Shown piece after piece: positions 1-64,000 of a stretch of 64,000 bases of DNA (position 1 is the first letter of the stretch; the number at the start of each line of letters is the position of its first letter). The notes under the pieces were generated by a model. The model saw nothing but the letters and a program-made list of their open reading frames with translations, was not told where the DNA came from and did no database searches. Source of the stretch: an uncultured Aquificales bacterium (GTDB lineage Bacteria > Thermosulfidibacterota > Thermosulfidibacteria > Thermosulfidibacterales > Thermosulfidibacteraceae); contig CAYVOC010000001.1 of assembly GCA_964453345.1 (NCBI GenBank), positions 1-64,000 of the forward strand. Reading direction: 5' to 3'. The position numbers and the translations under genes are program-made.

Positions 1-378
1 GCTCCCGGCATCCCCTATCTGCTTGAGAAGCTCGGCTACAAACTCAAGAGCATGTGGACCAATGAAGAGGTGAGGCGTTCTGATGGGGTCAACTGCGAGT
101 TTGATGTTGTGGCTGTGGCGGAGAAGGATGGGGAAGAAGTGCTGTTTTTGTGTGAGGTGAAGAGCAGGCTGAGGGAGAAGCACTTTGAGCAGCTGAGGAA
201 GCAGTGTGAGTTATACAAACGGTATGGCATGAGGCGGGATTTGTTCATAATTCCTGTGCTTGCGGCGCTCAGCATACCTGAGCATCTGGTGAACTACGCC
301 AACAAGCGTGGTGTATTGCTTGTGAAGATGGGCGGTGATTATCTGGAGGCGCTGAATCCGGAGGTGCTTGGGGGATAG
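1..378 (+). CDS. C-terminal part of a PD-(D/E)XK nuclease-like protein (DUF3782-type); 5'-truncated by the window
   Basis: Frame is open from base 1 (APGIPYLLEKLGYKLKSMWT...); motif EFDVVAV...FLCEVKSRL resembles the D...E-x-K nuclease core. Confidence 0.6.
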   Translation, partial: APGIPYLLEKLGYKLKSMWTNEEVRRSDGVNCEFDVVAVAEKDGEEVLFLCEVKSRLREKHFEQLRKQCELYKRYGMRRDLFIIPVLAALSIPEHLVNYANKRGVLLVKMGGDYLEALNPEVLGG

Positions 379-458
379 GGTGGGTTCTAACCTAAGATTG
401 CAGATAGATTAACTCTTGAGTGGTTGGTGATTCTTCTTGCTAAAGTCGGAGGGAGTGC

Positions 459-477
459 CGGGGGCGAGATGCCCCCG
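459..477. terminator. GC-rich hairpin between convergent genes, possible terminator
   Basis: CGGGGGC-GAGAT-GCCCCCG perfect 7-bp stem; no clear U-tract. Confidence 0.35.
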
Positions 478-493
478 AGGGTTGTTGAAGCTG

Positions 494-1279
494 TTATCTT
501 CCCAGAATCTTTCTGTAGAGTTTTTCCGGCACCACAACGGCGGAGGTTACTGCTACTCCCTGGTTGTTTCTGTTATCGCTGGCAATGATGTAGATCTTGT
601 AGGTTCCCTTTCTTTCGGGGGTGAAGTATCCTTCGAAGTGGCTGATTCTTGAGGCCCATTTGAGTGGAATCTCCTTGATCTTTTTGCCCTTGTAATAGAT
701 TATGGCGGAAACCTTGTAAGCCTTGGCGTCCCACAGGAATCCGGGTCTCACAGGGCACCCGCACATGGGGGTCACGTGGGCACCGATCTTTATTCTGTCT
801 CCCACCTTGTAGAACTCGTGGGGTTTGGGGTTGTAGGGGTGGACTATGAGTCCGTATAGGTTAAAAAGTATTCCGTCGCCTGCTATGTCCCTTCCGGGAA
901 TGAGCCAGGTGGTTTTGACTTCCCTGTGGGTGTTGATTCCTGCTCCTAAGGGGCCAAAGACCTCTATCTCAAGCTTCGTGGGCTTGTCTATGTCGAAGAC
1001 GAACTCCGCCTTTGCAGCACCGCCCTTTGAGAGGATCTTTCCCCTGGTTATGGGTTCCTTGACAAGGATCTTTGTGTTGCCCGTCCCGCCTTCAATGGAG
1101 CCTGTGGCAAGGGTTTTTCCCGTAAAGGCGTCTCTTACAGCAACCTTTAATCCGCCAACTCCGGTCCCCACGAATTTTGCGTCGTTTGCCTTGACCCTGA
1201 CCACAAGCTTCGTGGGAACCGCAAGGCAGGTTGCGGATAACATCATAAAACCTGCAATTAACGCAGTGATTCTTTTCAT
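494..1279 (-). CDS. Secreted conserved hypothetical protein with MCGCP motif
   Basis: ATG at 1279 preceded by GGAGGTG; Sec-type signal MKRITALIAGFMMLSATCLA; beta-rich body; HVTPMCGCP motif. Confidence 0.75.
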   Translation of the reverse strand: MKRITALIAGFMMLSATCLAVPTKLVVRVKANDAKFVGTGVGGLKVAVRDAFTGKTLATGSIEGGTGNTKILVKEPITRGKILSKGGAAKAEFVFDIDKPTKLEIEVFGPLGAGINTHREVKTTWLIPGRDIAGDGILFNLYGLIVHPYNPKPHEFYKVGDRIKIGAHVTPMCGCPVRPGFLWDAKAYKVSAIIYYKGKKIKEIPLKWASRISHFEGYFTPERKGTYKIYIIASDNRNNQGVAVTSAVVVPEKLYRKILGR

Positions 1280-1332
1280 GGTTTCACCTCCCGATATTTT
1301 ACTTTTTTGTAAAGATAACAAGAATGGTATGA

Positions 1333-2298
1333 TTAGTCAATCTCACGAAAGTGCCAGATGCCGTGGAATTTTTCGCATCTGATCAGGCCCTTTGATTCCA
1401 TCAGGTCGAGCCTTCCCAGCACGTCTGAGACCGTTATGTAGATCTCCTGGGGGCCGCGATCGGGGTAGAGGCATTTTATTATGTCGTAGGCCGTGCATCT
1501 TCCCTTCTGCCTTATGCACTGTAGGATGAGACTTTCCTTGTAGGCCATTCTTTTTTCCATCTTCTTTAGTGCTTCATCAAAGTCCCCTTGCTCTTCCCTG
1601 TGGGATGGGAAGTAGGTCTTGAGGCCCAAGGATTTTGCCTTGGCGAGGGAGTCTTTATACAGCAGGCTCGTTTTGAGCCTGTTGCCCTTCTCGTCGGTTT
1701 CCAGCATCGGTATGGGGGTAAGTTCCAGGAAGATGAGGTCTCCGCTGAGGGCCTCGTGCCGGTGCATGAGTATGATGTGCCCGGGGGAGTGTCCTGGGAC
1801 ATGGATTATGCTGAATGTCAGCCTTTCGAACTCGAGGATATCCCCTTCCTGGAGGGGATGGAGCATCTCTTCAGGTATATCTAAACAGAAATTTCTTTCC
1901 CACTTCAGTATTCCTATGAATTTTTCCAGGAAGGCTTCCGGTATGCCGTATTCCCTGATTACGGGAAGCAATTCCGTGTAGAAGGCCACCCTGTCCATCA
2001 CCTTCTTCCAGTCGGCGGGGTGCAGGTATATGGGAGCGCCGGATCTTTCTGCGAATTCCTTTGCCAGGCCGTAGTGATCCGAGTGGCCGTGGGTGAGGAC
2101 TATTCGCTTTATGTCCTTTACGGTCAGGCCGTATCTTTTGAGCCAGTAGTCCCAGGCTTCCCGCGCTTCTTCGGTTGCGACCCCGACATCCACAAGGGTG
2201 ACGGGGTCCTCTGCGATGATGTAGGCGTAGGTGTCCCCTATGGGGTAGGGCGTCGGGATGGAGCACCTTTTTACGCTGCTCTTGTTATCGAGAAGCAT
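1333..2298 (-). CDS. MBL-fold metallo-hydrolase
   Basis: THGHSDH, PGHSPGH, SGD and PSH metal-binding motifs; wHTH-like C-terminus. Confidence 0.85.
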   Translation of the reverse strand: MLLDNKSSVKRCSIPTPYPIGDTYAYIIAEDPVTLVDVGVATEEAREAWDYWLKRYGLTVKDIKRIVLTHGHSDHYGLAKEFAERSGAPIYLHPADWKKVMDRVAFYTELLPVIREYGIPEAFLEKFIGILKWERNFCLDIPEEMLHPLQEGDILEFERLTFSIIHVPGHSPGHIILMHRHEALSGDLIFLELTPIPMLETDEKGNRLKTSLLYKDSLAKAKSLGLKTYFPSHREEQGDFDEALKKMEKRMAYKESLILQCIRQKGRCTAYDIIKCLYPDRGPQEIYITVSDVLGRLDLMESKGLIRCEKFHGIWHFREID

Positions 2299-2320
2299 GG
2301 GTTATATATACTGTCAACAA

Positions 2321-3346
2321 ATGGAAAAGAAAACTGTTCTGGATACCGATCTGGTTGAGTCCCTGCCCCATGCGGTGATTGTTCTTGAGGGAGAGAGGGT
2401 GGTGTATGCCAATCCGGCCGCCTATGAGCTTCTCATGCCTCCCTTCAGGCTTGAGGGGATGGGGGTCAGGGATGTGCTGCCTGTGGAGCTGTGCGATAGG
2501 GTTGCCAGAGGCTCCTGGGGCGGAAAGCTGCTGAACCTTGAGGTGGATGTTGTCCTGAGGGGGGAGGAGAGGCGCTGGGTGGTGGATCTGTTTCCGGTGT
2601 ATGCTGGGGAAGCGGAGTATAGGGGGCTTATTATAAGGGACGAGACCCAGATAAGACTTTTGAGGGAGAAGGAGGAGAAGGAGAGGCTGAGTGTGGCCTG
2701 TGAGGAGCTGGTCAGAATGATCTTTTCCAAGATTCAGCCCTTGGCTGTGGGGATAGTGGGGATATGCAACTACCTTGAGGAACGGGGGGTGGCTCCTGAG
2801 GAGATCTCCCTGATGAAGAAGGAGGCCCTTAGGCTGAACAGGATAGTTGAAGAGGCCATGGAGTTTGCCCTCTCGGGCGGGGCTGTCGGAAGAAGGGTGA
2901 GCCTGTATAAGGTGATTGAGGATGCAATCGGCTTTGTGATGCCTAAGATGGCGGAGAAGGGGATTGGGGTTGAGAGGGATTATCTGCCCGGAATTCCGGA
3001 GGTTGTGGGTGATCCCTTGGAGCTTTTCAAGGCCTTTGTGGAGATCCTGAGGAATGCGGTTGAGTCCTCCCCCGAGGGGGGAACGGTCAGGGTGGTGGTG
3101 GATGTTGATATGAACAGGAGGCTCTGTCCGGGTAAAGGGATGGTGAAGGTGGAGATCGCTGATAAGGGCGTGGAGATTCCGGAAGGGATGAGGGATAAGA
3201 TGCTGCTTCCCTTCGCCACCACCAAAAACGGGCATTTGGGGCTTGGTCTGGCCAGGGCCTACAAGGTGGTGAGGGAGCACGGGGGGGATCTGGAATACAG
3301 AAGGGAAGGTGATGGGAACATCTTTTGTGTTTATCTTCCGCTATGA
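2321..3346 (+). CDS. PAS + HATPase NtrB-like sensor, degenerate (no H-box His)
   Basis: PAS (VYANPAA); N-box EILRNAVES, G1 DKG, F-box PFATTK, G2 GLGL; DHp helix reads LVRMIFSKIQPL with no His; ATG 2321 preferred over the track start at 2258. Confidence 0.8.
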   Translation: MEKKTVLDTDLVESLPHAVIVLEGERVVYANPAAYELLMPPFRLEGMGVRDVLPVELCDRVARGSWGGKLLNLEVDVVLRGEERRWVVDLFPVYAGEAEYRGLIIRDETQIRLLREKEEKERLSVACEELVRMIFSKIQPLAVGIVGICNYLEERGVAPEEISLMKKEALRLNRIVEEAMEFALSGGAVGRRVSLYKVIEDAIGFVMPKMAEKGIGVERDYLPGIPEVVGDPLELFKAFVEILRNAVESSPEGGTVRVVVDVDMNRRLCPGKGMVKVEIADKGVEIPEGMRDKMLLPFATTKNGHLGLGLARAYKVVREHGGDLEYRREGDGNIFCVYLPL

Positions 3347-4566
3347 AGATCCTTGTCGCCGACATAGACTCTGCCACCAGATGGCTTCTGTGTAGGGGCC
3401 TTAAGGGGCATGTTGTTCTGGAGTGCGCCACCCTTGAGGAGGCCCGGTTCCTTTTGAAGAACAGCAGGTTTGATGTGGTCTTCCTTGCCAGAAACTTTCC
3501 CGAGGGGGATGGCTTTGATCTGATAAGGGAGTTTCCCCATCAGAACTTTGTGATCCTCACGGCCAATCCCGCTATTGACAGGGTTTCCGAGATTGTAAAG
3601 GAGAGGGGATGCGGGTATATAAAAAAGCCCCTTGACCTTGCCAGGGTAAGGGAGTTCCTCGAGGGGATTGAGCAGAAAAGCGGTGAGGTCTCCAGCGCCG
3701 ATGATGTTATACTCTACAGCCTTCCGGTTCGGACCGCTGCGGAGAAGATGGAATCCCTTATCAGAGATGGGCTTCCCTTCATGGTGTTTGGTGAAAGGGG
3801 GGTGGGGAAGAGGACCATCCTCAAGTATGTTCTTTTGAGGATGGGCAGGGATTACCGGGAGGTTGAGGGGAGAAGACTCTCGGGTTTGCCGGATGCCCCT
3901 TCTTTTCTGATAGTATCCGGTGTTCAGAGGATGTGTCCGTGCATGCAGGACAGGCTGGCCGATGAGCTTCTGGAGGGGAGGTATCCCTCGGGGGTGGCTA
4001 TAGTTGTGGACGGAGACCCCCTTGGGCTTTTCAGGGAGGGTTTACTGAGCAGGGGCCTTTACGGCATCTTTTCCAAGCGCTCCGTTGAGGTGCCGCCTCT
4101 GAGGGAGAGACGGGAGGATATTCCCCTTCTCGTGGAGCACTTCAGGTCCCGTTGGGAGAGGGAGAGGGGGGTGGGTGCCCCTGTAATTTCCGAGGAGGTC
4201 CTGGAGGTTCTGAAGGGGTGCGGCTGGAGCGGGAACGTTGAACAGCTCAAAGGTCTCCTCTTTTCCATGCTGGACAGGTATAGCTTTGAGGAGAGCCTCG
4301 GTGTGGCTCACCTGCCCGTGGAGATTCTGGCAGAGAAGGAGGGCTTCACCTTCCTTGAGGCCTTGAGGAGAGACGTTAGAAAGCTTCTGGGGATCAGGGA
4401 GGATCTGCACGAGAGGGTTGTGAATGTTGTGGAGAGGGTTCTGCTTGAGGAGGCCCTTGCGAGGACGGAGGGGAACAGGGTGCAGGCCGCCAGGTTTCTT
4501 GGGCTGCACAGGAACACCATAAGGAACAAGATAAAGAAGCTTTTTGGAGGTGAGGTATGGACTTAG
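3343..4566 (+). CDS. NtrC-like REC-AAA+-Fis HTH regulator, degenerate
   Basis: REC-like N-terminus, Walker A GERGVGK, VPPLRERREDIPLLVEHF, WSGNV, HTH GNRVQAARFLGLHRNTIRNKI; ATGA overlap with the kinase stop. Confidence 0.85.
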   Translation: MKILVADIDSATRWLLCRGLKGHVVLECATLEEARFLLKNSRFDVVFLARNFPEGDGFDLIREFPHQNFVILTANPAIDRVSEIVKERGCGYIKKPLDLARVREFLEGIEQKSGEVSSADDVILYSLPVRTAAEKMESLIRDGLPFMVFGERGVGKRTILKYVLLRMGRDYREVEGRRLSGLPDAPSFLIVSGVQRMCPCMQDRLADELLEGRYPSGVAIVVDGDPLGLFREGLLSRGLYGIFSKRSVEVPPLRERREDIPLLVEHFRSRWERERGVGAPVISEEVLEVLKGCGWSGNVEQLKGLLFSMLDRYSFEESLGVAHLPVEILAEKEGFTFLEALRRDVRKLLGIREDLHERVVNVVERVLLEEALARTEGNRVQAARFLGLHRNTIRNKIKKLFGGEVWT

Positions 4567-5105
4567 AGAAACTCGCTGAGCATATAGCGGAGCTTATGGC
4601 GGTGTCTGCCATAACCGCTCCCAAGAGCAGGGGAGAGAACTACGTTGTTGTGGAGGTTGTGACCGGTAAGAAGCTCCGGAAGATTGCGAAGGAGATGATA
4701 GAGCACGGTAAGGAGGTTAACGACCCCTTTTTCGTGAGGGACGGCAACAGCGTTATGGCTTCTCAGGCCATGCTGCTTGTTGGGCTTAAGGACGCCAAAC
4801 CTGTTGGGTTGAACTGCGGCGGATGTGGTTTTGAGAGGTGTATTCTGCCCGAAGAGGTCAGGGAGCTGAGGGATTTTAGGGGTCCCGTGTGCATGCTCAG
4901 GCTTCTGGATATGGGAATAGCCCTGGGTTCTGCCGTGAAGACCGCCTCCATCCATAATGTCGACACCAGGATAATGTATAGGGCCGGGGTTATAGCCAGA
5001 AGGCTCGGGTATATAGATGCGGATGTGGTTATGGCCGTTCCCGTATCCATCTCCGGCAAGAGCGTCTTCTTTGACAGGAAGGTTCCGGATCTCAGTGAGA
5101 GATGA
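4557..5105 (+). CDS. DUF2148-type ferredoxin-domain protein
   Basis: AITAPKSRG, NCGGCGFERC...GPVC, LDMGIALGSAVK, KSVFFDR. Confidence 0.75.
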   Translation: MDLEKLAEHIAELMAVSAITAPKSRGENYVVVEVVTGKKLRKIAKEMIEHGKEVNDPFFVRDGNSVMASQAMLLVGLKDAKPVGLNCGGCGFERCILPEEVRELRDFRGPVCMLRLLDMGIALGSAVKTASIHNVDTRIMYRAGVIARRLGYIDADVVMAVPVSISGKSVFFDRKVPDLSER

Positions 5106-7186
5106 GGATACTGAAGCTTATCCTTTACCTTTTTGGAGCGATTGTAGGGGCGGCGGTATGTGTGGTGCTGTTTCTCTGGTTTAAGTGGAATACCGTGGAT
5201 CTGCCCTCCAAGGAGGAGATTCTTCACTACAGGCCCCCTCTGGTGACGGAGGTTTACGATAGAAACGGAAAACTCATAGGGGAGTTTTTCATTCAGCGAA
5301 GGATATACGTTCCCATAGAGAAGATTCCGGAAAAGTTGAAGCTTGCCTTTCTCGCTGCGGAGGACGCCAGGTTCTATCAGCATGAGGGAATAGATATACC
5401 GAGTATTATAAGAGCCCTGATAGCGGACATAAAAGCGAGAAAGTTTGTCCAGGGGGGGTCCACCATCACTCAGCAGGTGGCCAAGAACATGTTTCTCACC
5501 CCTGAAAAGACCATCTCCCGTAAGATTAAAGAGATGATCCTGGCCATGAAGCTGGAGAAGACCCTTCCCAAGGATAAGATCCTGGAGCTGTATCTGAACA
5601 TCATCTACTTAGGGCATGGTTCCTACGGAGTGGCTGCCGCAGCCCAGACCTACTTCGGCAAGCCCTTGGATAAACTGACCCTGGCCGAGTGTGCGCTTCT
5701 TGCGGCCCTGCCGAGGGCGCCGGGCAAGTATTCCCCCTACATAAACATGGAGGCGGCCTACAAGAGAAGGAACTGGGTTCTCAGGAGGATGCTTGAGGAG
5801 GGGTTTATTACTAAAAAGGAATACAGGGTGGCCGTGGCTGAGGGGATTGTTCTTGCGAGGGAGCGGGTTCGCAGGGTCAACCTTGCACCCTACTTCAACG
5901 AGTTCGTGAGGAGGAGGCTTATACAGAAATACGGCAGGGATGCGGTTTTGAAGGGGGGCTTAAGGGTATACACCACCCTCGACTATGATGCCCAGGTGGC
6001 TGCAGAAGGGGCGTTGCTTAGGGGGCTTTTGAACATAGAGAAGAGGCACGGTTTGATAGACAAGGATCAACCCGTCGATTACAGGATCGGGATCCTTAAA
6101 AGAGGGAAGGGGAGATGGTTCGTTGACTGCGAGGGTAAAAGCTATCCCCTTGAGCTTGGCGGGAACGGGACCCTGCAGCTTGAGGCGGGCGAAAGGGTAA
6201 GGTTCTGGGTCGATAGGGGGAATGTGGCTCATCTGTGGCGCTATCCCTCTATAAACGGCGCCCTGCTTTCGATTGATCTGAACACCATGGGCGTTATCGC
6301 CATGGTGGGCGGATACGACTACAGGATCAGCAAATTCAACAGGGCCTATCAGGCGAAGAGGCAGCCCGGATCCTCCTTCAAGCCCGTTGTCTATACGGCT
6401 GCCGTTGAGTCGGGGTTTACCCCCTTCACCATTGTTCTGGATGCTCCGGTGGTTTATGAGTTCCCTGAACCGAGGATCCGTGATGGGGAGAATGAAACGG
6501 AGGATTTGCTTTCAAGATACTGGGTTCCCAGAAATTATGAGGGAAATTTTCTGGGCCCCATTCCCCTGTGGAGGGCTTTGGCTTTGTCGAGAAACACCGT
6601 CAGCGTGAGGCTGGTTGATCAGATCGGTATAGATAAGGTTATTGATGTGGCGAGAAGGCTTGGGATAACGAGTCCCCTGAGGAGGGATCTATCCATAGCT
6701 CTGGGATCCTCTGAGGTGAGCTTGTGGGAGCTTTTGAGGGCCTACACCGTCTTTGCCAAGGGGGGATATCTGTGCGAACCGGTGTATATAAGGAGGGTGG
6801 AGGATCACGATGGAAGGGTCTTGGAGGAGAATGACAGGCCCATATGCATAGGTGTGCTCGATCCCTCCACGGCTGATGCCATGCTCTACATGCTGAGGAA
6901 GGTGGTTGAGGTGGGGACGGGGAGAAGGGCGAGGAGCCTGGGCAGACCAGCTGCCGGAAAGACCGGGACCACCAACGATTACAGGGATGCGTGGTTTTTC
7001 GGTTTTACCCCCAATGTGGCGACTGGGGTCTATGTGGGCTACGACGATCACAGAAGCATAGGCGATAGGGAGACGGGTGCCAGGGCGGCCCTGCCCATAT
7101 GGCTTGACTATATGAAGCAGGTGGTTAAGAAGTATCCCTTCAAGATGTTTATGCCCTACACCCAGTTTCTGCCTCCGGAGGGATAG
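5102..7186 (+). CDS. mrcA: Penicillin-binding protein 1A (class A PBP)
   Basis: TM anchor; transglycosylase AEDARF, GGSTITQQ, RKIKE; transpeptidase SSFK, SRN, KTG. Confidence 0.92.
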   Translation: MRILKLILYLFGAIVGAAVCVVLFLWFKWNTVDLPSKEEILHYRPPLVTEVYDRNGKLIGEFFIQRRIYVPIEKIPEKLKLAFLAAEDARFYQHEGIDIPSIIRALIADIKARKFVQGGSTITQQVAKNMFLTPEKTISRKIKEMILAMKLEKTLPKDKILELYLNIIYLGHGSYGVAAAAQTYFGKPLDKLTLAECALLAALPRAPGKYSPYINMEAAYKRRNWVLRRMLEEGFITKKEYRVAVAEGIVLARERVRRVNLAPYFNEFVRRRLIQKYGRDAVLKGGLRVYTTLDYDAQVAAEGALLRGLLNIEKRHGLIDKDQPVDYRIGILKRGKGRWFVDCEGKSYPLELGGNGTLQLEAGERVRFWVDRGNVAHLWRYPSINGALLSIDLNTMGVIAMVGGYDYRISKFNRAYQAKRQPGSSFKPVVYTAAVESGFTPFTIVLDAPVVYEFPEPRIRDGENETEDLLSRYWVPRNYEGNFLGPIPLWRALALSRNTVSVRLVDQIGIDKVIDVARRLGITSPLRRDLSIALGSSEVSLWELLRAYTVFAKGGYLCEPVYIRRVEDHDGRVLEENDRPICIGVLDPSTADAMLYMLRKVVEVGTGRRARSLGRPAAGKTGTTNDYRDAWFFGFTPNVATGVYVGYDDHRSIGDRETGARAALPIWLDYMKQVVKKYPFKMFMPYTQFLPPEG

Positions 7187-8206
7187 ATGAACCTGAGGAA
7201 CCTGACACCCGACGAGCTTGAGGCCTTTGTGAGGTCGGAGGGCTTGGAGAGATACAGGGCGAAGCAGCTTTTATACTGGCTTTACAAGAGGCCTGTGGAT
7301 TCCTTTATGGATATGACCAATCTCCCCAAGGATCTGAGGAGGGAATTTGGGGAGAGGTTTGAGCTGTTCTCCCTTGAGTTGCATCAGGAGCTTGTATCCT
7401 CGGATGGGACCAGAAAGCTCCTTTTCAGGACCAAGGATGGAGATTTTGTGGAGTCTGTTTTGATACCCGACGGGGACAGGCTAACCCTGTGCGTTTCGAC
7501 CCAGATAGGGTGCAGGATGGGGTGCAGATTCTGCCTCACGGGCCATCAGGGCTTCAGGAGGAATCTTTCCTGTGCGGAGATAGTTGAGCAGTTCGTTCTC
7601 GCCCAGAGACTTTCGGAAAGAAGGATAACCAACATTGTTATCATGGGCATGGGGGAGCCTTTAGATAACTTTGAGAATACCAAGAGGGCGCTGGTGCTCT
7701 TCACCCATCCGGATGCCCTTGCCGTCTCCTACAGAAGGGTCACCCTATCCACCGTGGGCATAATTCCAAAGCTTGTTGAGCTTTTGGACAGAGGTCCTAA
7801 GGTTGCCGTGTCCGTTTCACTGAACGCTCCGGATCCGGAAAAGAGAAAGGCCATCATGCCCGTAGAGAATAGATACCCCATGATGGAGCTGTTGCGGGTG
7901 CTAAGAGAGAGGGCGTCCAGGGGCAGGAAGCCTCCGACCATGGAGTATGTGCTGCTTCGCGGCTTTAACGACACCCCTGAGGATGCAGAGAAGCTGGTGA
8001 AGCTTTTGAGGGGGATGAGGTGCAAGGTGAATCTGATTCCCTTCAACCCCTGGGAGGGATGCGGGTTTGATAGACCGGATGAGGCCTCCGTTCTGGAGTT
8101 CCAGAGGGTGCTCATAGATGCGGGTTTTTCGGCCTTTGTGAGGAAGAGCCGGGGTTCCGATATTCTTGCCGCCTGTGGTCAGCTGAGGTGGAGGCACACG
8201 GCATGA
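7187..8206 (+). CDS. rlmN: 23S rRNA m2A2503 / tRNA m2A37 radical SAM methyltransferase
   Basis: CVSTQIGCRMGCRFC, MGMGEP, NLIPFNP, DILAACGQL. Confidence 0.95.
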   Translation: MNLRNLTPDELEAFVRSEGLERYRAKQLLYWLYKRPVDSFMDMTNLPKDLRREFGERFELFSLELHQELVSSDGTRKLLFRTKDGDFVESVLIPDGDRLTLCVSTQIGCRMGCRFCLTGHQGFRRNLSCAEIVEQFVLAQRLSERRITNIVIMGMGEPLDNFENTKRALVLFTHPDALAVSYRRVTLSTVGIIPKLVELLDRGPKVAVSVSLNAPDPEKRKAIMPVENRYPMMELLRVLRERASRGRKPPTMEYVLLRGFNDTPEDAEKLVKLLRGMRCKVNLIPFNPWEGCGFDRPDEASVLEFQRVLIDAGFSAFVRKSRGSDILAACGQLRWRHTA

Positions 8207-8397
8207 TAAGGGTTAGGATGGGTGACAGGGTTTTTGAGGTTGATAGAAAAAGGATCAGGCTTGAAGCGCTTTTGAGGGATTTGTGCATCAACCCGGAGGA
8301 TGTGGTTGTGGTTAAAGGGGAAAGGCCCATAACTGAGGATGCGTGGCTTGAGGATGGTGACGAGATAACGGTTTACGAGGTGGTGTCCAGGGGATGA
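8203..8397 (+). CDS. ttuB: ThiS/MoaD-like sulfur carrier (TtuB-like)
   Basis: 64-aa ubiquitin-like pattern ([16 protein letters not shown]) immediately upstream of ttuA; ends in RG rather than GG. Confidence 0.7.
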
Positions 8398-9299
8398 GGT
8401 GCAGGATCTGCAGAAGGGATGCGGTTATAAAGGTCAGAAGCTTCGGGATAGCTTTGTGCGAGGAGCATCTGGTTGAGTTCTGCCTGCGCAGGGTCTCGGA
8501 GGCGATCAAAAGATACCGGATGTTTGGTAGAGAGGACAGGGTGCTGGTGGCGGTCTCCGGCGGCAAGGACAGCATGGTGCTGTGGGATATTCTGAGCAGG
8601 CTGGGATACAGGGTGGATGCCCTGTTCATAGATCTGGGAATAGAGAAGAACGGTCACATGGAGAGGGCAAGGGCGGTTGTGGAGGCCTTTGCAGAAGAGA
8701 GGGGCTATCCTCTGAGGGTTGTATCCTTGAGGGACGAATACGGCTTCAGCATAGACGATGTTAAGGAGAGGGAGACCAGGACGGTATGTGCGGCGTGCGG
8801 CATAGTGAAGAGATACATAATGAACAGGGTCGCCTTTGAGGGCGGATACCAGGTTCTCGCCACAGGCCACAACCTCAACGACGAGGTGGCGGTTCTGTTG
8901 TCCAACCTTCTGGGCTGGAAGGAGGGGTATCTCTCGAGGCAGGGGCCGGTGCTTGAGGCGAGGGGTAAGCTTGTTAAGAAGGTGAAGCCTCTGTGCGAGC
9001 TTACGGAGAGGGAGACGGCGGTTTACGCCATGGTGGAGGGTATAAAGTTTCATCACACCGCCTGCCCCTACTCCAAGGGGGCGACCACCCTCACCTACAA
9101 GAGGGCCCTCAATCTCATAGAGTATAGATCCCCCGGAACAAAGATAAGGTTCTACAGGGGATTTGTTGATAGGGCGAAACGCCTCTTCAAGGGGGATGAG
9201 GTGGAGCTTGTTGAGTGTCCCCTTTGCGGCTATCCGACAACCCATCCGCCGTGCGCCTTTTGCAGACTCAGGGAGAGGATGGTTGAGAAGGCTCATTGA
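8394..9299 (+). CDS. ttuA: tRNA 2-thiouridine (s2T54) sulfurtransferase, TtuA/Ncs6 family
   Basis: N-terminal CRIC..C..H Zn finger, PP-loop [22 protein letters not shown]-terminal CPLC/CAFC. Confidence 0.88.
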
Positions 9300-9522
9300 G
9301 GGACCCCTCTTTTTGCCTGCGGTATTTGTTCTGCTTCTTCTCGGGCTGGTGGGTGCGGTTCTGCCCGTTATCCCCGGATTCCCCTTCTTCATAGCCGCCC
9401 TCGCTCTGTTGTCTAAAAGGTTCGACTGGGCTAAAAGAATGCTCGATAGACTCTCTAAAAGGGGTGCCCATGAGGGTAAGCCAGGAGACCTTAAAGACCA
9501 TAGCCAACCTCATATACGATAG
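9283..9522 (+). CDS. Small membrane protein (DUF454/PGPGW-like)
   Basis: [21 protein letters not shown] hairpin motif; TTG start after GGAGAGG is assumed. Confidence 0.55.
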
Positions 9523-10252
9523 GCTCGGGATAGTGGTGGATGCGTCCGGTAAGAGGCTTCTTTCTTCAAAGGTGGAGCTGTTTCTCCTCAGAAACGGGCT
9601 TACCGAATCGGAGCTTTTGTCCAAGTTGAAGGACAGAAGCTTTTTTGAGGAGTTCGTCTCGGTTATAACCGTGAACGAGACCTACTTTTTCAGGGAAAAG
9701 GAGCACATAGAGCTTCTGGTGAAGCTGGTCAAGTCCAAGGCGGGGAGGGTGAGGATCCTGAGCCTGCCCTGCTCCACGGGTGAGGAGCCGCTGAGCATAG
9801 TTATGGCTTTGCTTGAAGCCCTTGGAAGCTCTTCAAGGTTTGAGGTTGTTGGGGTGGATGTGGATAAAAAGGCCATTGAGATGGCGCAAAAGGGCATATA
9901 CTCCAGGAGGTCCGTCGCCAGGGTCCCGGCGAATCTTCTCAACAAGTATTTTGAGCCGTGCAACGGTGCCTATAAGATCAAGGAAAGCGTGAAGGCCCTG
10001 GTTCGTTACAGGGTGGGGAACGTTTTTGACCTTGCCTTTCTCAAGTCCCTTGGCGTTTTCGACTTTGTCTTCTGCAGGAATCTGCTCATATACTTTGACG
10101 CCAAAAAACGGGCGGAGGCCCTTAATAACATAGCCCAGATACACAGGGTGGGCGGCTATCTTTTTATATCGAAGACCGAGACCCTCATAGGCCTCACGGT
10201 TCCCTATAAGCGTGAGGTTATGGATGGGGTAATAGTATATCAAAGGGTGTAG
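9470..10252 (+). CDS. cheR: Protein-glutamate O-methyltransferase CheR
   Basis: [30 protein letters not shown]. Confidence 0.92.
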
Positions 10253-10254
10253 CC

Positions 10255-10584
10255 ATGATGGAGAGGAGAAGGTTCAAGAGGGTGAAGTTCACCGTAAAGG
10301 CTGAGGTGGTTGCCGAGGGTATGGCTTTGAAGGATCTTCGCACCAGGGATCTTAGCGTGAAGGGGGCCTTCATTGAGAGTGATAAAAAGCCTCCCTTGGG
10401 GTCCACCTGCAATCTGAAACTCCTTCTAATGGAAGCGGACAGGGTTGTGGAGGAGGTGAACCTGAAGGCGGAGGTTGTTAGAAAGGAAGAGGGGGGCTTT
10501 GCCGTTGAGTTCAAGGAGATTCCCCTGCAGGACTTTATAGTTCTCAAAAGGATCGTCAGCTTCAACGAAGGTTATTCGGAGTGA
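10255..10584 (+). CDS. Single-domain PilZ c-di-GMP receptor
   Basis: RxxxR (RRFKR) and DxSxxG (DLSVKG) motifs. Confidence 0.88.
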
Positions 10585-11912
10585 GGGAGCTGTTCTTTCT
10601 CTTTTTGATCCTTTTCTGGATCGGGCTGGGGGCTTATCCCCTTGCCGAGCCGGATGAGGCGAGAAACGGCGAGATAGCAAGGGAGATGGTTGTTGATGGC
10701 AACTGGTTCCCTCCCACCCTTAACGGAAGGGTTCGCTATCAGAAGCCTCCCCTCTACTACTGGGTCTCTGCGATCTTTTCCAAGTGGTTTTCTTCCTACG
10801 AGTTCGGGGTGAGGGTGGTTTCGGCTCTTTCTGCAACGCTTCTGGCCCTTCTTGTTTTGATCTGGGGCGAGAAGATGTGGGGCAACGGGTGGCCTTCTGC
10901 TCTGGCCCTTGTCTCCTTTCTTATGGTCTTCGCCTACGCCAGGATAGGGCGCATGGATATGCTGCTCAGCCTCTTTGTTGCGGCGGCTGTCTTTATGTTC
11001 TGGGAGGGGAGGGAGCTTCCCGGAGGGTTGTTCACCGCCCTTGCCTTTTTGACCAAGGGGCCTGTCGCCCTTGTGTTTGTGGCCTCAGCTGTGGTTCCCA
11101 TGTATCTTTCCGGGGCAAGGTTTTCTCCGAGGAGGGTGCTTGGGGCCTTTCTTCTCTTTCTGGTGATCACAGCTTCGGTTTTTCTGCTGATGGAGGTGCG
11201 CAGTCCCGGCTACTGCAGGGCCTTTTTCTGGAAGGAGAATGTGTTGAGATACCTCACCCCCGTTTTTAAAAGAGAGGAGCCCTTTTACTATTTCATTCTC
11301 GTGCTGCTGGTAGGGCTTCTGCCCTGGACCCCGTGGCTTATTTTCGGCTTCAGAAGGCGCCTTGAGGCCGCCATGGGGATCAGATCAGACGCCTTTATGC
11401 TTCTGGGATGGATGCTGATACCGGTGCTCTTTTTCTCCCTTTCGAAGTCCAAGCTTCCCCACTACATTCTGCCCAGCTTCCCGGCATGGGCGCTCTTTGC
11501 CGGATCCACCGTGAGCACGCCTCCTATGAAAATACTGCGGGGAGCTGCCCTTATCTATCTTGTTGCGGTTTTTGTCTTTTTCCCCTGGTATGCATCGAGG
11601 CGCTCCCTCAAGGAGCTGGCCTTTTCTGTGAGATCCTCGTATCCCTTTGTGCCGATCTATACCCTTGAGGAGAAATTATACGGGGTTTCCCTCTACGGGG
11701 GAGCCATAGCTTCCAAAGTTGACTCCGGGGTTCTGAAGGGCGTTTCCCTTAGGGGCAGGTTTTGGGTGGTCGGTAAGCTTAAAAAGCTCAAGGGGTTGTC
11801 CCTTGAAGGGTGCGTTGGAAGGCTCTTTGTGAAAAGGGGAAAATACGCAGCGGTTCTTTTTGAGTGCTCACCTTTTGAGAAGGCTGAGGGTGAAGACAAA
11901 TCCCCCCACTAA
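10581..11912 (+). CDS. ArnT/GT39-like (GT-C) lipid-carrier glycosyltransferase
   Basis: [29 protein letters not shown]; multiple TM helices. Confidence 0.85.
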
Positions 11913-12653
11913 GGCGGTTGTGGCTCCCGGTGGAAGGTCCGTGGCGTAGGATATAAGCATCCCCGCCAGAACCACAAGGATGCCCGTTGCCACAGATATA
12001 GCCATGATCCCTCCTATCCTGCTTGAGAAGGCGAAGCCCACCGATGCGGGTATGACCGTCAGGCAGGATACGAGCACCACCCCTAAAAGCTTTATGGATA
12101 TGACAACGCTTGTGGTGAACAGCAGCACGAGTCCGTAGTATAAGGGGACCACCGGAACACCGCAGGTGTGGGCCAGCTCCTCATCTATTATGCTGAGAAA
12201 GAGGCCCCTTTTGAAGGCGAGGAGAAATGCGAAGGAGACGGCGGCAACCCCCATGGATAGCCACACATCCCTCCAGCCCACGGCAAGCATGTTGCCGAAA
12301 AGGTAACTGAAGACATCGCTCATGTAGGTTTTGCTGATGGAGAACAGAACCACTCCCAAGGCCATGAAGGTGGAAAAGATCACGCCCGTTGATGCGTCCT
12401 CGGATAGATTACCCCTTCTGTGGGAGAAGGCTATGAGAAGGCCCGCTATCGCTGCGAAAAGGCCTGCGGATATCTCAGGGGATACGCCCATCATGTAGCC
12501 GAGGGCCACCCCTCCAAAGGCGGCATGGGAGACCCCCACGCTCAGAAAGGCCCATCTTTTCACCACCACAAAGATGGAGTAGATGGAGAGAACAAGGGCG
12601 AGTATCAGGGCGCATATGAAGGGGGGTATCAGGATCTCCGGTATATATGGCAT
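11868..12653 (-). CDS. znuB: Zn/Mn ABC transporter permease (ZnuB-like)
   Basis: [26 protein letters not shown] motifs; hydrophobic. Confidence 0.8.
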
Positions 12654-13360
12654 CCTGCACACCCCGGATGGTGTATGAAAACATCGACTTCTCTGCCGTA
12701 GATCTCCTCCAGCAGGTTGCAGTCGAGGGCGGCTGTGGGGTCCCCGGAAAATTTGAGCCTGCGGTTGAGGCAGGCTATTTTGTCAACGAACCTGCTTATC
12801 ACTCCCACATCGTGGGATACCATAAGTATGGTTATGCCCTTTTTCTTCAGGCTCTTGAGCAGGTTGTAGAAGGTGTCCTGTGCCACCACATCTATGGCGG
12901 TGTTGGGTTCATCAAGCAGAAGGAGCTTTGGGTCCCTTGAGAGGACCGCCGCTATCAACACCCTTTGCCTTTCCCCCCCGGACAGCTTGCCGAAGGGAAC
13001 GGTGGCCTTGTGTTCGAGCCCCACGAGCTTAAGCATCTCTTTTGCCCTTTCCGGTTTGCCCACAAGCTCTATGATGTCGAGGGGAGTGAAGGGAACCCTT
13101 CCCCTAAGGTGCTGGGGGAGGTAGCCCACCAGCCCCCTCTTCACCGCCCTTGCAGGTTCCATTCCGAACACCTCAACCTTGCCCTTAGAGGGCTTCACCA
13201 CCCCTATTATGCACCTCAGTAGAGTCGTCTTCCCCCCGCCGTTGGGACCTATTATGCCCCAGAACTCCCCTGGGTTTACGGTTAAGGAGACATCCTCGAG
13301 TATGGTGGTGGATGAGATCTGCACGGTGAGGTTCTCTATTCTGACAGCGGGAACATTCAT
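12629..13360 (-). CDS. znuC: Zn/Mn ABC transporter ATPase (ZnuC-like)
   Basis: [26 protein letters not shown]-terminal HHPGCAGCH. Confidence 0.82.
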
Positions 13361-13428
13361 GCCCCTTTGTTTACAACGGCGGCGGCTTGTTTTAAAGATG
13401 TTGTGGATAAAAAGAGTGGGGTAGGCGG

Positions 13429-14394
13429 ATGGTTGTCAAGGAGGCGGCATCTTACATAGCGGAGGATCTTGAAAGAACGGAGGCCATCTTAAGGGAGAAC
13501 CTGCACTCCTCCATCAAAATCATACCTGAGCTTTCCAACTACATACTTGAGGCCGGCGGTAAAAGGTTCAGGCCCATGCTCACCATTCTCAGCGCCAGGG
13601 CCTGCGGCTACAGGGGGGAGGCCTCTGCGGTTGCGGGCGCCGTGGTGGAGTATATACACACCGCAACCCTCTTGCACGACGATGTTGTGGACGAGGCGGA
13701 TACCAGAAGGGGAAGAAGGGCTGCGAGGAACATCTGGGGGAACCAGGCTTCCATCCTTGTGGGGGACTTTCTCTTCGCCAGGTCCTTCTGGCTTATGACG
13801 GCTCACCTTCCGCCGGAGGCCCTTTCCGTGATGTCGGAGGCCTGCGTTAACCTGGCAGAGGGCGAAATCCTGCAGCTTATGAAGAGCTTTGATATAGAGA
13901 CCACCGAGGAGGACTATTACAGAATAATCTTCGGTAAGACCGCCGCTCTGATCTCGGCCGCCTGTGAAGTGGGTGCGATTCTGGGGGGTGGCGACAGAAG
14001 CGTCTTCAGGGAATACGGGATACAGGTGGGCTACGCCTTCCAGATCTCGGATGATATCCTCGACATAGTTGGTGATCCTGAGGTGACCGGTAAACCCGTT
14101 GGCAACGATTTCCGGGAGGGGAAGCTGACCTTGCCCCTGCTCATAGCCCTTTCCCGTGCCACCCCGCAGGAGAGGAGGATGATCAGGGATCTGCTCCTTA
14201 AGGATGAGCTTCTGGAAGAGGATTTCGGGAGGGTCAAGGAGGTTATATTTAAATATGACGGGATTGAAGGGGCCAAGGAGAGGGTGAAGAAGCACGGAGA
14301 GCTGGCGGTTAAGGCCCTTGAGGGTGTTTCGGATTGCAGGGAGAAGGAGTATCTTATTGGTATAGCGAGATACCTGTCTGAGAGGGAATACTGA
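13429..14394 (+). CDS. ispB: Long-chain polyprenyl diphosphate synthase
   Basis: [40 protein letters not shown]. Confidence 0.88.
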
Positions 14395-14912
14395 TGGGTG
14401 AGCATCCCTTGGTGAAGCTGGCGAGAAGAGCCATTGAGGAGTATGTGAGATACGGGAGGGTTATACCACCTCCGCCCCCCGAGGAGATGACCCCGGAGAT
14501 GAAACAGCAGGCGGGGACCTTCGTCTCCATAAAGAAGCACGGGCAGCTGAGGGGGTGCATAGGGACCTTTTTGCCTCTCTGCAACAATGTGGCTGAGGAG
14601 GTGATAAGGAACGCCATAGCCGCCGCCACCGAGGATCCCAGATTCCCGCCCGTAACCGAGGATGAGCTGGACGAGCTTGAGATATCGGTTGATGTGCTCT
14701 CGCCCCCTGAGCCGGTTGATGATATTTCCCAGCTGGATCCCAAAAAATACGGGGTGATAGTGGAGTCGGGGTGGCGCAGGGGTCTTCTGCTCCCGGATCT
14801 TGAGGGGGTGGATACCGTTGAGCAGCAGCTCGCCATAGCCATGGCGAAGGCGGGCATATCCCCGGGTGAGCCCATAAAGGTATACAGGTTTACTGTTCAG
14901 AGGTATAGGTGA
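14394..14912 (+). CDS. amrA: AmmeMemoRadiSam system protein A (AMMECR1 family)
   Basis: [23 protein letters not shown]. Confidence 0.9.
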
Positions 14913-15910
14913 TGAAGCCGGAAGGCAAATGGTGGGAGCCTCTGGAGGATGGCAAGGTAAGGTGTCTGCTCTGTCCCAGAAGGTGCGTAATAGCTCCCGG
15001 TAAGAGGGGAGTGTGCAGGGTCAGGGGGAATGTGGATGGAAAACTGATATGCCTTGGCTACGGCGAGGTTGTGAGCCTTGCCAACGATCCCATGGAGAAG
15101 AAGCCCCTCTACCACTTTTACCCCGGAAGCTACATTATCTCTGTCGCCTGCAACGGCTGCAACTTAAAGTGCGCCCACTGCCAGAACTATCAGATATCCC
15201 AGATGGAGTGCCCCACCAGATACCTCTCTCCCGAGGAGCTGGTGGAGGTTGCCGAAAGGTATGATTCCATTGGGGTATGCTTTACCTACACGGAGCCTTT
15301 AGTCTGGTTTGAGTATGTGATGGATGTGGCGAAGCTTGCAAGGCCCAAGGGGCTTTCGATTGTTCTTGTCACAAACGGACAGATAAATCCAGAACCTTTG
15401 GCCGAGCTTCTTCCCCATGTGGACGCCATGAACGTGGATCTGAAGTCCATAGATGATGATTTTTACAGGGATGTGTGTGGCGGAGGCTCTTTGGAGGCGA
15501 CCCTCAACTGCATAAGGGAGGCTTATTCTGCCGGCGTCCACGTTGAGGTGACCAATCTGATTATCCCCGGTTTGAACGATGATCCCGGCCAGATAGAGAG
15601 GCTGGTTGAGTTTCTTGTGGGCGTTTCTCCGGATATTCCCCTGCACTTCACCCGATTCTTCCCCCACTACAGGATGGTTGACAGACCCCCCACCCCCCTT
15701 TCTACCCTGCTCAGGGCCAGGGCCATAGCCGAGTCCATGGGGGTTAAATATGTCTATGTGGGAAACGTGGGGGATGAGAGGCTGAACAGCACCTATTGCC
15801 CTAAGTGCAAGAGGCTCCTTGTGAGAAGATCGGGCTTTTTTGAGGTTGTCAGCTATCTTGAGGGCAACAGGTGCCCCTCCTGCGGGGAGGTGATATACGG
15901 CAGGTTCTGA
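14909..15910 (+). CDS. amrS: AmmeMemoRadiSam system radical SAM enzyme
   Basis: CLLCPRRC...[23 protein letters not shown]-terminal CPKC/CPSC. Confidence 0.9.
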
Positions 15911-16872
15911 TGGAGGAGTTTTCCTTCACCGTATCCCACGGGGAATCCGGGATCAGGCTTGACAGGTTCCTTGAGGGCAGGCTCCCCCTTACGAGAAGCC
16001 AGATAAAGAGGCTTGTGGATGCAGGTTGCGTGCTGGCTGACGGGAGGGTCGTTCCCAAGGCGGGGTTCAAGATCGCCGCAGGCCAGAAAATACTGGTTCG
16101 CATTCCGGATCCCGAACCCTCTGAGCTTGTCCCCTGGGATGCGGATCTTACCGTATACTACGAGGATGAGCATCTCGCCGTGGTGGAGAAGCCTGCGGGT
16201 GTCCCCGTGCATCCGGCGGCGGGACACCTTCAGGATACCCTTTGCAACATGCTCATAGCTAAGTTCCCCACCCTGTCCACCCTCGGAGGGGAGGAGAGAC
16301 CCGGCATAGTTCACAGGCTGGATAAGGACACATCGGGGATTCTGGTGGTTGCCAAGGATGAGCGGACCCACAGGCTTCTCTCGGATATGCTTCAGTCGCG
16401 CAGTATAATCAAGATATACTTCGCCGTCTGCCACGGTGTTCCGCGGTTTAAGGAGGGGTTGATAGACGCCCCCATAGGCAGGCATCCGGTTGACAGAAAG
16501 AGAATGGCGGTGGTTGAGGGGGGAAGGGAGGCCCTTACCAGATACCTTGTGCTTGACAGCGTTGAGAATGCCTCTCTTCTTGCCGTGAGGATCTTTACCG
16601 GGAGAACCCATCAGATAAGGGTCCATCTGCACCACATGGGCAACCCCGTTCTGGGAGATCCCCTATACGGCAAGAAGGGGAGGGATCTTATAGGAAGGCA
16701 GGCCCTCCATGCCGCATACCTTGAGTTTGACCATCCCGTAACCGGTGAGAGGATCTCCGTCTTCTCCCCTCCGCCGGAGGATATGCGCGGACTGCTGGTG
16801 AGGCTCGGGCTTCGCATCCCTAAAGGGTCTGATATAGAACCATTGAGGGAAAGTCGTCGTATATCAGCCTGA
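15910..16872 (+). CDS. rluD: RluA/RluD family pseudouridine synthase
   Basis: S4 domain (RLDRFL), HRLDKDTSG, TGRTHQIRVH, GDPLY, QALHA. Confidence 0.88.
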   Translation: MEEFSFTVSHGESGIRLDRFLEGRLPLTRSQIKRLVDAGCVLADGRVVPKAGFKIAAGQKILVRIPDPEPSELVPWDADLTVYYEDEHLAVVEKPAGVPVHPAAGHLQDTLCNMLIAKFPTLSTLGGEERPGIVHRLDKDTSGILVVAKDERTHRLLSDMLQSRSIIKIYFAVCHGVPRFKEGLIDAPIGRHPVDRKRMAVVEGGREALTRYLVLDSVENASLLAVRIFTGRTHQIRVHLHHMGNPVLGDPLYGKKGRDLIGRQALHAAYLEFDHPVTGERISVFSPPPEDMRGLLVRLGLRIPKGSDIEPLRESRRISA

Positions 16873-18829
16873 AGTATTTGGGAGAGTAGTTTTTGAGTAT
16901 ATACATCTGGACAAAGGAGGATCTGAAGGGCTGCTCGTAGGTCACATACATGTAGAGCGTGTTTCTCTTCTTTCTTGCCGCAATGAAGAGGCCCTTGGGA
17001 TGATAGTTGTGCCTGATAAGTCTTTTGGAGTCATCGTCCCTTATGGCGATCTCCCTTATGGGGATCCCCTGACCGTTCTGATTTACCAGTATTCCGGTGT
17101 TGAGGTTAAGGATGCCCACATTGCAGACGAGGATGTTCTTTTTCTTCATCCTGCAGCTCAGGGGCAGGATGGGGAGCTTTGCACCCTTCTTCTCTTTAAA
17201 GTTCCAGGTTCCGAAGTAGTTGATCCAGGCAAATTTCCCCACGAGATCCTCGGTGAAGGCCCAGTAAACCGGATGCTTCAGGGGAGCGGAAAAGTTCCCC
17301 GAAAAGACCATATCCCTTATCCTTTCACCCGGTATGCCCTCCTTTATCCACTCCTCTATCCTTGTGAGTCCTATGTTGGCTATGGCCTTTATGACGGTAT
17401 TGGCCAGTTTCTGATCGGGGGTGGAGAAGGTGGTTGCCACAAAGTAGGTCTTGGGGGTTGTCTGGCTTCCCCCATCGTGGAAGGTTGCCCTTCTTCCAAG
17501 ATACTGGATGGCGTAGCCGTAGTCCCACCAGGTCCATATCCAGGCGTCTTCAGGGGTCAGCTCCCTCAGCTTGATGAAGTTTTTTGCCAGCCTCGGCGTT
17601 ATCCTGGGGTAGGCCACCATGCTGAAGGTGGCCCTGTTTGCCGCAACGATAATGGCCCCTGCCGCAAGGAAGGCCACAAGCCTCGGCAGGTTCAGTTCCC
17701 TTTCCTTTCTGGATTCAAAATAGAGTATGCTTCTGTCAACCAAGTATCCGAAGCCCGCACCGATGAAGGGTGCAAGATACATGGCGAATCTGTTGGCCCC
17801 TTTAAGGGTCATGAGGCCTATCAGAAAGACCGGCAGGGTTAAAAATACTTTTTTGAAGCTTCGGTAGTAGAGAGCGGCGGTTCCGGCGAGTCCTATGGCA
17901 AAGAGGTAGTAGCTGCCGATGCTCACCTCGGCCACCGTCTTTATGTTGAAGTGCCTCAGCTCGCTTATGGACTTCTGAACATTGGGAAAACCGCTTTCAA
18001 CGGCGGGCTTGAAAAAGTTTATGATGTAGCTGTGGATCATTCCGAAAAGGCCAAAGATTCCCGAAAATACTATGTAGGGATTGAAGATGACGAGTGCCCA
18101 GAGGAGCTCTTTGTAATCGATGCTTCTTTTGTGAATGAATTTTTCCGTGAGGAACCTGTATCCGGCAAACAGAATCAAAAATACAAGAATTATTCCGGAC
18201 TTGCGATACCACCAGTAGTATAGCTGTCCCGTTATTCCGGCGGCGGCTATGAGCAGGTATCTTTTCTTCTTTTCCTCTTCATCAAGGGCCATGTGCAGAA
18301 AGAGGGCCATGGCTATGGGGAAAAAGAGGTTCAGGGAGTCCGTGTCGAACCTCAAAACCGAGGTTCTTATGGCGTATATGTAGCTCAAAACGCCGGCCAG
18401 CGCCCCGCACAGACCCGCTGTGGGATAGCCGATTCTTGCAAGAAGGAGAACCAGCGGAATCGCAAGGAGGACCGAAAGGAGAGGGGTGAAATACTGATCC
18501 ACGTTCTCTATGTGGGTCTTAAAGAGCTTCGCCAGAAGGCCTGCTGTGAAGCTGGACATGGGAACGGGGGTCGGGTAGGTGACGTTCTCGGTCAGAAAGT
18601 TATCCGGGACAAACCTGAAGGGATCCCTTTTTCCAGAGCGGTATCTTCCCTCGAAGAAATCTCTTCCGTATCTTGCGAACAGAAAGGCGTCGTAGCTTGT
18701 GAAGAGGGGCCTTCCCTCAAGGTAGAAACGCTCAGGCGTTTTTTTCCACACTTTAAGGGTGTGCATCCTGGCGTATATGCCTAAGGCCATGGGAACGATG
18801 ACGGCTATGGCTACAAGAAGTCTCTTCAT
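16820..18829 (-). CDS. pglB: STT3/PglB-family oligosaccharyltransferase
   Basis: WWDYG, FDTD (DxD), SISE (TIxE-like), SYDA, RF, HDGGS; many TM helices plus a periplasmic C-domain. Confidence 0.9.
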   Translation of the reverse strand: MKRLLVAIAVIVPMALGIYARMHTLKVWKKTPERFYLEGRPLFTSYDAFLFARYGRDFFEGRYRSGKRDPFRFVPDNFLTENVTYPTPVPMSSFTAGLLAKLFKTHIENVDQYFTPLLSVLLAIPLVLLLARIGYPTAGLCGALAGVLSYIYAIRTSVLRFDTDSLNLFFPIAMALFLHMALDEEEKKKRYLLIAAAGITGQLYYWWYRKSGIILVFLILFAGYRFLTEKFIHKRSIDYKELLWALVIFNPYIVFSGIFGLFGMIHSYIINFFKPAVESGFPNVQKSISELRHFNIKTVAEVSIGSYYLFAIGLAGTAALYYRSFKKVFLTLPVFLIGLMTLKGANRFAMYLAPFIGAGFGYLVDRSILYFESRKERELNLPRLVAFLAAGAIIVAANRATFSMVAYPRITPRLAKNFIKLRELTPEDAWIWTWWDYGYAIQYLGRRATFHDGGSQTTPKTYFVATTFSTPDQKLANTVIKAIANIGLTRIEEWIKEGIPGERIRDMVFSGNFSAPLKHPVYWAFTEDLVGKFAWINYFGTWNFKEKKGAKLPILPLSCRMKKKNILVCNVGILNLNTGILVNQNGQGIPIREIAIRDDDSKRLIRHNYHPKGLFIAARKKRNTLYMYVTYEQPFRSSFVQMYILKNYSPKYFRLIYDDFPSMVLYQTL

Positions 18830-19668
18830 ACCACCTTTGCCTCCACGAAGGGTGTATCTTCCGGATGATCCCCGTCTGTTTCGGTTACAGCGTATAGGGT
18901 GGGGCCGCTTCCCGAAAGCAAAACAAAGGGATAACGCTTGATAAGCTTCCTTTTTAGCTCTTCGAGATCGGGCCTTATCCTGAAGACCGGGATCTCCAGG
19001 TGGTTGAAAAAGCGTTTTTTGAATCTTTCCAGATCGCAGCTCTTTGCCACCTCAACAATTGCATCCTCCTCCAGAGGGGGATGCTTTGATGCGGCTTCTT
19101 CTGATAGTTTGTCGAACAGCTCAAAAACATCCTTGGTGGAGAGTCCCTCTTCTGATGTAAAAAGATGAAATTTAAAGGCGGAGAGATCCGCCTCCACGGG
19201 CCTGAGCCTTTCCCCTATGCCCGAGGCCAAGGCCACGCTGTAGTCTGAGAGCAGGAAGGGGACGTCGGCCCCGATTTCAGCCGATTCCTCAACCATCTTT
19301 GGGTCCCTTTCCCCGAAGAACCTGACCATGGCCCTTATAACCGCCGCCGCATCGGCGCTTCCACCTCCCAGTCCCCCTGCGGGTGGAATCCTCTTTTCGA
19401 TCAGTATCTTCACCCCCCATCCCCTTATCCCGTATCTTTTGAGATACCACCTTGCGGCCTTGTGGGCGATGTTCTTGGCTCCCTGGGGAACCCTGTAGGG
19501 CCCGCTTATGCTCAGCTCCACGGCCGGTTCCCTTATGGCCTCAACCATGACAAGGTCGTGGAGGGAGATTCTGACAAACAGCGTGTTGAGGAGATGATAA
19601 TCGTCCTCCCTTTTGCCGACGACCTGAAGGTGCAGGTTCAGCTTTGCGTAGGCCTTCTCTTTGATCAT
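18826..19668 (-). CDS. ispE: 4-diphosphocytidyl-2C-methyl-D-erythritol kinase
   Basis: AKLNLHL, YH, KRIPPAGGLGGGSADAAA, GADVPF, LSGSGPT. Confidence 0.93.
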   Translation of the reverse strand: MIKEKAYAKLNLHLQVVGKREDDYHLLNTLFVRISLHDLVMVEAIREPAVELSISGPYRVPQGAKNIAHKAARWYLKRYGIRGWGVKILIEKRIPPAGGLGGGSADAAAVIRAMVRFFGERDPKMVEESAEIGADVPFLLSDYSVALASGIGERLRPVEADLSAFKFHLFTSEEGLSTKDVFELFDKLSEEAASKHPPLEEDAIVEVAKSCDLERFKKRFFNHLEIPVFRIRPDLEELKRKLIKRYPFVLLSGSGPTLYAVTETDGDHPEDTPFVEAKVV

Positions 19669-19760
19669 GTAAGGGTTTTTATCAGAGGGATGGACTTGCG
19701 GTCAACTCTGTGAGGCTTCATTGATTTGGATGTGGTCTTAGTATAGGTTCTCAATCGGGG

Positions 19761-21392
19761 GTGGTTATGAAGGTGGATCTTGGAAAACCCGTGGAGATAG
19801 CAGACGGGGTCTTCTGGGTGGGAGGCTATCTGCAGGGCGATATTTTCCAGTGTCATACCTATCTTGTGGTTGGATCTGATGGCGCCGTTCTCATAGATCC
19901 GGGATCTTTGTTGACCTATGAGGAGACCCTGAGGAAGATAAAGTATCTTGTTGATCTGAGCAGCATAAAGTATATCGTGTGCCATCATCAGGATCCTGAT
20001 ATAACCGCATCGCTTCCCAGGCTTCTTGAAGAGTTTACAGCCTCAAGCTCCCTTGAACTCTACCTCGTTACCCACTGGAGGACCTATTTTCTTTTAAAGC
20101 ATCTTGCCCTTCCGGTCTCCTATTACTTAGTGGATCAGCACGATTTCCGTCTGGAATTTGGAGACAGAAGCTTCCGGTTTCTCTTAACCCCCTACATGCA
20201 CTATCCGGGCAATATAGTCACCTATGAGGAGCGCTCAAGGGTTCTCTTTTCAAGCGATATATTTGGGGGATGGATGGAAGAGTGGGACCTTTTTGCGGAT
20301 GAAACCTATCCGGAGAAGATGCGGGCATACCATGAAGTGTATATGCCCTGCCGGGAGGTGGTTCTATACACCCTCGAACGGCTCAAAAGGCTTGACATTG
20401 AGGTAATAGCTCCCCAGCACGGATCAATAATAAGGGGCAGGGATCTGATCAAAAGGGCCATGGAGGCACTTGAGACCTTTGACTACGGGATCCTTGTTGA
20501 GCACCAGTCCCTTGAGGCTGTGAAGAGGGAGGTTCTGAGGAGAAGCATCCTCAGGGAAGTTGAGCGCTACTGCCTGGAGAAGATCTATCTTTCCGAGGTG
20601 GTGCCCCATGTGGTCAGGACTTTGAGAACCAGCTACAAGCTAAAGGACATCTTTGTCTGCGTGGATGGGGAAAGGGTGTGTTTCTGTTACTCCCATGGCA
20701 GGGGATACTCCTTTGAGAAGGGGGACGTGGAGGGCGAGCATGAGGTCTCCTTCACTAAGGAGTGTGAGGGGGCGAAGTGCACCGTTCACTTCGTCTTTGA
20801 GGAGGATCCGGGAGGTGTTGATAGGGACTTTTTTGAAAGCATAGCCTCTTACCTTGTGTTTGCCGCCCGTAGAGACTTGCATATAAAAAAGCTTGAGATG
20901 AGGGCTTCAGCCTATAAAAAGGCCGCCATGAGGGATCCTTTGACCGGCGCCTGCACCCGCATGGCCATAGAGGAGATAAAGAGGGGGTCTTTGGGCGTTG
21001 GTCCCGCCTGCCTCATAATGCTGGATATAGACAACTTTAAACTTGTGAACGACAGATACGGCCACTTGGCCGGCGACAGAATACTCAAGCGGCTCGGAGA
21101 GGAGGTGCAGTCCTGTTTGAGAAAGAACGATGTCTTTGTGAGATACGGAGGCGACGAGTTTGTGGTGGTGCTTTCCGGTGCCGACATGGAGGTTGCGAAA
21201 AAGGTGGCGGAGAGGATCAAAAGGAGGCTGGAGAGCATAAGGGTTAACGACCATCATTTGAGCGTGAGCATGGGGGTGGCGCAGATCAGGGACTTTTCAA
21301 TGATCGATGATGCCATAAGGCGTGCGGATGAGGCCCTGTATAGGGCCAAAAGGGCCGGCAAGTCCCGCATAGAGGTGTTTGAGGATCAGTAA
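19761..21392 (+). CDS. ODP-like di-iron MBL domain fused to GGDEF diguanylate cyclase
   Basis: IDPG, HHQDPD, HYPGN, SSDIFGG, APQHG; C-terminal DPLTG, DIDNFK..ND..GH..GD, RKND I-site, GGDEF. Confidence 0.88.
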   Translation: MVMKVDLGKPVEIADGVFWVGGYLQGDIFQCHTYLVVGSDGAVLIDPGSLLTYEETLRKIKYLVDLSSIKYIVCHHQDPDITASLPRLLEEFTASSSLELYLVTHWRTYFLLKHLALPVSYYLVDQHDFRLEFGDRSFRFLLTPYMHYPGNIVTYEERSRVLFSSDIFGGWMEEWDLFADETYPEKMRAYHEVYMPCREVVLYTLERLKRLDIEVIAPQHGSIIRGRDLIKRAMEALETFDYGILVEHQSLEAVKREVLRRSILREVERYCLEKIYLSEVVPHVVRTLRTSYKLKDIFVCVDGERVCFCYSHGRGYSFEKGDVEGEHEVSFTKECEGAKCTVHFVFEEDPGGVDRDFFESIASYLVFAARRDLHIKKLEMRASAYKKAAMRDPLTGACTRMAIEEIKRGSLGVGPACLIMLDIDNFKLVNDRYGHLAGDRILKRLGEEVQSCLRKNDVFVRYGGDEFVVVLSGADMEVAKKVAERIKRRLESIRVNDHHLSVSMGVAQIRDFSMIDDAIRRADEALYRAKRAGKSRIEVFEDQ

Positions 21393-22891
21393 ACCTTGTA
21401 GAGGCAGAGCCGCTCCTTCTGATAGGAGCAGCAGAGAATCCTTCTGTAATTTCCGTATAGGATCACCTTTTTTCTTCTCGTGTAGAAGTAGTAGGGGGTG
21501 GTGAGCGCCTCTTCCACATCTGGAATGACCCTTTTTCCCCAATACCAGTATTCGTTGGCTCGAAGGCTTCCGTAAACATACAGGGGAGCCTTGTCCACGT
21601 GGGCCTTCATCCTCTCTATGCAGTGTCTGGGCGAGTGGTATAGCCTGTCGGCTATGGGCTGGTATAGGTTGGTGTATCCCACGGCAAAAAGCGCGCAGCC
21701 TGCCACAATGGCCCTTGCGGGGTCCTTTATCAGGGCCGTTGTCAGAACGAGTATTAGGGATGCCGCTATCATCAGAAGGGGCCACCTTATGTCGGAGGAG
21801 TGTTTGGCGAAGGCGAAGGCAGCCGCCATTCCCGTGGTCGCTGCAACTGCAAGGGCCAGTCTTCTGCAGACCTCAAGAACGCTTTTTTTGGCCTTTAAAA
21901 GCCCGTAGCCTGCGATGACCGACGCCGCAGGATATAGGGGGAGTATGTAGGAGGATCTTTTGGTGTCCGCTACCGAAAAGAGTATGAAGACCGTGCAGAA
22001 CCAGACAATATACAGGGATATGGGGGTGCGGCTGTATCTTTTGATGGCGTATGCGGCGGCGGGTATCAGAACCGCCGGCATTACGAAGTGGGCGGGAAAG
22101 TTCAGAATGTAGAAGAAGGTATTTGTCTTCCATGAGGGGTTGTGGAAGGCCCTTTGGAGGTTTGATCTCAGTATGAACTCCCTCCAGAAGGCGGGACCCG
22201 CTGCCAGGGGCCAAAGAAGAATTACAACCATCATCAGTATGAATCCGATGGCTATTCCCTTCTTCAGAGCAGCTATCCCTTCCCTTTCGGATATCATCCA
22301 CAGGAGAAGGACCGCGAAGGGTATCACCACGCCCACCGGCCCCTTTGTCATGAAGCCCAGTCCCGCCGATAGAAAGGAGAGTATGCAAAAACATGTGCTT
22401 TTTTTCCTTACCGCCGCCACCCCCGCCGCTATGGAGGAGGTTATGAAGAACAGCAGCACCATGTCGGTGATGGCGAACCTTGCGTGCCTAACAAAGAGGT
22501 AGGATGTGGAGAGAAGCAGGGTGCTGATCAGGGCAAGATCCTCCCTCTGGGTATCGTATTTAACCAGCAGAAACAGAATTATGAGTGTTCCCACGGCTGC
22601 TAAAAAGGAGGGAAGCCTTGCGGAAAATTCGTTTACCCTTCCCTTGTTTACGAGGATGGAGGATGCGGCCACCAGCCACACCATGAGGGGAGGCTTCTGT
22701 ATCCTCGGCCCGCCGTTGTATTCCGGGATGAGCCATTTGCCGTGCTCTATGGCGTTTCTGGCGGGAACAAGATACCTTCCCTCGTCTATCTCCCAAAGGG
22801 ATACGCTTCCCATGGTGGGCAGAGCTATAATAGCGAACAGAAGAAGAACTCCTATCAGGCCAAGGATGCCCTTGTTTTTGTAATCGACCAT
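21386..22891 (-). CDS. ArnT/GT39-like (GT-C) glycosyltransferase
   Basis: EIDEGRY, QKPPLMVW, ARLPS, MTKGP, TKRSSYILPLYP. Confidence 0.85.
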   Translation of the reverse strand: MVDYKNKGILGLIGVLLLFAIIALPTMGSVSLWEIDEGRYLVPARNAIEHGKWLIPEYNGGPRIQKPPLMVWLVAASSILVNKGRVNEFSARLPSFLAAVGTLIILFLLVKYDTQREDLALISTLLLSTSYLFVRHARFAITDMVLLFFITSSIAAGVAAVRKKSTCFCILSFLSAGLGFMTKGPVGVVIPFAVLLLWMISEREGIAALKKGIAIGFILMMVVILLWPLAAGPAFWREFILRSNLQRAFHNPSWKTNTFFYILNFPAHFVMPAVLIPAAAYAIKRYSRTPISLYIVWFCTVFILFSVADTKRSSYILPLYPAASVIAGYGLLKAKKSVLEVCRRLALAVAATTGMAAAFAFAKHSSDIRWPLLMIAASLILVLTTALIKDPARAIVAGCALFAVGYTNLYQPIADRLYHSPRHCIERMKAHVDKAPLYVYGSLRANEYWYWGKRVIPDVEEALTTPYYFYTRRKKVILYGNYRRILCCSYQKERLCLYKVY

Positions 22892-22939
22892 AGCTAAATT
22901 ACCTAAAGGAACGCAACGGCTAAGTAAAGGGGTGTGATC

Positions 22940-23251
22940 ATGAGAAGGAAGGGGTTTCTTGAGAGGACGCTTCACTGTTTCTTGGGAGGGATAGCCCTTT
23001 TTGAGGAGAGGGTTTCCGAGGTTCTTGAGCAGCTTGAGGAGAAGGGAAGCAAAAAGGAGAAGGAGATACTTGCGAAGGTCTCGAGGGTTAGGGAGAGGGG
23101 GATGGCGTCAAGCCTTTCCGATGCCCTTGAGAGGCTTGCGGTTGAGCTGAACCTTCCCACCCGATCCGAGATAGAGGAGATAAAGAGCAAGCTTGACCGG
23201 ATTGAGCAGATTCTGAGGGAGAAGGATGCCGAGGGTGAAAAGGCAGACTAA
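22940..23251 (+). CDS. Phasin-like coiled-coil protein
   Basis: LGGIAL..E....L.EKG and LNLPTRSEIEEI pattern. Confidence 0.55.
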   Translation: MRRKGFLERTLHCFLGGIALFEERVSEVLEQLEEKGSKKEKEILAKVSRVRERGMASSLSDALERLAVELNLPTRSEIEEIKSKLDRIEQILREKDAEGEKAD

Positions 23252-23795
23252 GGAGACGGACATAGAGGTTGAGCTTGAGCTGACCGGCGGGGACTATCAA
23301 GTATCTGTCCCCTGCGGTTTTTTCCAGCACATGCTCGAGACCTTTGCCAGACACAGCGGCCTGTCCCTCAGGGTAAAGGCCGAGGGGGATGTTCATGTGG
23401 ATCATCACCACACCGTTGAGGATACGGGCATAGTGCTCGGAACCGCCTTGGCGGAGGCCCTGGGCGATAAGAGGGGAATTGCGCGCTTCGGCGATGCCAC
23501 GGTGCCCATGGATGAGGCCTTGGTTTCGGCGGCGGTGGATATCTCCGGCAGGGGCGGCTTTTTCCTCCACGGGGATATCCCCGGGGATAGGGTGGGGGAT
23601 ATGCCGGTTGAGCTGGTGGAGGAGTTCTTTATCGCCTTCTGCAGGACCTCCGGCGTGAACCTGCATGTGAGGGTTCTCGCCGGGAGAAACAGCCATCACA
23701 CGGTTGAGGCCCTCTTCAAGGCGGTGGCCGTGGCTTTAAAAAGGGCCCTTAAAAGAGAGGGGGATGATATACCCAGCACCAAGGGGGTTCTATGA
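23226..23795 (+). CDS. hisB: Imidazoleglycerol-phosphate dehydratase
   Basis: [36 protein letters not shown]. Confidence 0.96.
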
Positions 23796-24391
23796 TAGCC
23801 ATTGTTGACTACGGCAGGGGGAATCTCAGAAGCGTTCAGAAGGCCTTTGAGTATTTGGGATACCGGGCCCTTGTCACCTCCGATCCCGATGCAATACTTA
23901 AGGCGGAGAAGCTTGTCCTTCCCGGTGTGGGCGCCTTTGGCGATTGCATGGATAATCTGAAGGATCGGGGCCTTGATGTGGCGGTGAGGGAGTTTGTGGC
24001 GTCTGGAAAACCCTTTTTAGGTATATGCTTAGGGCTGCAGCTTCTTTTCACCTACAGCGAGGAGTTCGGTCCGGTTGAGGGGCTGAACCTCGTCAGGGGG
24101 AGGGTTGTCCGGTTCCCCGCGGGGTTGAAGGTGCCCCACATGGGCTGGAACCAGATAGAGATAGAGAGGCGGTGTCCCCTGCTGGAGGGTATCGGAAGCG
24201 GTGAGTATTTCTACTTTGTCCACTCCTATTATGTGGTTCCCGAGGATGACTCGGTGGTTGTTGCGAGAACGGAATACGGCGTTCCCTTTGTCTCCATGAT
24301 CAACATGGACAACATCTACGCCACCCAGTTTCACCCGGAGAAGAGCCAGAAGGCAGGTCTCAGGCTTCTCGACAACTTCGCAAGGCTTTGA
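23792..24391 (+). CDS. hisH: IGP synthase glutaminase subunit
   Basis: DYGRGN, LPGVG, GICLGLQ, PHMGWN, YFVHSY, QFHPEKS. Confidence 0.96.
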
Positions 24392-24397
24392 GGTGTA

Positions 24398-25555
24398 ATG
24401 CTTGTCAAGACCGCCTACGATACCTACAGAAAGCTGACCCTTTTAGGGGTTCACTCCCGCTTTGATGTCTGCTCCCTCTGGGAGGATTATGAGGCGAATC
24501 TGGTTATTCCCGGGGTGTATCATGCTAAAACCTCAAGGGGTTCCGTTCCCATCCTGAAGGTGCTCTTCACAAACCACTGTGAGAGAAACTGCAACTACTG
24601 CGCCAACAGAAGGGACAGGGATGTTGAGGAGAGGATCTCCTTTGGGGTTGAGGAGCTGGTCCGTCTAACCCTTGATCTGTATCGTAAAGGCTACATAAGG
24701 GGGATATTCCTCTCCTCGGGAACGGGCGCCTCCAGCCTTGAGACCTTTGAGAGGATGGGGGAGGTGGCAAGAAGGCTCCGCAGGAGGGGCTTTTGCGGAT
24801 ACATACACCTGAAGGTGCTGCCGGGGGTTCCCTTGGAGCTTGCAAGATCCTTTGCCCCCTTTGTCAACAGGTTCTCCTATAATCTTGAGGCTCCGAGTCC
24901 CGATCTTCTGAGGGTGTTGAGCGCGGACAAGAGCTTCTCCTACGGTATAGGGTTGCTTTCCGCCCTTGGGGGAACCACCCAGTTTGTGGTTGACTACGGC
25001 TCTGACGGGGATGGGGATTATCTCAGGATGGTCCGATGCTTATACGAGAGGGGCATCAAGAGGGTCTACTTCAAGGCCTTCGTCCCCATAAAGGAGACGC
25101 CCATGGAGGGGATGCCGCCCGGCAGCAGGCTGAGGGAGCATAGATTGTATCAGGCTTCCTTTCTGATCAGGGATTACGGCTTTTCGCCGGAGGATCTGCT
25201 TTTTGAAGGGAGGCTGCCCTTGGGCGTTGATCCCAAAACCTTCTGGGCTGAAAGGCACCCCGAGTTCTTCCCGGTTGATCTGGCGAGGGCGGATTACAGG
25301 TCCCTTTTGAGGGTGCCCGGAATCGGGCCGAAGACAGCCCGCAAAATAATAAGGCTGAGATCTTCTGGTGAGCTTGGGGCCGATGGGCTTTTGAAACTTC
25401 TGCCGAAAAGGGCTATACCCTATGTGATCTACAGAGGAAGGAGGATTCTGGGCCATGGTGATACACTCCGAGTGTTACCCCTGTTTTCTGAGGCAGGTCC
25501 TCTCCACCTGCAGGATTCTGAAGGTGGAAGAGAAAGAGGCGAAGGGCATCCTTAA
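24398..25555 (+). CDS. Putative DNA modification/repair radical SAM protein with HhH (TIGR03916-like)
   Basis: ILKVLFTNHCERNCNYC, GIFLSSG, GYIHLK, REHRLYQA, LLRVPGIGPKTA (HhH). Confidence 0.82.
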   Translation: MLVKTAYDTYRKLTLLGVHSRFDVCSLWEDYEANLVIPGVYHAKTSRGSVPILKVLFTNHCERNCNYCANRRDRDVEERISFGVEELVRLTLDLYRKGYIRGIFLSSGTGASSLETFERMGEVARRLRRRGFCGYIHLKVLPGVPLELARSFAPFVNRFSYNLEAPSPDLLRVLSADKSFSYGIGLLSALGGTTQFVVDYGSDGDGDYLRMVRCLYERGIKRVYFKAFVPIKETPMEGMPPGSRLREHRLYQASFLIRDYGFSPEDLLFEGRLPLGVDPKTFWAERHPEFFPVDLARADYRSLLRVPGIGPKTARKIIRLRSSGELGADGLLKLLPKRAIPYVIYRGRRILGHGDTLRVLPLFSEAGPLHLQDSEGGRERGEGHP

Positions 25556-26327
25556 AAAGGTGATGTCCTTTTTGAGCACCGCCCCCGACCATTTTCCTCC
25601 TCCCTACCTTTCGAGGGATGTTTACGGGATAATCGCCCGCCATGTGGGCGTGGAGGACCCCTACAGGGAGATAAAGAGAGAGTCCAACCGGATGGCCCTC
25701 AAGCTTCTGCCTGAGTTGAGAAAGCTTGTCTCTCAGGCCGAGGACCCCCTCTTTGAGGCGGTGAGGGTGGCCATTGTGGGCAACATAATAGATTTCGGTG
25801 CATCCCAGAGCTTCACCTTAGAGGATCTCTCCTCCTTTGGCAGGATTCCCATTGCGGTAAACCACTATCCGGATCTCAAAGAGGAGCTGGAGAAGGCAAG
25901 GGTGGTGCTCTACATAGGCGATAATGCCGGCGAGGTGGTCTTTGACAGGGTTCTGGTTGAGCAGCTGGTTGAGAGGGGCAAGAAGGTCTATTTCGCCGTG
26001 AGATCCAGGCCCATCATAAACGACGCCACCTTGGAGGACGCCCTTGAGGCCGGGCTGGACGCCCTCGCCGAGATCGTTGACACAGGTTCCGATGCTCCCG
26101 GCATTGTTCTGGAGAAGGCAACCGAAAGGTTCAAACACCTCTTCAGAGATGCCCACGTGGTCATAAGCAAGGGGCAGGGCAACTTTGAGACCTTAGAGGA
26201 TGTTCCCAGAAGGGTTTACTTCCTTTTGAGGGCCAAGTGTCCCGTGGTTGCCTCCAAACTTTCCGCCAACATTGGGGATATTGTTATCTACAAGGGAGGA
26301 AGAGAATGCAGTGGCCTTCTCTTGTAG
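25455..26327 (+). CDS. DUF89/ARMT1-like damage-control phosphatase
   Basis: ECYPCFLRQ, GNIIDFG, DNAGE, IINDAT, KGQGNFE, AKC. Confidence 0.88.
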   Translation: MVIHSECYPCFLRQVLSTCRILKVEEKEAKGILKKVMSFLSTAPDHFPPPYLSRDVYGIIARHVGVEDPYREIKRESNRMALKLLPELRKLVSQAEDPLFEAVRVAIVGNIIDFGASQSFTLEDLSSFGRIPIAVNHYPDLKEELEKARVVLYIGDNAGEVVFDRVLVEQLVERGKKVYFAVRSRPIINDATLEDALEAGLDALAEIVDTGSDAPGIVLEKATERFKHLFRDAHVVISKGQGNFETLEDVPRRVYFLLRAKCPVVASKLSANIGDIVIYKGGRECSGLLL

Positions 26328-27379
26328 TGGGCGAGCTTGAGATACCCACGCCCATCGTGCAGGGTGGAATGGGGGTTGGAATCTCTTTAAGTTCTCTTGC
26401 GTCTGCTGTGAGCAATGCCGGCGGTCTGGGGGTTATAGCGGCCGCTGCCATAGGCCTTGAGCTGGGGGAGGAGGCTGTAAGGGATCTGGCCGAGGCCGAT
26501 GAGATAGTGTTGCGCAGGGAGATAAGAAGGGCCAAGGAGCTTGCCCCCGGCAGGCCCATAGGCGTCAACATAATGGTGGCGGTGACGAGATACGAGGAGA
26601 AGGTGAGGGTTGCCGTTGAGGAGGGGGTCGATGTGATAATATCCGGTGCGGGGCTGCCTCTTACCCTTCCCGAAGTGACGGAGGGCGAGAGTGTGCAGCT
26701 CTGGCCCATAGTCTCCTCTGCCAGGGCGGCTGAGGTCATACTCAAAAGGTGGTGGAGCAGGTATAAAAGGCTTCCCGACGCCTTCGTCCTTGAGGGACCC
26801 CTTGCGGGAGGGCATCTGGGCTTTTCGGAGGAGGATCTGCGCGAACCCCCGGATCTCTTCTCCATCCTCCATGATCTGCTCCATGTGTGTGAGAAGTGGA
26901 GGGTGAAGGTCGGATACAGGATACCGGTTATCGTTGCCGGCGGTGTTTACCGGGGCTGGGAGGTGAAGAGGGCCTTAGAGGCTGGGGCGGCCGGGGTTCA
27001 GATGGCTACAAGATTTGTGGCAACCTGTGAGTGCGATGCCCATGAAAACTTCAAGAGGTTGTATGTGAAGGCTGACAGAGACGATGTGATCATCATAAAG
27101 AGTCCCGTGGGGATGCCTGCAAGGGCCCTGAGGACCCCCTTTGTTGAGAGGATGCTGAGGGGAGAGACGGTTCCCTTCACCTGTCCCTACAACTGCCTCA
27201 AGCCCTGTAATCCAAGAAAGGTCCCCTACTGCATAGCCTTGGCCCTTATAAGGGCGAAGAGGGGGGACCTTGAGAATGGGCTTTTCTTCTGCGGCGAACG
27301 GGTCTATGAGGTGGATGGTATATATCCGGTAGCTGAAGTCTTTTCCCAGCTGGAGAGGGAGTATGCCGAAGGCGTATAG
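26306..27379 (+). CDS. Nitronate monooxygenase/FabK-FabX-like FMN oxidoreductase with C-terminal Cys cluster
   Basis: PIVQGGMGVG, GAGLP, EGPLAGGHLG, VQMATRF, SPVGMP, CPYNCLKPC...YC. Confidence 0.85.
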   Translation: MQWPSLVVGELEIPTPIVQGGMGVGISLSSLASAVSNAGGLGVIAAAAIGLELGEEAVRDLAEADEIVLRREIRRAKELAPGRPIGVNIMVAVTRYEEKVRVAVEEGVDVIISGAGLPLTLPEVTEGESVQLWPIVSSARAAEVILKRWWSRYKRLPDAFVLEGPLAGGHLGFSEEDLREPPDLFSILHDLLHVCEKWRVKVGYRIPVIVAGGVYRGWEVKRALEAGAAGVQMATRFVATCECDAHENFKRLYVKADRDDVIIIKSPVGMPARALRTPFVERMLRGETVPFTCPYNCLKPCNPRKVPYCIALALIRAKRGDLENGLFFCGERVYEVDGIYPVAEVFSQLEREYAEGV

Positions 27380-28295
27380 ATACATCTTTGGTCCCGTGCC
27401 TTCCAGAAGGCTGGGGCTGTCGGTGGGTGTCGATCTTGTTGTCCCCAAGGTCTGCACCTTTGACTGCGTTTACTGTGAGTGCGGCAGAACAACTGTGCAT
27501 ACGGACAAAAGAGGCGAGTATGTTCCCTACGAAGAGGTGATGAGGGAGCTTGAGTCCTTTCTCGCTGAGGGCATCCCCTTTCACTACATCACCTTTTCCG
27601 GCTGTGGTGAGCCGACCCTCAATGTGCGCATGGGCGATATAGCCCGCTGGATAAAGGAGCATGTGGAAAGGCCCTTAGCTCTGCTCACCAACTCTTCCCT
27701 TTTCACCCTTGATGAGGTGAGGGAGGCTGCGGGCTTGTGCGATCTGGTTTTGCCCTCCCTTGATGCCGTATCCGAGGAGGTGTTTAAGAGAATAAACAGG
27801 CCCTGCTGCGGCATAAGGGCCTCCGATGTTGTGGAGGCGCTGAGGCTCTTTCGCAGGGAGCATCCTCAGGTGAAAATGGCCTTGGAGATCCTTTTCGTCA
27901 AAGGCTACAACGATTCCTTAGATGAGCTAAAGCTTTTGAAAAGGGCTGTGGATTACATAGATCCCCATGAGGTGCACCTGAACACCGTGGACAGGCCCCC
28001 GGCCGAGGATGTGGAGCCGGTGTCGGAGGATTTCCTTGTGCGCGTTAGGGATCTTTTCGGGGAAAGGGCGAAGGTTGTGGGCTTTGAGTCTTATTCTGTG
28101 GCCATAAGGGAGGAGAGGCTGAGGGAGGCCATTGTGGGTGTGGTTTCGAGAAGACCCTTGAGGGTAGGTGATATAGCAAGGCTTTTGGGCGAGGATGTGA
28201 GAAGGGTCTCCAAGGTGGTTGAGTCCATGAAGAGGGAGGGGCTTCTTAGGGAGGAGAGATTCAAGGGGGAGGTGTTTTTCAGATGCGCAGGTTGA
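27363..28295 (+). CDS. Radical SAM protein (COG0731-like) with C-terminal wHTH-like tail
   Basis: FGPVPSRRLG, CTFDCVYC, GEPTL, LNTVDRPP. Confidence 0.82.
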   Translation: MPKAYRYIFGPVPSRRLGLSVGVDLVVPKVCTFDCVYCECGRTTVHTDKRGEYVPYEEVMRELESFLAEGIPFHYITFSGCGEPTLNVRMGDIARWIKEHVERPLALLTNSSLFTLDEVREAAGLCDLVLPSLDAVSEEVFKRINRPCCGIRASDVVEALRLFRREHPQVKMALEILFVKGYNDSLDELKLLKRAVDYIDPHEVHLNTVDRPPAEDVEPVSEDFLVRVRDLFGERAKVVGFESYSVAIREERLREAIVGVVSRRPLRVGDIARLLGEDVRRVSKVVESMKREGLLREERFKGEVFFRCAG

Positions 28296-28858
28296 CGGTG
28301 TTGGTGCTTGTGGTGGTGCTCTCTTTGCCCTCTTTTGCCGCTGTGAAGAAGAGCGTGCTCATGATAATAGCGCCTGAGAACTTCAGGGATGAGGAGCTTT
28401 TTGTGACAAAAGGCGTCCTTGAGGGGTGCGGGGCCAGGGTGGTTGTGGTCTCAAGCGAGAGGGGAACCGCAAGGGGGATGCTGGGGGGCACCTATCGCGT
28501 TGAGAAGACATACAGGGATGTGAACTGGGAGAATTTTGACGCGGTTGTTCTTGTGGGGGGATCCGGGGCGGTTGTCTTCTGGAAGGACGAGACGCTGAAG
28601 GGCCTTTTGAGGGAGGCCTACAGGAATGGAAAGATTGTTGCGGCCATCTGCCTTTCCCCGGTTACCCTTGCTCAGGCGGGAATACTTAAGGGGCGGAAGG
28701 CCACCTGCTGGCCCTCTGTGGGCAGGATGCTCTCCAAATACGGAGCCATCTACACCGGAAGGGATGTGGTTGTATCTGGCAGGGTGGTGACCGCAGCGGG
28801 TCCCTTTGCGGCGAGAAGCTTCGGTAGAGCCATCTGTGAGCTTCTGGGATACAGGTGA
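28283..28858 (+). CDS. DJ-1/PfpI family protein with signal peptide
   Basis: FRDEE, LVGGSG, AAICLSP, GRKAT, VVTAAGP; N-terminal signal. Confidence 0.85.
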   Translation: MRRLTVLVLVVVLSLPSFAAVKKSVLMIIAPENFRDEELFVTKGVLEGCGARVVVVSSERGTARGMLGGTYRVEKTYRDVNWENFDAVVLVGGSGAVVFWKDETLKGLLREAYRNGKIVAAICLSPVTLAQAGILKGRKATCWPSVGRMLSKYGAIYTGRDVVVSGRVVTAAGPFAARSFGRAICELLGYR

Positions 28859-30249
28859 TACTGGAAAGGGTGAGGGAGACCATTCGTCGCTTTTCAATGT
28901 TCGGCCCCGGGGATAGGGTGGGGGTTGCCGTATCCGGGGGGCCGGATTCCGTCTGTCTGCTTGATCTGCTCTTTAGACTAAGGGACGAGCTGGGTGTGGA
29001 GCTTGTCGTCCTTCACTTCAACCACGGGTTGAGGGAGACCGCCTTGAGGGATCAGAGGTTTGTTGAGGAACTTGCCGGATCCTACGGCCTTGAGCTTGTG
29101 TTGGGTTCTGACGATGTTCGGAAGTTAGCCGAGGAGAGGGATCTTGGGCTTGAGGATGCGGCGCGATACGCCCGATACACCTTCTTTGAGCGGGTTGCAA
29201 AGGATAGGGATCTTAAAAGGATAGCCTTAGGGCACACTCTCTCCGACAATGTGGAGACCTTCTTCATCCGGGTCATAAGGGGGGCTTCCCTTGAGGGGCT
29301 GAGGGGCATTCTTCCGGTCAGGGACCTTTACGTAAGGCCCCTTATAGAGGTGTCAAGATCCGAGGTTGTGGAGTATCTGAAGGGAAGGGGGCTGTTGTGG
29401 GTTGAGGATGAGACCAACTATCAGGAGAGCTATTTGAGAAACTGGGTGAGGTTGAGGCTGATACCGCTGCTGTCCGAGAGGAACCCTTCCATAGAGGAGA
29501 CCGTGGGGGGGATACTCGACTCCCTGCGTATGGACTGGGAGCTGGTGGAGAGGGCTGTTGATGAGGCTGAGGGGAGAGTTCATTATAGTTATAAAGATGG
29601 CGTGCTGGAGATAGAGCTTGATGATTTTAATAGACTGGAGGAACCCTTAAAGAGGCATCTGCTCTCCCGGCTTTTATACCGGTATTTTTACCCGGGGAGA
29701 AGCGGGCTTTTGAGCAGAAACCATTTAGAGGTCCTGGTTGCCATGGCGGGGAACAGCCAGGGAAGCAAAAGGGTCTGCCTCCCTCAGGGGGTGGAGGCTG
29801 TAAGGGAGTATGGTAGGCTCAGGGTGGGCAGGGGAATATGGAGGGAGGATGCCGTTGATGGGGAGGTTCTTGTAACCTCTGAGGGGGTGTATCCCTTTGA
29901 TGATTACATCTTTGTGGTTAGAAAGGGGAGCTTTGGAAATCTCGTTTCTGCGGGCAGGTGGTGTGCCCTTTTTGACCCGGAGGCTGTTAAAATGCCCCTG
30001 ATTATAAGGTATAGAAGACCGGGGGACAGGCTTTTTATACCTGGTGTGGGGAGGAAGAAGCTGCAGGACTTCTTCGTTGATCTGAAGGTGCCGAGGAGCA
30101 GAAGGGGAAGGATTCCCCTTGTCCTCAACTCAAGGGGAGAGGTTCTCTGGATAGTGGGATACAGGCAGCGGGAGGACCTCAGGCCCAGGGGGAAGGAGGC
30201 CTTGATGATAGAGGTGAGGAAGGTGAAGGATGAGGGTGCTGATACCTGA
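28855..30249 (+). CDS. tilS: tRNA(Ile)-lysidine synthetase
   Basis: SGGPDS, HFNHGLR, ARYARY, RPL, DETN, KKLQDFFVD; adjacent to hpt. Confidence 0.95.
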   Translation: MILERVRETIRRFSMFGPGDRVGVAVSGGPDSVCLLDLLFRLRDELGVELVVLHFNHGLRETALRDQRFVEELAGSYGLELVLGSDDVRKLAEERDLGLEDAARYARYTFFERVAKDRDLKRIALGHTLSDNVETFFIRVIRGASLEGLRGILPVRDLYVRPLIEVSRSEVVEYLKGRGLLWVEDETNYQESYLRNWVRLRLIPLLSERNPSIEETVGGILDSLRMDWELVERAVDEAEGRVHYSYKDGVLEIELDDFNRLEEPLKRHLLSRLLYRYFYPGRSGLLSRNHLEVLVAMAGNSQGSKRVCLPQGVEAVREYGRLRVGRGIWREDAVDGEVLVTSEGVYPFDDYIFVVRKGSFGNLVSAGRWCALFDPEAVKMPLIIRYRRPGDRLFIPGVGRKKLQDFFVDLKVPRSRRGRIPLVLNSRGEVLWIVGYRQREDLRPRGKEALMIEVRKVKDEGADT

Positions 30250-30739
30250 GGAGAAGATAACAGAGAGGGTGAACGAGCTTGCCAGAAGTATCTCGGCGGA
30301 TTACGCCGGCGGGAGCATGCTTGCCCTTGTGGTGCTCAAAGGGGCCTTCGTCTTTGCGGCGGATCTTCTGAGGCGTGTGGAGGGGGTCAAAATTTACTGC
30401 GATTTCATAAAGGCGTCTTCCTACGGCTACTCGAAGGAGTCATCAGGGGTGGTGAATATTGAGCTTGTTCCCAAGCTTTCCATGGAGGGGGAGAGGGTTC
30501 TCATCGTGGACGATATAGTGGACACGGGCTACACCATATCCAAGATCAAGGAGTGGGTTCTATCAAGGGGAGCCGCCTCCTGCAGGGTCTGTGTTTTGCT
30601 GGATAAGCCCTCCAGAAGAAGGGTCCCCTTCCAGGCGGATTATGTGGGCTTCACCATACCGGACGAGTTCGTTGTGGGGTATGGAATGGACTGTGCCGAG
30701 GAATACAGGACCCTGCCCTATGTTGCGGTGGTGGATTGA
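30230..30739 (+). CDS. hpt: Hypoxanthine phosphoribosyltransferase
   Basis: VLKG, SSYG, VLIVDDIVDTG, LLDK, FVVGYGMD. Confidence 0.95.
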   Translation: MRVLIPEEKITERVNELARSISADYAGGSMLALVVLKGAFVFAADLLRRVEGVKIYCDFIKASSYGYSKESSGVVNIELVPKLSMEGERVLIVDDIVDTGYTISKIKEWVLSRGAASCRVCVLLDKPSRRRVPFQADYVGFTIPDEFVVGYGMDCAEEYRTLPYVAVVD

Positions 30740-33354
30740 TCCCTTTGCAGGGTTAGCTCGGAGATCAGCCTCTTTGCCAGCTCAAGCTCCTCCTCCTTGG
30801 TTCTCACCTCGCCCCTTATCTTTGCCTCAAGCACCCTGTTGAGTATTTTGCCGAATATGGGGCCGGGGGTGAGTCCTAAGGCCATGAGATCCCTGCCCCC
30901 TATCTCCGTCTTTATGTCCATCCACTCCATCAGGTATCTTCCTATCTTCTGCTGGTTCTCCTCGCTGGCGAGGGCCATAAAGTATAAGACCGCCTCCAGG
31001 GGGTAGGGGATAAGCAGCTTGTAGATCTGGGCGGGATCCTCCGTTTGCGAGAGCCTCGCTATGGTTGTATGGGCCTTCTCTATGCCCGCCGTTATGGTCT
31101 CCTTCTCCTTCTTGCTCACCCCAAACCACCTCAGCAGCTCTTTCAGCTCCTCCTTCGGCAGCTTCCTCACCAGTATCATCAGATTGGTCATCCAGGTTTC
31201 GGGCTGTTGCCTTTTGAAGAGCAGCTCATACCAGTTGAATATCTCCTGGGCCTTTTCGAAGAGTTCTCTGGTCTCCTCGTCCGCCTTCAGCTTGGGGTTG
31301 ACGAACTTGAGGATCCCGAGATCCTCCATTCTCTTTACCATCAAAAAGGCGTTCTTTTCAGACAGCATGTGTTTCAGCTCGTTGAAGACCCTTTTTCCGG
31401 AGAGCTTTTCAAATATCCCTTCCTTCACGGCGAGCTTTATGAGCCTTTCGGTGTGGGGGCCTATCCTGAAGCCGTATCGCTGTTCAAACCTTATGGCCCT
31501 GAAGGCCCTGGTGGGATCCTCCACGAAGCTGAGGTTGTGGATTACCCTTATAACCTTCTCCTTCAGGTCCCTCAGCCCACCGTAGTAGTCTATCAGGGTG
31601 TAGGCGTCGTCTCCGGTTATCTTTATGGCCATGGCGTTTATGGTGAAGTCCCTCCGGTATAGATCCCTCTTTATGGATCCCCTGGCCACCTCGGGCAGGG
31701 CGGCGGGTTCCCTGTAGTATTCAAATCGTGCGGTTGTCACATCAACCCTGGTCCCGTCGGGCAGTATCACCACGGCGGTTTCAAACTTTCTGTGGATGCT
31801 CGCCCTGCCCCCAAGTTCTTTGGCAAGCTCCTCGGCGAGCCTCGGCCCATCCCCTTCCACCACAAAGTCCAGATCAAAGTTTTCCACCCTCAGAAGCAGG
31901 TCCCTTACGAACCCTCCCACTATGTATACGTTGTATCCCAGCCTCTCTCCGATCTGTCTTGCCTTCTCTATTATCTCCATCAAGAATCGCGGTATGCGGT
32001 CCCTCATGAGGGACTTGAGGTTCTTTTTGTAGAGGTGTTCCCCTCTGCTTATGGTGGTTTTCAGCATGTCCTGGTAGAGGGCCTTGAAGAGTTCTCCCCT
32101 CGTGACCACTCCAACAACCCTGCCCTCCCGGTTGAGTATGGGGATGAGCCTCTGGTTCTTCAGAAGGGCTATCCTTTCAAGCTCCGTTATGGGGGTGTCC
32201 TCATAGGCCACCTCTATATCGGAGTTCATGTAGTCGCCAACAAGCCCCTCCTCGAGGTGGTGGTATAGCGCCCTTTCCACCGTCTGGCGGGTTATGATGC
32301 CCACCAGCTCGTCGCCGTCCAGAACGGGCATTGCGTTTATGTTGTATTTCACCAGCAGGTCTTCCGCTTCCTTCAGGGTTTTTGTGGCCTGTATGGTTAT
32401 TGCGGGCTGGGTCATGATGTTCTTTGCGGTCTGGGTTTTGCCCAGATCTAACTTGATCCTCTCAAGGAGCCTCTCCTTTGCCTGTATGAGGGTGAGATCC
32501 CTGACCGTGGCGCTTCCTGCGGTGGCGTGTCCCCCCCCTCCGAAATCGCTCAGTATGTTTCCCACATGCACGGCCTCTGTTCTGCTTCTGCCGATGATCG
32601 TTATCTTGTTGTCCATTCTGGCAAGAACGAATAGAACGCTCAGGGCCTCCATGTCCCTCAGCTTGTGGGCGAGAACAGCCAGATCTCCCACGTATTTGTC
32701 CCTTGAGATGCTGGTTATGCCTATCTCCACCCCGGCTATCTTTACCCTCTCAAGGTTGTTTATCATCTCGTTCAGCACATCTATCTGTTCCGAGGTAAGC
32801 TCCCTCTTCAGGTAGTCGGATACTATGTTGAGGTTTGCACCGAGTCCGAGCAGGTATGCGGCCGCCTCCATGTCCCTTGTGGTTGTGGAGTTGAAGGTGA
32901 AGGATCCCGTATCCTCGTGTATGCCGAGCAGAAATATGGTGGCCTCCTGGGGCGTTATGGGTATCTCCTTCTTCCTCAGTATCTCAACCAGTATTGTGGT
33001 GCAGGCGCCTGTCTCCTCTATGACCTCAAGATCTCCGGATATATCCTTTCCGTGGGCGGGATGGTGGTCGTATATGTGGATCTTTGGCCTTGAGTGCTGG
33101 AGGATCTTTTCCACTAAACGGTTCCTGTCCCTCCTTTTGAAGTCCACCAAGATCAGCAGCTCCACCTCTTCGGGCTTCACGCTGGATGGCCTGGTGAAGG
33201 CCGTTTCAAGCTCGGCCTCCTTTATCAGATCCCTGACGTTCTTCTCCATGGACTGGGGCAGAACCATCAGAGCATCCGGGTATAGCTTTTTGGCGGCGAT
33301 CATTGAGGCTATGGCGTCCATGTCTGCGGTCTCGTGGCAGAGGATCAGCTTCAT
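30718..33354 (-). CDS. DHH-DHHA1-CBS tRNA nucleotidyltransferase (A-adding or CCA-adding)
   Basis: DMD, DHH, GGGH; CBS pair; VGGFVRD, DLDFVV, RRDFTINAMA, EDPTR. Confidence 0.9.
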   Translation of the reverse strand: MKLILCHETADMDAIASMIAAKKLYPDALMVLPQSMEKNVRDLIKEAELETAFTRPSSVKPEEVELLILVDFKRRDRNRLVEKILQHSRPKIHIYDHHPAHGKDISGDLEVIEETGACTTILVEILRKKEIPITPQEATIFLLGIHEDTGSFTFNSTTTRDMEAAAYLLGLGANLNIVSDYLKRELTSEQIDVLNEMINNLERVKIAGVEIGITSISRDKYVGDLAVLAHKLRDMEALSVLFVLARMDNKITIIGRSRTEAVHVGNILSDFGGGGHATAGSATVRDLTLIQAKERLLERIKLDLGKTQTAKNIMTQPAITIQATKTLKEAEDLLVKYNINAMPVLDGDELVGIITRQTVERALYHHLEEGLVGDYMNSDIEVAYEDTPITELERIALLKNQRLIPILNREGRVVGVVTRGELFKALYQDMLKTTISRGEHLYKKNLKSLMRDRIPRFLMEIIEKARQIGERLGYNVYIVGGFVRDLLLRVENFDLDFVVEGDGPRLAEELAKELGGRASIHRKFETAVVILPDGTRVDVTTARFEYYREPAALPEVARGSIKRDLYRRDFTINAMAIKITGDDAYTLIDYYGGLRDLKEKVIRVIHNLSFVEDPTRAFRAIRFEQRYGFRIGPHTERLIKLAVKEGIFEKLSGKRVFNELKHMLSEKNAFLMVKRMEDLGILKFVNPKLKADEETRELFEKAQEIFNWYELLFKRQQPETWMTNLMILVRKLPKEELKELLRWFGVSKKEKETITAGIEKAHTTIARLSQTEDPAQIYKLLIPYPLEAVLYFMALASEENQQKIGRYLMEWMDIKTEIGGRDLMALGLTPGPIFGKILNRVLEAKIRGEVRTKEEELELAKRLISELTLQRDQSTTAT

Positions 33355-35240
33355 TCTTCCTCTTCCAGAAGCTCCCTGAGAAGCTCGGATTCGCTGAAGG
33401 GCTTGAGGAGTATTTTGCAACCGCTTGACCTGATGGCTATCCTCTCGTCGGCCTTCAGCGGAACCGATACGAGGGCTATGCAGCGGTTTCTGAAGTAGGG
33501 GTATAGCTCCATAATTTCGCTGACCAGCTTTGGAAGCGGTATATCTTCTGTGGTTTCGTTTATGATGATCCTGCTGAAGGGTCCCTGCTTTTCCAGCAGT
33601 TTAAAGATCTCCTCTTTGTCCTTTGCGATTGCGGTTTCTGCCCCGCTTCTTTCCAAGAGCATGGCGAGCATCTCTGAAACCACAGGTTCCTGGGAGACTA
33701 TGAGGATCCTTTCGCCTGTGAGCTGCAGCCTTTTCATCATTCTTTCGGATCTGGGGGTGTGGGCGGGAATCTGTATGGTGAATCTGACCCCTGTTGGCTC
33801 AAGGTTTTCCACAATTATCCGGCCGCCTATCTGCTCAATCGCCTCCTTTGCCAAGGACAGCCCCACTCCCGTGCCCTCTCCCTTGGGCTTTGTGGAGAAG
33901 AAGGGTTCGAAGATCTTCTCCATTATCTCCGGCGGGATGGAGGGGCCGTTGTTCTCTATGTCTATGTTTATGTATTCGCCGTCGGAAGAGGTTCTTATCC
34001 TTATGAGCCTGTCCCTCTCCCTTTTGAGGACGGCGTCCTCTGCGTTGTTCACTATGTTGTTCACCGCCTCATACACCGCCGAGGGGATGGTGTATATGCT
34101 GGGTATGTCCGGGTCCAGCTCCAGCTGCAGTTTGATGCTGTGCATCTTGTAGAAGGAAAGCTTCAGCTCCGTTATGCCGGTTATCACCTGGTTTATGTCC
34201 GTTATGGTGTAGTCGGGGAAGGCGTTGGGGGCCAAAGCGTATAGCCCCTTTATTATCGAGGCGCAGCGGTTGGCCTCCTGATGGATCTTTTTCAGAAGCG
34301 CCTTTTTGGTCTTGTCTTTCTCCATATCCAGCAGAATGCCTGCGAAGCCTATGATGGCCGTCAGCGGGTTGTTTATCTCGTGGGCCAAGCCCGCCGTGAT
34401 CCTCTCCATGTTCTTGGCCCTGTCCGCCTGTATGAGCTGCATGTGGTAGCGAACGTGCTTGCTTATCTCCCTTGCTATGTAAATGTAGATGGTTCCGGCG
34501 CCTTCGGTCTTCATCCTGTATACGTTGAGGCTGTATATGAGTCCGGCCCTGCTCTCTATGGCGCTTGCCCTGCCTGTGGCCGCCGCCTTTCTGGTCAGGG
34601 CGCACACGTTTGGGAAGTATTCGTATTCCGCCGCCACCTCCTGGCAGCTTTTGCCTATGAGATCGACTAAGGGGACGCCGAACATGGCCTCCGCTGCAGG
34701 GTTGGCGTCGAGAATGATGTCGTTTTCATCTATCACCCATATTGCCTCATCGACTAAGTTGAGGATGTCGGCCACAATGGAGGGGTTGCTTATTATGCGC
34801 TTTCTTATGATGATCACAGAGAATATCTCGCCGAGCAGCTTCACAAGCGTTTTTGCGTGTTTGGGTTTGCTGTCGCCCCTGCAGGCTATGAAGAGCGATC
34901 CGAAGCACCTTTTGCCCCTGGTTAAAAGGGGATATCCGTGCAGGGTTATGGGGAAGGAGGCGTCGGTGATCTTGAAGGAGACGGGCCTGTTTTCGGATAT
35001 TATCTTCCAGTGCATCTGCTCCATGGCCTCTTCTGCATGCAGGCGCTCGCATATTTCGGGTTCCGCGCAGCAGCAGGAGTGCTTTATCAGCTGTATCTTG
35101 CCCGGCGCCTCCATGTAGAGGAGACAGACCCCTAAGAAGTTTTCATCCTCAAACCTTGAGCATATCTCCTTCAGGACCTCCTCCTCGCTCTGGGCCTTGG
35201 CCAGCTTTGCCTTAAGCCTGTCAATTACCCTTTGTTCCAT
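33351..35240 (-). CDS. Hybrid sensor histidine kinase (GAF-like, PAS, HisKA, HATPase, pseudo-receiver)
   Basis: LAHEINNPL, NIVNNAEDA, FEPFFSTK, GTGVGL; C-terminal REC fold lacking acidic residues. Confidence 0.85.
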   Translation of the reverse strand: MEQRVIDRLKAKLAKAQSEEEVLKEICSRFEDENFLGVCLLYMEAPGKIQLIKHSCCCAEPEICERLHAEEAMEQMHWKIISENRPVSFKITDASFPITLHGYPLLTRGKRCFGSLFIACRGDSKPKHAKTLVKLLGEIFSVIIIRKRIISNPSIVADILNLVDEAIWVIDENDIILDANPAAEAMFGVPLVDLIGKSCQEVAAEYEYFPNVCALTRKAAATGRASAIESRAGLIYSLNVYRMKTEGAGTIYIYIAREISKHVRYHMQLIQADRAKNMERITAGLAHEINNPLTAIIGFAGILLDMEKDKTKKALLKKIHQEANRCASIIKGLYALAPNAFPDYTITDINQVITGITELKLSFYKMHSIKLQLELDPDIPSIYTIPSAVYEAVNNIVNNAEDAVLKRERDRLIRIRTSSDGEYINIDIENNGPSIPPEIMEKIFEPFFSTKPKGEGTGVGLSLAKEAIEQIGGRIIVENLEPTGVRFTIQIPAHTPRSERMMKRLQLTGERILIVSQEPVVSEMLAMLLERSGAETAIAKDKEEIFKLLEKQGPFSRIIINETTEDIPLPKLVSEIMELYPYFRNRCIALVSVPLKADERIAIRSSGCKILLKPFSESELLRELLEEEE

Positions 35241-35697
35241 AGATTCTCTCCAGGTAGGCTACGATTCTTCTTGTGGATCGGCTGAGCCTCTGGCCGGCGT
35301 AGTAGGAGAGTCCGCCGGATAAAAGAAAACAGAAGGCGGAGAAGATGAGGAGCTTCAGCAGGGTGTGGGGCGGCTTCCATCCCTTGTGCATGGCCAGGAA
35401 GGACCAGCTGTAAACGATGATTCCGGCCACCACGGACGCCATGGATGCGCTGATGATCCTTGAGAGGGCCTTGGTGTCGGGAAGCAGCCTCTCCATGGTC
35501 TCCATGCGGCTCTTGTATTCCTCTGTTCCTATCCTGAGCTGTCTTCTCTCATCCTGCCACATGAGCATGAGATCTCTAACCCTCTGATAGAACTTCTTTT
35601 CCACCTGAACGCACATGAATATCATCATGCTGGAGATGAGTCCCAGAAAGCCTATGCTCAAAAGCGCCCATATGAGTCCTCTTATCTGTTCAGCCAT
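35221..35697 (-). CDS. Hypothetical membrane protein (3 TM)
   Basis: 158-aa ORF overlapping both neighbours on the same strand; three hydrophobic segments. Confidence 0.65.
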   Translation of the reverse strand: MAEQIRGLIWALLSIGFLGLISSMMIFMCVQVEKKFYQRVRDLMLMWQDERRQLRIGTEEYKSRMETMERLLPDTKALSRIISASMASVVAGIIVYSWSFLAMHKGWKPPHTLLKLLIFSAFCFLLSGGLSYYAGQRLSRSTRRIVAYLERIYGTKGN

Positions 35698-36806
35698 TTC
35701 TCAAGCCTTTCCACGCCGAGTTTGATTTTCTCTATGGAGGTGGCGTAGGAGAAGCGGACGTATCTTTCGGTCAGGTTTTCTCCGAAGTCCCTTCCCGGGG
35801 TTATGGCCACCTTCGCCTCCTCAAGGGCCTTCATGGCGAATTCAAAGCTGTCGTGGGTGAACCTGTCAACCCTGGCGAAGATGTAGAAGGCCCCTTGGGG
35901 TGTGTGGGATATGCCGAAGCCGAGCCTTTTCAGGCTGGGGATGAGGTAGTCCCGCCTCCTTTTGTATTCTTCAACGTAGGATCTGTAGATCTCAAGGACC
36001 TCCGGCCTGAAACATTCAACGGCTGCATACTGCAGGGGAGTGGGGGCGCATATGAACAGGTTCTGGGCTATGCACTGGAAAAGCCTTACTTTGTCCTCGG
36101 GAACGATCACCCATCCCAAACGCCACCCGGTTGCGGCGAAGAACTTGGAGAAGCCGTTGGCCACGATGGCTCTGTCGCATATCTCCAGTATCGTTGCCGA
36201 TCCCTCGGCGTATTCTATCCCCTGGTATATCTCGTCGCAGACTATGCCCATCCCCTCCGATAGCGCCCTTTCAGCTATCTTCTCGAGCTCCTCGCGCTGC
36301 AGGAGGGTTCCCGTGGGGTTGCTGGGGGTGTTGATGACCAGCACTCCCTTGCCCCTGAGGCTGTCGGGTTCTATCTTGAAGCCGTTTTCCTCAAATACGG
36401 GTATGGGAGCCTCATCAAGCTCCAGAAACCTCGCCATGTTCTTGTAGCACGGGTATCCAGGGTCCGTGTAGATGACCCTTTTGCCGTGCTCCTCTGCGAG
36501 CATCTTTATGGCGGCCATGAGCGCCGGTGAGCTTCCGGGGGTGATAAAGATCCTTTCGGGGTTCACATCCACTCCGTATCTTTCCCAGTAGTAGGCTGCA
36601 ATGGCCTCCCTCAGCTCCCATACGCCAAAGCTCGGGGAGTAGCTGTTGAGGTTGTCCCTTATGGCCCTGCGCGCCGCCTCCTTTACCGGCTCTGGTATGG
36701 GAAAGTCCGGCTCCCCCACCTCCATGTGGACGATCTCTTCCCCTGCTCTCTCCATCTCCATGGCCCTTTCAAGCACGTCCATCACTATAAAGGAGGTGAG
36801 CTTCAT
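35682..36806 (-). CDS. PLP-dependent class I/II aminotransferase
   Basis: GEPDF, PSNPTG, DEIY, GFSK...TGWRLG, GAFY, VRFSYA. Confidence 0.92.
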   Translation of the reverse strand: MKLTSFIVMDVLERAMEMERAGEEIVHMEVGEPDFPIPEPVKEAARRAIRDNLNSYSPSFGVWELREAIAAYYWERYGVDVNPERIFITPGSSPALMAAIKMLAEEHGKRVIYTDPGYPCYKNMARFLELDEAPIPVFEENGFKIEPDSLRGKGVLVINTPSNPTGTLLQREELEKIAERALSEGMGIVCDEIYQGIEYAEGSATILEICDRAIVANGFSKFFAATGWRLGWVIVPEDKVRLFQCIAQNLFICAPTPLQYAAVECFRPEVLEIYRSYVEEYKRRRDYLIPSLKRLGFGISHTPQGAFYIFARVDRFTHDSFEFAMKALEEAKVAITPGRDFGENLTERYVRFSYATSIEKIKLGVERLEKWLNR

Positions 36807-38503
36807 TTAGACTCCTCCCTTCTGACCTTGAGGGTTCTCATCCTGTTTAAAGAAGAGCTTACCTCAAAGCTTCTGGCATAGGCAAGCCCGAAGGCGTATC
36901 TGTTGAACATGGCGTCAAATCCCTGTTCCCTCACGAGCCTGTCTATGGCTTCTATCTCTTTCCTGATGGCGCCGGGTCGCCTCTTCTGGGCCAGGTATTT
37001 GAGGGCTTCTGCTATGAACCTGAGCTGGCTGTCGTCCACAAGCTGCTCCACAAAGGAGACATCTATGGTTTCGGTTCCGAACTGTATCTCCTTCAGCCCC
37101 TTAGACTTGACCTTGTGGCTCTTTTTCACGGTGAAGGTTTCCGGAAGAATCACCCTTGATATGTCTGCATCTATGGGGTCCCTTGCCTCCTCAATCCTTC
37201 CCGAAGGCATCTCTTCAGCTATCTCTTTTGCCCTCTGGGTGTAGTCCCTGGGGATGTAGCTGTCCATGCAGATTACGGTGTCCGCCACGTCCAAGTAGTC
37301 GCCTGCTCCTCCCACCACCATGATGGTGGAGATGCCGAGCCTTTCATACAGCTCCCTTACCCTGTCTATGAAGGGGGTTATGGGTTCCTTCTCCTTTACG
37401 ATCAGCTTCTGCATGCGGGCGTCCCTGATGAGGAAGTTCGTGGCCGTGGTGTCCTCGTCTATCAGAAGGACCCTTGCCCCCATCTCTATGGCCTCCATTA
37501 TGGCGGCTGCAACCGAGGTTGATCCCGAGGCGTTCTCCGTGGAGAAGAAGGTGGTGTCGATCCCCAAGGGCAGGTTCTTTATGAAGCAGGATATGTTGAC
37601 CCCGGCCACATACCTTCCGTCCTCGCTTCTCACCTTCACCGCGGCGGGATGGGTCACCACGAATTCCCTGCCGTCCCCGGGTATGTGGGGGTATATGCCC
37701 TGCTCAATGGCGTTCAGGAGGGTGCTTTTGCCGTGGAAGCCTCCACCCACAATCAGGGTGACCCCCTGTGGTATTCCCATTCCCGTGATCTCCCCGTGAT
37801 GGAGGGTCTTGAAGCTGATCTTTAAGGTTTCCGGACTCTTGAAGGGGATGGCCTTGGGGAGGGGGGTGTCCTCGACCCCGGATCTTCTGGGCAGAATACT
37901 TCCGTCGGCTATGAAGGCGACTATGCCCTTTTCGGTAAGCTGGGACCTTATGTGTTCTGCATCCTCGACGGTGTTGATGAAGTCCAGGGCCTCCCTCTGA
38001 TTGAACAGCTCCCATCTTATGCGGGATGTTGCCTCCGGAACCTCCCTACAGAGCATGTCCGCCGCCACATGCCCTAAGATGCTTCTTCCCCTTGCCGGAA
38101 GACCGGCGCAAAAGCGTATGATGAGGTGATCCTCCCTGATCTGGCAGTCGGACCGCAGAAGGACCTTTTGCCTTCCCGCATCCACAAAATACAGCCCGCT
38201 TTTCCCCGTGCCCCTGGGCCTTGAGAAGCGGCGTATGCTTTTCTCAAATACCCGGAGGGTGTAGTCCTGAAGGGCGATTCTCCTCACCGGGTCCCTGTAT
38301 AGATCCTCCGGGAAGCCCACCACCTCGAGGGGGATCCTCAGCTGCATCCTGCTGGGCGAGGCGAAGGGATCCCCCTGCACATGGACAACATCCAGCCATA
38401 CGCCCTGTCCCATCTGGTAGGATCCGGAAATTTCTTTAAGGGCCTTGTAGCCCCTGCCCTCAAGTCTTCTGAGCTTTGCTTCAAGCTGAGACAGACTCCT
38501 CAT
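36803..38503 (-). CDS. Predicted ABC-class ATPase (PF09818 / MRB1590-like)
   Basis: HVQGDPFASPS, LPARGR, GGGFHGKST, EDGR, ASGSTS, LLIDEDT. Confidence 0.85.
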   Translation of the reverse strand: MRSLSQLEAKLRRLEGRGYKALKEISGSYQMGQGVWLDVVHVQGDPFASPSRMQLRIPLEVVGFPEDLYRDPVRRIALQDYTLRVFEKSIRRFSRPRGTGKSGLYFVDAGRQKVLLRSDCQIREDHLIIRFCAGLPARGRSILGHVAADMLCREVPEATSRIRWELFNQREALDFINTVEDAEHIRSQLTEKGIVAFIADGSILPRRSGVEDTPLPKAIPFKSPETLKISFKTLHHGEITGMGIPQGVTLIVGGGFHGKSTLLNAIEQGIYPHIPGDGREFVVTHPAAVKVRSEDGRYVAGVNISCFIKNLPLGIDTTFFSTENASGSTSVAAAIMEAIEMGARVLLIDEDTTATNFLIRDARMQKLIVKEKEPITPFIDRVRELYERLGISTIMVVGGAGDYLDVADTVICMDSYIPRDYTQRAKEIAEEMPSGRIEEARDPIDADISRVILPETFTVKKSHKVKSKGLKEIQFGTETIDVSFVEQLVDDSQLRFIAEALKYLAQKRRPGAIRKEIEAIDRLVREQGFDAMFNRYAFGLAYARSFEVSSSLNRMRTLKVRREESK

Positions 38504-39078
38504 AGCTCTATCCCCACGGCTCCTGTTTCGTATAGCTCCTCAAGGGCCCTTTCACTGTCCCCCGGCTCAAGATCCACCCCCTTTACGGCGTCAAGCAGAA
38601 TGAAGGTCTGATACCCCAAGTTTATTCCGCCCAAAGCCGTGTGTTTAACGCAGTAATCGGTGGCTATGCCGCAGACGAAGATCCTCCTGATCCCCCTTTC
38701 CTGCAGAAGCTGGTGCAGGTCTGTTCCCTGGAATCCGGAGTAGGCGTCAAAGCCGGGATCCGTTCCCTTGCTGATGATGAACAGGTTGTCCTTGGGGATG
38801 CGGAGATCCTCGTGGAAGCGCGCCCCTTCCGTGTTCTGAACGCAGTGCTTGGGCCATGTTCCCCCGTTCTCCCTGAAGGATATGTGGTTTTCCGGATGCC
38901 AGTCCCTGGTGAAGAAGAGGGGACAGCCCGCTGAAGAGAAAAGCTCTATGTAGCGGTTCACCGGCTCTATTATCTTTTGTGCTCCCTTAACCGCAAGGCT
39001 TCCCGTGATGAAGTCCTTCTGCATGTCCACCACGATCAGTGCGTCCCTGCGGGTGAGCATCAGCTCAAGCCTTGCCAT
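38500..39078 (-). CDS. pncA: Nicotinamidase/pyrazinamidase
   Basis: VDMQKDF, DWHPENH, WPKHCV, YSGF, ATDYCV; ATG 39078 after AGGAGG. Confidence 0.9.
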   Translation of the reverse strand: MARLELMLTRRDALIVVDMQKDFITGSLAVKGAQKIIEPVNRYIELFSSAGCPLFFTRDWHPENHISFRENGGTWPKHCVQNTEGARFHEDLRIPKDNLFIISKGTDPGFDAYSGFQGTDLHQLLQERGIRRIFVCGIATDYCVKHTALGGINLGYQTFILLDAVKGVDLEPGDSERALEELYETGAVGIEL

Positions 39079-39130
39079 GGTCCACCTCCTGAGGTTATCA
39101 AGCGTTAAAAGGATAATATTAGCGGGAGCC

Positions 39131-39802
39131 ATGGATAGACAAGCCCTTCTCAGAAAGGTTGAGTTTTTTTCGGGACTTTCGGATTCTGTTTTGGCCGAGC
39201 TTTCAAGGGCCTTCGAGGTTGTTCGGGTTCCCAAGGGGAAGCTTCTCTTCGTCGAGGGGGCGAGGGCGGAGTATCTGTGGGCTGTTGCGGAGGGGAGGGT
39301 TAAGCTCTTTAAGGTTTCCCCTTCGGGCAGGGAGCAGACGGTGATCATCGTGGAGCCGGGAGAGACCTTTGCGGAGATAGCCGCTTTGAAGGGGCAGAGC
39401 TACCCCGTCTTTGCCAAATCCCTTGAGGATTCCCTTCTTTTAAGGGCACCGGGCCATAGGATAGAGGAGATAGTGAGGCAGAATCCGGCCGTTGCCCTCA
39501 GCATGATGGGGGCCATGGCGGAGAAGTTGAAGCATTTGACCAGCCTTGTGGAGGATCTTTCCCTGAGGGATGTTCCCGCAAGACTGTGCAGATACATACT
39601 TGAAGCCTCAAGGGGCAAAGAAATACTTGTGCTTGCCGTGTCAAAGGCCGAGCTTGCAAGGTATTTGGGAACCACCCCGGAGACTCTCTCCAGATCCCTG
39701 TCAAGGCTTTCCAAGCTCGGCGTTGTAGAGGTCAGAGGCAGCATGATAAGGATCCTTTCCCGCTCCCGCCTTGAGGAGATGGCGGAATCTGAAGTCTCTT
39801 GA
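39131..39802 (+). CDS. hcpR: Crp/Fnr family regulator (HcpR/DNR-like)
   Basis: cNMP-like domain; HTH LARYLGTTPETLSR; no FNR N-terminal Cys cluster; directly upstream of hcp. Confidence 0.8.
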   Translation: MDRQALLRKVEFFSGLSDSVLAELSRAFEVVRVPKGKLLFVEGARAEYLWAVAEGRVKLFKVSPSGREQTVIIVEPGETFAEIAALKGQSYPVFAKSLEDSLLLRAPGHRIEEIVRQNPAVALSMMGAMAEKLKHLTSLVEDLSLRDVPARLCRYILEASRGKEILVLAVSKAELARYLGTTPETLSRSLSRLSKLGVVEVRGSMIRILSRSRLEEMAESEVS

Positions 39803-39840
39803 TCTTGATCAAGGCGGGCTTTCCCCTTCCGGCATAAACT
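39799..39840 (+). promoter_or_regulatory. FNR/DNR-type box plus -10 element (class II promoter) for hcp
   Basis: TTGAT-cttg-ATCAA at 39799-39812; TAAACT at 39835-39840, placing the box centre near -41.5. Confidence 0.85.
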
Positions 39841-39873
39841 AAAATCAGCAACAAAAAATTGAGGAGGTTTGCC

Positions 39874-41481
39874 ATGTTTTGTAATCAGTGTGAGCAGGCT
39901 GCTGTAGGCGGATGCAGGAGGATTGGAGTCTGTGGTAAGGATAACACCACGGATCTTTTGCAGGATCTCTTGATCTACGCCTTGGCCGGGCTTGGTGAGG
40001 TTGCCCTTGAGGCCAAAAAATCGGGAAAGGACACCACGGATATGGACGCCTTCACCTGTGAGGCCATCTTTTCCACCCTGACCAATGTCAACTTTGACCC
40101 CGACAGGATCGAGGATTACATCAACCGGGCCGTTGAATACAGGGACTCCTTAGCCAAGGAGATGGGCTATCAGCCCCAGACGGAGCCGGGCAGGTTCGTT
40201 CCCGCCTCAACCAGAGAGGAGAGGGTTAAGCAGGGGGAGCAGGTTGAGCTGAAGATGAACGGTTCCGAAAACCCCGATGTTATGGGCTTAAAGCTCACCA
40301 CCCTCTACGGCCTCAAGGGAGCCGCATCCTACGCCTTCCACGCGTGGGAGCTGGGCAAGACCGACCCTGATCTTTTTGAGTTTGTCCACAGGGTTCTGGT
40401 CAGGCTCTATCAGGACGGATCCATGGAGGAGTGGCTTGAGCTTGCCCTTGAGACAGGAAAGTTCAACATAGTTGCCATGGAGCTGCTCGACCACGGCCAT
40501 GTGGAGAGGTTCGGCCATCCCGAACCCACGAGGGTGAGCATAGGAAGCAAAAGGGGCAAGGCCATTCTGGTCTCTGGACACGATCTTCTGGCCCTTGAGA
40601 AGTTGCTGGAACAGACCAAGGACAAGGGGATAAACATTTACACCCACGGTGAGATGCTGCCCGCCCACGGCTACCCTGGATTGAAGAAGTATCCCCATCT
40701 TGTGGGCCACTACGGGACTGCCTGGCAGAACCAGAGAAGGGAGTTTGAGGAGTTTCCCGGTCCCATAGTTATGACCACCAACTGCCTCATGCCCCCCAAG
40801 GATTCCTATAAGGACAGGCTTTTCACAATGGGTCCTGTGGGCTATCCGGGGGTTAAGCACATAAAGGATCATGATTTCTCTGAAGTTGTGGATTGTGCCC
40901 TTAGGCTCGATGGCTACTCTGAGGATAAGGAGTTTGACTACTGCTACACCGGTTTTGCCAGAAACGCCGTTCTTTCCGTTGCCGATAAGCTCGTTGAGCT
41001 TGTGAAGGCCGGCAGGATAAGACACATCTTTTTGGTTGGTGGATGCGACGGGGCGAGACCGGGCAGAAACTACTACACGGAGTTCGTTGAGAAGGCGCCT
41101 TCCGACACCCTTATACTGACCTTGGCGTGCGGTAAGTTCAGGTTCTTCACCAAGAAACTCGGGGACATAGAGGGGATCCCCAGGCTGCTCGATATGGGGC
41201 AGTGCAACGATGCCTACTCGGCCGTGCAGGTGGCCTTGAAGCTTGCCGAGGTCTTTGAGACGGATGTCAACAATCTGCCACTCTCCCTTATCCTTTCCTG
41301 GTATGAGCAAAAGGCGGTGGCGATCCTTCTGTCTCTGCTCTATCTGGGCATAAAGAACATAAAGATAGGTCCCACAGCCCCTGCCTTCTTTACCGAAAAC
41401 ATCTTGAAATTTATCCAGGAAAAATACAATCTTCAGCTTATAAAGACTCCAGAGGAGGATCTGAAGGAGATACTGGGCTAA
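39874..41481 (+). CDS. hcp: Hybrid cluster protein (hydroxylamine/NO reductase)
   Basis: MFCNQCEQ..C..GVCGK, SGHDL, THGEM, TTNC, GGCDG, ACGK, GQCND, WYEQKA. Confidence 0.97.
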   Translation: MFCNQCEQAAVGGCRRIGVCGKDNTTDLLQDLLIYALAGLGEVALEAKKSGKDTTDMDAFTCEAIFSTLTNVNFDPDRIEDYINRAVEYRDSLAKEMGYQPQTEPGRFVPASTREERVKQGEQVELKMNGSENPDVMGLKLTTLYGLKGAASYAFHAWELGKTDPDLFEFVHRVLVRLYQDGSMEEWLELALETGKFNIVAMELLDHGHVERFGHPEPTRVSIGSKRGKAILVSGHDLLALEKLLEQTKDKGINIYTHGEMLPAHGYPGLKKYPHLVGHYGTAWQNQRREFEEFPGPIVMTTNCLMPPKDSYKDRLFTMGPVGYPGVKHIKDHDFSEVVDCALRLDGYSEDKEFDYCYTGFARNAVLSVADKLVELVKAGRIRHIFLVGGCDGARPGRNYYTEFVEKAPSDTLILTLACGKFRFFTKKLGDIEGIPRLLDMGQCNDAYSAVQVALKLAEVFETDVNNLPLSLILSWYEQKAVAILLSLLYLGIKNIKIGPTAPAFFTENILKFIQEKYNLQLIKTPEEDLKEILG

Positions 41482-41492
41482 GGAGGTGGGAT

Positions 41493-41672
41493 GTGGACAA
41501 GAAGGAGCTTGTGTTGAAGGCCATGAGGGAGGCGGGGAAGCCCGTGAGACCCGGTGACATTGCAAAGGCAACCGGGCTTGACAGCAAGGAGGTTTCCAAG
41601 ATCATCAAGGAGCTGAGACAGGAGGGAAAGGTCGTATCACCCAAGAGGTGCTACTACGCCCCTGCTGAGTAG
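41493..41672 (+). CDS. Small winged-helix protein, 59 aa (not in the ORF track)
   Basis: AGGAGGTG RBS, GTG start; MDKKELVLKAMREAGKPVRPGDIAKATGLDSKEVSKIIKELRQEGKVVSPKRCYYAPAE. Confidence 0.85.
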   Translation: MDKKELVLKAMREAGKPVRPGDIAKATGLDSKEVSKIIKELRQEGKVVSPKRCYYAPAE

Positions 41673-41681
41673 CGAAGAAGG

Positions 41682-41713
41682 GGGTGGAGCCGGTCTTTAT
41701 GGCCGGCCCGCCC
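41682..41713. terminator. Hairpin terminator between convergent genes
   Basis: GGGTGG-a-GCCGGTC / TTTAT loop / GGCCGGC-CCGCCC; CTTCTTC follows on the minus strand. Confidence 0.6.
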
Positions 41714-41988
41714 TATCCCTCAAATTCCTGAAATATGTAGTATTTGTCCGGGGTAATCTGGAAGACCACGCGCTTTTCCGTCTCCTCTATCAACCTTCCG
41801 AATATCTGCCTTCTCGCCTCGAAGTCGAAGAAGTTTATCACGTGGGTGGGATCCACCTCCGTTGTGGGGATCTCTTTCTTCTCCTCTTCCTTCAGGGGGC
41901 GGATGGAGAGCTGGGTGCATCTGCCCGGCTTCTCCCAGTCGCCCACCTTCAGGATCATCCAGTAGTATTTGTTCGGGGATATCTGCAT
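41713..41988 (-). CDS. Hypothetical protein, 91 aa
   Basis: GGGAGG RBS; downstream of nadE on the same strand. Confidence 0.7.
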   Translation of the reverse strand: MQISPNKYYWMILKVGDWEKPGRCTQLSIRPLKEEEKKEIPTTEVDPTHVINFFDFEARRQIFGRLIEETEKRVVFQITPDKYYIFQEFEG

Positions 41989-42003
41989 GCTTTAACCTCC
42001 CTG

Positions 42004-43731
42004 CTAAAAGGGCTTGAACTTGTTGGTTATGGGGAGTCTTCTGTCCTTGCCGAAGGCCCTGGGAGTGATCTTTATGCCCGGTGGGGCCTGGCGCCTCTTG
42101 TATTCGTTTCTGTCAACCATGGATATCACCCTTTTTACAATATCCGGATCGAATCCCATGGCCACAATCTCCCTGTAGGAGCGGTCCTCCTCCACGTAGG
42201 CCTTAAGTATGGGATCGAGTATCTCGTAGGGGGGGAGGGTGTCCTCGTCCTTCTGTCCGGGCTTCAGTTCTGCGGAGGGCGGCTTCTCAAACACCCTCTT
42301 CGGGATAACGTCCCACCCTTTAATTTTGTTGTAGTATTCCGCAACCCTGTAGACCATGGTCTTCATAACATCCTTTATGACGGCGAACCCCCCCGCCATG
42401 TCCCCGTAAAGGGTTGCGTATCCGCAGCTCATTTCGCTCTTGTTCCCCGTGGTCAGAACCAGCCATCCGAACTTGTTGGACATGGCCATGAGGATGTTTC
42501 CCCTTATTCTGGCCTGGATGTTCTCCTCTGTGACGTCCTCCGGCGCATCACCCCACACGCTCTCCCTCATCTGGCGCTTGAAGGTCTCAAAGATCTCGGT
42601 GATGGGCACGGTGTATGTTTTTATCCCCAGGTTTTCCGCAAGCCGGGTTGCGTCCTCTATGCTTTCCTTGGAGGTGTAGGGGGAGGGCATGAGCACTCCC
42701 ACAACCCTGTCCGGTCCTAAGGCCTCCGTTGCCACCGCTGCAACAAGGGAGGAGTCCATGCCTCCCGATAGGCCTATGAGGACCTTGCTGAAGCCGTTTT
42801 TGTTGACGTAGTCCTTGGTTCCCAGAACAAGGGCCCTGAAGATCTCCCCCTCTATGGGGAGGGGGGCCTCAACCTTGGGTTCGATCTTTGCCTTTGACTC
42901 CCTCTTTGGGGGTGCAATGTATACCCTCTCCACCTGGGCGGCGGCTTCCGCCTCCTTTCTTATCCTTGGATCGTGCAGCCTCGCCCTGAGAACGCTGTCC
43001 ACCTCAAGATCCACCACCAGCAGATCCTCTTCAAAGAGCTTCGCCCTTGCGATGATCTCGCCTGAGGGGCTGGCCACAATGCTTCCGCCGTCAAAGACCA
43101 GCTCGTCCTGTCCCCCCACGGCGTTCAGGTAGGCCACATAGGCAACGTGATCCATGGCCCTGACGGCTATCATCCTCTCCCTGTAGCTTCTTTTGCCCAC
43201 GCAGAAGGGAGACGACGAGATGTTTACTATCAACTCTGCTCCGGCGAGGGCCTGCAGGTGCCCTGGCCCGTCCGGATACCATATGTCCTCGCAGATGTTC
43301 ACCCCAACCCTGCAGCCCCTTATCTCGTAAACGGGAACCCTATTGCCCCGGGAGAAGTATCTATCCTCGTCAAAAACGGAGTAGGTGGGAAGAAATATCT
43401 TGTGGTATACATCCACGACCCTGTGCTGATGGATGATTGCAGCGGCGTTGTATATATCCTCCTTCAGGTCCACGAAGCCCACAATGGCAACAATATCTCC
43501 GATGTTTTCAGCGATCCTTTTCAGGGTTTCAAGGTTGGTCTCTATGAACTGGGGCTTGAGCAGCAGATCCTCTGGAGGATAGCCCGTCACCGCAAGCTCA
43601 GGAAAGACAACGATATCGGCCTGCTGTTCCTGAGCCCTTTTTGCGTAGTCAAGTATCTTTTCGGCGTTTCCATCGAAGTCGCCCACGGTGAGGTTTACCT
43701 GGGCGAGGGCCACTCTCAGCGTGCGAATCAT
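42004..43731 (-). CDS. nadE: Glutamine-dependent NAD+ synthetase
   Basis: Nitrilase domain FPEL, K, ICEDIW; synthetase [29 protein letters not shown]. Confidence 0.95.
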
Positions 43732-43829
43732 GCCCCTCTCCTTGAGATTTGTTGCCCAATATAAACAGCAATTATTGTCTTCTTTCAAGCATGTGTGCTA
43801 AAGCTTAAGGGCAAAACCCTTCGGAGGTA

Positions 43830-44081
43830 GTGGACGTGAAGGTGAGGATTATAGTGAATCTCAAAGGGTCCGTGCTTGATCCCCAGGGCAAGGCCGTCTG
43901 CGGTGCCCTGAAGAATCTGGGTTTTGATGCGGTTGAGGATGTGAGGGTGGGCAAGGTTATATATATAACCCTTAAGGGTGTGTCCGAGGACGAGGTGGGG
44001 AATCTGGTGGAGGAGATGTGCGCCAAGCTTCTGGTTAACCCGGTGATAGAGGAATACCAGTGGGAGATTGTGGAGGAGTAG
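43830..44081 (+). CDS. purS: FGAM synthase subunit PurS
   Basis: [19 protein letters not shown]. Confidence 0.93.
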
Positions 44082-44082
44082 G

Positions 44083-44775
44083 ATGCTTTTTGGGGTGGTG
44101 ATCTTTCCCGGATCCAACTGCGATATGGACTGCTACTGGGCGGTTAAAAATGTAGTCGGTCGGGATTGCGAATACATATGGCACGAGGAAACGGATATAG
44201 AGGACTTTGACTGCATCATACTTCCCGGAGGCTTTTCCTACGGGGATTACCTGAGGCCCGGTGCCATTGCCAAGGTTTCTCCCGTTGTGGAGGCGCTGAA
44301 GGGGTTTGTGAAGAGGCCGAATAAGCTTGTCATGGGCATCTGCAACGGGTTCCAGATCCTGCTTGAGGCGGGCTTCCTCCCTGGGGCCATGCTGAGGAAC
44401 AGGGGACTGAAGTTTATCTGCGAGTATGTGGAGCTGGAGGTGGTCAACCCGAACACTCCCTTCACATGCGCATGCCGGGAGGGAGAAGTTCTCTCCATAC
44501 CCATAGCCCACATGGAGGGCAACTACTTTGCGGACGAAGGGACCCTTGAGGACTTGAAAAATAATAACCAGATTGTATTCCGATACCACGGGTTTAACCC
44601 CAACGGCTCCGTTCTGGATATAGCCGGCATATGCAGCAGGGAGAGGAAGGTTCTGGGGATGATGCCCCATCCTGAGAGGTGCTGCGAGGATATACTCGGC
44701 GGGACGGATGGCCTCAAGATCTTTGAGTCCATAGTGAGCTATCATGAGGGAAGAAAGGCTGTTGAGGTTGAATAG
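44083..44775 (+). CDS. purQ: FGAM synthase glutaminase subunit PurQ
   Basis: [37 protein letters not shown]. Confidence 0.96.
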
Positions 44776-45493
44776 GTTTCTTGCGGAGGCGGGTCTGGGC
44801 GCCAGGAGGAAGGTGGAAAGGCTCATTGAGGAGGGCAGGGTAGCTGTAAACGGCATGGTTGTGAAGGAATACGGTTACAGGGTCAACCCTAAGGAGGACA
44901 TAGTAACCGTTGACGGTAAGGTGGTGGAGATACAGCCCAAGGTTTACCTTCTCTTTAACAAGCCCAAGAACATCCTCACCACCATGAAGGACGAGAGGGG
45001 AAGGCTCACCGTTTACGATGTTTTGCCCATTAAAGATATACGGGTTTATCCCGTCGGCAGGCTTGACAGGGCATCCAGGGGCCTTTTGCTTCTCACCAAC
45101 GACGGGGAGCTCGCCTATAGACTCCTGCATCCCAAGTATCACGTGGAGAAGCGCTACATAGTTCTGGTTGAGGGATCCCCCTCCGAGGAGAAGCTGAACA
45201 AGCTGAGGAGGGGGATATACCTATACCCCGAGGGGAAGACTTTGCCCTGCAAGATCAGGGTGATAGAGAGGACCAAGTGGCACACAAAGCTTGAGGTTAT
45301 ACTGAGGGAGGGCAGGAAGCGTCAGATAAGGCGCATGTTCAAAAAGATAGGTCATCCCGTTAAGGATCTGGTGAGGGTCGCCATGGGGCCTCTGACCCTG
45401 AAGGGGTTGCCCGAGGGACACTTCAGGTATCTTACAGAGGAAGAGGTTGCCCAGCTTAAAAAGCTTGTGGGCCTTGAGAGGGAGAGGAAATGA
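44744..45493 (+). CDS. RsuA/RluB-family pseudouridine synthase
   Basis: S4 domain, [25 protein letters not shown]. Confidence 0.9.
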
Positions 45494-46821
45494 AAGGATT
45501 GGCGGCGCTTTTGGGGATTCTGCTTTTTTCCACAACAGCACTTGCGGGAGGTAGTGCCTTGAGGATCGAAGCTAAGGAGAAGACTCTTAAAAACGGGTTA
45601 AAGGTCATAGTGGTTGAGGATCACTCGACCCCTACCGTGACCTTTCAGGTCTGGTATAAGGTGGGTTCCTACTACGAGCAGTTTGGGAAGACCGGCATCT
45701 CCCATCTTCTCGAGCACATGATGTTCAAGGGAACCGAGAAGCATCCCCCGGGGGAGTTTTCAAAGATCGTTTCCCGAAACGGGGGCCAGGAGAACGCCTT
45801 CACCAGCAGGGACTATACCGCCTACTTTGAGAACTGGGCGGCTGATAGGCTGAAGATATCCATGGAGCTTGAATCGGACAGGATGGTGAACCTGAAGCTG
45901 GATCCCGAAGAGTTCAAGAGGGAAAAGAGCGTGGTCATGGAGGAGAGGAGGCTCAGGACCGAGGACGATCCCACCTCCCTTTTGGTTGAGGAGGTCTATG
46001 CTGCGGCCTTCAAGGCCCACCCCTATCACTGGCCCGTCATAGGCTGGATGAAGGACATAGAGTCCATAACCCTTGAGGATCTAAAAAGACACTACAAAAC
46101 CTTTTATGCGCCCAACAACGCTGTGATAGTGGTCGTGGGGGATGTGAAGGCCGACGAGGTTTTCAAGATGGTGGAGGAGTATTTCGGCAAGATCCCCCCT
46201 TCTCCTCACATACCTGAGTTTTCCTACACCGAGCCGCCCCAGAGGGGGGAGAGGAGGGTTGTTGTTAAAAGTCCGGAGGCGAAGCTCCCCTTTGTCTTCG
46301 GAGGGTTTCATGTTCCCAATGCGGGCTCCGGCGATGAGTATGCCCTAAAGGTTCTTGCCCTTATTCTGGGCGGTGGAAGAAGCTCCAGGATCTACAAGAG
46401 GCTTGTGTTTAAGGATCAGAAGGCCCTCTATGCGGGTGCCTATTACTCTTCCAAGACAAAGGATCCGGGACTCTTCTGCTTCTATGCGGCGGTTAAGCCG
46501 GGTGCGACCCCTGAGGAGGTGGAAAAACTCATCTGGGATGAGATAGAGAGGATCAAGAAGGATGGAATAGGTGAGGAGGAACTGGAGAAGGCCAAGAACC
46601 AGATAGAGGCGGAGTTCGTCTATGGGCTTGATTCAAACTTCTACAGGGCCATGAACATAGGGATACTTGAGACCATCGGCCTTGGCTGGAGGTATCTGAA
46701 TACCTTTGTGGATCGCATAAGGGAGGTTAGGGCCGAGGACGTGGTGAGGGTTGCAAGAAGGTATCTTGTCAGGGACAACCTCACCATAGGATACCTGATT
46801 CCAGAGGTGAAGGTCCAATGA
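45490..46821 (+). CDS. M16 (pitrilysin) zinc peptidase, catalytic subunit, secreted
   Basis: Signal peptide; HLLEHMMFKG, NAFTS, EE. Confidence 0.92.
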   Translation: MKGLAALLGILLFSTTALAGGSALRIEAKEKTLKNGLKVIVVEDHSTPTVTFQVWYKVGSYYEQFGKTGISHLLEHMMFKGTEKHPPGEFSKIVSRNGGQENAFTSRDYTAYFENWAADRLKISMELESDRMVNLKLDPEEFKREKSVVMEERRLRTEDDPTSLLVEEVYAAAFKAHPYHWPVIGWMKDIESITLEDLKRHYKTFYAPNNAVIVVVGDVKADEVFKMVEEYFGKIPPSPHIPEFSYTEPPQRGERRVVVKSPEAKLPFVFGGFHVPNAGSGDEYALKVLALILGGGRSSRIYKRLVFKDQKALYAGAYYSSKTKDPGLFCFYAAVKPGATPEEVEKLIWDEIERIKKDGIGEEELEKAKNQIEAEFVYGLDSNFYRAMNIGILETIGLGWRYLNTFVDRIREVRAEDVVRVARRYLVRDNLTIGYLIPEVKVQ

Positions 46822-48113
46822 GGGCGATAACAATAGCACTTTTGGGAGGATTGCTCATGGCTACATCCCTTTTTGCAAAGATAAATCCAGAAGTTGTGCG
46901 TCTTGATAATGGTCTTGAGGTGTGGGTGGTTGAGAGACATGTGCTTCCCTTTGCCGTTTTCAAGCTTGTTATCCCTGCAGGATCCGTTTTTGACCCCGAA
47001 AGCAAGGCCGGCCTGGCCTATCTCACGGCCCAGATGATAGGTGAAGGCGTAAAGGGAATGAGGGCCGAGGAGATTTCTGAGCGCTTTGATTTCATGGGCG
47101 CCGATTTTGATGTGGACTGCAACAAGGATTATGTAACCCTCTCCCTTAAGGTCACCAGAAGATACATGGACGACGCCTTGGCCCTTTTTGCCAAGGTTCT
47201 GCTTGAGCCCACCTTCCCGAATAAGGAGTTTGTCAGGGTCAAGACCGAGGTGCTGGGAGAGATAATGAAGGATCAGGAGGATCCCTCAATTGTTGCCGAT
47301 GAGAAGTTTAACGAGGTGGTGTATCAGAAGCATCCCTACCACAGGCCCGTTAAGGGCTACCTTGAGACGGTTAAGGGCATCTCGAGGGACGAGGTGGTCC
47401 AGTTCTACAAGGCCCACTACCTCCCCGAGGGAAGCAAGCTCGTGGTTGTGGGGGATGTTGATACCGGTGAGATTGTGAAGAAGCTGGGGAAACTTTTTTC
47501 CGGCTGGCTCGGCAAGGCTCCCGGCTATCCGAAGGTTGATGGACCCTCCTTTAACCCCGGCACCTTTGTGGTTTCCAAGGATGTCTCCCAGGCCAACATA
47601 GTGATAGGCCATGTAGGGGTGTCCAGAAGCAACCCGGATTTTATCAAGCTTTACGTTGCCAACCAGATCCTCGGTGGGGGAGGGCTTGTCTCAAGGCTCT
47701 TCGAGCGCATAAGGGAGAAGGGGGGCTACTCCTATTCGGTGTATAGCCTCTTTATTCCCTCCTACTATCAGGGGGCCTTCAAGATAGTCCTTCAGACCAA
47801 AAACGACAGGGCCGACGATGCCATCAGAGAGGTTCTGGAGGAGGTGAACAGGTTCGTCAAGGAGGGTCCCACCGAAGGGGAGCTTGAGGATGCCAAAAGG
47901 TATCTCACGGGAAGTTTCCCCTTAAGAATAGATACGAATGCAGAGATTGCATCCTATCTTGCCTTTGCGGCCTTCCACAATCTGGGTAAGGATTACCTGA
48001 ACAGGTTTACAGATATGATAAACTCGGTGACCCTTGAGGATGTGAGGGAGGTCATCAAAAAATACATACATCCCGACAAGTTCAGCATTGTGGTGGTGAG
48101 AAGGGAGAAATAG
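46818..48113 (+). CDS. M16 peptidase, non-catalytic partner subunit
   Basis: Signal peptide; HxxEH replaced by YLTAQ; SRLFERIREKGGYSY (R/Y pair). Confidence 0.88.
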   Translation: MRAITIALLGGLLMATSLFAKINPEVVRLDNGLEVWVVERHVLPFAVFKLVIPAGSVFDPESKAGLAYLTAQMIGEGVKGMRAEEISERFDFMGADFDVDCNKDYVTLSLKVTRRYMDDALALFAKVLLEPTFPNKEFVRVKTEVLGEIMKDQEDPSIVADEKFNEVVYQKHPYHRPVKGYLETVKGISRDEVVQFYKAHYLPEGSKLVVVGDVDTGEIVKKLGKLFSGWLGKAPGYPKVDGPSFNPGTFVVSKDVSQANIVIGHVGVSRSNPDFIKLYVANQILGGGGLVSRLFERIREKGGYSYSVYSLFIPSYYQGAFKIVLQTKNDRADDAIREVLEEVNRFVKEGPTEGELEDAKRYLTGSFPLRIDTNAEIASYLAFAAFHNLGKDYLNRFTDMINSVTLEDVREVIKKYIHPDKFSIVVVRREK

Positions 48114-49161
48114 CGGTTTTCAGGGTTCTGGAGGAGCTGTAGATTATCTCAAAGGCTATCTCCTGCAGATCCTTGCCGGAGGCCTCTATATCAAACAGCA
48201 GAAGTTTTCTCACCGGTCTTTTCAGGTATCGCAGGGGGTTGGTGGTTATCATTGCAAGCACCGTCAGCGGATCGGTTCCCAGCTCCACCATGAGCTGTGC
48301 CTCGTGCCACAGATTCAGATCGGGGCTTGATGCCAGGCTGTCCGTCCCAAGAACCAGGTTCACCCCGGCCTTCAGCAGGTCCTTCACCGGGGCTATCCTT
48401 CCGGAAAGATAGAGGTTGCTTCTGGGACATACGCAAACGGTGCATCTGTGTTTGGATATGGTCTCCACATCCCTTTTGTCTATAAAGCAGCAGTGGACCA
48501 GAAGGGCGTTTTGCGAAAGCAGGCCAACCCTTTCTAAGTAATCCACGGGACTCCGGTAGGTTCCCACGCCCCGGGTTCTGCCAACCACAGGATAGATCCT
48601 CTCCTCGAAGAGGTTGGGTTCGCCCCTTACAAATTTCACCTCCTCCTCGCTTTCGGCCACATGGATGCTCAAAAGCCTATCCGTGAACTTTCGGGCCACG
48701 GCTTTCAGCAACTCTTCGCTTGTGCTGTAGGGGGCGTGGGGACTCACCATGTAGGCTGGGGGAATATCGGGAATGTCCTTTTCGGATGAGCCTGTTATCT
48801 CCAGAAAGGGTATGACCCCGAGATTGATTGCCGGATGCCGGGGGTCCCTGGTTATATCAAGCATGGTCTCTACGCCCAGACTCCGGATTCTTTTCACCTT
48901 TTCTATGGTTGATTTGCTGATTCTCCTTGCCTTCGGAAACTTTAGGATTATTTTCTCCAGCCAGGAGATGAGATCCGTAGCATACACGGGATCCTCTATA
49001 TCGAGATGCGTGTGGCAGTTGGTGAGGGCAGGTATAACAACGCCCTTGTGGGTGAATCTGCCTGTTCCCTCCCGGAATTTCAAAAGGTTTCCTTCTGTTC
49101 GGATCTCCGGGTTCTTTATGGCCGTCCCCGGGGGTATCAGAAGAAGCCCTTCCACACGCAT
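48082..49161 (-). CDS. Amidohydrolase (aminodeoxyfutalosine deaminase-like)
   Basis: CHTHLD, SPHAPYS, IHVAES, LVHC, CPRSN, LGTDS. Confidence 0.75.
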   Translation of the reverse strand: MRVEGLLLIPPGTAIKNPEIRTEGNLLKFREGTGRFTHKGVVIPALTNCHTHLDIEDPVYATDLISWLEKIILKFPKARRISKSTIEKVKRIRSLGVETMLDITRDPRHPAINLGVIPFLEITGSSEKDIPDIPPAYMVSPHAPYSTSEELLKAVARKFTDRLLSIHVAESEEEVKFVRGEPNLFEERIYPVVGRTRGVGTYRSPVDYLERVGLLSQNALLVHCCFIDKRDVETISKHRCTVCVCPRSNLYLSGRIAPVKDLLKAGVNLVLGTDSLASSPDLNLWHEAQLMVELGTDPLTVLAMITTNPLRYLKRPVRKLLLFDIEASGKDLQEIAFEIIYSSSRTLKTAISPFSPPQC

Positions 49162-49175
49162 GTCTCTTTCCCCGT

Positions 49176-49204
49176 TTGACATGGAGCGATCTCTAAAGTA
49201 AGTT
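49176..49204 (+). promoter_or_regulatory. Sigma70-type promoter for the clpC-bamA operon
   Basis: TTGACA (49176-81), 17-nt spacer, TAAGTT (49199-204), then AGGAGAGG RBS. Confidence 0.65.
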
Positions 49205-49226
49205 ATTTCAAAGGAGAGGTAAAGCC

Positions 49227-51659
49227 ATGTTTGAGAATTTCACCGAAAGGGCAAGGAAGGCGATAATCATAGCAAGGGGCGAGGCTGAGAGATACCAGCA
49301 CGACACCCTGACGACAGCCCATCTATTAATGGGCATCCTTAAGGAAGCCTCCGGAATGGGGGTCCTGGTCCTTGAGAGGCTGGGGGTGGATCTCGCCTAT
49401 CTGAGGGAGGAGCTGCAGCGCAGGATGCCCTACGGCAGAAGGGGCTTTGTGGTTGGGGCCATACCCTTTGCCCCCGATGCCAAAAAGGTTCTGGAATACG
49501 CTCAAGAAGAGGCTGCCCTTCTGGGGCAGGACTATGTGGGAACGGAACACCTGATTTTGGGAATCATCAGGGAGAGGACGGGCATAGCGGGTAAGCTTCT
49601 CAGAAGGCTGGGGGTGGAGATAGAGGATGCCAGAGAGGCGGTCAGGGAGCTGACCGGTGAGGAGGGTATTCCCAAGAGGAAGGCGAGAAAGACCCCCGCC
49701 CTTGATGAGTTCGGGGTTGATCTCACCAAGCTTGCAAGGGAAGGCAAGTTGGATCCGGTTATAGGAAGGGAGAAGGAGATAGAAAGGGTCATACAGATAC
49801 TTTCCAGGAAGACCAAGAACAATCCTGTCCTCATAGGTGAGCCTGGCGTGGGTAAAACCGCCATAGTTGAGGGGCTTGCCCAGAGGATAGTCAACAGGGA
49901 TGTGCCGGAAGATCTTTTGGATATGAGGGTGATAGCCCTCGATCTTGGCGCCCTTGTCGCCGGAACCAAATACAGGGGTCAGTTTGAGTCAAGAATGAAG
50001 GCCATCATAAAGGAGGCCTCCCAGGGGGACGATATCATTCTCTTTATAGATGAGCTGCACACCCTTGTGGGGGCCGGCGCGGCGGAGGGGTCCATTGATG
50101 CCGCCAACATGCTCAAACCCGCCCTCGCCAGGGGCGATATCAGGGTGATAGGGGCGACCACCCTTTCGGAATACAGAAAGTATATCGAAAAGGACGGTGC
50201 CCTTGAGAGAAGGTTCCAGGTTGTTCTGGTTGAGCCAACTTCCCTTGAGGATACCCTCGAGATACTGAGGGGGTTGAGGCCCAAGTATGAGGAGTATCAC
50301 AGCGTTGTCATAACAGACGAGGCCCTGGAAGCGGCGGTCAAGATGGCGGACAGATACCTTACGGATAAATTTATGCCGGATAAGGCCATAGATCTGCTGG
50401 ATGAGGCCTGTTCCATGGTTCATGTCAAGGCCACCAAAATTCCGCCCCACATAAGGGAGGTGGAGCTGGAGCTTGAGAGCATAGAGGAGCAGAAGCGCAG
50501 GGCCATAGACGATCAGGACTACCAGAGGGCCTCCGATCTCAGGACAAAAGAGGTTGAGGTGCGGCACAGGCTTAAGAAGCTGAGGAAGCAGTGGAGGGAG
50601 GAGCGCGGTCAGGAGAGACCGGTTGTGACCGATGAGGATATCGCCTTTGTGATCTCGAGGATGACCGGCATCCCCCTGCACAGGATAAGCGTTGATGAGG
50701 AAAAGCGCCTTATGATGCTGGAAGAGGAGCTGAAGAAGCATATAGTTGGTCAGGACGAGGCCCTTGAGCAGATAGCCAGGGCCATTCGCAGGGCCAGGGT
50801 GGGCTTGAGCAACACGAAAAAGCCCATAGGCGTCTTCTTCTTCCTCGGTCCCACCGGAGTTGGTAAAACCAGAACGGCGGAGGTTTTGGCGGAGCAGCTC
50901 TTTGGAAGCAGGGATGCCCTCATCAGGATAGATATGTCCGAGTATATGGAGAAGTTCAACGTTTCCAAACTCATAGGCGCACCTCCTGGATACGTGGGCT
51001 ATGAGGAGGGTGGACAGCTGACTGAGGCTGTGAGAAGGCGTCCCTACTCTGTGGTGCTCTTTGACGAGATGGAGAAGGCCCATCCGGATGTCTTCAATAT
51101 GCTGCTTCAAATAATGGACAGCGGAAGGTTGACGGATGCCTTTGGACGAACGGTTGATTTCAGAAACACCATCATAATTATGACCTCAAACATAGGGGCC
51201 AATCTCTTCTTCAAGGGTGTTTCCCTTGGCTTTGGGGATGAGGAGAGCGACTACGAAAGGGTAAAGCAGCAGGTTCTGCAGCTGTTCAAGAAGAGGTTCC
51301 CGCCTGAGTTTGTGAACAGGCTGGATCATGTGGTGGTCTTCAGGCCCCTCAAGGAGAAGGATGTCCTGGCCATTCTGGATATAATGATGAGGGAGATAAG
51401 GGAGCTGTTGAGGGACAAGTCCATGGATATAGAGCTTACGGCAAAGGCTAAGAAGTGGCTTGTTGAAAGGGGGTATGAGCCTCAGTTCGGCGCCAGGCCC
51501 CTGAGGAGGGTTATAGAGAGATTTGTGGTTGATCCTGTTTCGGAGAGAATCTTGAGCGGAGAGTTCATAGAGGGAGATGTGATCCTTGTGGACGTCAGCA
51601 GAAATAACCTCGTGTTCAAGAAGAAGGCTGTCGGCAAAAGGGATAAGGTGGTGGTTTAG
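49227..51659 (+). CDS. clpC: ATP-dependent Clp protease ATPase ClpC
   Basis: Clp-N repeats, [11 protein letters not shown]-like coiled coil, [20 protein letters not shown] loop. Confidence 0.93.
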
Positions 51660-53943
51660 TCTATTATTGATCTTTGCCCTTTGGGGAATAGCCGGGGCGG
51701 CTGAGAAGGCTCCGGTTGTTCCCGTCAAGGTAATAGAGATTAAGGGCAACAGGCGTATAGACAGAAATACCATCCTTTTCAAGCTTGAGACCCGCGAGGG
51801 AGAGCCCTTCTCCATCTACAAGATCCGAAGGGATGTCAAAACCCTCTATGAGACCGGCTTTTTTGACGATGTGAAGGTCGATGTGGAGCCCTTCGAGGGT
51901 GGAGTGAAGGTCACCTTTATTGTGAAGGAGAGGCCCGTTGTAACCCGGATCAGGATTGTGGGCAACAAGCACATAAAGAGCAGCGAGATAAGAAAGGAGC
52001 TGAAGCAGTTTCCCTTCAACATCTACAACGAAAAGATTTTGAACGAGAACATCCAGAAGATAAAGCAGCTCTATCAGTCCAAGGGGTATTACAGCGTCCA
52101 GGTGATCCCGGAGGTGAAGCCCCGGGGAGAGGGCAGAATTGAGCTAACTTACAAGATAAAGGAGGGGAAAAAGGCCTCGGTTGCCAGAATAGAGTTTGTG
52201 GGCAACAAGTTCTTTTCCGATAGAGAGCTTAAAAAGCAGATGGTTACCAAGGAAAAAACCCTTTTCAACATGGTTTATGTGTTCGTCAACGCCCTCTTTG
52301 GAAAGCCTGCCACCTACTATTACATCCCGGATCTTCTGGAAGTGGATCTTATGAAGATAAGGCAGTTTTACAAGGATCACGGCTTTTTGAGGGTTGTGGT
52401 GGGGACCCCGGAGGTGAAGACGGACAAAAGAAGGGGCAAGATCTACATCCGCATACCCATTGAGGAGGGGCCGAGATACAAGGTTGAGTCTGTGGATATA
52501 AAGATGGGCAAGGACGACCCCTTCAAGAAGGAGGATCTCTTAAAGATCCTGCTCCTCAAGCCCGGCGAATACTACAACGCCAAGAAGATGAGGAAGGATG
52601 TTACAAACCTCACCGATCTATACGGATCCAAGGGCTACGTTAACGCCGACGTGAGGCCCCTTCTTGATACGGACGATGAGAAGCACACGGTGTCCGTGGT
52701 TTACAGGATAGAGAAGGGCAAGAAGTGGTATGTGGGAAGGATTGAAATTTCGGGGAATGTGAAGACCAGGGATAAGGTGATAAGAAGGGAGATTCCTTTA
52801 GCTGAAGGCGAAGTTATGAACACCATGTATCTTAAGCTTGCCAAGAAGAGGCTTGAGAGGCTCGGATACTTCTCCAGCGTCAACATAGAGACCAAGCCGG
52901 CGGAGGATCTCAAGGGCGATTACATGAATGTTTTCGTGAAGGTGGAGGAGCAGCCCACAGGTTCCATGATGCTGGGCGGCGGTTATTCAACAGCCGAGTC
53001 CTTCGGTGTCATGGCCCAGATATCCGAGAAGAATCTTTTTGGAACGGGAAGATCCATCTCCCTCACGGGAGAGTTCACCACAAAGAGGGTTGATTACACC
53101 TTGAACTTCTACGATCCATACTTCATGGATACCATCTACTCCTTTGCCCTGTCCTCCTATCACCAGGAGTATGAATACGATCTCTACACCGAGAAGGGCT
53201 TCGGTCTGACTGTATCCTTCGGGAGGCCCCTGTGGAACTGGTATACCAGGGTTTCGGCTGGATACTCCTTTGAGTATGTCAGGATAACCGATGTGGATTA
53301 CGATGCCCCGGACTTCATAAAGGACGAGGAGGATGAGTCCAACATCTCCTCTGCTGTTGTCTTCAGCATCTCCCAGGACACCAGGAACAGCCATGTGTTG
53401 CCCACCGAGGGCTTTTACAGGACCCTTTCCCTGAAGCTTGCAGGACTGGGAGGCGATTACGCCTACTACAGGGTCTATGCGAACTGGGAAAGGTTCATCA
53501 GCGTGGGCAAGTTCATAAAGGACTCCGTTTTCCATCCGAGGGTTCGCGTGGGGTTTGTGAATCCCCTGCCCTGGGGCGATGGAAGGCCGGTTTACGAAAG
53601 GTTCTATGTGGGCGGGCAGACCACCGTGAGGGGCTTTGATACCGATGAGGCAAGCCCCGAAGAAGACGGTGATGCCATAGGCGGAACCAAGGAGTTCATC
53701 ATGAACCTCGAGTATCTCTTCCCCATCATCGGTGGCCTCAAGGGCCTTTTATTCTACGACATGGGAGCCGCCTTTGACAACGGCCAGATGATAAGCATGG
53801 GCCCCATGAGGGAGAGTGTTGGTGTGGGAATAAGGTTTATAACCCCCTTCGGCCCTCTGAAGGTGGATTGGGCCTACAAGCTTGACAGAAGGAAGGACGA
53901 GGATGCATTTAAGATACACTTTTCCGTTGGAACCATATTCTAA
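51586..53943 (+). CDS. bamA: Outer membrane protein assembly factor BamA (start codon uncertain)
   Basis: POTRA repeats (GN..., LYETGFF, TRDKVIRRE), VRGF motif, C-terminal F. Confidence 0.93.
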   Translation: MWTSAEITSCSRRRLSAKGIRWWFSLLLIFALWGIAGAAEKAPVVPVKVIEIKGNRRIDRNTILFKLETREGEPFSIYKIRRDVKTLYETGFFDDVKVDVEPFEGGVKVTFIVKERPVVTRIRIVGNKHIKSSEIRKELKQFPFNIYNEKILNENIQKIKQLYQSKGYYSVQVIPEVKPRGEGRIELTYKIKEGKKASVARIEFVGNKFFSDRELKKQMVTKEKTLFNMVYVFVNALFGKPATYYYIPDLLEVDLMKIRQFYKDHGFLRVVVGTPEVKTDKRRGKIYIRIPIEEGPRYKVESVDIKMGKDDPFKKEDLLKILLLKPGEYYNAKKMRKDVTNLTDLYGSKGYVNADVRPLLDTDDEKHTVSVVYRIEKGKKWYVGRIEISGNVKTRDKVIRREIPLAEGEVMNTMYLKLAKKRLERLGYFSSVNIETKPAEDLKGDYMNVFVKVEEQPTGSMMLGGGYSTAESFGVMAQISEKNLFGTGRSISLTGEFTTKRVDYTLNFYDPYFMDTIYSFALSSYHQEYEYDLYTEKGFGLTVSFGRPLWNWYTRVSAGYSFEYVRITDVDYDAPDFIKDEEDESNISSAVVFSISQDTRNSHVLPTEGFYRTLSLKLAGLGGDYAYYRVYANWERFISVGKFIKDSVFHPRVRVGFVNPLPWGDGRPVYERFYVGGQTTVRGFDTDEASPEEDGDAIGGTKEFIMNLEYLFPIIGGLKGLLFYDMGAAFDNGQMISMGPMRESVGVGIRFITPFGPLKVDWAYKLDRRKDEDAFKIHFSVGTIF

Positions 53944-53958
53944 GGGGAGGTTGCTGGT

Positions 53959-54474
53959 ATGAGGAAGCTGTTGATTGCTGTGGTTCTTTTGTTCATGCTT
54001 TTCGGATGGTCGTGGGCCGGGGTCAAGATCGGGGTGGTGAACGTTCAGAAGATCGTGTTTGAGTCTAAGCAGGGGAAGAAGGCAAAGGCGCAGTGGGAGA
54101 AGGAGTTTGCCCAGAAGAAGAAGGAGATAGAAAAGAAGGAGAAGGAGCTTGAAAAGCTGAGGGAGGAGCTGAAGAAGAACGCCGCCGTTCTGTCCGAAAA
54201 GGCCAAGAAGCAGAAGCAGGAGGAGCTGAGGCGCAAGGCCATGGAGTTGCAGTTTGCCAAGCAGGAGGCCATGCGGTATCTCCAGAAGAGAAACGCCGAG
54301 CTTGTTGACGCCATTCTCAAGAAGGTCCTCAAAAAGGTGGAGGATTATGGTAAAAGGAACGGATACACCCTTATACTGGATGTTACAGGCAGGGTTGTCT
54401 ATAAGGCCAAGAACATCGATCTTACGGATCAGATCATAAAGATCATGAATTCTGAGCCTGCTTCCAAGAAATGA
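53959..54474 (+). CDS. skp: OmpH/Skp periplasmic chaperone
   Basis: Signal peptide, KIGVVNVQ, long coiled coil, DLTDQII; between bamA and lpxD. Confidence 0.9.
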
Positions 54475-55466
54475 CTTACAGGGCTTCCTACATAGCGGAG
54501 CTTGTTGGCGGAAGACTTGTGGGGGAGGATGTGGAGGTATCCTCCATAAGGGGCTATCATGAGGCCGGCCCCGATGATATCACCTTCGTTCTGGATGCCT
54601 CCCTTCTCTCAAAACCCACGGATGCCAGGGTTGTAATAGCCCCTGACGGGGTGGAGGGTGTGGAGGGCAAAAGCCTCATTCTTGTTAAGAATCCCCTTGA
54701 GGCGGCAGTTGTTGTTGCCAACCTCTTTTACAGGGAGGAGTTCGGGGAGGGGATTTCGGACAGGGCCGTGGTCTATCCCGGGGCCAAGATTTCCGAGGGT
54801 GTGGTGATCAGGGAGTTCGCCGTTGTTGAGGATGGGGTTGAGCTTGGCAGGAATGTGGTTGTCATGCCCTATGTCTACATAGGCAGGAATAGCGTTATAG
54901 GGGATGGGACGGTGCTGTTCCCCGGGGTGATCATCTATCCCGGAACGATTGTGGGCAAAAGGTGCAGGATACATGCGGGTGCCGTTATCGGTGCGGATGG
55001 ATTCGGATACTTTGAAAAGTCCGGGAAAAGGATAAAGATTCCCCAGATAGGCAGGGTCGTCATAGGGGACGATGTGGAGATAGGTGCAAACACCTGCATA
55101 GACAGGGCCACCTTTGGCGAGACGGTTATAGGGGATGGGACCAAGATAGATAACCTGGTTCAGATAGGCCACAATGTGAAGGTGGGCAGGGATTGCGCCT
55201 TTGCAGGGCAGGTGGGGATTTCGGGGAGCGTTGTTGTAGGTGACAGGGTGCTCATGGGTGGTCAGGCGGGGATAGCCGACCACGCCGTTATAGGCAGTGA
55301 TGTCAAGGTGGCCGCCAAGGCGGGGGTCTTTGGCAGGGTTAGGGATGGGGAGGCCATCGTGGGTGCACCGGCCATGCCCGCACCCCGCTGGAAGAGGATA
55401 CAGGCCATCATAAACAGACTGCCCGAGATGTATCAGCTCTTTAAGAGGTTGAAGAGGAGGGGCTGA
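54471..55466 (+). CDS. lpxD: UDP-3-O-acylglucosamine N-acyltransferase
   Basis: Hexapeptide repeats, [21 protein letters not shown]. Confidence 0.95.
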
Positions 55467-55906
55467 TGCAGATGGATATAAGGAGAATTATGGAGCTTCT
55501 GCCCCACAGATATCCCTTTTTGCTTGTTGACAGGGTTCTGGAGCTGAGGGTGGGCGAGTATGTGAAGGCCCTGAAGAATGTCACCATAAATGAGCCCTTC
55601 TTTGTGGGGCACTTTCCCGGTGATCCTGTGATGCCCGGCGTCCTCATAATTGAGGCCCTTGCCCAGGCCGGTGCCCTTATAGCCCTGCCGGCTGTGGAGG
55701 ATGAGGGCAAGGATTACATCGTCTATTTCGGGGGTATTGAGAAGGCCAGGTTCAGGAGGATCGTCAGGCCCGGGGATCAGCTCATACTGGAGGGGAAAAC
55801 CATAAAGAGGAAGGGGCCTGTCTGGAAGATGGAGGGGGTTGCCACCGTTGACGGTGAGGTGGCCGTTGAGGCGGTTATGCAGGCCTTCCTGACGGAGAGG
55901 AGATGA
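55466..55906 (+). CDS. fabZ: 3-hydroxyacyl-ACP dehydratase
   Basis: [31 protein letters not shown]. Confidence 0.97.
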
Positions 55907-57702
55907 GAAGGGCGGTTCTCCTTTTCCTCTTTGTTTTTGTCCTTTGCGGGGTTTCCCACGGAATCTCAAGGGACAGGCTAAAGGAGATTGCGGATCTGGT
56001 CTATTCCCTCTTCCCTCCCGTTGAGGGGTTTGTGGTTGCCACTAAGGGGGGGATCGCCGTTGTCGATCTGGGGGTAAAAAACAGGGTCTATCCGGGGATG
56101 GTGCTGACCGTTTCCGAAAAGGGGCTCCCCTTCAAGAATCCCATAACCGGCCAGATCATAGGCTATACCGAAAAGGTTGTGGGGTATCTTCAGATACTTG
56201 AGGTATATCCAAATGCATCAATCGGCAGGGTGTACACCTTAGGGGGAGCGGCGGTCAAGGCCGGGGATATAGTCAGAATAACTAAGGCGAGGGTGAATCT
56301 CTTTATCCTTCCCATAGTTGATAACACTGGTGAGGGGTTCAACATTCTCGCCTTCTCCGATGGTCTGCGCAGATACCTTGATAAGACGGGAAGATTCAAC
56401 GTTATGGGGGAGGAGAGGGTTATACAGGAGATTTCGGCCTACAAGGGTTCCTTTCAGGAAGAGGGGATACTCAGGACCTTCTATTCCCTATACAGGGACA
56501 AATACGAGGCCTTCTTTGCCCTGTCTGGCAGGATTGAAAAGCGGGCGAAAAGCTATTTTTTTGAGGGCAGCATCTACTGCCTGAACATCGGGAAGAGGGT
56601 TAAGGATTTTTCGGTTTACTTGGGCGAGGCGGGCTGGCGTCCCTCCTTTGAAGAGGAGGTTGTTTACGCCTCATCGCCCGTTGAGGGCAAGCCCTACGCA
56701 CTTGCCCTTGGTGATGCTAACGGTGATGGTCTGAATGAGATAGTCTATGTTGTGGACAACAACATACAGGTCATGAGGTATAGATCCAAGGACAGGACCT
56801 ACAGACCCGTCTGTTCCTTCAAGGTTCCGTGGACCTTCAAGGTGTATGACGCCCATCTTTCGGATGTGGATGGAGACGGTAGGGATGAGCTCTTCCTGCT
56901 GGGGGCGGATATAAAGGACTTCACCGTGTATACTAAGGTTTACAGGTGGAAGGATAACTGTTTTGTTCGCAAAAAGGTTTACGATGGCCACTTTGTCAAG
57001 GCCTTTGGCAGAATCGGAGTCAGCCAGTATCTTCTGAAGGAGGATCCCCTTTCCCTTGCCCCCGATAGGATCCTCTTTAAGGGGCTTGAGATTGAGAAGG
57101 TGGGATCTATTCCGGCTTTGAAGGGGGATCTCATACTTGGCATGTCCGCCTTTGACGCCAACGGCGACGGGGTCCTTGACTACATGGTGAATGAGGAGGG
57201 AAGGGTTCTGATCAAGGATGGGAAGACCGGGGAGGTTATTGCAGACATTGCCGGGGATTTTGGAAATACCGGTTATGCCTTCTTCTACAGGGAGCCGCAG
57301 GTCAAGGTCTTCTACGAGGGCGAAGGTTTTATGGAGATCAGCAAGGAGGATTACGCAAGGTTCAAGGAGCTGACCCTCGCCGTTCCTGGAAGCATAGCCG
57401 TTGCTGAGGTGAAGGGCCAGAGGCTTGTAGCCCTTTTCCGCAACAAGCCCTACGTGTGGGGTGCCTACTTTGCCCCCTTCAAGTCCGGAACGGTAAAAAT
57501 TTACAGATGGGCTGATGGATACTTTGAGGATACAGGATGGATAAGGACCCTGCCCGAAGGCGTAGTTGCCGTGGCCCTGGGGGATGTGAACGGGGATGGA
57601 CGCGAGGAGGTGGTGCTGCTCACGGTCAGGGGAATAAAATCCAGAAGGGAAGGGTTGAAGTTCACCACCAGGTTGGTTATTTACAAGGGGCCGGGTGAGT
57701 AG
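55903..57702 (+). CDS. Secreted FG-GAP/VCBS repeat protein
   Basis: Signal peptide; four D-x-[ND]-G-D-G repeats (GDANGDG, SDVDGDG, FDANGDG, GDVNGDG); N-terminal VDLG/NPITG beta domain. Confidence 0.8.
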
Positions 57703-57705
57703 TTT

Positions 57706-57755
57706 TGCCCTCTCTCCGGGATGATCTTTCCCGGGGATAAAAAACCAAGGGGGTG
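57706..57755 (+). ncRNA. Putative S6:S18 ribosomal protein leader (cis-regulatory RNA)
   Basis: Outer stem TGCCCTCT/AGGGGGTG sequesters the SD; inner stem CTCCGGGA/TCCCGGGG; 3' bulge ends in CCA; directly upstream of rpsF. Confidence 0.65.
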
Positions 57756-57759
57756 TGAT

Positions 57760-58089
57760 ATGGAAAGACGCTGTTATGAGACTGTTGTGGTTTTCACTCC
57801 TGATCTGACCGAGCAGGAGTTTGAGGAGCAGATCAACTGGGTCAGGGATCTTATTGAGAAGAACGAGGGGCAGGTTCTTAAAGTTGAGAAGTGGGGTAAG
57901 AGGAAGCTCGCCTACGAGATTGAGAAGAAGAAGGAGGGCTATTACGTTCTCTTCCTTTTCTGGGGAAGCCCCTCAACCGTTGAGAACATTGAGAGGCAGT
58001 ATAGGATCAACCATAACGTGATCAGGTATCTGTCCGTCAAGCGGAAGGATAAGGAGTGCCAGCAGCACGAGACGGAACAGCAGGGCTGA
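57760..58089 (+). CDS. rpsF: 30S ribosomal protein S6
   Basis: YETVVVF.P, WGKRKLAYEI, GYY, VIRY. Confidence 0.96.
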   Translation: MERRCYETVVVFTPDLTEQEFEEQINWVRDLIEKNEGQVLKVEKWGKRKLAYEIEKKKEGYYVLFLFWGSPSTVENIERQYRINHNVIRYLSVKRKDKECQQHETEQQG

Positions 58090-58092
58090 TCC

Positions 58093-58509
58093 ATGGCGCC
58101 TCTTTATGTCAATAGGGTTTTCCTTGCGGGGAACCTCACCAGAGATCCTGAGATGCGTTATATGCCCTCCGGTATGCCCGTCACCAACTTCAGACTGGCG
58201 GTTAACAGAAGGTATAGGAACAAAAACGGGGAGGAGGCAGAGGAAGTCTGCTTTATAGACGTTGTGGTTTACGGGAAGCTCGCTGAGGTCTGTAATGAGT
58301 ATCTTAGCAAGGGAAGGAATGTCTTTGTTGAGGGAAGATTGAGGCTTGACACCTGGGATACCGATGCGGGCAAGCGCAGCAAACATGTGGTTGTTGCGGA
58401 TGTGGTTAAGTTTATAGGCGGTAGGGGTGATAAGGTTGAGGAAGAGGATATTGTTAAGCCGGATGTTTCCGGCATAGATCTTGAGGAGGATGATGAGTTT
58501 CCCTTTTAA
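58093..58509 (+). CDS. ssb: Single-stranded DNA-binding protein
   Basis: NRVFLAGNLTRDPE, VEGRL, acidic tail DDEFPF. Confidence 0.96.
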   Translation: MAPLYVNRVFLAGNLTRDPEMRYMPSGMPVTNFRLAVNRRYRNKNGEEAEEVCFIDVVVYGKLAEVCNEYLSKGRNVFVEGRLRLDTWDTDAGKRSKHVVVADVVKFIGGRGDKVEEEDIVKPDVSGIDLEEDDEFPF

Positions 58510-58536
58510 ACAAAAAGTTTTTATGGAGGTATAAAA

Positions 58537-58767
58537 ATGGCGGATGTGAGAAGGCGCTTTGTAAGAAAGAAGGTTTGCAGGTTCTGTGCCGAGGGGATAG
58601 AGGAGATCGATTACAAGGATGTGGAAAGGTTAAAGCATTACCTGAGCGAGAGGGGCAAGATCATGCCCAGAAGGATGACGGGGGTGTGCGCCAAGCACCA
58701 GAGGCAGCTTGCAAGGGCTATAAAGAGGGCGAGGATCCTGGCGCTTCTGCCCTTCGTTGTGAGATAG
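58537..58767 (+). CDS. rpsR: 30S ribosomal protein S18 (Zn-binding C+ form)
   Basis: CRFC, IDYKD, GKIMPRR.TG.CAKHQR, AIKRAR. Confidence 0.97.
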
Positions 58768-58777
58768 GGGGTGGGCT

Positions 58778-59350
58778 ATGAGTATGATCGATGCCGCCCA
58801 TGTCAAAACCAACATGAAGCTGGAGATAGACGGTGAGCCCTACCTTGTGGTGGGTGCCGAGCACATAAAGCCGGGCAAGGGGCAGGCCTTTTCCAGGATA
58901 AAGCTCAAGAACCTTCAGACGGGCGCCGTTATTGAGAAGACCTACAAGGCGAATGAAATGCTAAAGGTTGCCGATTTTGTCTCCAGAAAGGCCCAGTTCC
59001 TCTATGCCCAGGGTGACGAATACTACTTCATGGATATAGAAAACTACGAGCAGTATATGCTCAAGGAGGAGACCTTAGACAGGGATCGGTTCTTCCTGAA
59101 GGAGGGGCTTGAGGTTAAGGTTTTGCTGTATAAGGGAAATCCCATAGGCATTGAGCTTCCCAAGGCCGTTGAGCTTGAGGTGGTGGAGACCGAGCCCGGT
59201 GTGAAGGGGGATACTGCGGCGGGCGGCACCAAGCCTGCCAAGCTTGAAACGGGCTATGTGGTTCAGGTTCCCCTGTTCATTTCCGAGGGAGATGTGGTGA
59301 GGATCGATACAAGAACAGGCGAGTATGTGGAGAGGGTGACGGGCAAATGA
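58778..59350 (+). CDS. efp: Elongation factor P
   Basis: [33 protein letters not shown]. Confidence 0.96.
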
Positions 59351-59829
59351 GCCTTTTCAAAAGCATAGATGACATAGTTGCCCTGATGGAAAAATTTTCG
59401 TCCATGGGGCTTTCCAAGCTCAAGATAGAGCTGGATGGTTTTGAGCTTGTGCTTGAGAAACAGCAGACGGTTGTTCAGCAGGTGAGTCCCCCTGTCCAGC
59501 CCCAGCAGGTTCAGCAGCCCCAGCCGGTCCAGCAGCAGGCTTCTCAGCCTGAGAAGGAGCATGAGGAAGAGGAGAGCTACGAGGGATATGTGGTTATAAG
59601 GTCTCCCATAGTGGGGACCTTTTACAGGGCTCCTGCTCCCGATGCCCCTCCCTATGTTGAGGTGGGGGATATTGTTGAGAAGGGGCAGGTGCTCTGCATC
59701 GTTGAGGCCATGAAGATAATGAATGAGATAGAATCGGATGTTAAAGGGCGCATAGTTAAGATACTCGTTGAGAATGCCCAGCCCGTTGAGTATGGACAGC
59801 CGCTCTTTTTGATTGAGCCTCTGGAGTAG
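59347..59829 (+). CDS. accB: Acetyl-CoA carboxylase biotin carboxyl carrier protein
   Basis: [26 protein letters not shown]. Confidence 0.95.
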
Positions 59830-59831
59830 AT

Positions 59832-61163
59832 ATGTTCAGGAGGGTCCTTGTCGCCAATAGGGGTGAGATAGCGCTGAGGATCATTAGGACCCTTCGGGAG
59901 CTTGAGATAGAATCGGTGGTTGTATATTCCGAGGCGGATGCGGATTCCCTGCCTGTGAAGCTTGCAGACAGAGCCATCTGTGTGGGTCCTCCCGATCCCT
60001 CCTCAAGCTATCTCAACATCCAGAACATTCTTTCCGCCGCCGAGATAGCGGGCTGTGACGCTGTCCATCCGGGTTACGGCTTTCTCGCTGAGAATCCAAG
60101 CTTTGCCGAGGTCTGTCAGGACGTTGGACTGAAGTTTATAGGTCCCTCAGCCTCGGTGATAAGGCTGATGGGGGATAAGATTGCGGCCATTGAGGCTGCT
60201 AAAAGGGCGGACGTTCCCACCATTCCCGGAAGCGAGGGGCCGGTTGAGAGCTTCGAGGAGGCCCTTGAGTTCGCCAGAAGGGTTGGTTTCCCGGTTCTGC
60301 TGAAGGCCGCTGCAGGTGGCGGCGGCAGGGGAATGAGGGTGGCGAGAAACGAGGAGGATCTCAGAAGGAGCTTTGATGCGGCAAGGAGGGAGGCTGAGGC
60401 CGGTTTTGGTAATCCTACCGTTTATCTTGAGAAGCTCATAGAGGATGCGCGGCATATAGAGGTGCAGATCCTCGGAGATTCCCACGGCAACGTTATCCAT
60501 CTTGGGGAGAGGGAGTGTTCCATCCAGAGGAGGCATCAGAAGCTTCTGGAGGAATCCCCCGCTGTAATTGAGCAGCGTTTGAGGGAGGCCATCTGCAGGG
60601 ATGCGGTAAAGCTTGCAAGGAGCGTCGGGTATGAGGGGGCCGGGACGGTGGAGTTTCTGGTGGATTCCTCGGGCAATCATTACTTTATTGAGATGAACAC
60701 CAGAATACAGGTTGAGCACCCCGTTACCGAGATGGTGACGGGAATCGATATTGTCAAACTGCAGGTTCAGGTGGCTGCCGGCATGAAGTTGCCCCTATCC
60801 CAGCAGGATGTCTCCTTTAGGGGCTGGGCCATTGAGATGAGGATAAACGCAGAAGACCCAAAAACCTTTGCCCCGTCCCCGGGAAGGATAGAGAAGCTTG
60901 TGTTGCCCGGAGGTTACGGGGTGAGGGTGGATACAGCCGTCTATCAGGGCTATTCCATCCCGCCCTATTACGATTCCATGATTGCAAAGCTGGTGGTGTG
61001 GGGGGACAACAGGCTTGAGGCCATCAGGCGCGCAAGGAGGGCCCTTGATGAGTGTGTGGTGGAGGGAGTCAAGACCACCATCCCCCTTCACAGGCTGATC
61101 CTGTCTCATGAGGACTTTGTGAATGCCAACATCAACGTCAACTGGCTGGAGTCCATCCTCTAA
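59832..61163 (+). CDS. accC: Biotin carboxylase
   Basis: ANRGEIA, HPGYGFLAEN, GGGGRG, QRRHQK, EMNTRIQVEH, YYDSMIAK. Confidence 0.96.
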   Translation: MFRRVLVANRGEIALRIIRTLRELEIESVVVYSEADADSLPVKLADRAICVGPPDPSSSYLNIQNILSAAEIAGCDAVHPGYGFLAENPSFAEVCQDVGLKFIGPSASVIRLMGDKIAAIEAAKRADVPTIPGSEGPVESFEEALEFARRVGFPVLLKAAAGGGGRGMRVARNEEDLRRSFDAARREAEAGFGNPTVYLEKLIEDARHIEVQILGDSHGNVIHLGERECSIQRRHQKLLEESPAVIEQRLREAICRDAVKLARSVGYEGAGTVEFLVDSSGNHYFIEMNTRIQVEHPVTEMVTGIDIVKLQVQVAAGMKLPLSQQDVSFRGWAIEMRINAEDPKTFAPSPGRIEKLVLPGGYGVRVDTAVYQGYSIPPYYDSMIAKLVVWGDNRLEAIRRARRALDECVVEGVKTTIPLHRLILSHEDFVNANINVNWLESIL

Positions 61164-62082
61164 AACCCTTCTCATTGTGAAGCTTTCCGCCCTCGGTGAT
61201 ATTGTTCATGCTTTGGGTGCCGTTTCCATAGTGAAGCGGAGGACAGACCTGGAAGTGGTCTGGTTGACAAAGCCCCAGTATTCTCCCCTGTTTGGGACGG
61301 TTGGTTTTGTTGACAGGATTATTTTCCCTCGGGATGCGGTAAAATTCGCCCGAAGATTTGATCTGGTTATAGATCTGCAGGGGCTTGTTAAGTCTGCTTT
61401 TTTTTCTCTTTTGCTTGGAAGCAGGCGATGGGGTTTTGCAAGGGGCTTTGCCAGGGAGCCTCTGGCCCCTTTCTTTTACACCTCCAGGGTTAAGCCTGAG
61501 GGCAGGCATGTGGTCCATCTGCTGAGGTCCCTTGTTTGTGAAGCCCTTGGCCTTGAGGATGACGGAATCTTTGATTTCGGCATAGACGCCACGCCTGCGG
61601 AGCTTGAGGAAAGCCGGCGGCTTGTTGTCGATGATAAGTTCGTCCTTCTCTTTCCGTCGGCCGGCTGGAGGACCAAGGAGCTTGACGCCCTCTGGTGCTC
61701 GAAGTTTCTGGGGGAGTGGTTCAGAAGATCCAGCATTCCGGTCTATCTGGTTCCGGGCGTAGGGGATGATCTCAGGCTTTCTGGGCTTTCCCCCTGGCTT
61801 CTTCCGAACCTTTCCCTGCGTCAGGTCATAGCCCTCATCAAGAGGTGCAGTGCCGTTGTGGCACCGGATACGGGTTTTCTGCATGTGGCTGCCGCCATGG
61901 GGAAACCTGTCGTGGGGCTGTTCTGCCCCTCCGATCCTTTAAGGAACGGTCCCTTTCCCGAGGGAGAGATCCTTCTGTGCGATTGCCCCTCGGTGGGCTG
62001 CTTTAGAAGAAGGTGCGTTTCAGCGTGCACCTGTTCAATTTCGCCCCTGCTGGCGGTTGAGAGGACGCTTGCTTTGTTGTAA
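61123..62082 (+). CDS. GT9 LPS heptosyltransferase (WaaC-like); start uncertain
   Basis: VKLSALGDIVH, DLQGLVKS, DTGFLHVAAA. Confidence 0.85.
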   Translation: MPTSTSTGWSPSSKTLLIVKLSALGDIVHALGAVSIVKRRTDLEVVWLTKPQYSPLFGTVGFVDRIIFPRDAVKFARRFDLVIDLQGLVKSAFFSLLLGSRRWGFARGFAREPLAPFFYTSRVKPEGRHVVHLLRSLVCEALGLEDDGIFDFGIDATPAELEESRRLVVDDKFVLLFPSAGWRTKELDALWCSKFLGEWFRRSSIPVYLVPGVGDDLRLSGLSPWLLPNLSLRQVIALIKRCSAVVAPDTGFLHVAAAMGKPVVGLFCPSDPLRNGPFPEGEILLCDCPSVGCFRRRCVSACTCSISPLLAVERTLALL

Positions 62083-62106
62083 TCTTTCCCTATCGGGAGG
62101 GTGTCC

Positions 62107-63204
62107 ATGAGGTTCATAGACCTGCAGCGCCAGTATAGGCGTATTCAGGATGATGTAAAGGCGGCCATAGACAGGGTGCTTGAGTCTTCCCAGTTTATCC
62201 TGGGGCCAGAGGTGGAGGCCTTTGAAGAGGAGATAGCCGCCTTTGTGGGGGTGAAGCATGCCGTAAGCTGCGCCTCCGGGACCGATGCCCTGATGCTCGC
62301 TTTGATGGCCATCGGCGTTGGTCCCGGGGATGAGGTTATAGTTCCGGCCTTCACCTTCTTTGCAACAGCCGAAGTTGTGGCCCTTCTCGGGGCTAAACCC
62401 GTCTTTGTTGATATTGAGGAGGATACCTACAATGTAAGGGTTGATCAGGTTGAGGATGCCATAGGCCCGAAAACCAAGGCTGTCATAGCCGTCAGCCTGT
62501 ATGGTCAGTGCGCTGAGCTGATGGAGCTGAAGAGGCTTGCCGATGAGAGGGGAATATTCTTGATAGAGGATGCCGCCCAGTCCTTGGGGGCGGAGCACAG
62601 GGGATTCAAGTCCTGTTCCATTGCCCACATATCCGCCACCTCCTTCTTCCCTGCAAAGCCCTTGGGTTGCTACGGGGACGGGGGATGTGTCTTCACCAAT
62701 GACGATGGCATTGCTGACAGGTTGAGGGCGCTGAGGAACCACGGTCAGGTGAAAAGATACCTACACAAGTATATAGGGCTTAATTCAAGGCTGGATGCCG
62801 TGCAGGCGGCCATTCTGAGGGTTAAGTTGAAGATCTTTCCCCAGGAGATAGAGCTGAGGCAGATAGCGGCGGGAAGATACGATTCCCTTTTGAGGGAGAA
62901 GGGCATAGATCCGCCGGTGGTGCGGGATTACAACCTTTCGGTCTATGCCCAATACACCGTCCGGGTTCCCAACAGGGACAGGGTTGCAGAGTTTCTGAAT
63001 GCCAACGGCATCCCCACCGCCGTTCACTACCCTGTGCCCGTTCCCTATCAGGAGGCCTTTGCGGGTCTTGGGCATGCCAAGGGGGATTTCCCGGTTGCTG
63101 AAAGGGCGGCGCAGGAGGTGCTGAGTCTTCCCTTCCATCCCTATATTAACATTGAAGAGCAGGTGAAGGTGGTGGAAGCACTCTGGGAGGCTCTAAATAG
63201 CTGA
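62107..63204 (+). CDS. DegT/DnrJ nucleotide-sugar aminotransferase (WbpE/WlbC-like)
   Basis: SGTDAL, EDAAQS, SFFPAKPLGCYGDGG, NSRLD. Confidence 0.9.
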   Translation: MRFIDLQRQYRRIQDDVKAAIDRVLESSQFILGPEVEAFEEEIAAFVGVKHAVSCASGTDALMLALMAIGVGPGDEVIVPAFTFFATAEVVALLGAKPVFVDIEEDTYNVRVDQVEDAIGPKTKAVIAVSLYGQCAELMELKRLADERGIFLIEDAAQSLGAEHRGFKSCSIAHISATSFFPAKPLGCYGDGGCVFTNDDGIADRLRALRNHGQVKRYLHKYIGLNSRLDAVQAAILRVKLKIFPQEIELRQIAAGRYDSLLREKGIDPPVVRDYNLSVYAQYTVRVPNRDRVAEFLNANGIPTAVHYPVPVPYQEAFAGLGHAKGDFPVAERAAQEVLSLPFHPYINIEEQVKVVEALWEALNS

Positions 63205-63218
63205 TGGGAGGTGTGGCC

Positions 63219-64000
63219 ATGCAGGTCAGTTTTCTGGTGATAGGGGGCATTGTTCTTTACGTGCTTTTATACTTTCTTTATGGGAGGTATCTCGCCAACA
63301 ACGTGGTCAGGGTCACCGATGAACCCACTCCGGCCGTGAGGCTCTACGATGGGGTCGATTTCGTTCCGGCCAACAAGTATGTGCTTTTCGGTCACCACTT
63401 TGCCTCCATAGCCGGTGCCGCTCCCATCGTGGGACCCGCCATAGGAATCGCCTGGGGCTGGGCGCCGGCGCTTCTGTGGGTGTGGCTGGGCAACGCCTTC
63501 ATAGGAGCCGTTCACGATTATCTCTCCCTCATGAGTTCGGTGAGATACGATGGGCATTCGGTCCAGTGGATAGCCGGCAAGGTGATAAAGCAGAGGACCC
63601 GTTATATCTTTGCCGTTTTCATCTTCTTTGTTCTCATCCTCGTTGTGGCGGCCTTCGGCGCCGTTTTGGGCAAACTCTTTATTAAGCAGCCCGCTGTTCC
63701 CACGGCCTATCTCATCAAGATCATAGGCGCCTTTATCCTGGGTGCTCTGCTCTACAGGCTCAGGGTGCCCTTGGCCCTGGGAACCGTCTTTGCGATAGCG
63801 TGGCTTATAGGTTCCATATTTTTGGGTAAGTTCTTGCCCATAAAGGCGAGCTATCAGACCTGGATGATCGTCTTCTTCTTCTACATTATTATAGCCTCCG
63901 CCATCCCCGTCCATGTTTTGCTTCAGCCCAGAGACTACATGAACGCCTGGCTTCTGGTGGGCGGTTTGATCCTCGGCGGTCTTGCTCTGATACTTTCACC
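63219..64000 (+). CDS. cstA: Carbon starvation protein A family transporter, 3'-truncated (not in the ORF track)
   Basis: MQVSFLV...TPAVRLYDGVDFVP..VLFGHHFASIAGAAPIVGP...GAVHDY; GGGAGG RBS. Confidence 0.92.
   Translation, partial: MQVSFLVIGGIVLYVLLYFLYGRYLANNVVRVTDEPTPAVRLYDGVDFVPANKYVLFGHHFASIAGAAPIVGPAIGIAWGWAPALLWVWLGNAFIGAVHDYLSLMSSVRYDGHSVQWIAGKVIKQRTRYIFAVFIFFVLILVVAAFGAVLGKLFIKQPAVPTAYLIKIIGAFILGALLYRLRVPLALGTVFAIAWLIGSIFLGKFLPIKASYQTWMIVFFFYIIIASAIPVHVLLQPRDYMNAWLLVGGLILGGLALILS

Follow-up and report, generated by a model that had tools for sequence, protein, structure and literature searches.

A translationally coupled NtrB/NtrC-derived gene pair very probably works without phosphotransfer or sigma-54

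Within the window (the whole stretch of 64,000 nucleotides analysed), two coupled genes appear to descend from an NtrB/NtrC-type two-component system, and the pair is very probably functional while being phosphotransfer-dead and sigma-54-independent. Selection keeps both genes intact despite the loss of the residues that pass phosphate, which argues for signalling through direct contact between the two proteins; on that component by itself we are evenly balanced. Taken whole, we moderately favour the reading that a former NtrB/NtrC pair, now independent of phosphorylation and of sigma-54, acts through a protein contact that we infer. A first-pass annotation had likewise argued against random decay and for a repurposed module that needs neither phosphorylation nor sigma-54, and the evidence supports it, with catalytic losses found family-wide in intact, coupled genes and a strain-level pN/pS of ~0.10 for the pair itself. 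The more specific roles that it put forward, a ligand- or ATP-sensing pseudokinase with a repressor or Fis-like partner, stay putative.

Locus organization and gene coupling

The source organism is a hot-vent bacterium. The pair and its neighbours are arranged as follows.

1333..2298, minus strand: MBL-fold hydrolase gene, divergent, a conserved neighbour (ORF, Pfam, neighbourhoods in relatives)
2299..2320, no strand: 22-nt gap separating the divergent starts of the MBL-fold and kinase-like genes (sequence)
2321..3346, plus strand: kinase-like gene, PAS–DHp–GHKL, 341 aa, without the phospho-acceptor His (ORF and translation, Pfam, AF2 model)
3343..3346, plus strand: ATGA start/stop overlap of 4 nt that couples the kinase-like and regulator genes (sequence)
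3343..4566, plus strand: NtrC-family regulator gene, 407 aa, with pseudo-receiver, shrunken dead AAA+ core, lid and Fis-type HTH (translation, Pfam, alignments, AF2 model)
4557..8206, plus strand: downstream coupled genes DUF2148 (4557-5105), PBP1A (5102-7186) and RlmN (7187-8206) (ORFs, Pfam)

The kinase-like ORF runs from ATG 2321 to 3346, and the regulator begins at ATG 3343; the resulting 4-nt ATGA overlap is kept in 7/7 loci of the family to which the pair belongs (hereafter the own family). Further overlaps follow, of 10 nt between the regulator and DUF2148 and of 4 nt between DUF2148 and PBP1A, with RlmN directly after PBP1A, in agreement with the initial description of uninterrupted, ATGA-coupled ORFs heading a coupled gene run. 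DUF2148 is found 3' of the regulator in six own-family loci, five of which also carry PBP1A, and RlmN was identified at only one locus (L027).

The gap between the divergent starts contains a palindromic TTATATATAC at 2302-2311 that is conserved in 5 orthologous loci (promoter region inspected by eye). This palindrome is likely a shared -10 element and a candidate operator. A longer start for the kinase-like gene, at 2258 or at the in-frame ATG 2297, was rejected because the upstream ATG is out of frame in L006 and the conserved 'YIY' reading is simply the TATATATA element read on both strands.

The kinase-like protein has lost its phospho-acceptor histidine

The kinase-like protein was compared across 7 assessable own-family genes (the own-family set also holds 8 regulators) and with the orthologues in 5 sister-family pairs (L023-L026, L046).

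2726..2728, plus strand: Ser136 codon, at the phospho-acceptor His position (phmmer alignment to ZraS 9jfj)
2891..3343, plus strand: GHKL/CA domain (Pfam, phmmer alignment, own/sister comparison)

Pfam recognized PAS_4 and HATPase_c (61.5 bits, cut-off 26.4) in this protein, with no HisKA match at E<=0.01. Its AF2 model (pLDDT 79.1) has a normal PAS–DHp–CA fold, with PAS at 9-107, DHp helices at 109-154 and 159-183 and CA at 191-340, and matches PAS/LOV histidine kinases. Alignment by phmmer to the solved ZraS (9jfj) places Ser136 opposite the phospho-His, and no His occurs anywhere in the DHp segment. The earlier claim that the kinase lacks its phospho-His is therefore upheld by the ZraS alignment, by the composition of the DHp and by the missing HisKA match. 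At this column the own-family orthologues carry S, S, S, T, K, N and N (7/7 without His), and the sister-family ones His in 5/5. A different DHp His is present in L018, L019 and L022; as an acceptor it was rejected, its position not being conserved.

The ATP-binding boxes are partly damaged. The Mg-binding N-box Asn245, the G1 Asp281, the F box and the G2 motif LGLGL are retained; the first N-box Asn is replaced by Glu, and so is the second G1 Gly (G1 reads D-K-G-V-E against the expected D-x-G-x-G). Both residues are missing from the same 4/4 kinase-like proteins of the source genus. The initial description of a PAS domain with recognizable N, G1, F and G2 boxes thus needs one correction, in that G1 is imperfect and the N box has lost its first Asn. 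Across the own family, the Mg-binding N-box Asn, F box and G2 are kept in 5/7 and the G1 Asp in 4/7 (L021 has Ser there). Two Thermosulfidibacter-type orthologues have none of the N, G1 and G2 boxes, and their kinase-like ORFs gave zero Pfam family matches; a nucleotide-sensing role would therefore not be general.

Scores for named kinases fall below the curated equivalog cut-offs (AtoS 100 vs 646, ZraS 80 vs 479 and NtrB 77 vs 240 bits). The NifL NCBIfam model matches at 1.8e-15, and when the model was ranked by fold, NifL (9qq6_A) came at rank 10 and DivL (4q20) at rank 47.

The regulator has lost its phospho-acceptor aspartate and its sigma-54 ATPase

Four elements of the regulator carry the argument.

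3487..3489, plus strand: Ala49 codon, at the phospho-Asp position, end of strand beta3 (phmmer, alignments, AF2 model)
3790..3810, plus strand: Walker A GERGVGK, residues 150-156, retained (alignment of clade)
3907..3924, plus strand: LIVSGV replacing the Walker B hhhhDE (alignments)
4399..4548, plus strand: Fis-type HTH, the best-conserved domain (Pfam HTH_8, domain identities)

Pfam detected Response_reg at 35.6 bits (cut-off 30.2), and in the AF2 model (pLDDT 79.6) the receiver adopts the (beta-alpha)5 fold over residues 1-115. Ala49 terminates strand beta3 in this model and lies opposite the phospho-Asp of NtrC1 and NtrC4 in phmmer alignments. Among the best 120 regulator homologues, the aligned column holds Asp in 109/109 proteins outside the clade vs 0/8 in the degenerate group, which bears out the proposed Ala at this site. 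Of the metal-binding acidic pair, the first Asp is replaced by Ile8 and Asp9 is kept, as are Thr73 and Lys95. Asp44 and Asp56, near beta3, were rejected as acceptors: both are off the acceptor position, and Asp44 is also not conserved. An alignment search for an alternative His or Asp at the catalytic sites of the pair, which the first-pass annotation had named as evidence against its reading, found none. Helix alpha1 of receivers is the usual kinase-docking helix, and here its W14 is invariant in 14/14 proteins of the own and sister families.

The rest of the regulator matched AAA_lid_14 (3e-14) and HTH_8 (7.9e-14), with no Pfam match to Sigma54_activat (PF00158) at E<=0.01. A six-frame PF00158 search of the genome gave 4 matches, none of them at 3343-4566. 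The source genome carries rpoN and two true bEBPs, so the loss of sigma-54 function is specific to this regulator. Alignment against canonical NtrC rows confirmed that the GAFTGA loop, the Walker B DE, the arginine finger (site now LSRGLYG) and the sensor-II Arg (site now GNVEQL) are all missing; sensor I is lost as well. The motif G[AS]F[TS]G[AS] occurs in 0/11 clade proteins vs 91/109 other homologues. Relative to the canonical rows, 25 and 11 alignment columns are deleted (at L1 and before sensor I), vs 12 and 1 in the sister-family type, and five AAA+ core strands remain in the AF2 model. The strings on which the initial reading was built (LVRMIFSKIQPL, DVVFLARNFP, LIVSGVQRM, SRGLYGIFS and WSGNVEQL) are all present in the translations.

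Walker A and an NtrC-like HTH are retained, as had been claimed. G150, E151, G155 and K156 are invariant in 14/14 clade members, and the HTH residues H389, R390, N391, T392 and I393 are also invariant. Mean pairwise identity among the 5 closest orthologues is 66.4% for the HTH, 52% for the receiver, 40% for the lid and 26.6% for the AAA+ core. The core is barely above linkers in conservation and, Walker A aside, may be only a spacer. The best PDB match of the regulator model is Brucella NtrX (5m7n, E 8.5e-23), with FleQ and VpsR also among its structural matches; the NtrX NCBIfam match (4e-20) is far below that model's own cut-off.

The sister family dates the losses

Seven of 7 own-family pairs lack both the His and the Asp. 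All 8 regulators lack the Asp, including P0006, whose kinase partner lies beyond the contig. In the sister family, the His, the Asp and the DDD are kept in 5/5 orthologous pairs, and HisKA and PF00158 matches were found (2/5 loci scanned); these kinases have Gln, not Glu or Asp, after the His. GAFTGA and the Walker B DE are missing from all 12/12 pairs of the two families, and the arginine finger is likewise absent in the sister family.

A maximum-likelihood tree, with compositional heterogeneity flagged in 5 own-family rows, grouped the two families together (100/98), separately from the two true bEBPs of the genome. In the same tree the own family forms a monophyletic group (100/100) whose stem measures 1.38 vs 0.58 for the sister family, and root-to-tip distances are ~2.9 and ~0.8, respectively, the sister family being ~3.6x slower. 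Read from alignments and tree, this comparison shows that sigma-54/ATPase function was lost first, because the sister family keeps His and Asp yet is without GAFTGA, Walker B and R-finger; the loss of phosphotransfer followed, on a single branch and in both partners. The coordinated loss suggested initially thus holds for the His and Asp, which both went on the own-family branch, and not for all losses at once, GAFTGA, Walker B and the R-finger having gone first.

Gene neighbourhoods also differ, with a split glutamate synthase operon in 2/5 sister-family genomes and no DUF2148–PBP1A. A metagenome scan for closer relatives yielded two fragments and no more, one identical (L064) and one at 46% (L065). 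A word-index search with the kinase found 3 close clusters only and missed the distant own- and sister-family kinases, and it therefore says little about the family's spread.

Both genes are under purifying selection

Strain-level variants came from four DNA runs (the 40 best supported of 172 differences, small counts) and comprised 5 synonymous and 1 nonsynonymous in the kinase-like gene and 10 and 4 in the regulator, that is, 5 nonsynonymous of 20 in the pair. The corresponding pN/pS values are 0.06 and 0.12, ~0.10 for the pair and 0.11 for PBP1A. Purifying selection on the pair is significant vs neutrality (p=1.7e-6; 1.9e-4 with transitions only). Between species, Nei-Gojobori estimates gave pS of 0.61-0.97, with dS saturated or undefined in most genome pairs; dN was 0.36-0.37 and dS 1.3-1.5 (saturated), and the only usable comparison, the source locus vs L018, gave a rough dN/dS of ~0.25-0.28. 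The dN of the two genes is nearly equal in each of 6 genome pairs and is 2.6-4.2x that of the neighbours DUF2148 and PBP1A. Intact close relatives with dN/dS near 1 here, which would have spoken for pseudogenization, were not what we found: intact sites occur only in the sister family, and omega is far below 1.

These results show that the pair is not decaying and that both genes are under purifying selection, because the sites are lost family-wide from ORFs that stay open (in all 8 own-family genomes with the gene, of ~1.2-1.8 Mb), the ATGA overlap is kept throughout and the pN/pS resembles that of PBP1A.

Alternative explanations

The absence of catalytic residues from both proteins, their fast divergence between species (2.6-4.2x the dN of DUF2148 and PBP1A) and the weakly conserved AAA+ core would all be expected of functionless genes on their way to becoming pseudogenes. 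Yet frames stay open in all 8 genomes of only ~1.2-1.8 Mb, coupling is kept 7/7, Walker A and the HTH are invariant, and strain-level constraint equals that on PBP1A (p=1.7e-6), so that we regard decay as extremely improbable. Another possibility is that the GHKL domain uses ATP and phosphorylates Ser or Thr, either at Ser136 or at a residue of the regulator. Some kinase-like proteins without the His have been reported to have Ser/Thr kinase activity. Here the four closest orthologues have S, S, S and T at the His position, the Mg-binding Asn, F box and G2 survive in 5/7 and the G1 Asp in 4/7, and HATPase_c scores above its cut-off; however, the other 3/7 have Lys or Asn at that position, 4/4 of the source genus have lost the first N-box Asn along with the second G1 Gly, and two orthologues without any ATP-binding box retain gene and coupling. 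Non-canonical phosphorylation is thus very unlikely in our view.

It is also conceivable that a nucleotide or second messenger at the Walker A pocket mainly controls the regulator, much as ATP binding does for R. capsulatus NtrC and c-di-GMP for FleQ and VpsR, with the kinase-like protein as an accessory. The Walker A Lys is kept in 12/12 own- and sister-family loci while the hydrolysis residues are all gone, the structural matches include FleQ and VpsR, and the accessible text of two sources describes how R. capsulatus NtrC binds ATP but does not hydrolyse it and how c-di-GMP controls VpsR (PMC6158489; 10.1101/2023.06.06.543975). The remaining core is nevertheless poorly conserved (27%) and has lost its R-finger and both sensors, I and II, and we consider this switch unlikely. 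Unlikely too, though slightly less so, is an arrangement in which the two functions are uncoupled, the regulator being a constitutive DNA binder (nucleoid-associated, or an autoregulating repressor) that matters through its amount alone, and the kinase-like protein serving other partners in the manner of DivL. Precedent exists in the available parts of the literature, where only 2/20 characterised pseudo-receiver regulators are not orphans (PMC12632262) and DivL is a His-less kinase wired to other proteins (PMC4211667), and the genome's 15 HATPase_c and 16 receiver matches are possible partners. Against uncoupling stand the ATGA overlap in 7/7 loci, the near-equal dN of both genes in 6 genome pairs, and a pseudo-receiver that is the second best conserved domain with its alpha1 Trp invariant across own and sister families, which makes a receiver without a partner hard to explain.

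Comparison with known systems

This regulator has a receiver, an AAA+ domain and a Fis-type HTH without a GAFTGA loop in common with the atypical EBPs, among them the NtrX of Brucella abortus, its best structural match. As far as their accessible text goes, PMC6158489 and 10.1101/2023.06.06.543975 place TyrR, HupR, HsfA, PhhR, VpsR and the NtrC of Rhodobacter and Caulobacter in this class, acting with sigma-70. The GAFTGA loop being missing, the regulator is by analogy expected to work with sigma-70, at sigma-70 promoters. In the same available text (PMC6158489; 10.1101/2023.06.06.543975), NtrY–NtrX and R. capsulatus NtrC keep the phosphorylation site, whereas here the Asp has become Ala. Unlike in atypical EBPs, both bEBP insertions are deleted here rather than the loop tip alone, Walker B, the R-finger and sensor II are gone, and the partner kinase is dead too.

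By analogy, the closest working analogue is NifL–NifA, which the accessible part of PMC12998190 describes as acting by stoichiometric contact free of phosphotransfer. In Azotobacter vinelandii (9qq6), as here, a PAS–DH–GHKL protein of kinase ancestry is paired with an NtrC-family DNA-binding partner, the contact in our pair being presumed; 9qq6 chains matched in both sequence searches, with the regulator and with the kinase-like protein. NifA differs in having an active sigma-54 ATPase and a GAF domain and no receiver, in place of a pseudo-receiver and a dead AAA+. Our kinase-like protein, in contrast to NifL, has a single PAS and no known link to GlnK.

Neither pseudo-receivers nor His-less kinases are new in themselves. 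RitR, ChxR, FrzS and FleQ similarly lack the phospho-Asp. According to the accessible part of one survey, Ala accounts for 9% of substitutions in Asp-less receivers, which mostly keep the Lys but often not the second acidic residue (PMC4395418); here D is changed to I at an acidic site, and T73 and K95 are kept. Characterised pseudo-receivers are nearly all orphans (all but 2/20) in the available text of PMC12632262, whereas this one is coupled to a His-less kinase-like gene; the same text puts HisKA domains without His at 0.9%. DivL of Caulobacter is likewise a DHp/CA scaffold without the phospho-acceptor His that selection has kept, but the accessible portion of PMC4211667 has it sensing a phosphorylated, intact response regulator, and the adjacent partner here cannot be phosphorylated. 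A further comparison is the orthologous sister-family pair, also a PAS-kinase with a REC–AAA–HTH regulator without GAFTGA, Walker B or R-finger, which differs in keeping the His, Asp and DDD, in its slower evolution and in its gene neighbourhood. A doubly degenerate kinase/regulator pair was not found described in the literature within reach (subscription journals and bioRxiv supplements lay outside it), which is not proof of absence, and the top 10 matches for Thermosulfidibacter and two-component literature contained no such pair.

Proposed mechanism

In the reading we favour, a phosphorylation-independent, sigma-54-independent pair would have arisen from an NtrB/NtrC-type system in two steps. 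The first, common to the sister family, would have stripped the regulator of its GAFTGA loop, of the acidic pair in Walker B and of its arginine finger, leaving an 'atypical EBP' of the NtrX/VpsR kind unable to remodel sigma-54 polymerase. The second, on the own-family stem, would have taken the phospho-acceptor His from the kinase and, from the regulator, the phospho-Asp together with one of the metal-binding Asp residues; both bEBP-specific insertions would also have gone from the AAA+ core, and both genes would have become roughly three to four times faster. What selection probably maintains now is a PAS sensor on a DHp/GHKL scaffold, a pseudo-receiver, the Walker A loop and a Fis-type HTH that hardly varies, with the ATGA overlap perhaps fixing the proportion of the two proteins.

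The PAS-controlled kinase-like dimer may bind the regulator via the old DHp–receiver docking surface or, alternatively, dock its GHKL/DHp against the AAA+ remnant in NifL–NifA fashion. Such contact would set the regulator's dimer state and its DNA binding at sigma-70 promoters, probably including the pair's own divergent promoter, and the retained nucleotide pockets may be ligand sites rather than catalytic ones. A complex prediction for the kinase-like DHp–CA dimer with the receiver domain (purpose-built alignments) scored 0.27 against a mark of 0.32 and was given no weight for or against binding.

More tentatively, and on balance less likely than not, the lineage may form a natural three-stage series from phosphorelay to a NifL–NifA-type contact switch. 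The sister family, with His and Asp intact and sigma-54/ATPase function already dead, would represent stage one; the source genus, with His and Asp lost together and nucleotide pockets partly kept, stage two; and the Thermosulfidibacter-type genus, with a kinase-like partner beyond any Pfam model yet still coupled and intact, stage three. Along this series the former kinase–receiver docking surface would become a permanent regulatory interface and the leftover GHKL and Walker A pockets would serve as energy or ligand sensors, with the pair possibly acting at a bidirectional promoter, palindromic and leaderless, to control the conserved DUF2148–PBP1A–RlmN operon for cell envelope and ribosome modification.

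Significance

Automatic pipelines would probably label this pair a sensor kinase and a sigma-54-dependent regulator. What is distinctive is that the two halves of a cognate, translationally coupled pair are both phosphotransfer-dead and both kept by selection, with sister-family orthologues that have intact sites as a built-in control. Since the proteins come from a thermophile and an orthologue exists in a cultured genus, they should suit biochemistry and structural work. The available text of PMC12632262 calls it a mystery how pseudo-receivers and kinases without the His are turned on and off, and this pair would make the question of phosphate-free signalling through a kinase–regulator docking interface directly testable.

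The kinase-like and regulator genes lack the canonical phosphorylation sites

The kinase-like gene and its NtrC-family regulator gene lie in the following arrangement.

494-1321, minus strand: 275-codon ORF without a Pfam or NCBIfam match
2296-2298: start codon (CAT) of an MBL-fold hydrolase gene, divergent from the kinase-like gene
2302-2311: TTATATATAC, inside the divergent gap
2321-3346, plus strand: kinase-like ORF, 341 codons, uninterrupted
3343-4566, plus strand: regulator ORF, 407 codons, uninterrupted

The regulator ATG overlaps the TGA of the kinase-like ORF (ATGA), and the genes 3' of the pair are all coupled or abutting: DUF2148 overlaps the regulator gene by 10 nt, PBP1A overlaps DUF2148 by 4 nt, and RlmN lies downstream of PBP1A. 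This layout agrees with the first-pass annotation, which had described two unbroken, ATGA-coupled ORFs at the head of a coupled gene run. A gap of 22 nt separates the start codon of the MBL-fold gene from that of the kinase-like gene, the ATG at 2321. The element within this gap is conserved in five orthologous loci, and in three it forms the perfect palindrome GTATATATAC; it resembles a bidirectional -10 element shared by the two genes, which would yield mRNAs with no leader or almost none, and is also a candidate operator.

The kinase-like protein matched PAS_4 and HATPase_c in Pfam, with no match to HisKA, and its nearest NCBIfam models (AtoS/ZraS/NtrB) all scored far under their curated cut-offs. 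Alignment to proteins of solved structure with phmmer placed IFSKIQPL opposite VAHEIRNPL of ZraS, so Ser136 occupies the phospho-His position, in agreement with the claim that this kinase lacks the phospho-His; its DHp segment (residues 109-183) is free of His altogether. The further claim that its N, G1, F and G2 boxes are recognisable was only partly borne out: the GHKL domain retains the Mg-binding N-box Asn245, G1 Asp281, the F box and G2, but Glu replaces both the first N-box Asn and the second G1 Gly. The modelled fold is an ordinary PAS–DHp–CA arrangement, with NifL and DivL among its structural matches.

The regulator matched Response_reg, AAA_lid_14 and HTH_8 in Pfam, with no match to Sigma54_activat, and its nearest NCBIfam models (NtrC/NtrX) were likewise all far under curated cut-offs; NtrX was also the top structural match of its model. 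Because FLARNFP aligns with LLDLLLP of NtrC1 in the same type of search, Ala49, at the end of strand beta3 in the AF2 model (pLDDT 79.6), replaces the phospho-Asp. The first Asp of the metal-binding acidic pair is replaced by Ile8, while Asp9, Thr73 and Lys95 are kept. The AAA+ core, whose five strands are still there in the AF2 model, is shorter than in canonical NtrC sequences, by 25 columns at the GAFTGA region (L1) and by 11 ahead of sensor I (L2); LIVSGV stands in the Walker B position, LSRGLYG in the arginine-finger segment and GNVEQL in the sensor II position. These gaps and substitutions confirm the claimed absence of the sigma-54 loop, Walker B acidic residues, arginine finger and sensor-II Arg, just as the claimed retention of Walker A (GERGVGK) and of an NtrC-like HTH was upheld. 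As a control, we aligned the regulator with its 120 best homologues. Outside its clade, Asp filled the acceptor column in all 109 proteins and a GAFTGA-like loop was present in 91 of them; the degenerate group of eight proteins had A, S or I at that column and a GAFTGA-like loop in none. These results demonstrate that His-to-Asp transfer at the canonical sites is impossible for the pair, and that every sigma-54 and hydrolysis determinant is missing from the regulator even though the genome encodes rpoN and two normal bacterial enhancer-binding proteins (bEBPs).

Two other loci in the window matched related domains.

33375-34085, minus strand: 635-codon open frame with a HATPase_c match (82 bits) and a receiver match under the Pfam cut-off (19.8 bits), which may be another degenerate receiver
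50745-51146, plus strand: weak Sigma54_activat match (25 bits) within an 820-codon open frame, probably from an AAA+ protein other than an enhancer-binding protein

Loss of sigma-54 coupling preceded loss of the phosphorylation sites

The window genome (1.5 Mb, 64 contigs, 99.9% complete) is one of 18 genomes of the order in our collection. A regulator orthologue was found in 8/9 genomes of its own family, Thermosulfidibacteraceae (the genome lacking it is 71% complete), in 5/6 genomes of the sister family (the one lacking it is 73% complete) and, with this query, in 0/3 genomes of the third family. The eight own-family genomes with the gene are all MAGs and are kin, hence counts within the family are not independent events. 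The two families differ as follows.

State of the catalytic sites in the two families
Phospho-His position: own family S, S, S, T, K, N, N (7/7 without His); sister family His, in FHQLKGPL (5/5)
Phospho-Asp position: own family A, S, S, A, A, S, G (7/7 without Asp); sister family Asp, in FLDIYLP, plus DDD (5/5)
GAFTGA and Walker B DE: absent in both families
FRED arginine: absent in own family; Asn in sister family
Walker A Lys: kept in both families

The search for relatives with the same losses thus returned seven own-family pairs without His and Asp. In an eighth regulator (P0006) Ser replaces the Asp, and its kinase lies beyond the end of a short contig. Both of the sister-family pairs scanned match HisKA and Sigma54_activat (PF00158) in Pfam. 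Since both families lack GAFTGA and Walker B and only the sister family keeps His and Asp, the loss of sigma-54 coupling and of ATP hydrolysis predates the family split, and that of His and Asp came later.

This order is supported by a maximum-likelihood tree of 24 regulators, in which the two families formed one clade (100/98) apart from canonical NtrCs and the genome's two bEBPs. The own family was monophyletic (100/100), so that a single Asp loss on its stem is enough to account for the pattern, and the loss of His falls on this branch too. Coordinated loss in both partners, as first proposed, stands for the phosphorylation sites at the level of one branch, but not for GAFTGA and Walker B, whose loss is earlier and common to the sister family. 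The stem of the own family measures 1.38 changes per site and that of the sister family 0.58, and root-to-tip distances are about 2.9 versus about 0.8, with uneven composition flagged in several sequences.

Degeneration extends further in Thermosulfidibacter-type loci, where not only the His but also the N, G1 and G2 boxes have disappeared from the kinase-like ORFs (L027:6973-8004 and L034:7000-8004). The first of these, the only such locus scanned, has no Pfam family match at 1e-4, and the Response_reg match of its regulator is gone. Both kinase-like ORFs are full-length and ATGA-coupled to the regulator, and both genes are intact. In the sister family (loci L023-L026 and L046), the His of the kinase H box FHQLKGPL is followed by Gln instead of Glu/Asp, and a Gly takes the place of the Asn/Thr typical of HisKA; these proteins may already depart from the usual kinase and phosphatase chemistry.

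Gene order also differs between the families. Six own-family loci share the order MBL (divergent), kinase-like gene, regulator and DUF2148; PBP1A is also present in five of the six, and RlmN was identified in L027 only. In the three sister-family genomes examined, DUF2148 and PBP1A are adjacent on contigs other than that of the pair (L067-L069), preceded by a PurQ-like ORF and not by the pair, and this DUF2148 is 64-67% identical to that of the window. In one sister-family genus, the pair, with His and Asp intact, instead directly precedes a split glutamate synthase operon (L024:9533-14110; Glu_synthase with 4Fe-4S, a ferredoxin, Pyr_redox_2 and GATase_2 by Pfam); L008 and L010 share the same ORF start. 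This position hints at an ancestral role in nitrogen assimilation, followed by a relocation.

The pair is maintained by selection

Losses of this kind could reflect pseudogenization, with dN/dS near 1. Evolution of the pair between species is fast: between the window and the related locus L018, dN was 0.36 and 0.37 for the pair, 0.09 for DUF2148 and 0.14 for PBP1A; dS was saturated (1.3-2.1 or undefined), making ratios rough only. We therefore compared window 1300-8300 with contigs of four DNA runs with near-identical sequence.

Strain-level differences (counts from the 40 best supported of 172 differences)
Kinase-like gene: 5 synonymous, 1 nonsynonymous, pN/pS 0.06
Regulator: 10 synonymous, 4 nonsynonymous, pN/pS 0.12
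PBP1A: 8 synonymous, 3 nonsynonymous, pN/pS 0.11
MBL gene: 5 synonymous, 1 nonsynonymous

Both ratios for the pair are far below 1. Combined, 5/20 differences were nonsynonymous against a neutral expectation of 76% (p=1.7e-6; transitions only, p=1.9e-4). The reading frame is open in all orthologues, and the ATGA overlap is present in 7/7 own-family loci. These results demonstrate that both genes are kept by selection and co-translated, in line with the original argument against random decay.

Constraint is uneven across domains, which is informative. Among the five closest orthologues, regulator identity was 66% in the HTH, 52% in the pseudo-receiver, 40% in the lid and 27% in the AAA+ core; kinase-like identity was 47% in CA, 43% in DHp and 31% in PAS. 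Trp14 of receiver helix alpha1, Walker A residues G150, E151, G155 and K156, and the recognition-helix residues HRNTI were invariant in 14/14 aligned clade members.

A proposed phosphate-free mode of action

We propose that a PAS-controlled kinase-like dimer would act on the regulator through contact, and that the regulator would work at sigma-70 promoters by binding DNA. This reading is suggested by the well-conserved pseudo-receiver with its invariant alpha1 Trp, by the strict coupling of the two genes and, by analogy, by precedents in NifL–NifA, atypical EBPs and the allosteric activation of a regulator by its kinase. Kinases usually dock on receiver helix alpha1, as in work on HK853–RR468, and entry 4jav, among the structural matches of the kinase model, has a title consistent with docking there. 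The Walker A and GHKL pockets that remain may hold nucleotides as ligands. Since some orthologues lack the GHKL pocket, nucleotide binding cannot be the central conserved feature of the mechanism.

The single ingredients are all known. NifL–NifA, a known case of a kinase-derived anti-activator, relies on stoichiometric GHKL/DH–AAA+ contact without phosphotransfer (PMC12998190). Atypical EBPs (NtrX, VpsR and TyrR) function without sigma-54 (PMC6158489; 10.1101/2023.06.06.543975), allosteric activation of a regulator by its kinase, beyond phosphorylation, is possible (PMC4251995), and aspartate-less receivers are established (PMC4395418). His-less kinases make up 0.9% of HisKA domains (722 of 76,471), and the same 2025 review lists 2/20 atypical regulators as non-orphan (PMC12632262). 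In the literature searched, we found no cognate coupled pair combining same-branch loss of the phosphorylation site in both partners, selection and sister orthologues with intact sites. The main value of the pair is as a tractable model of phosphate-free signalling via a two-component scaffold.
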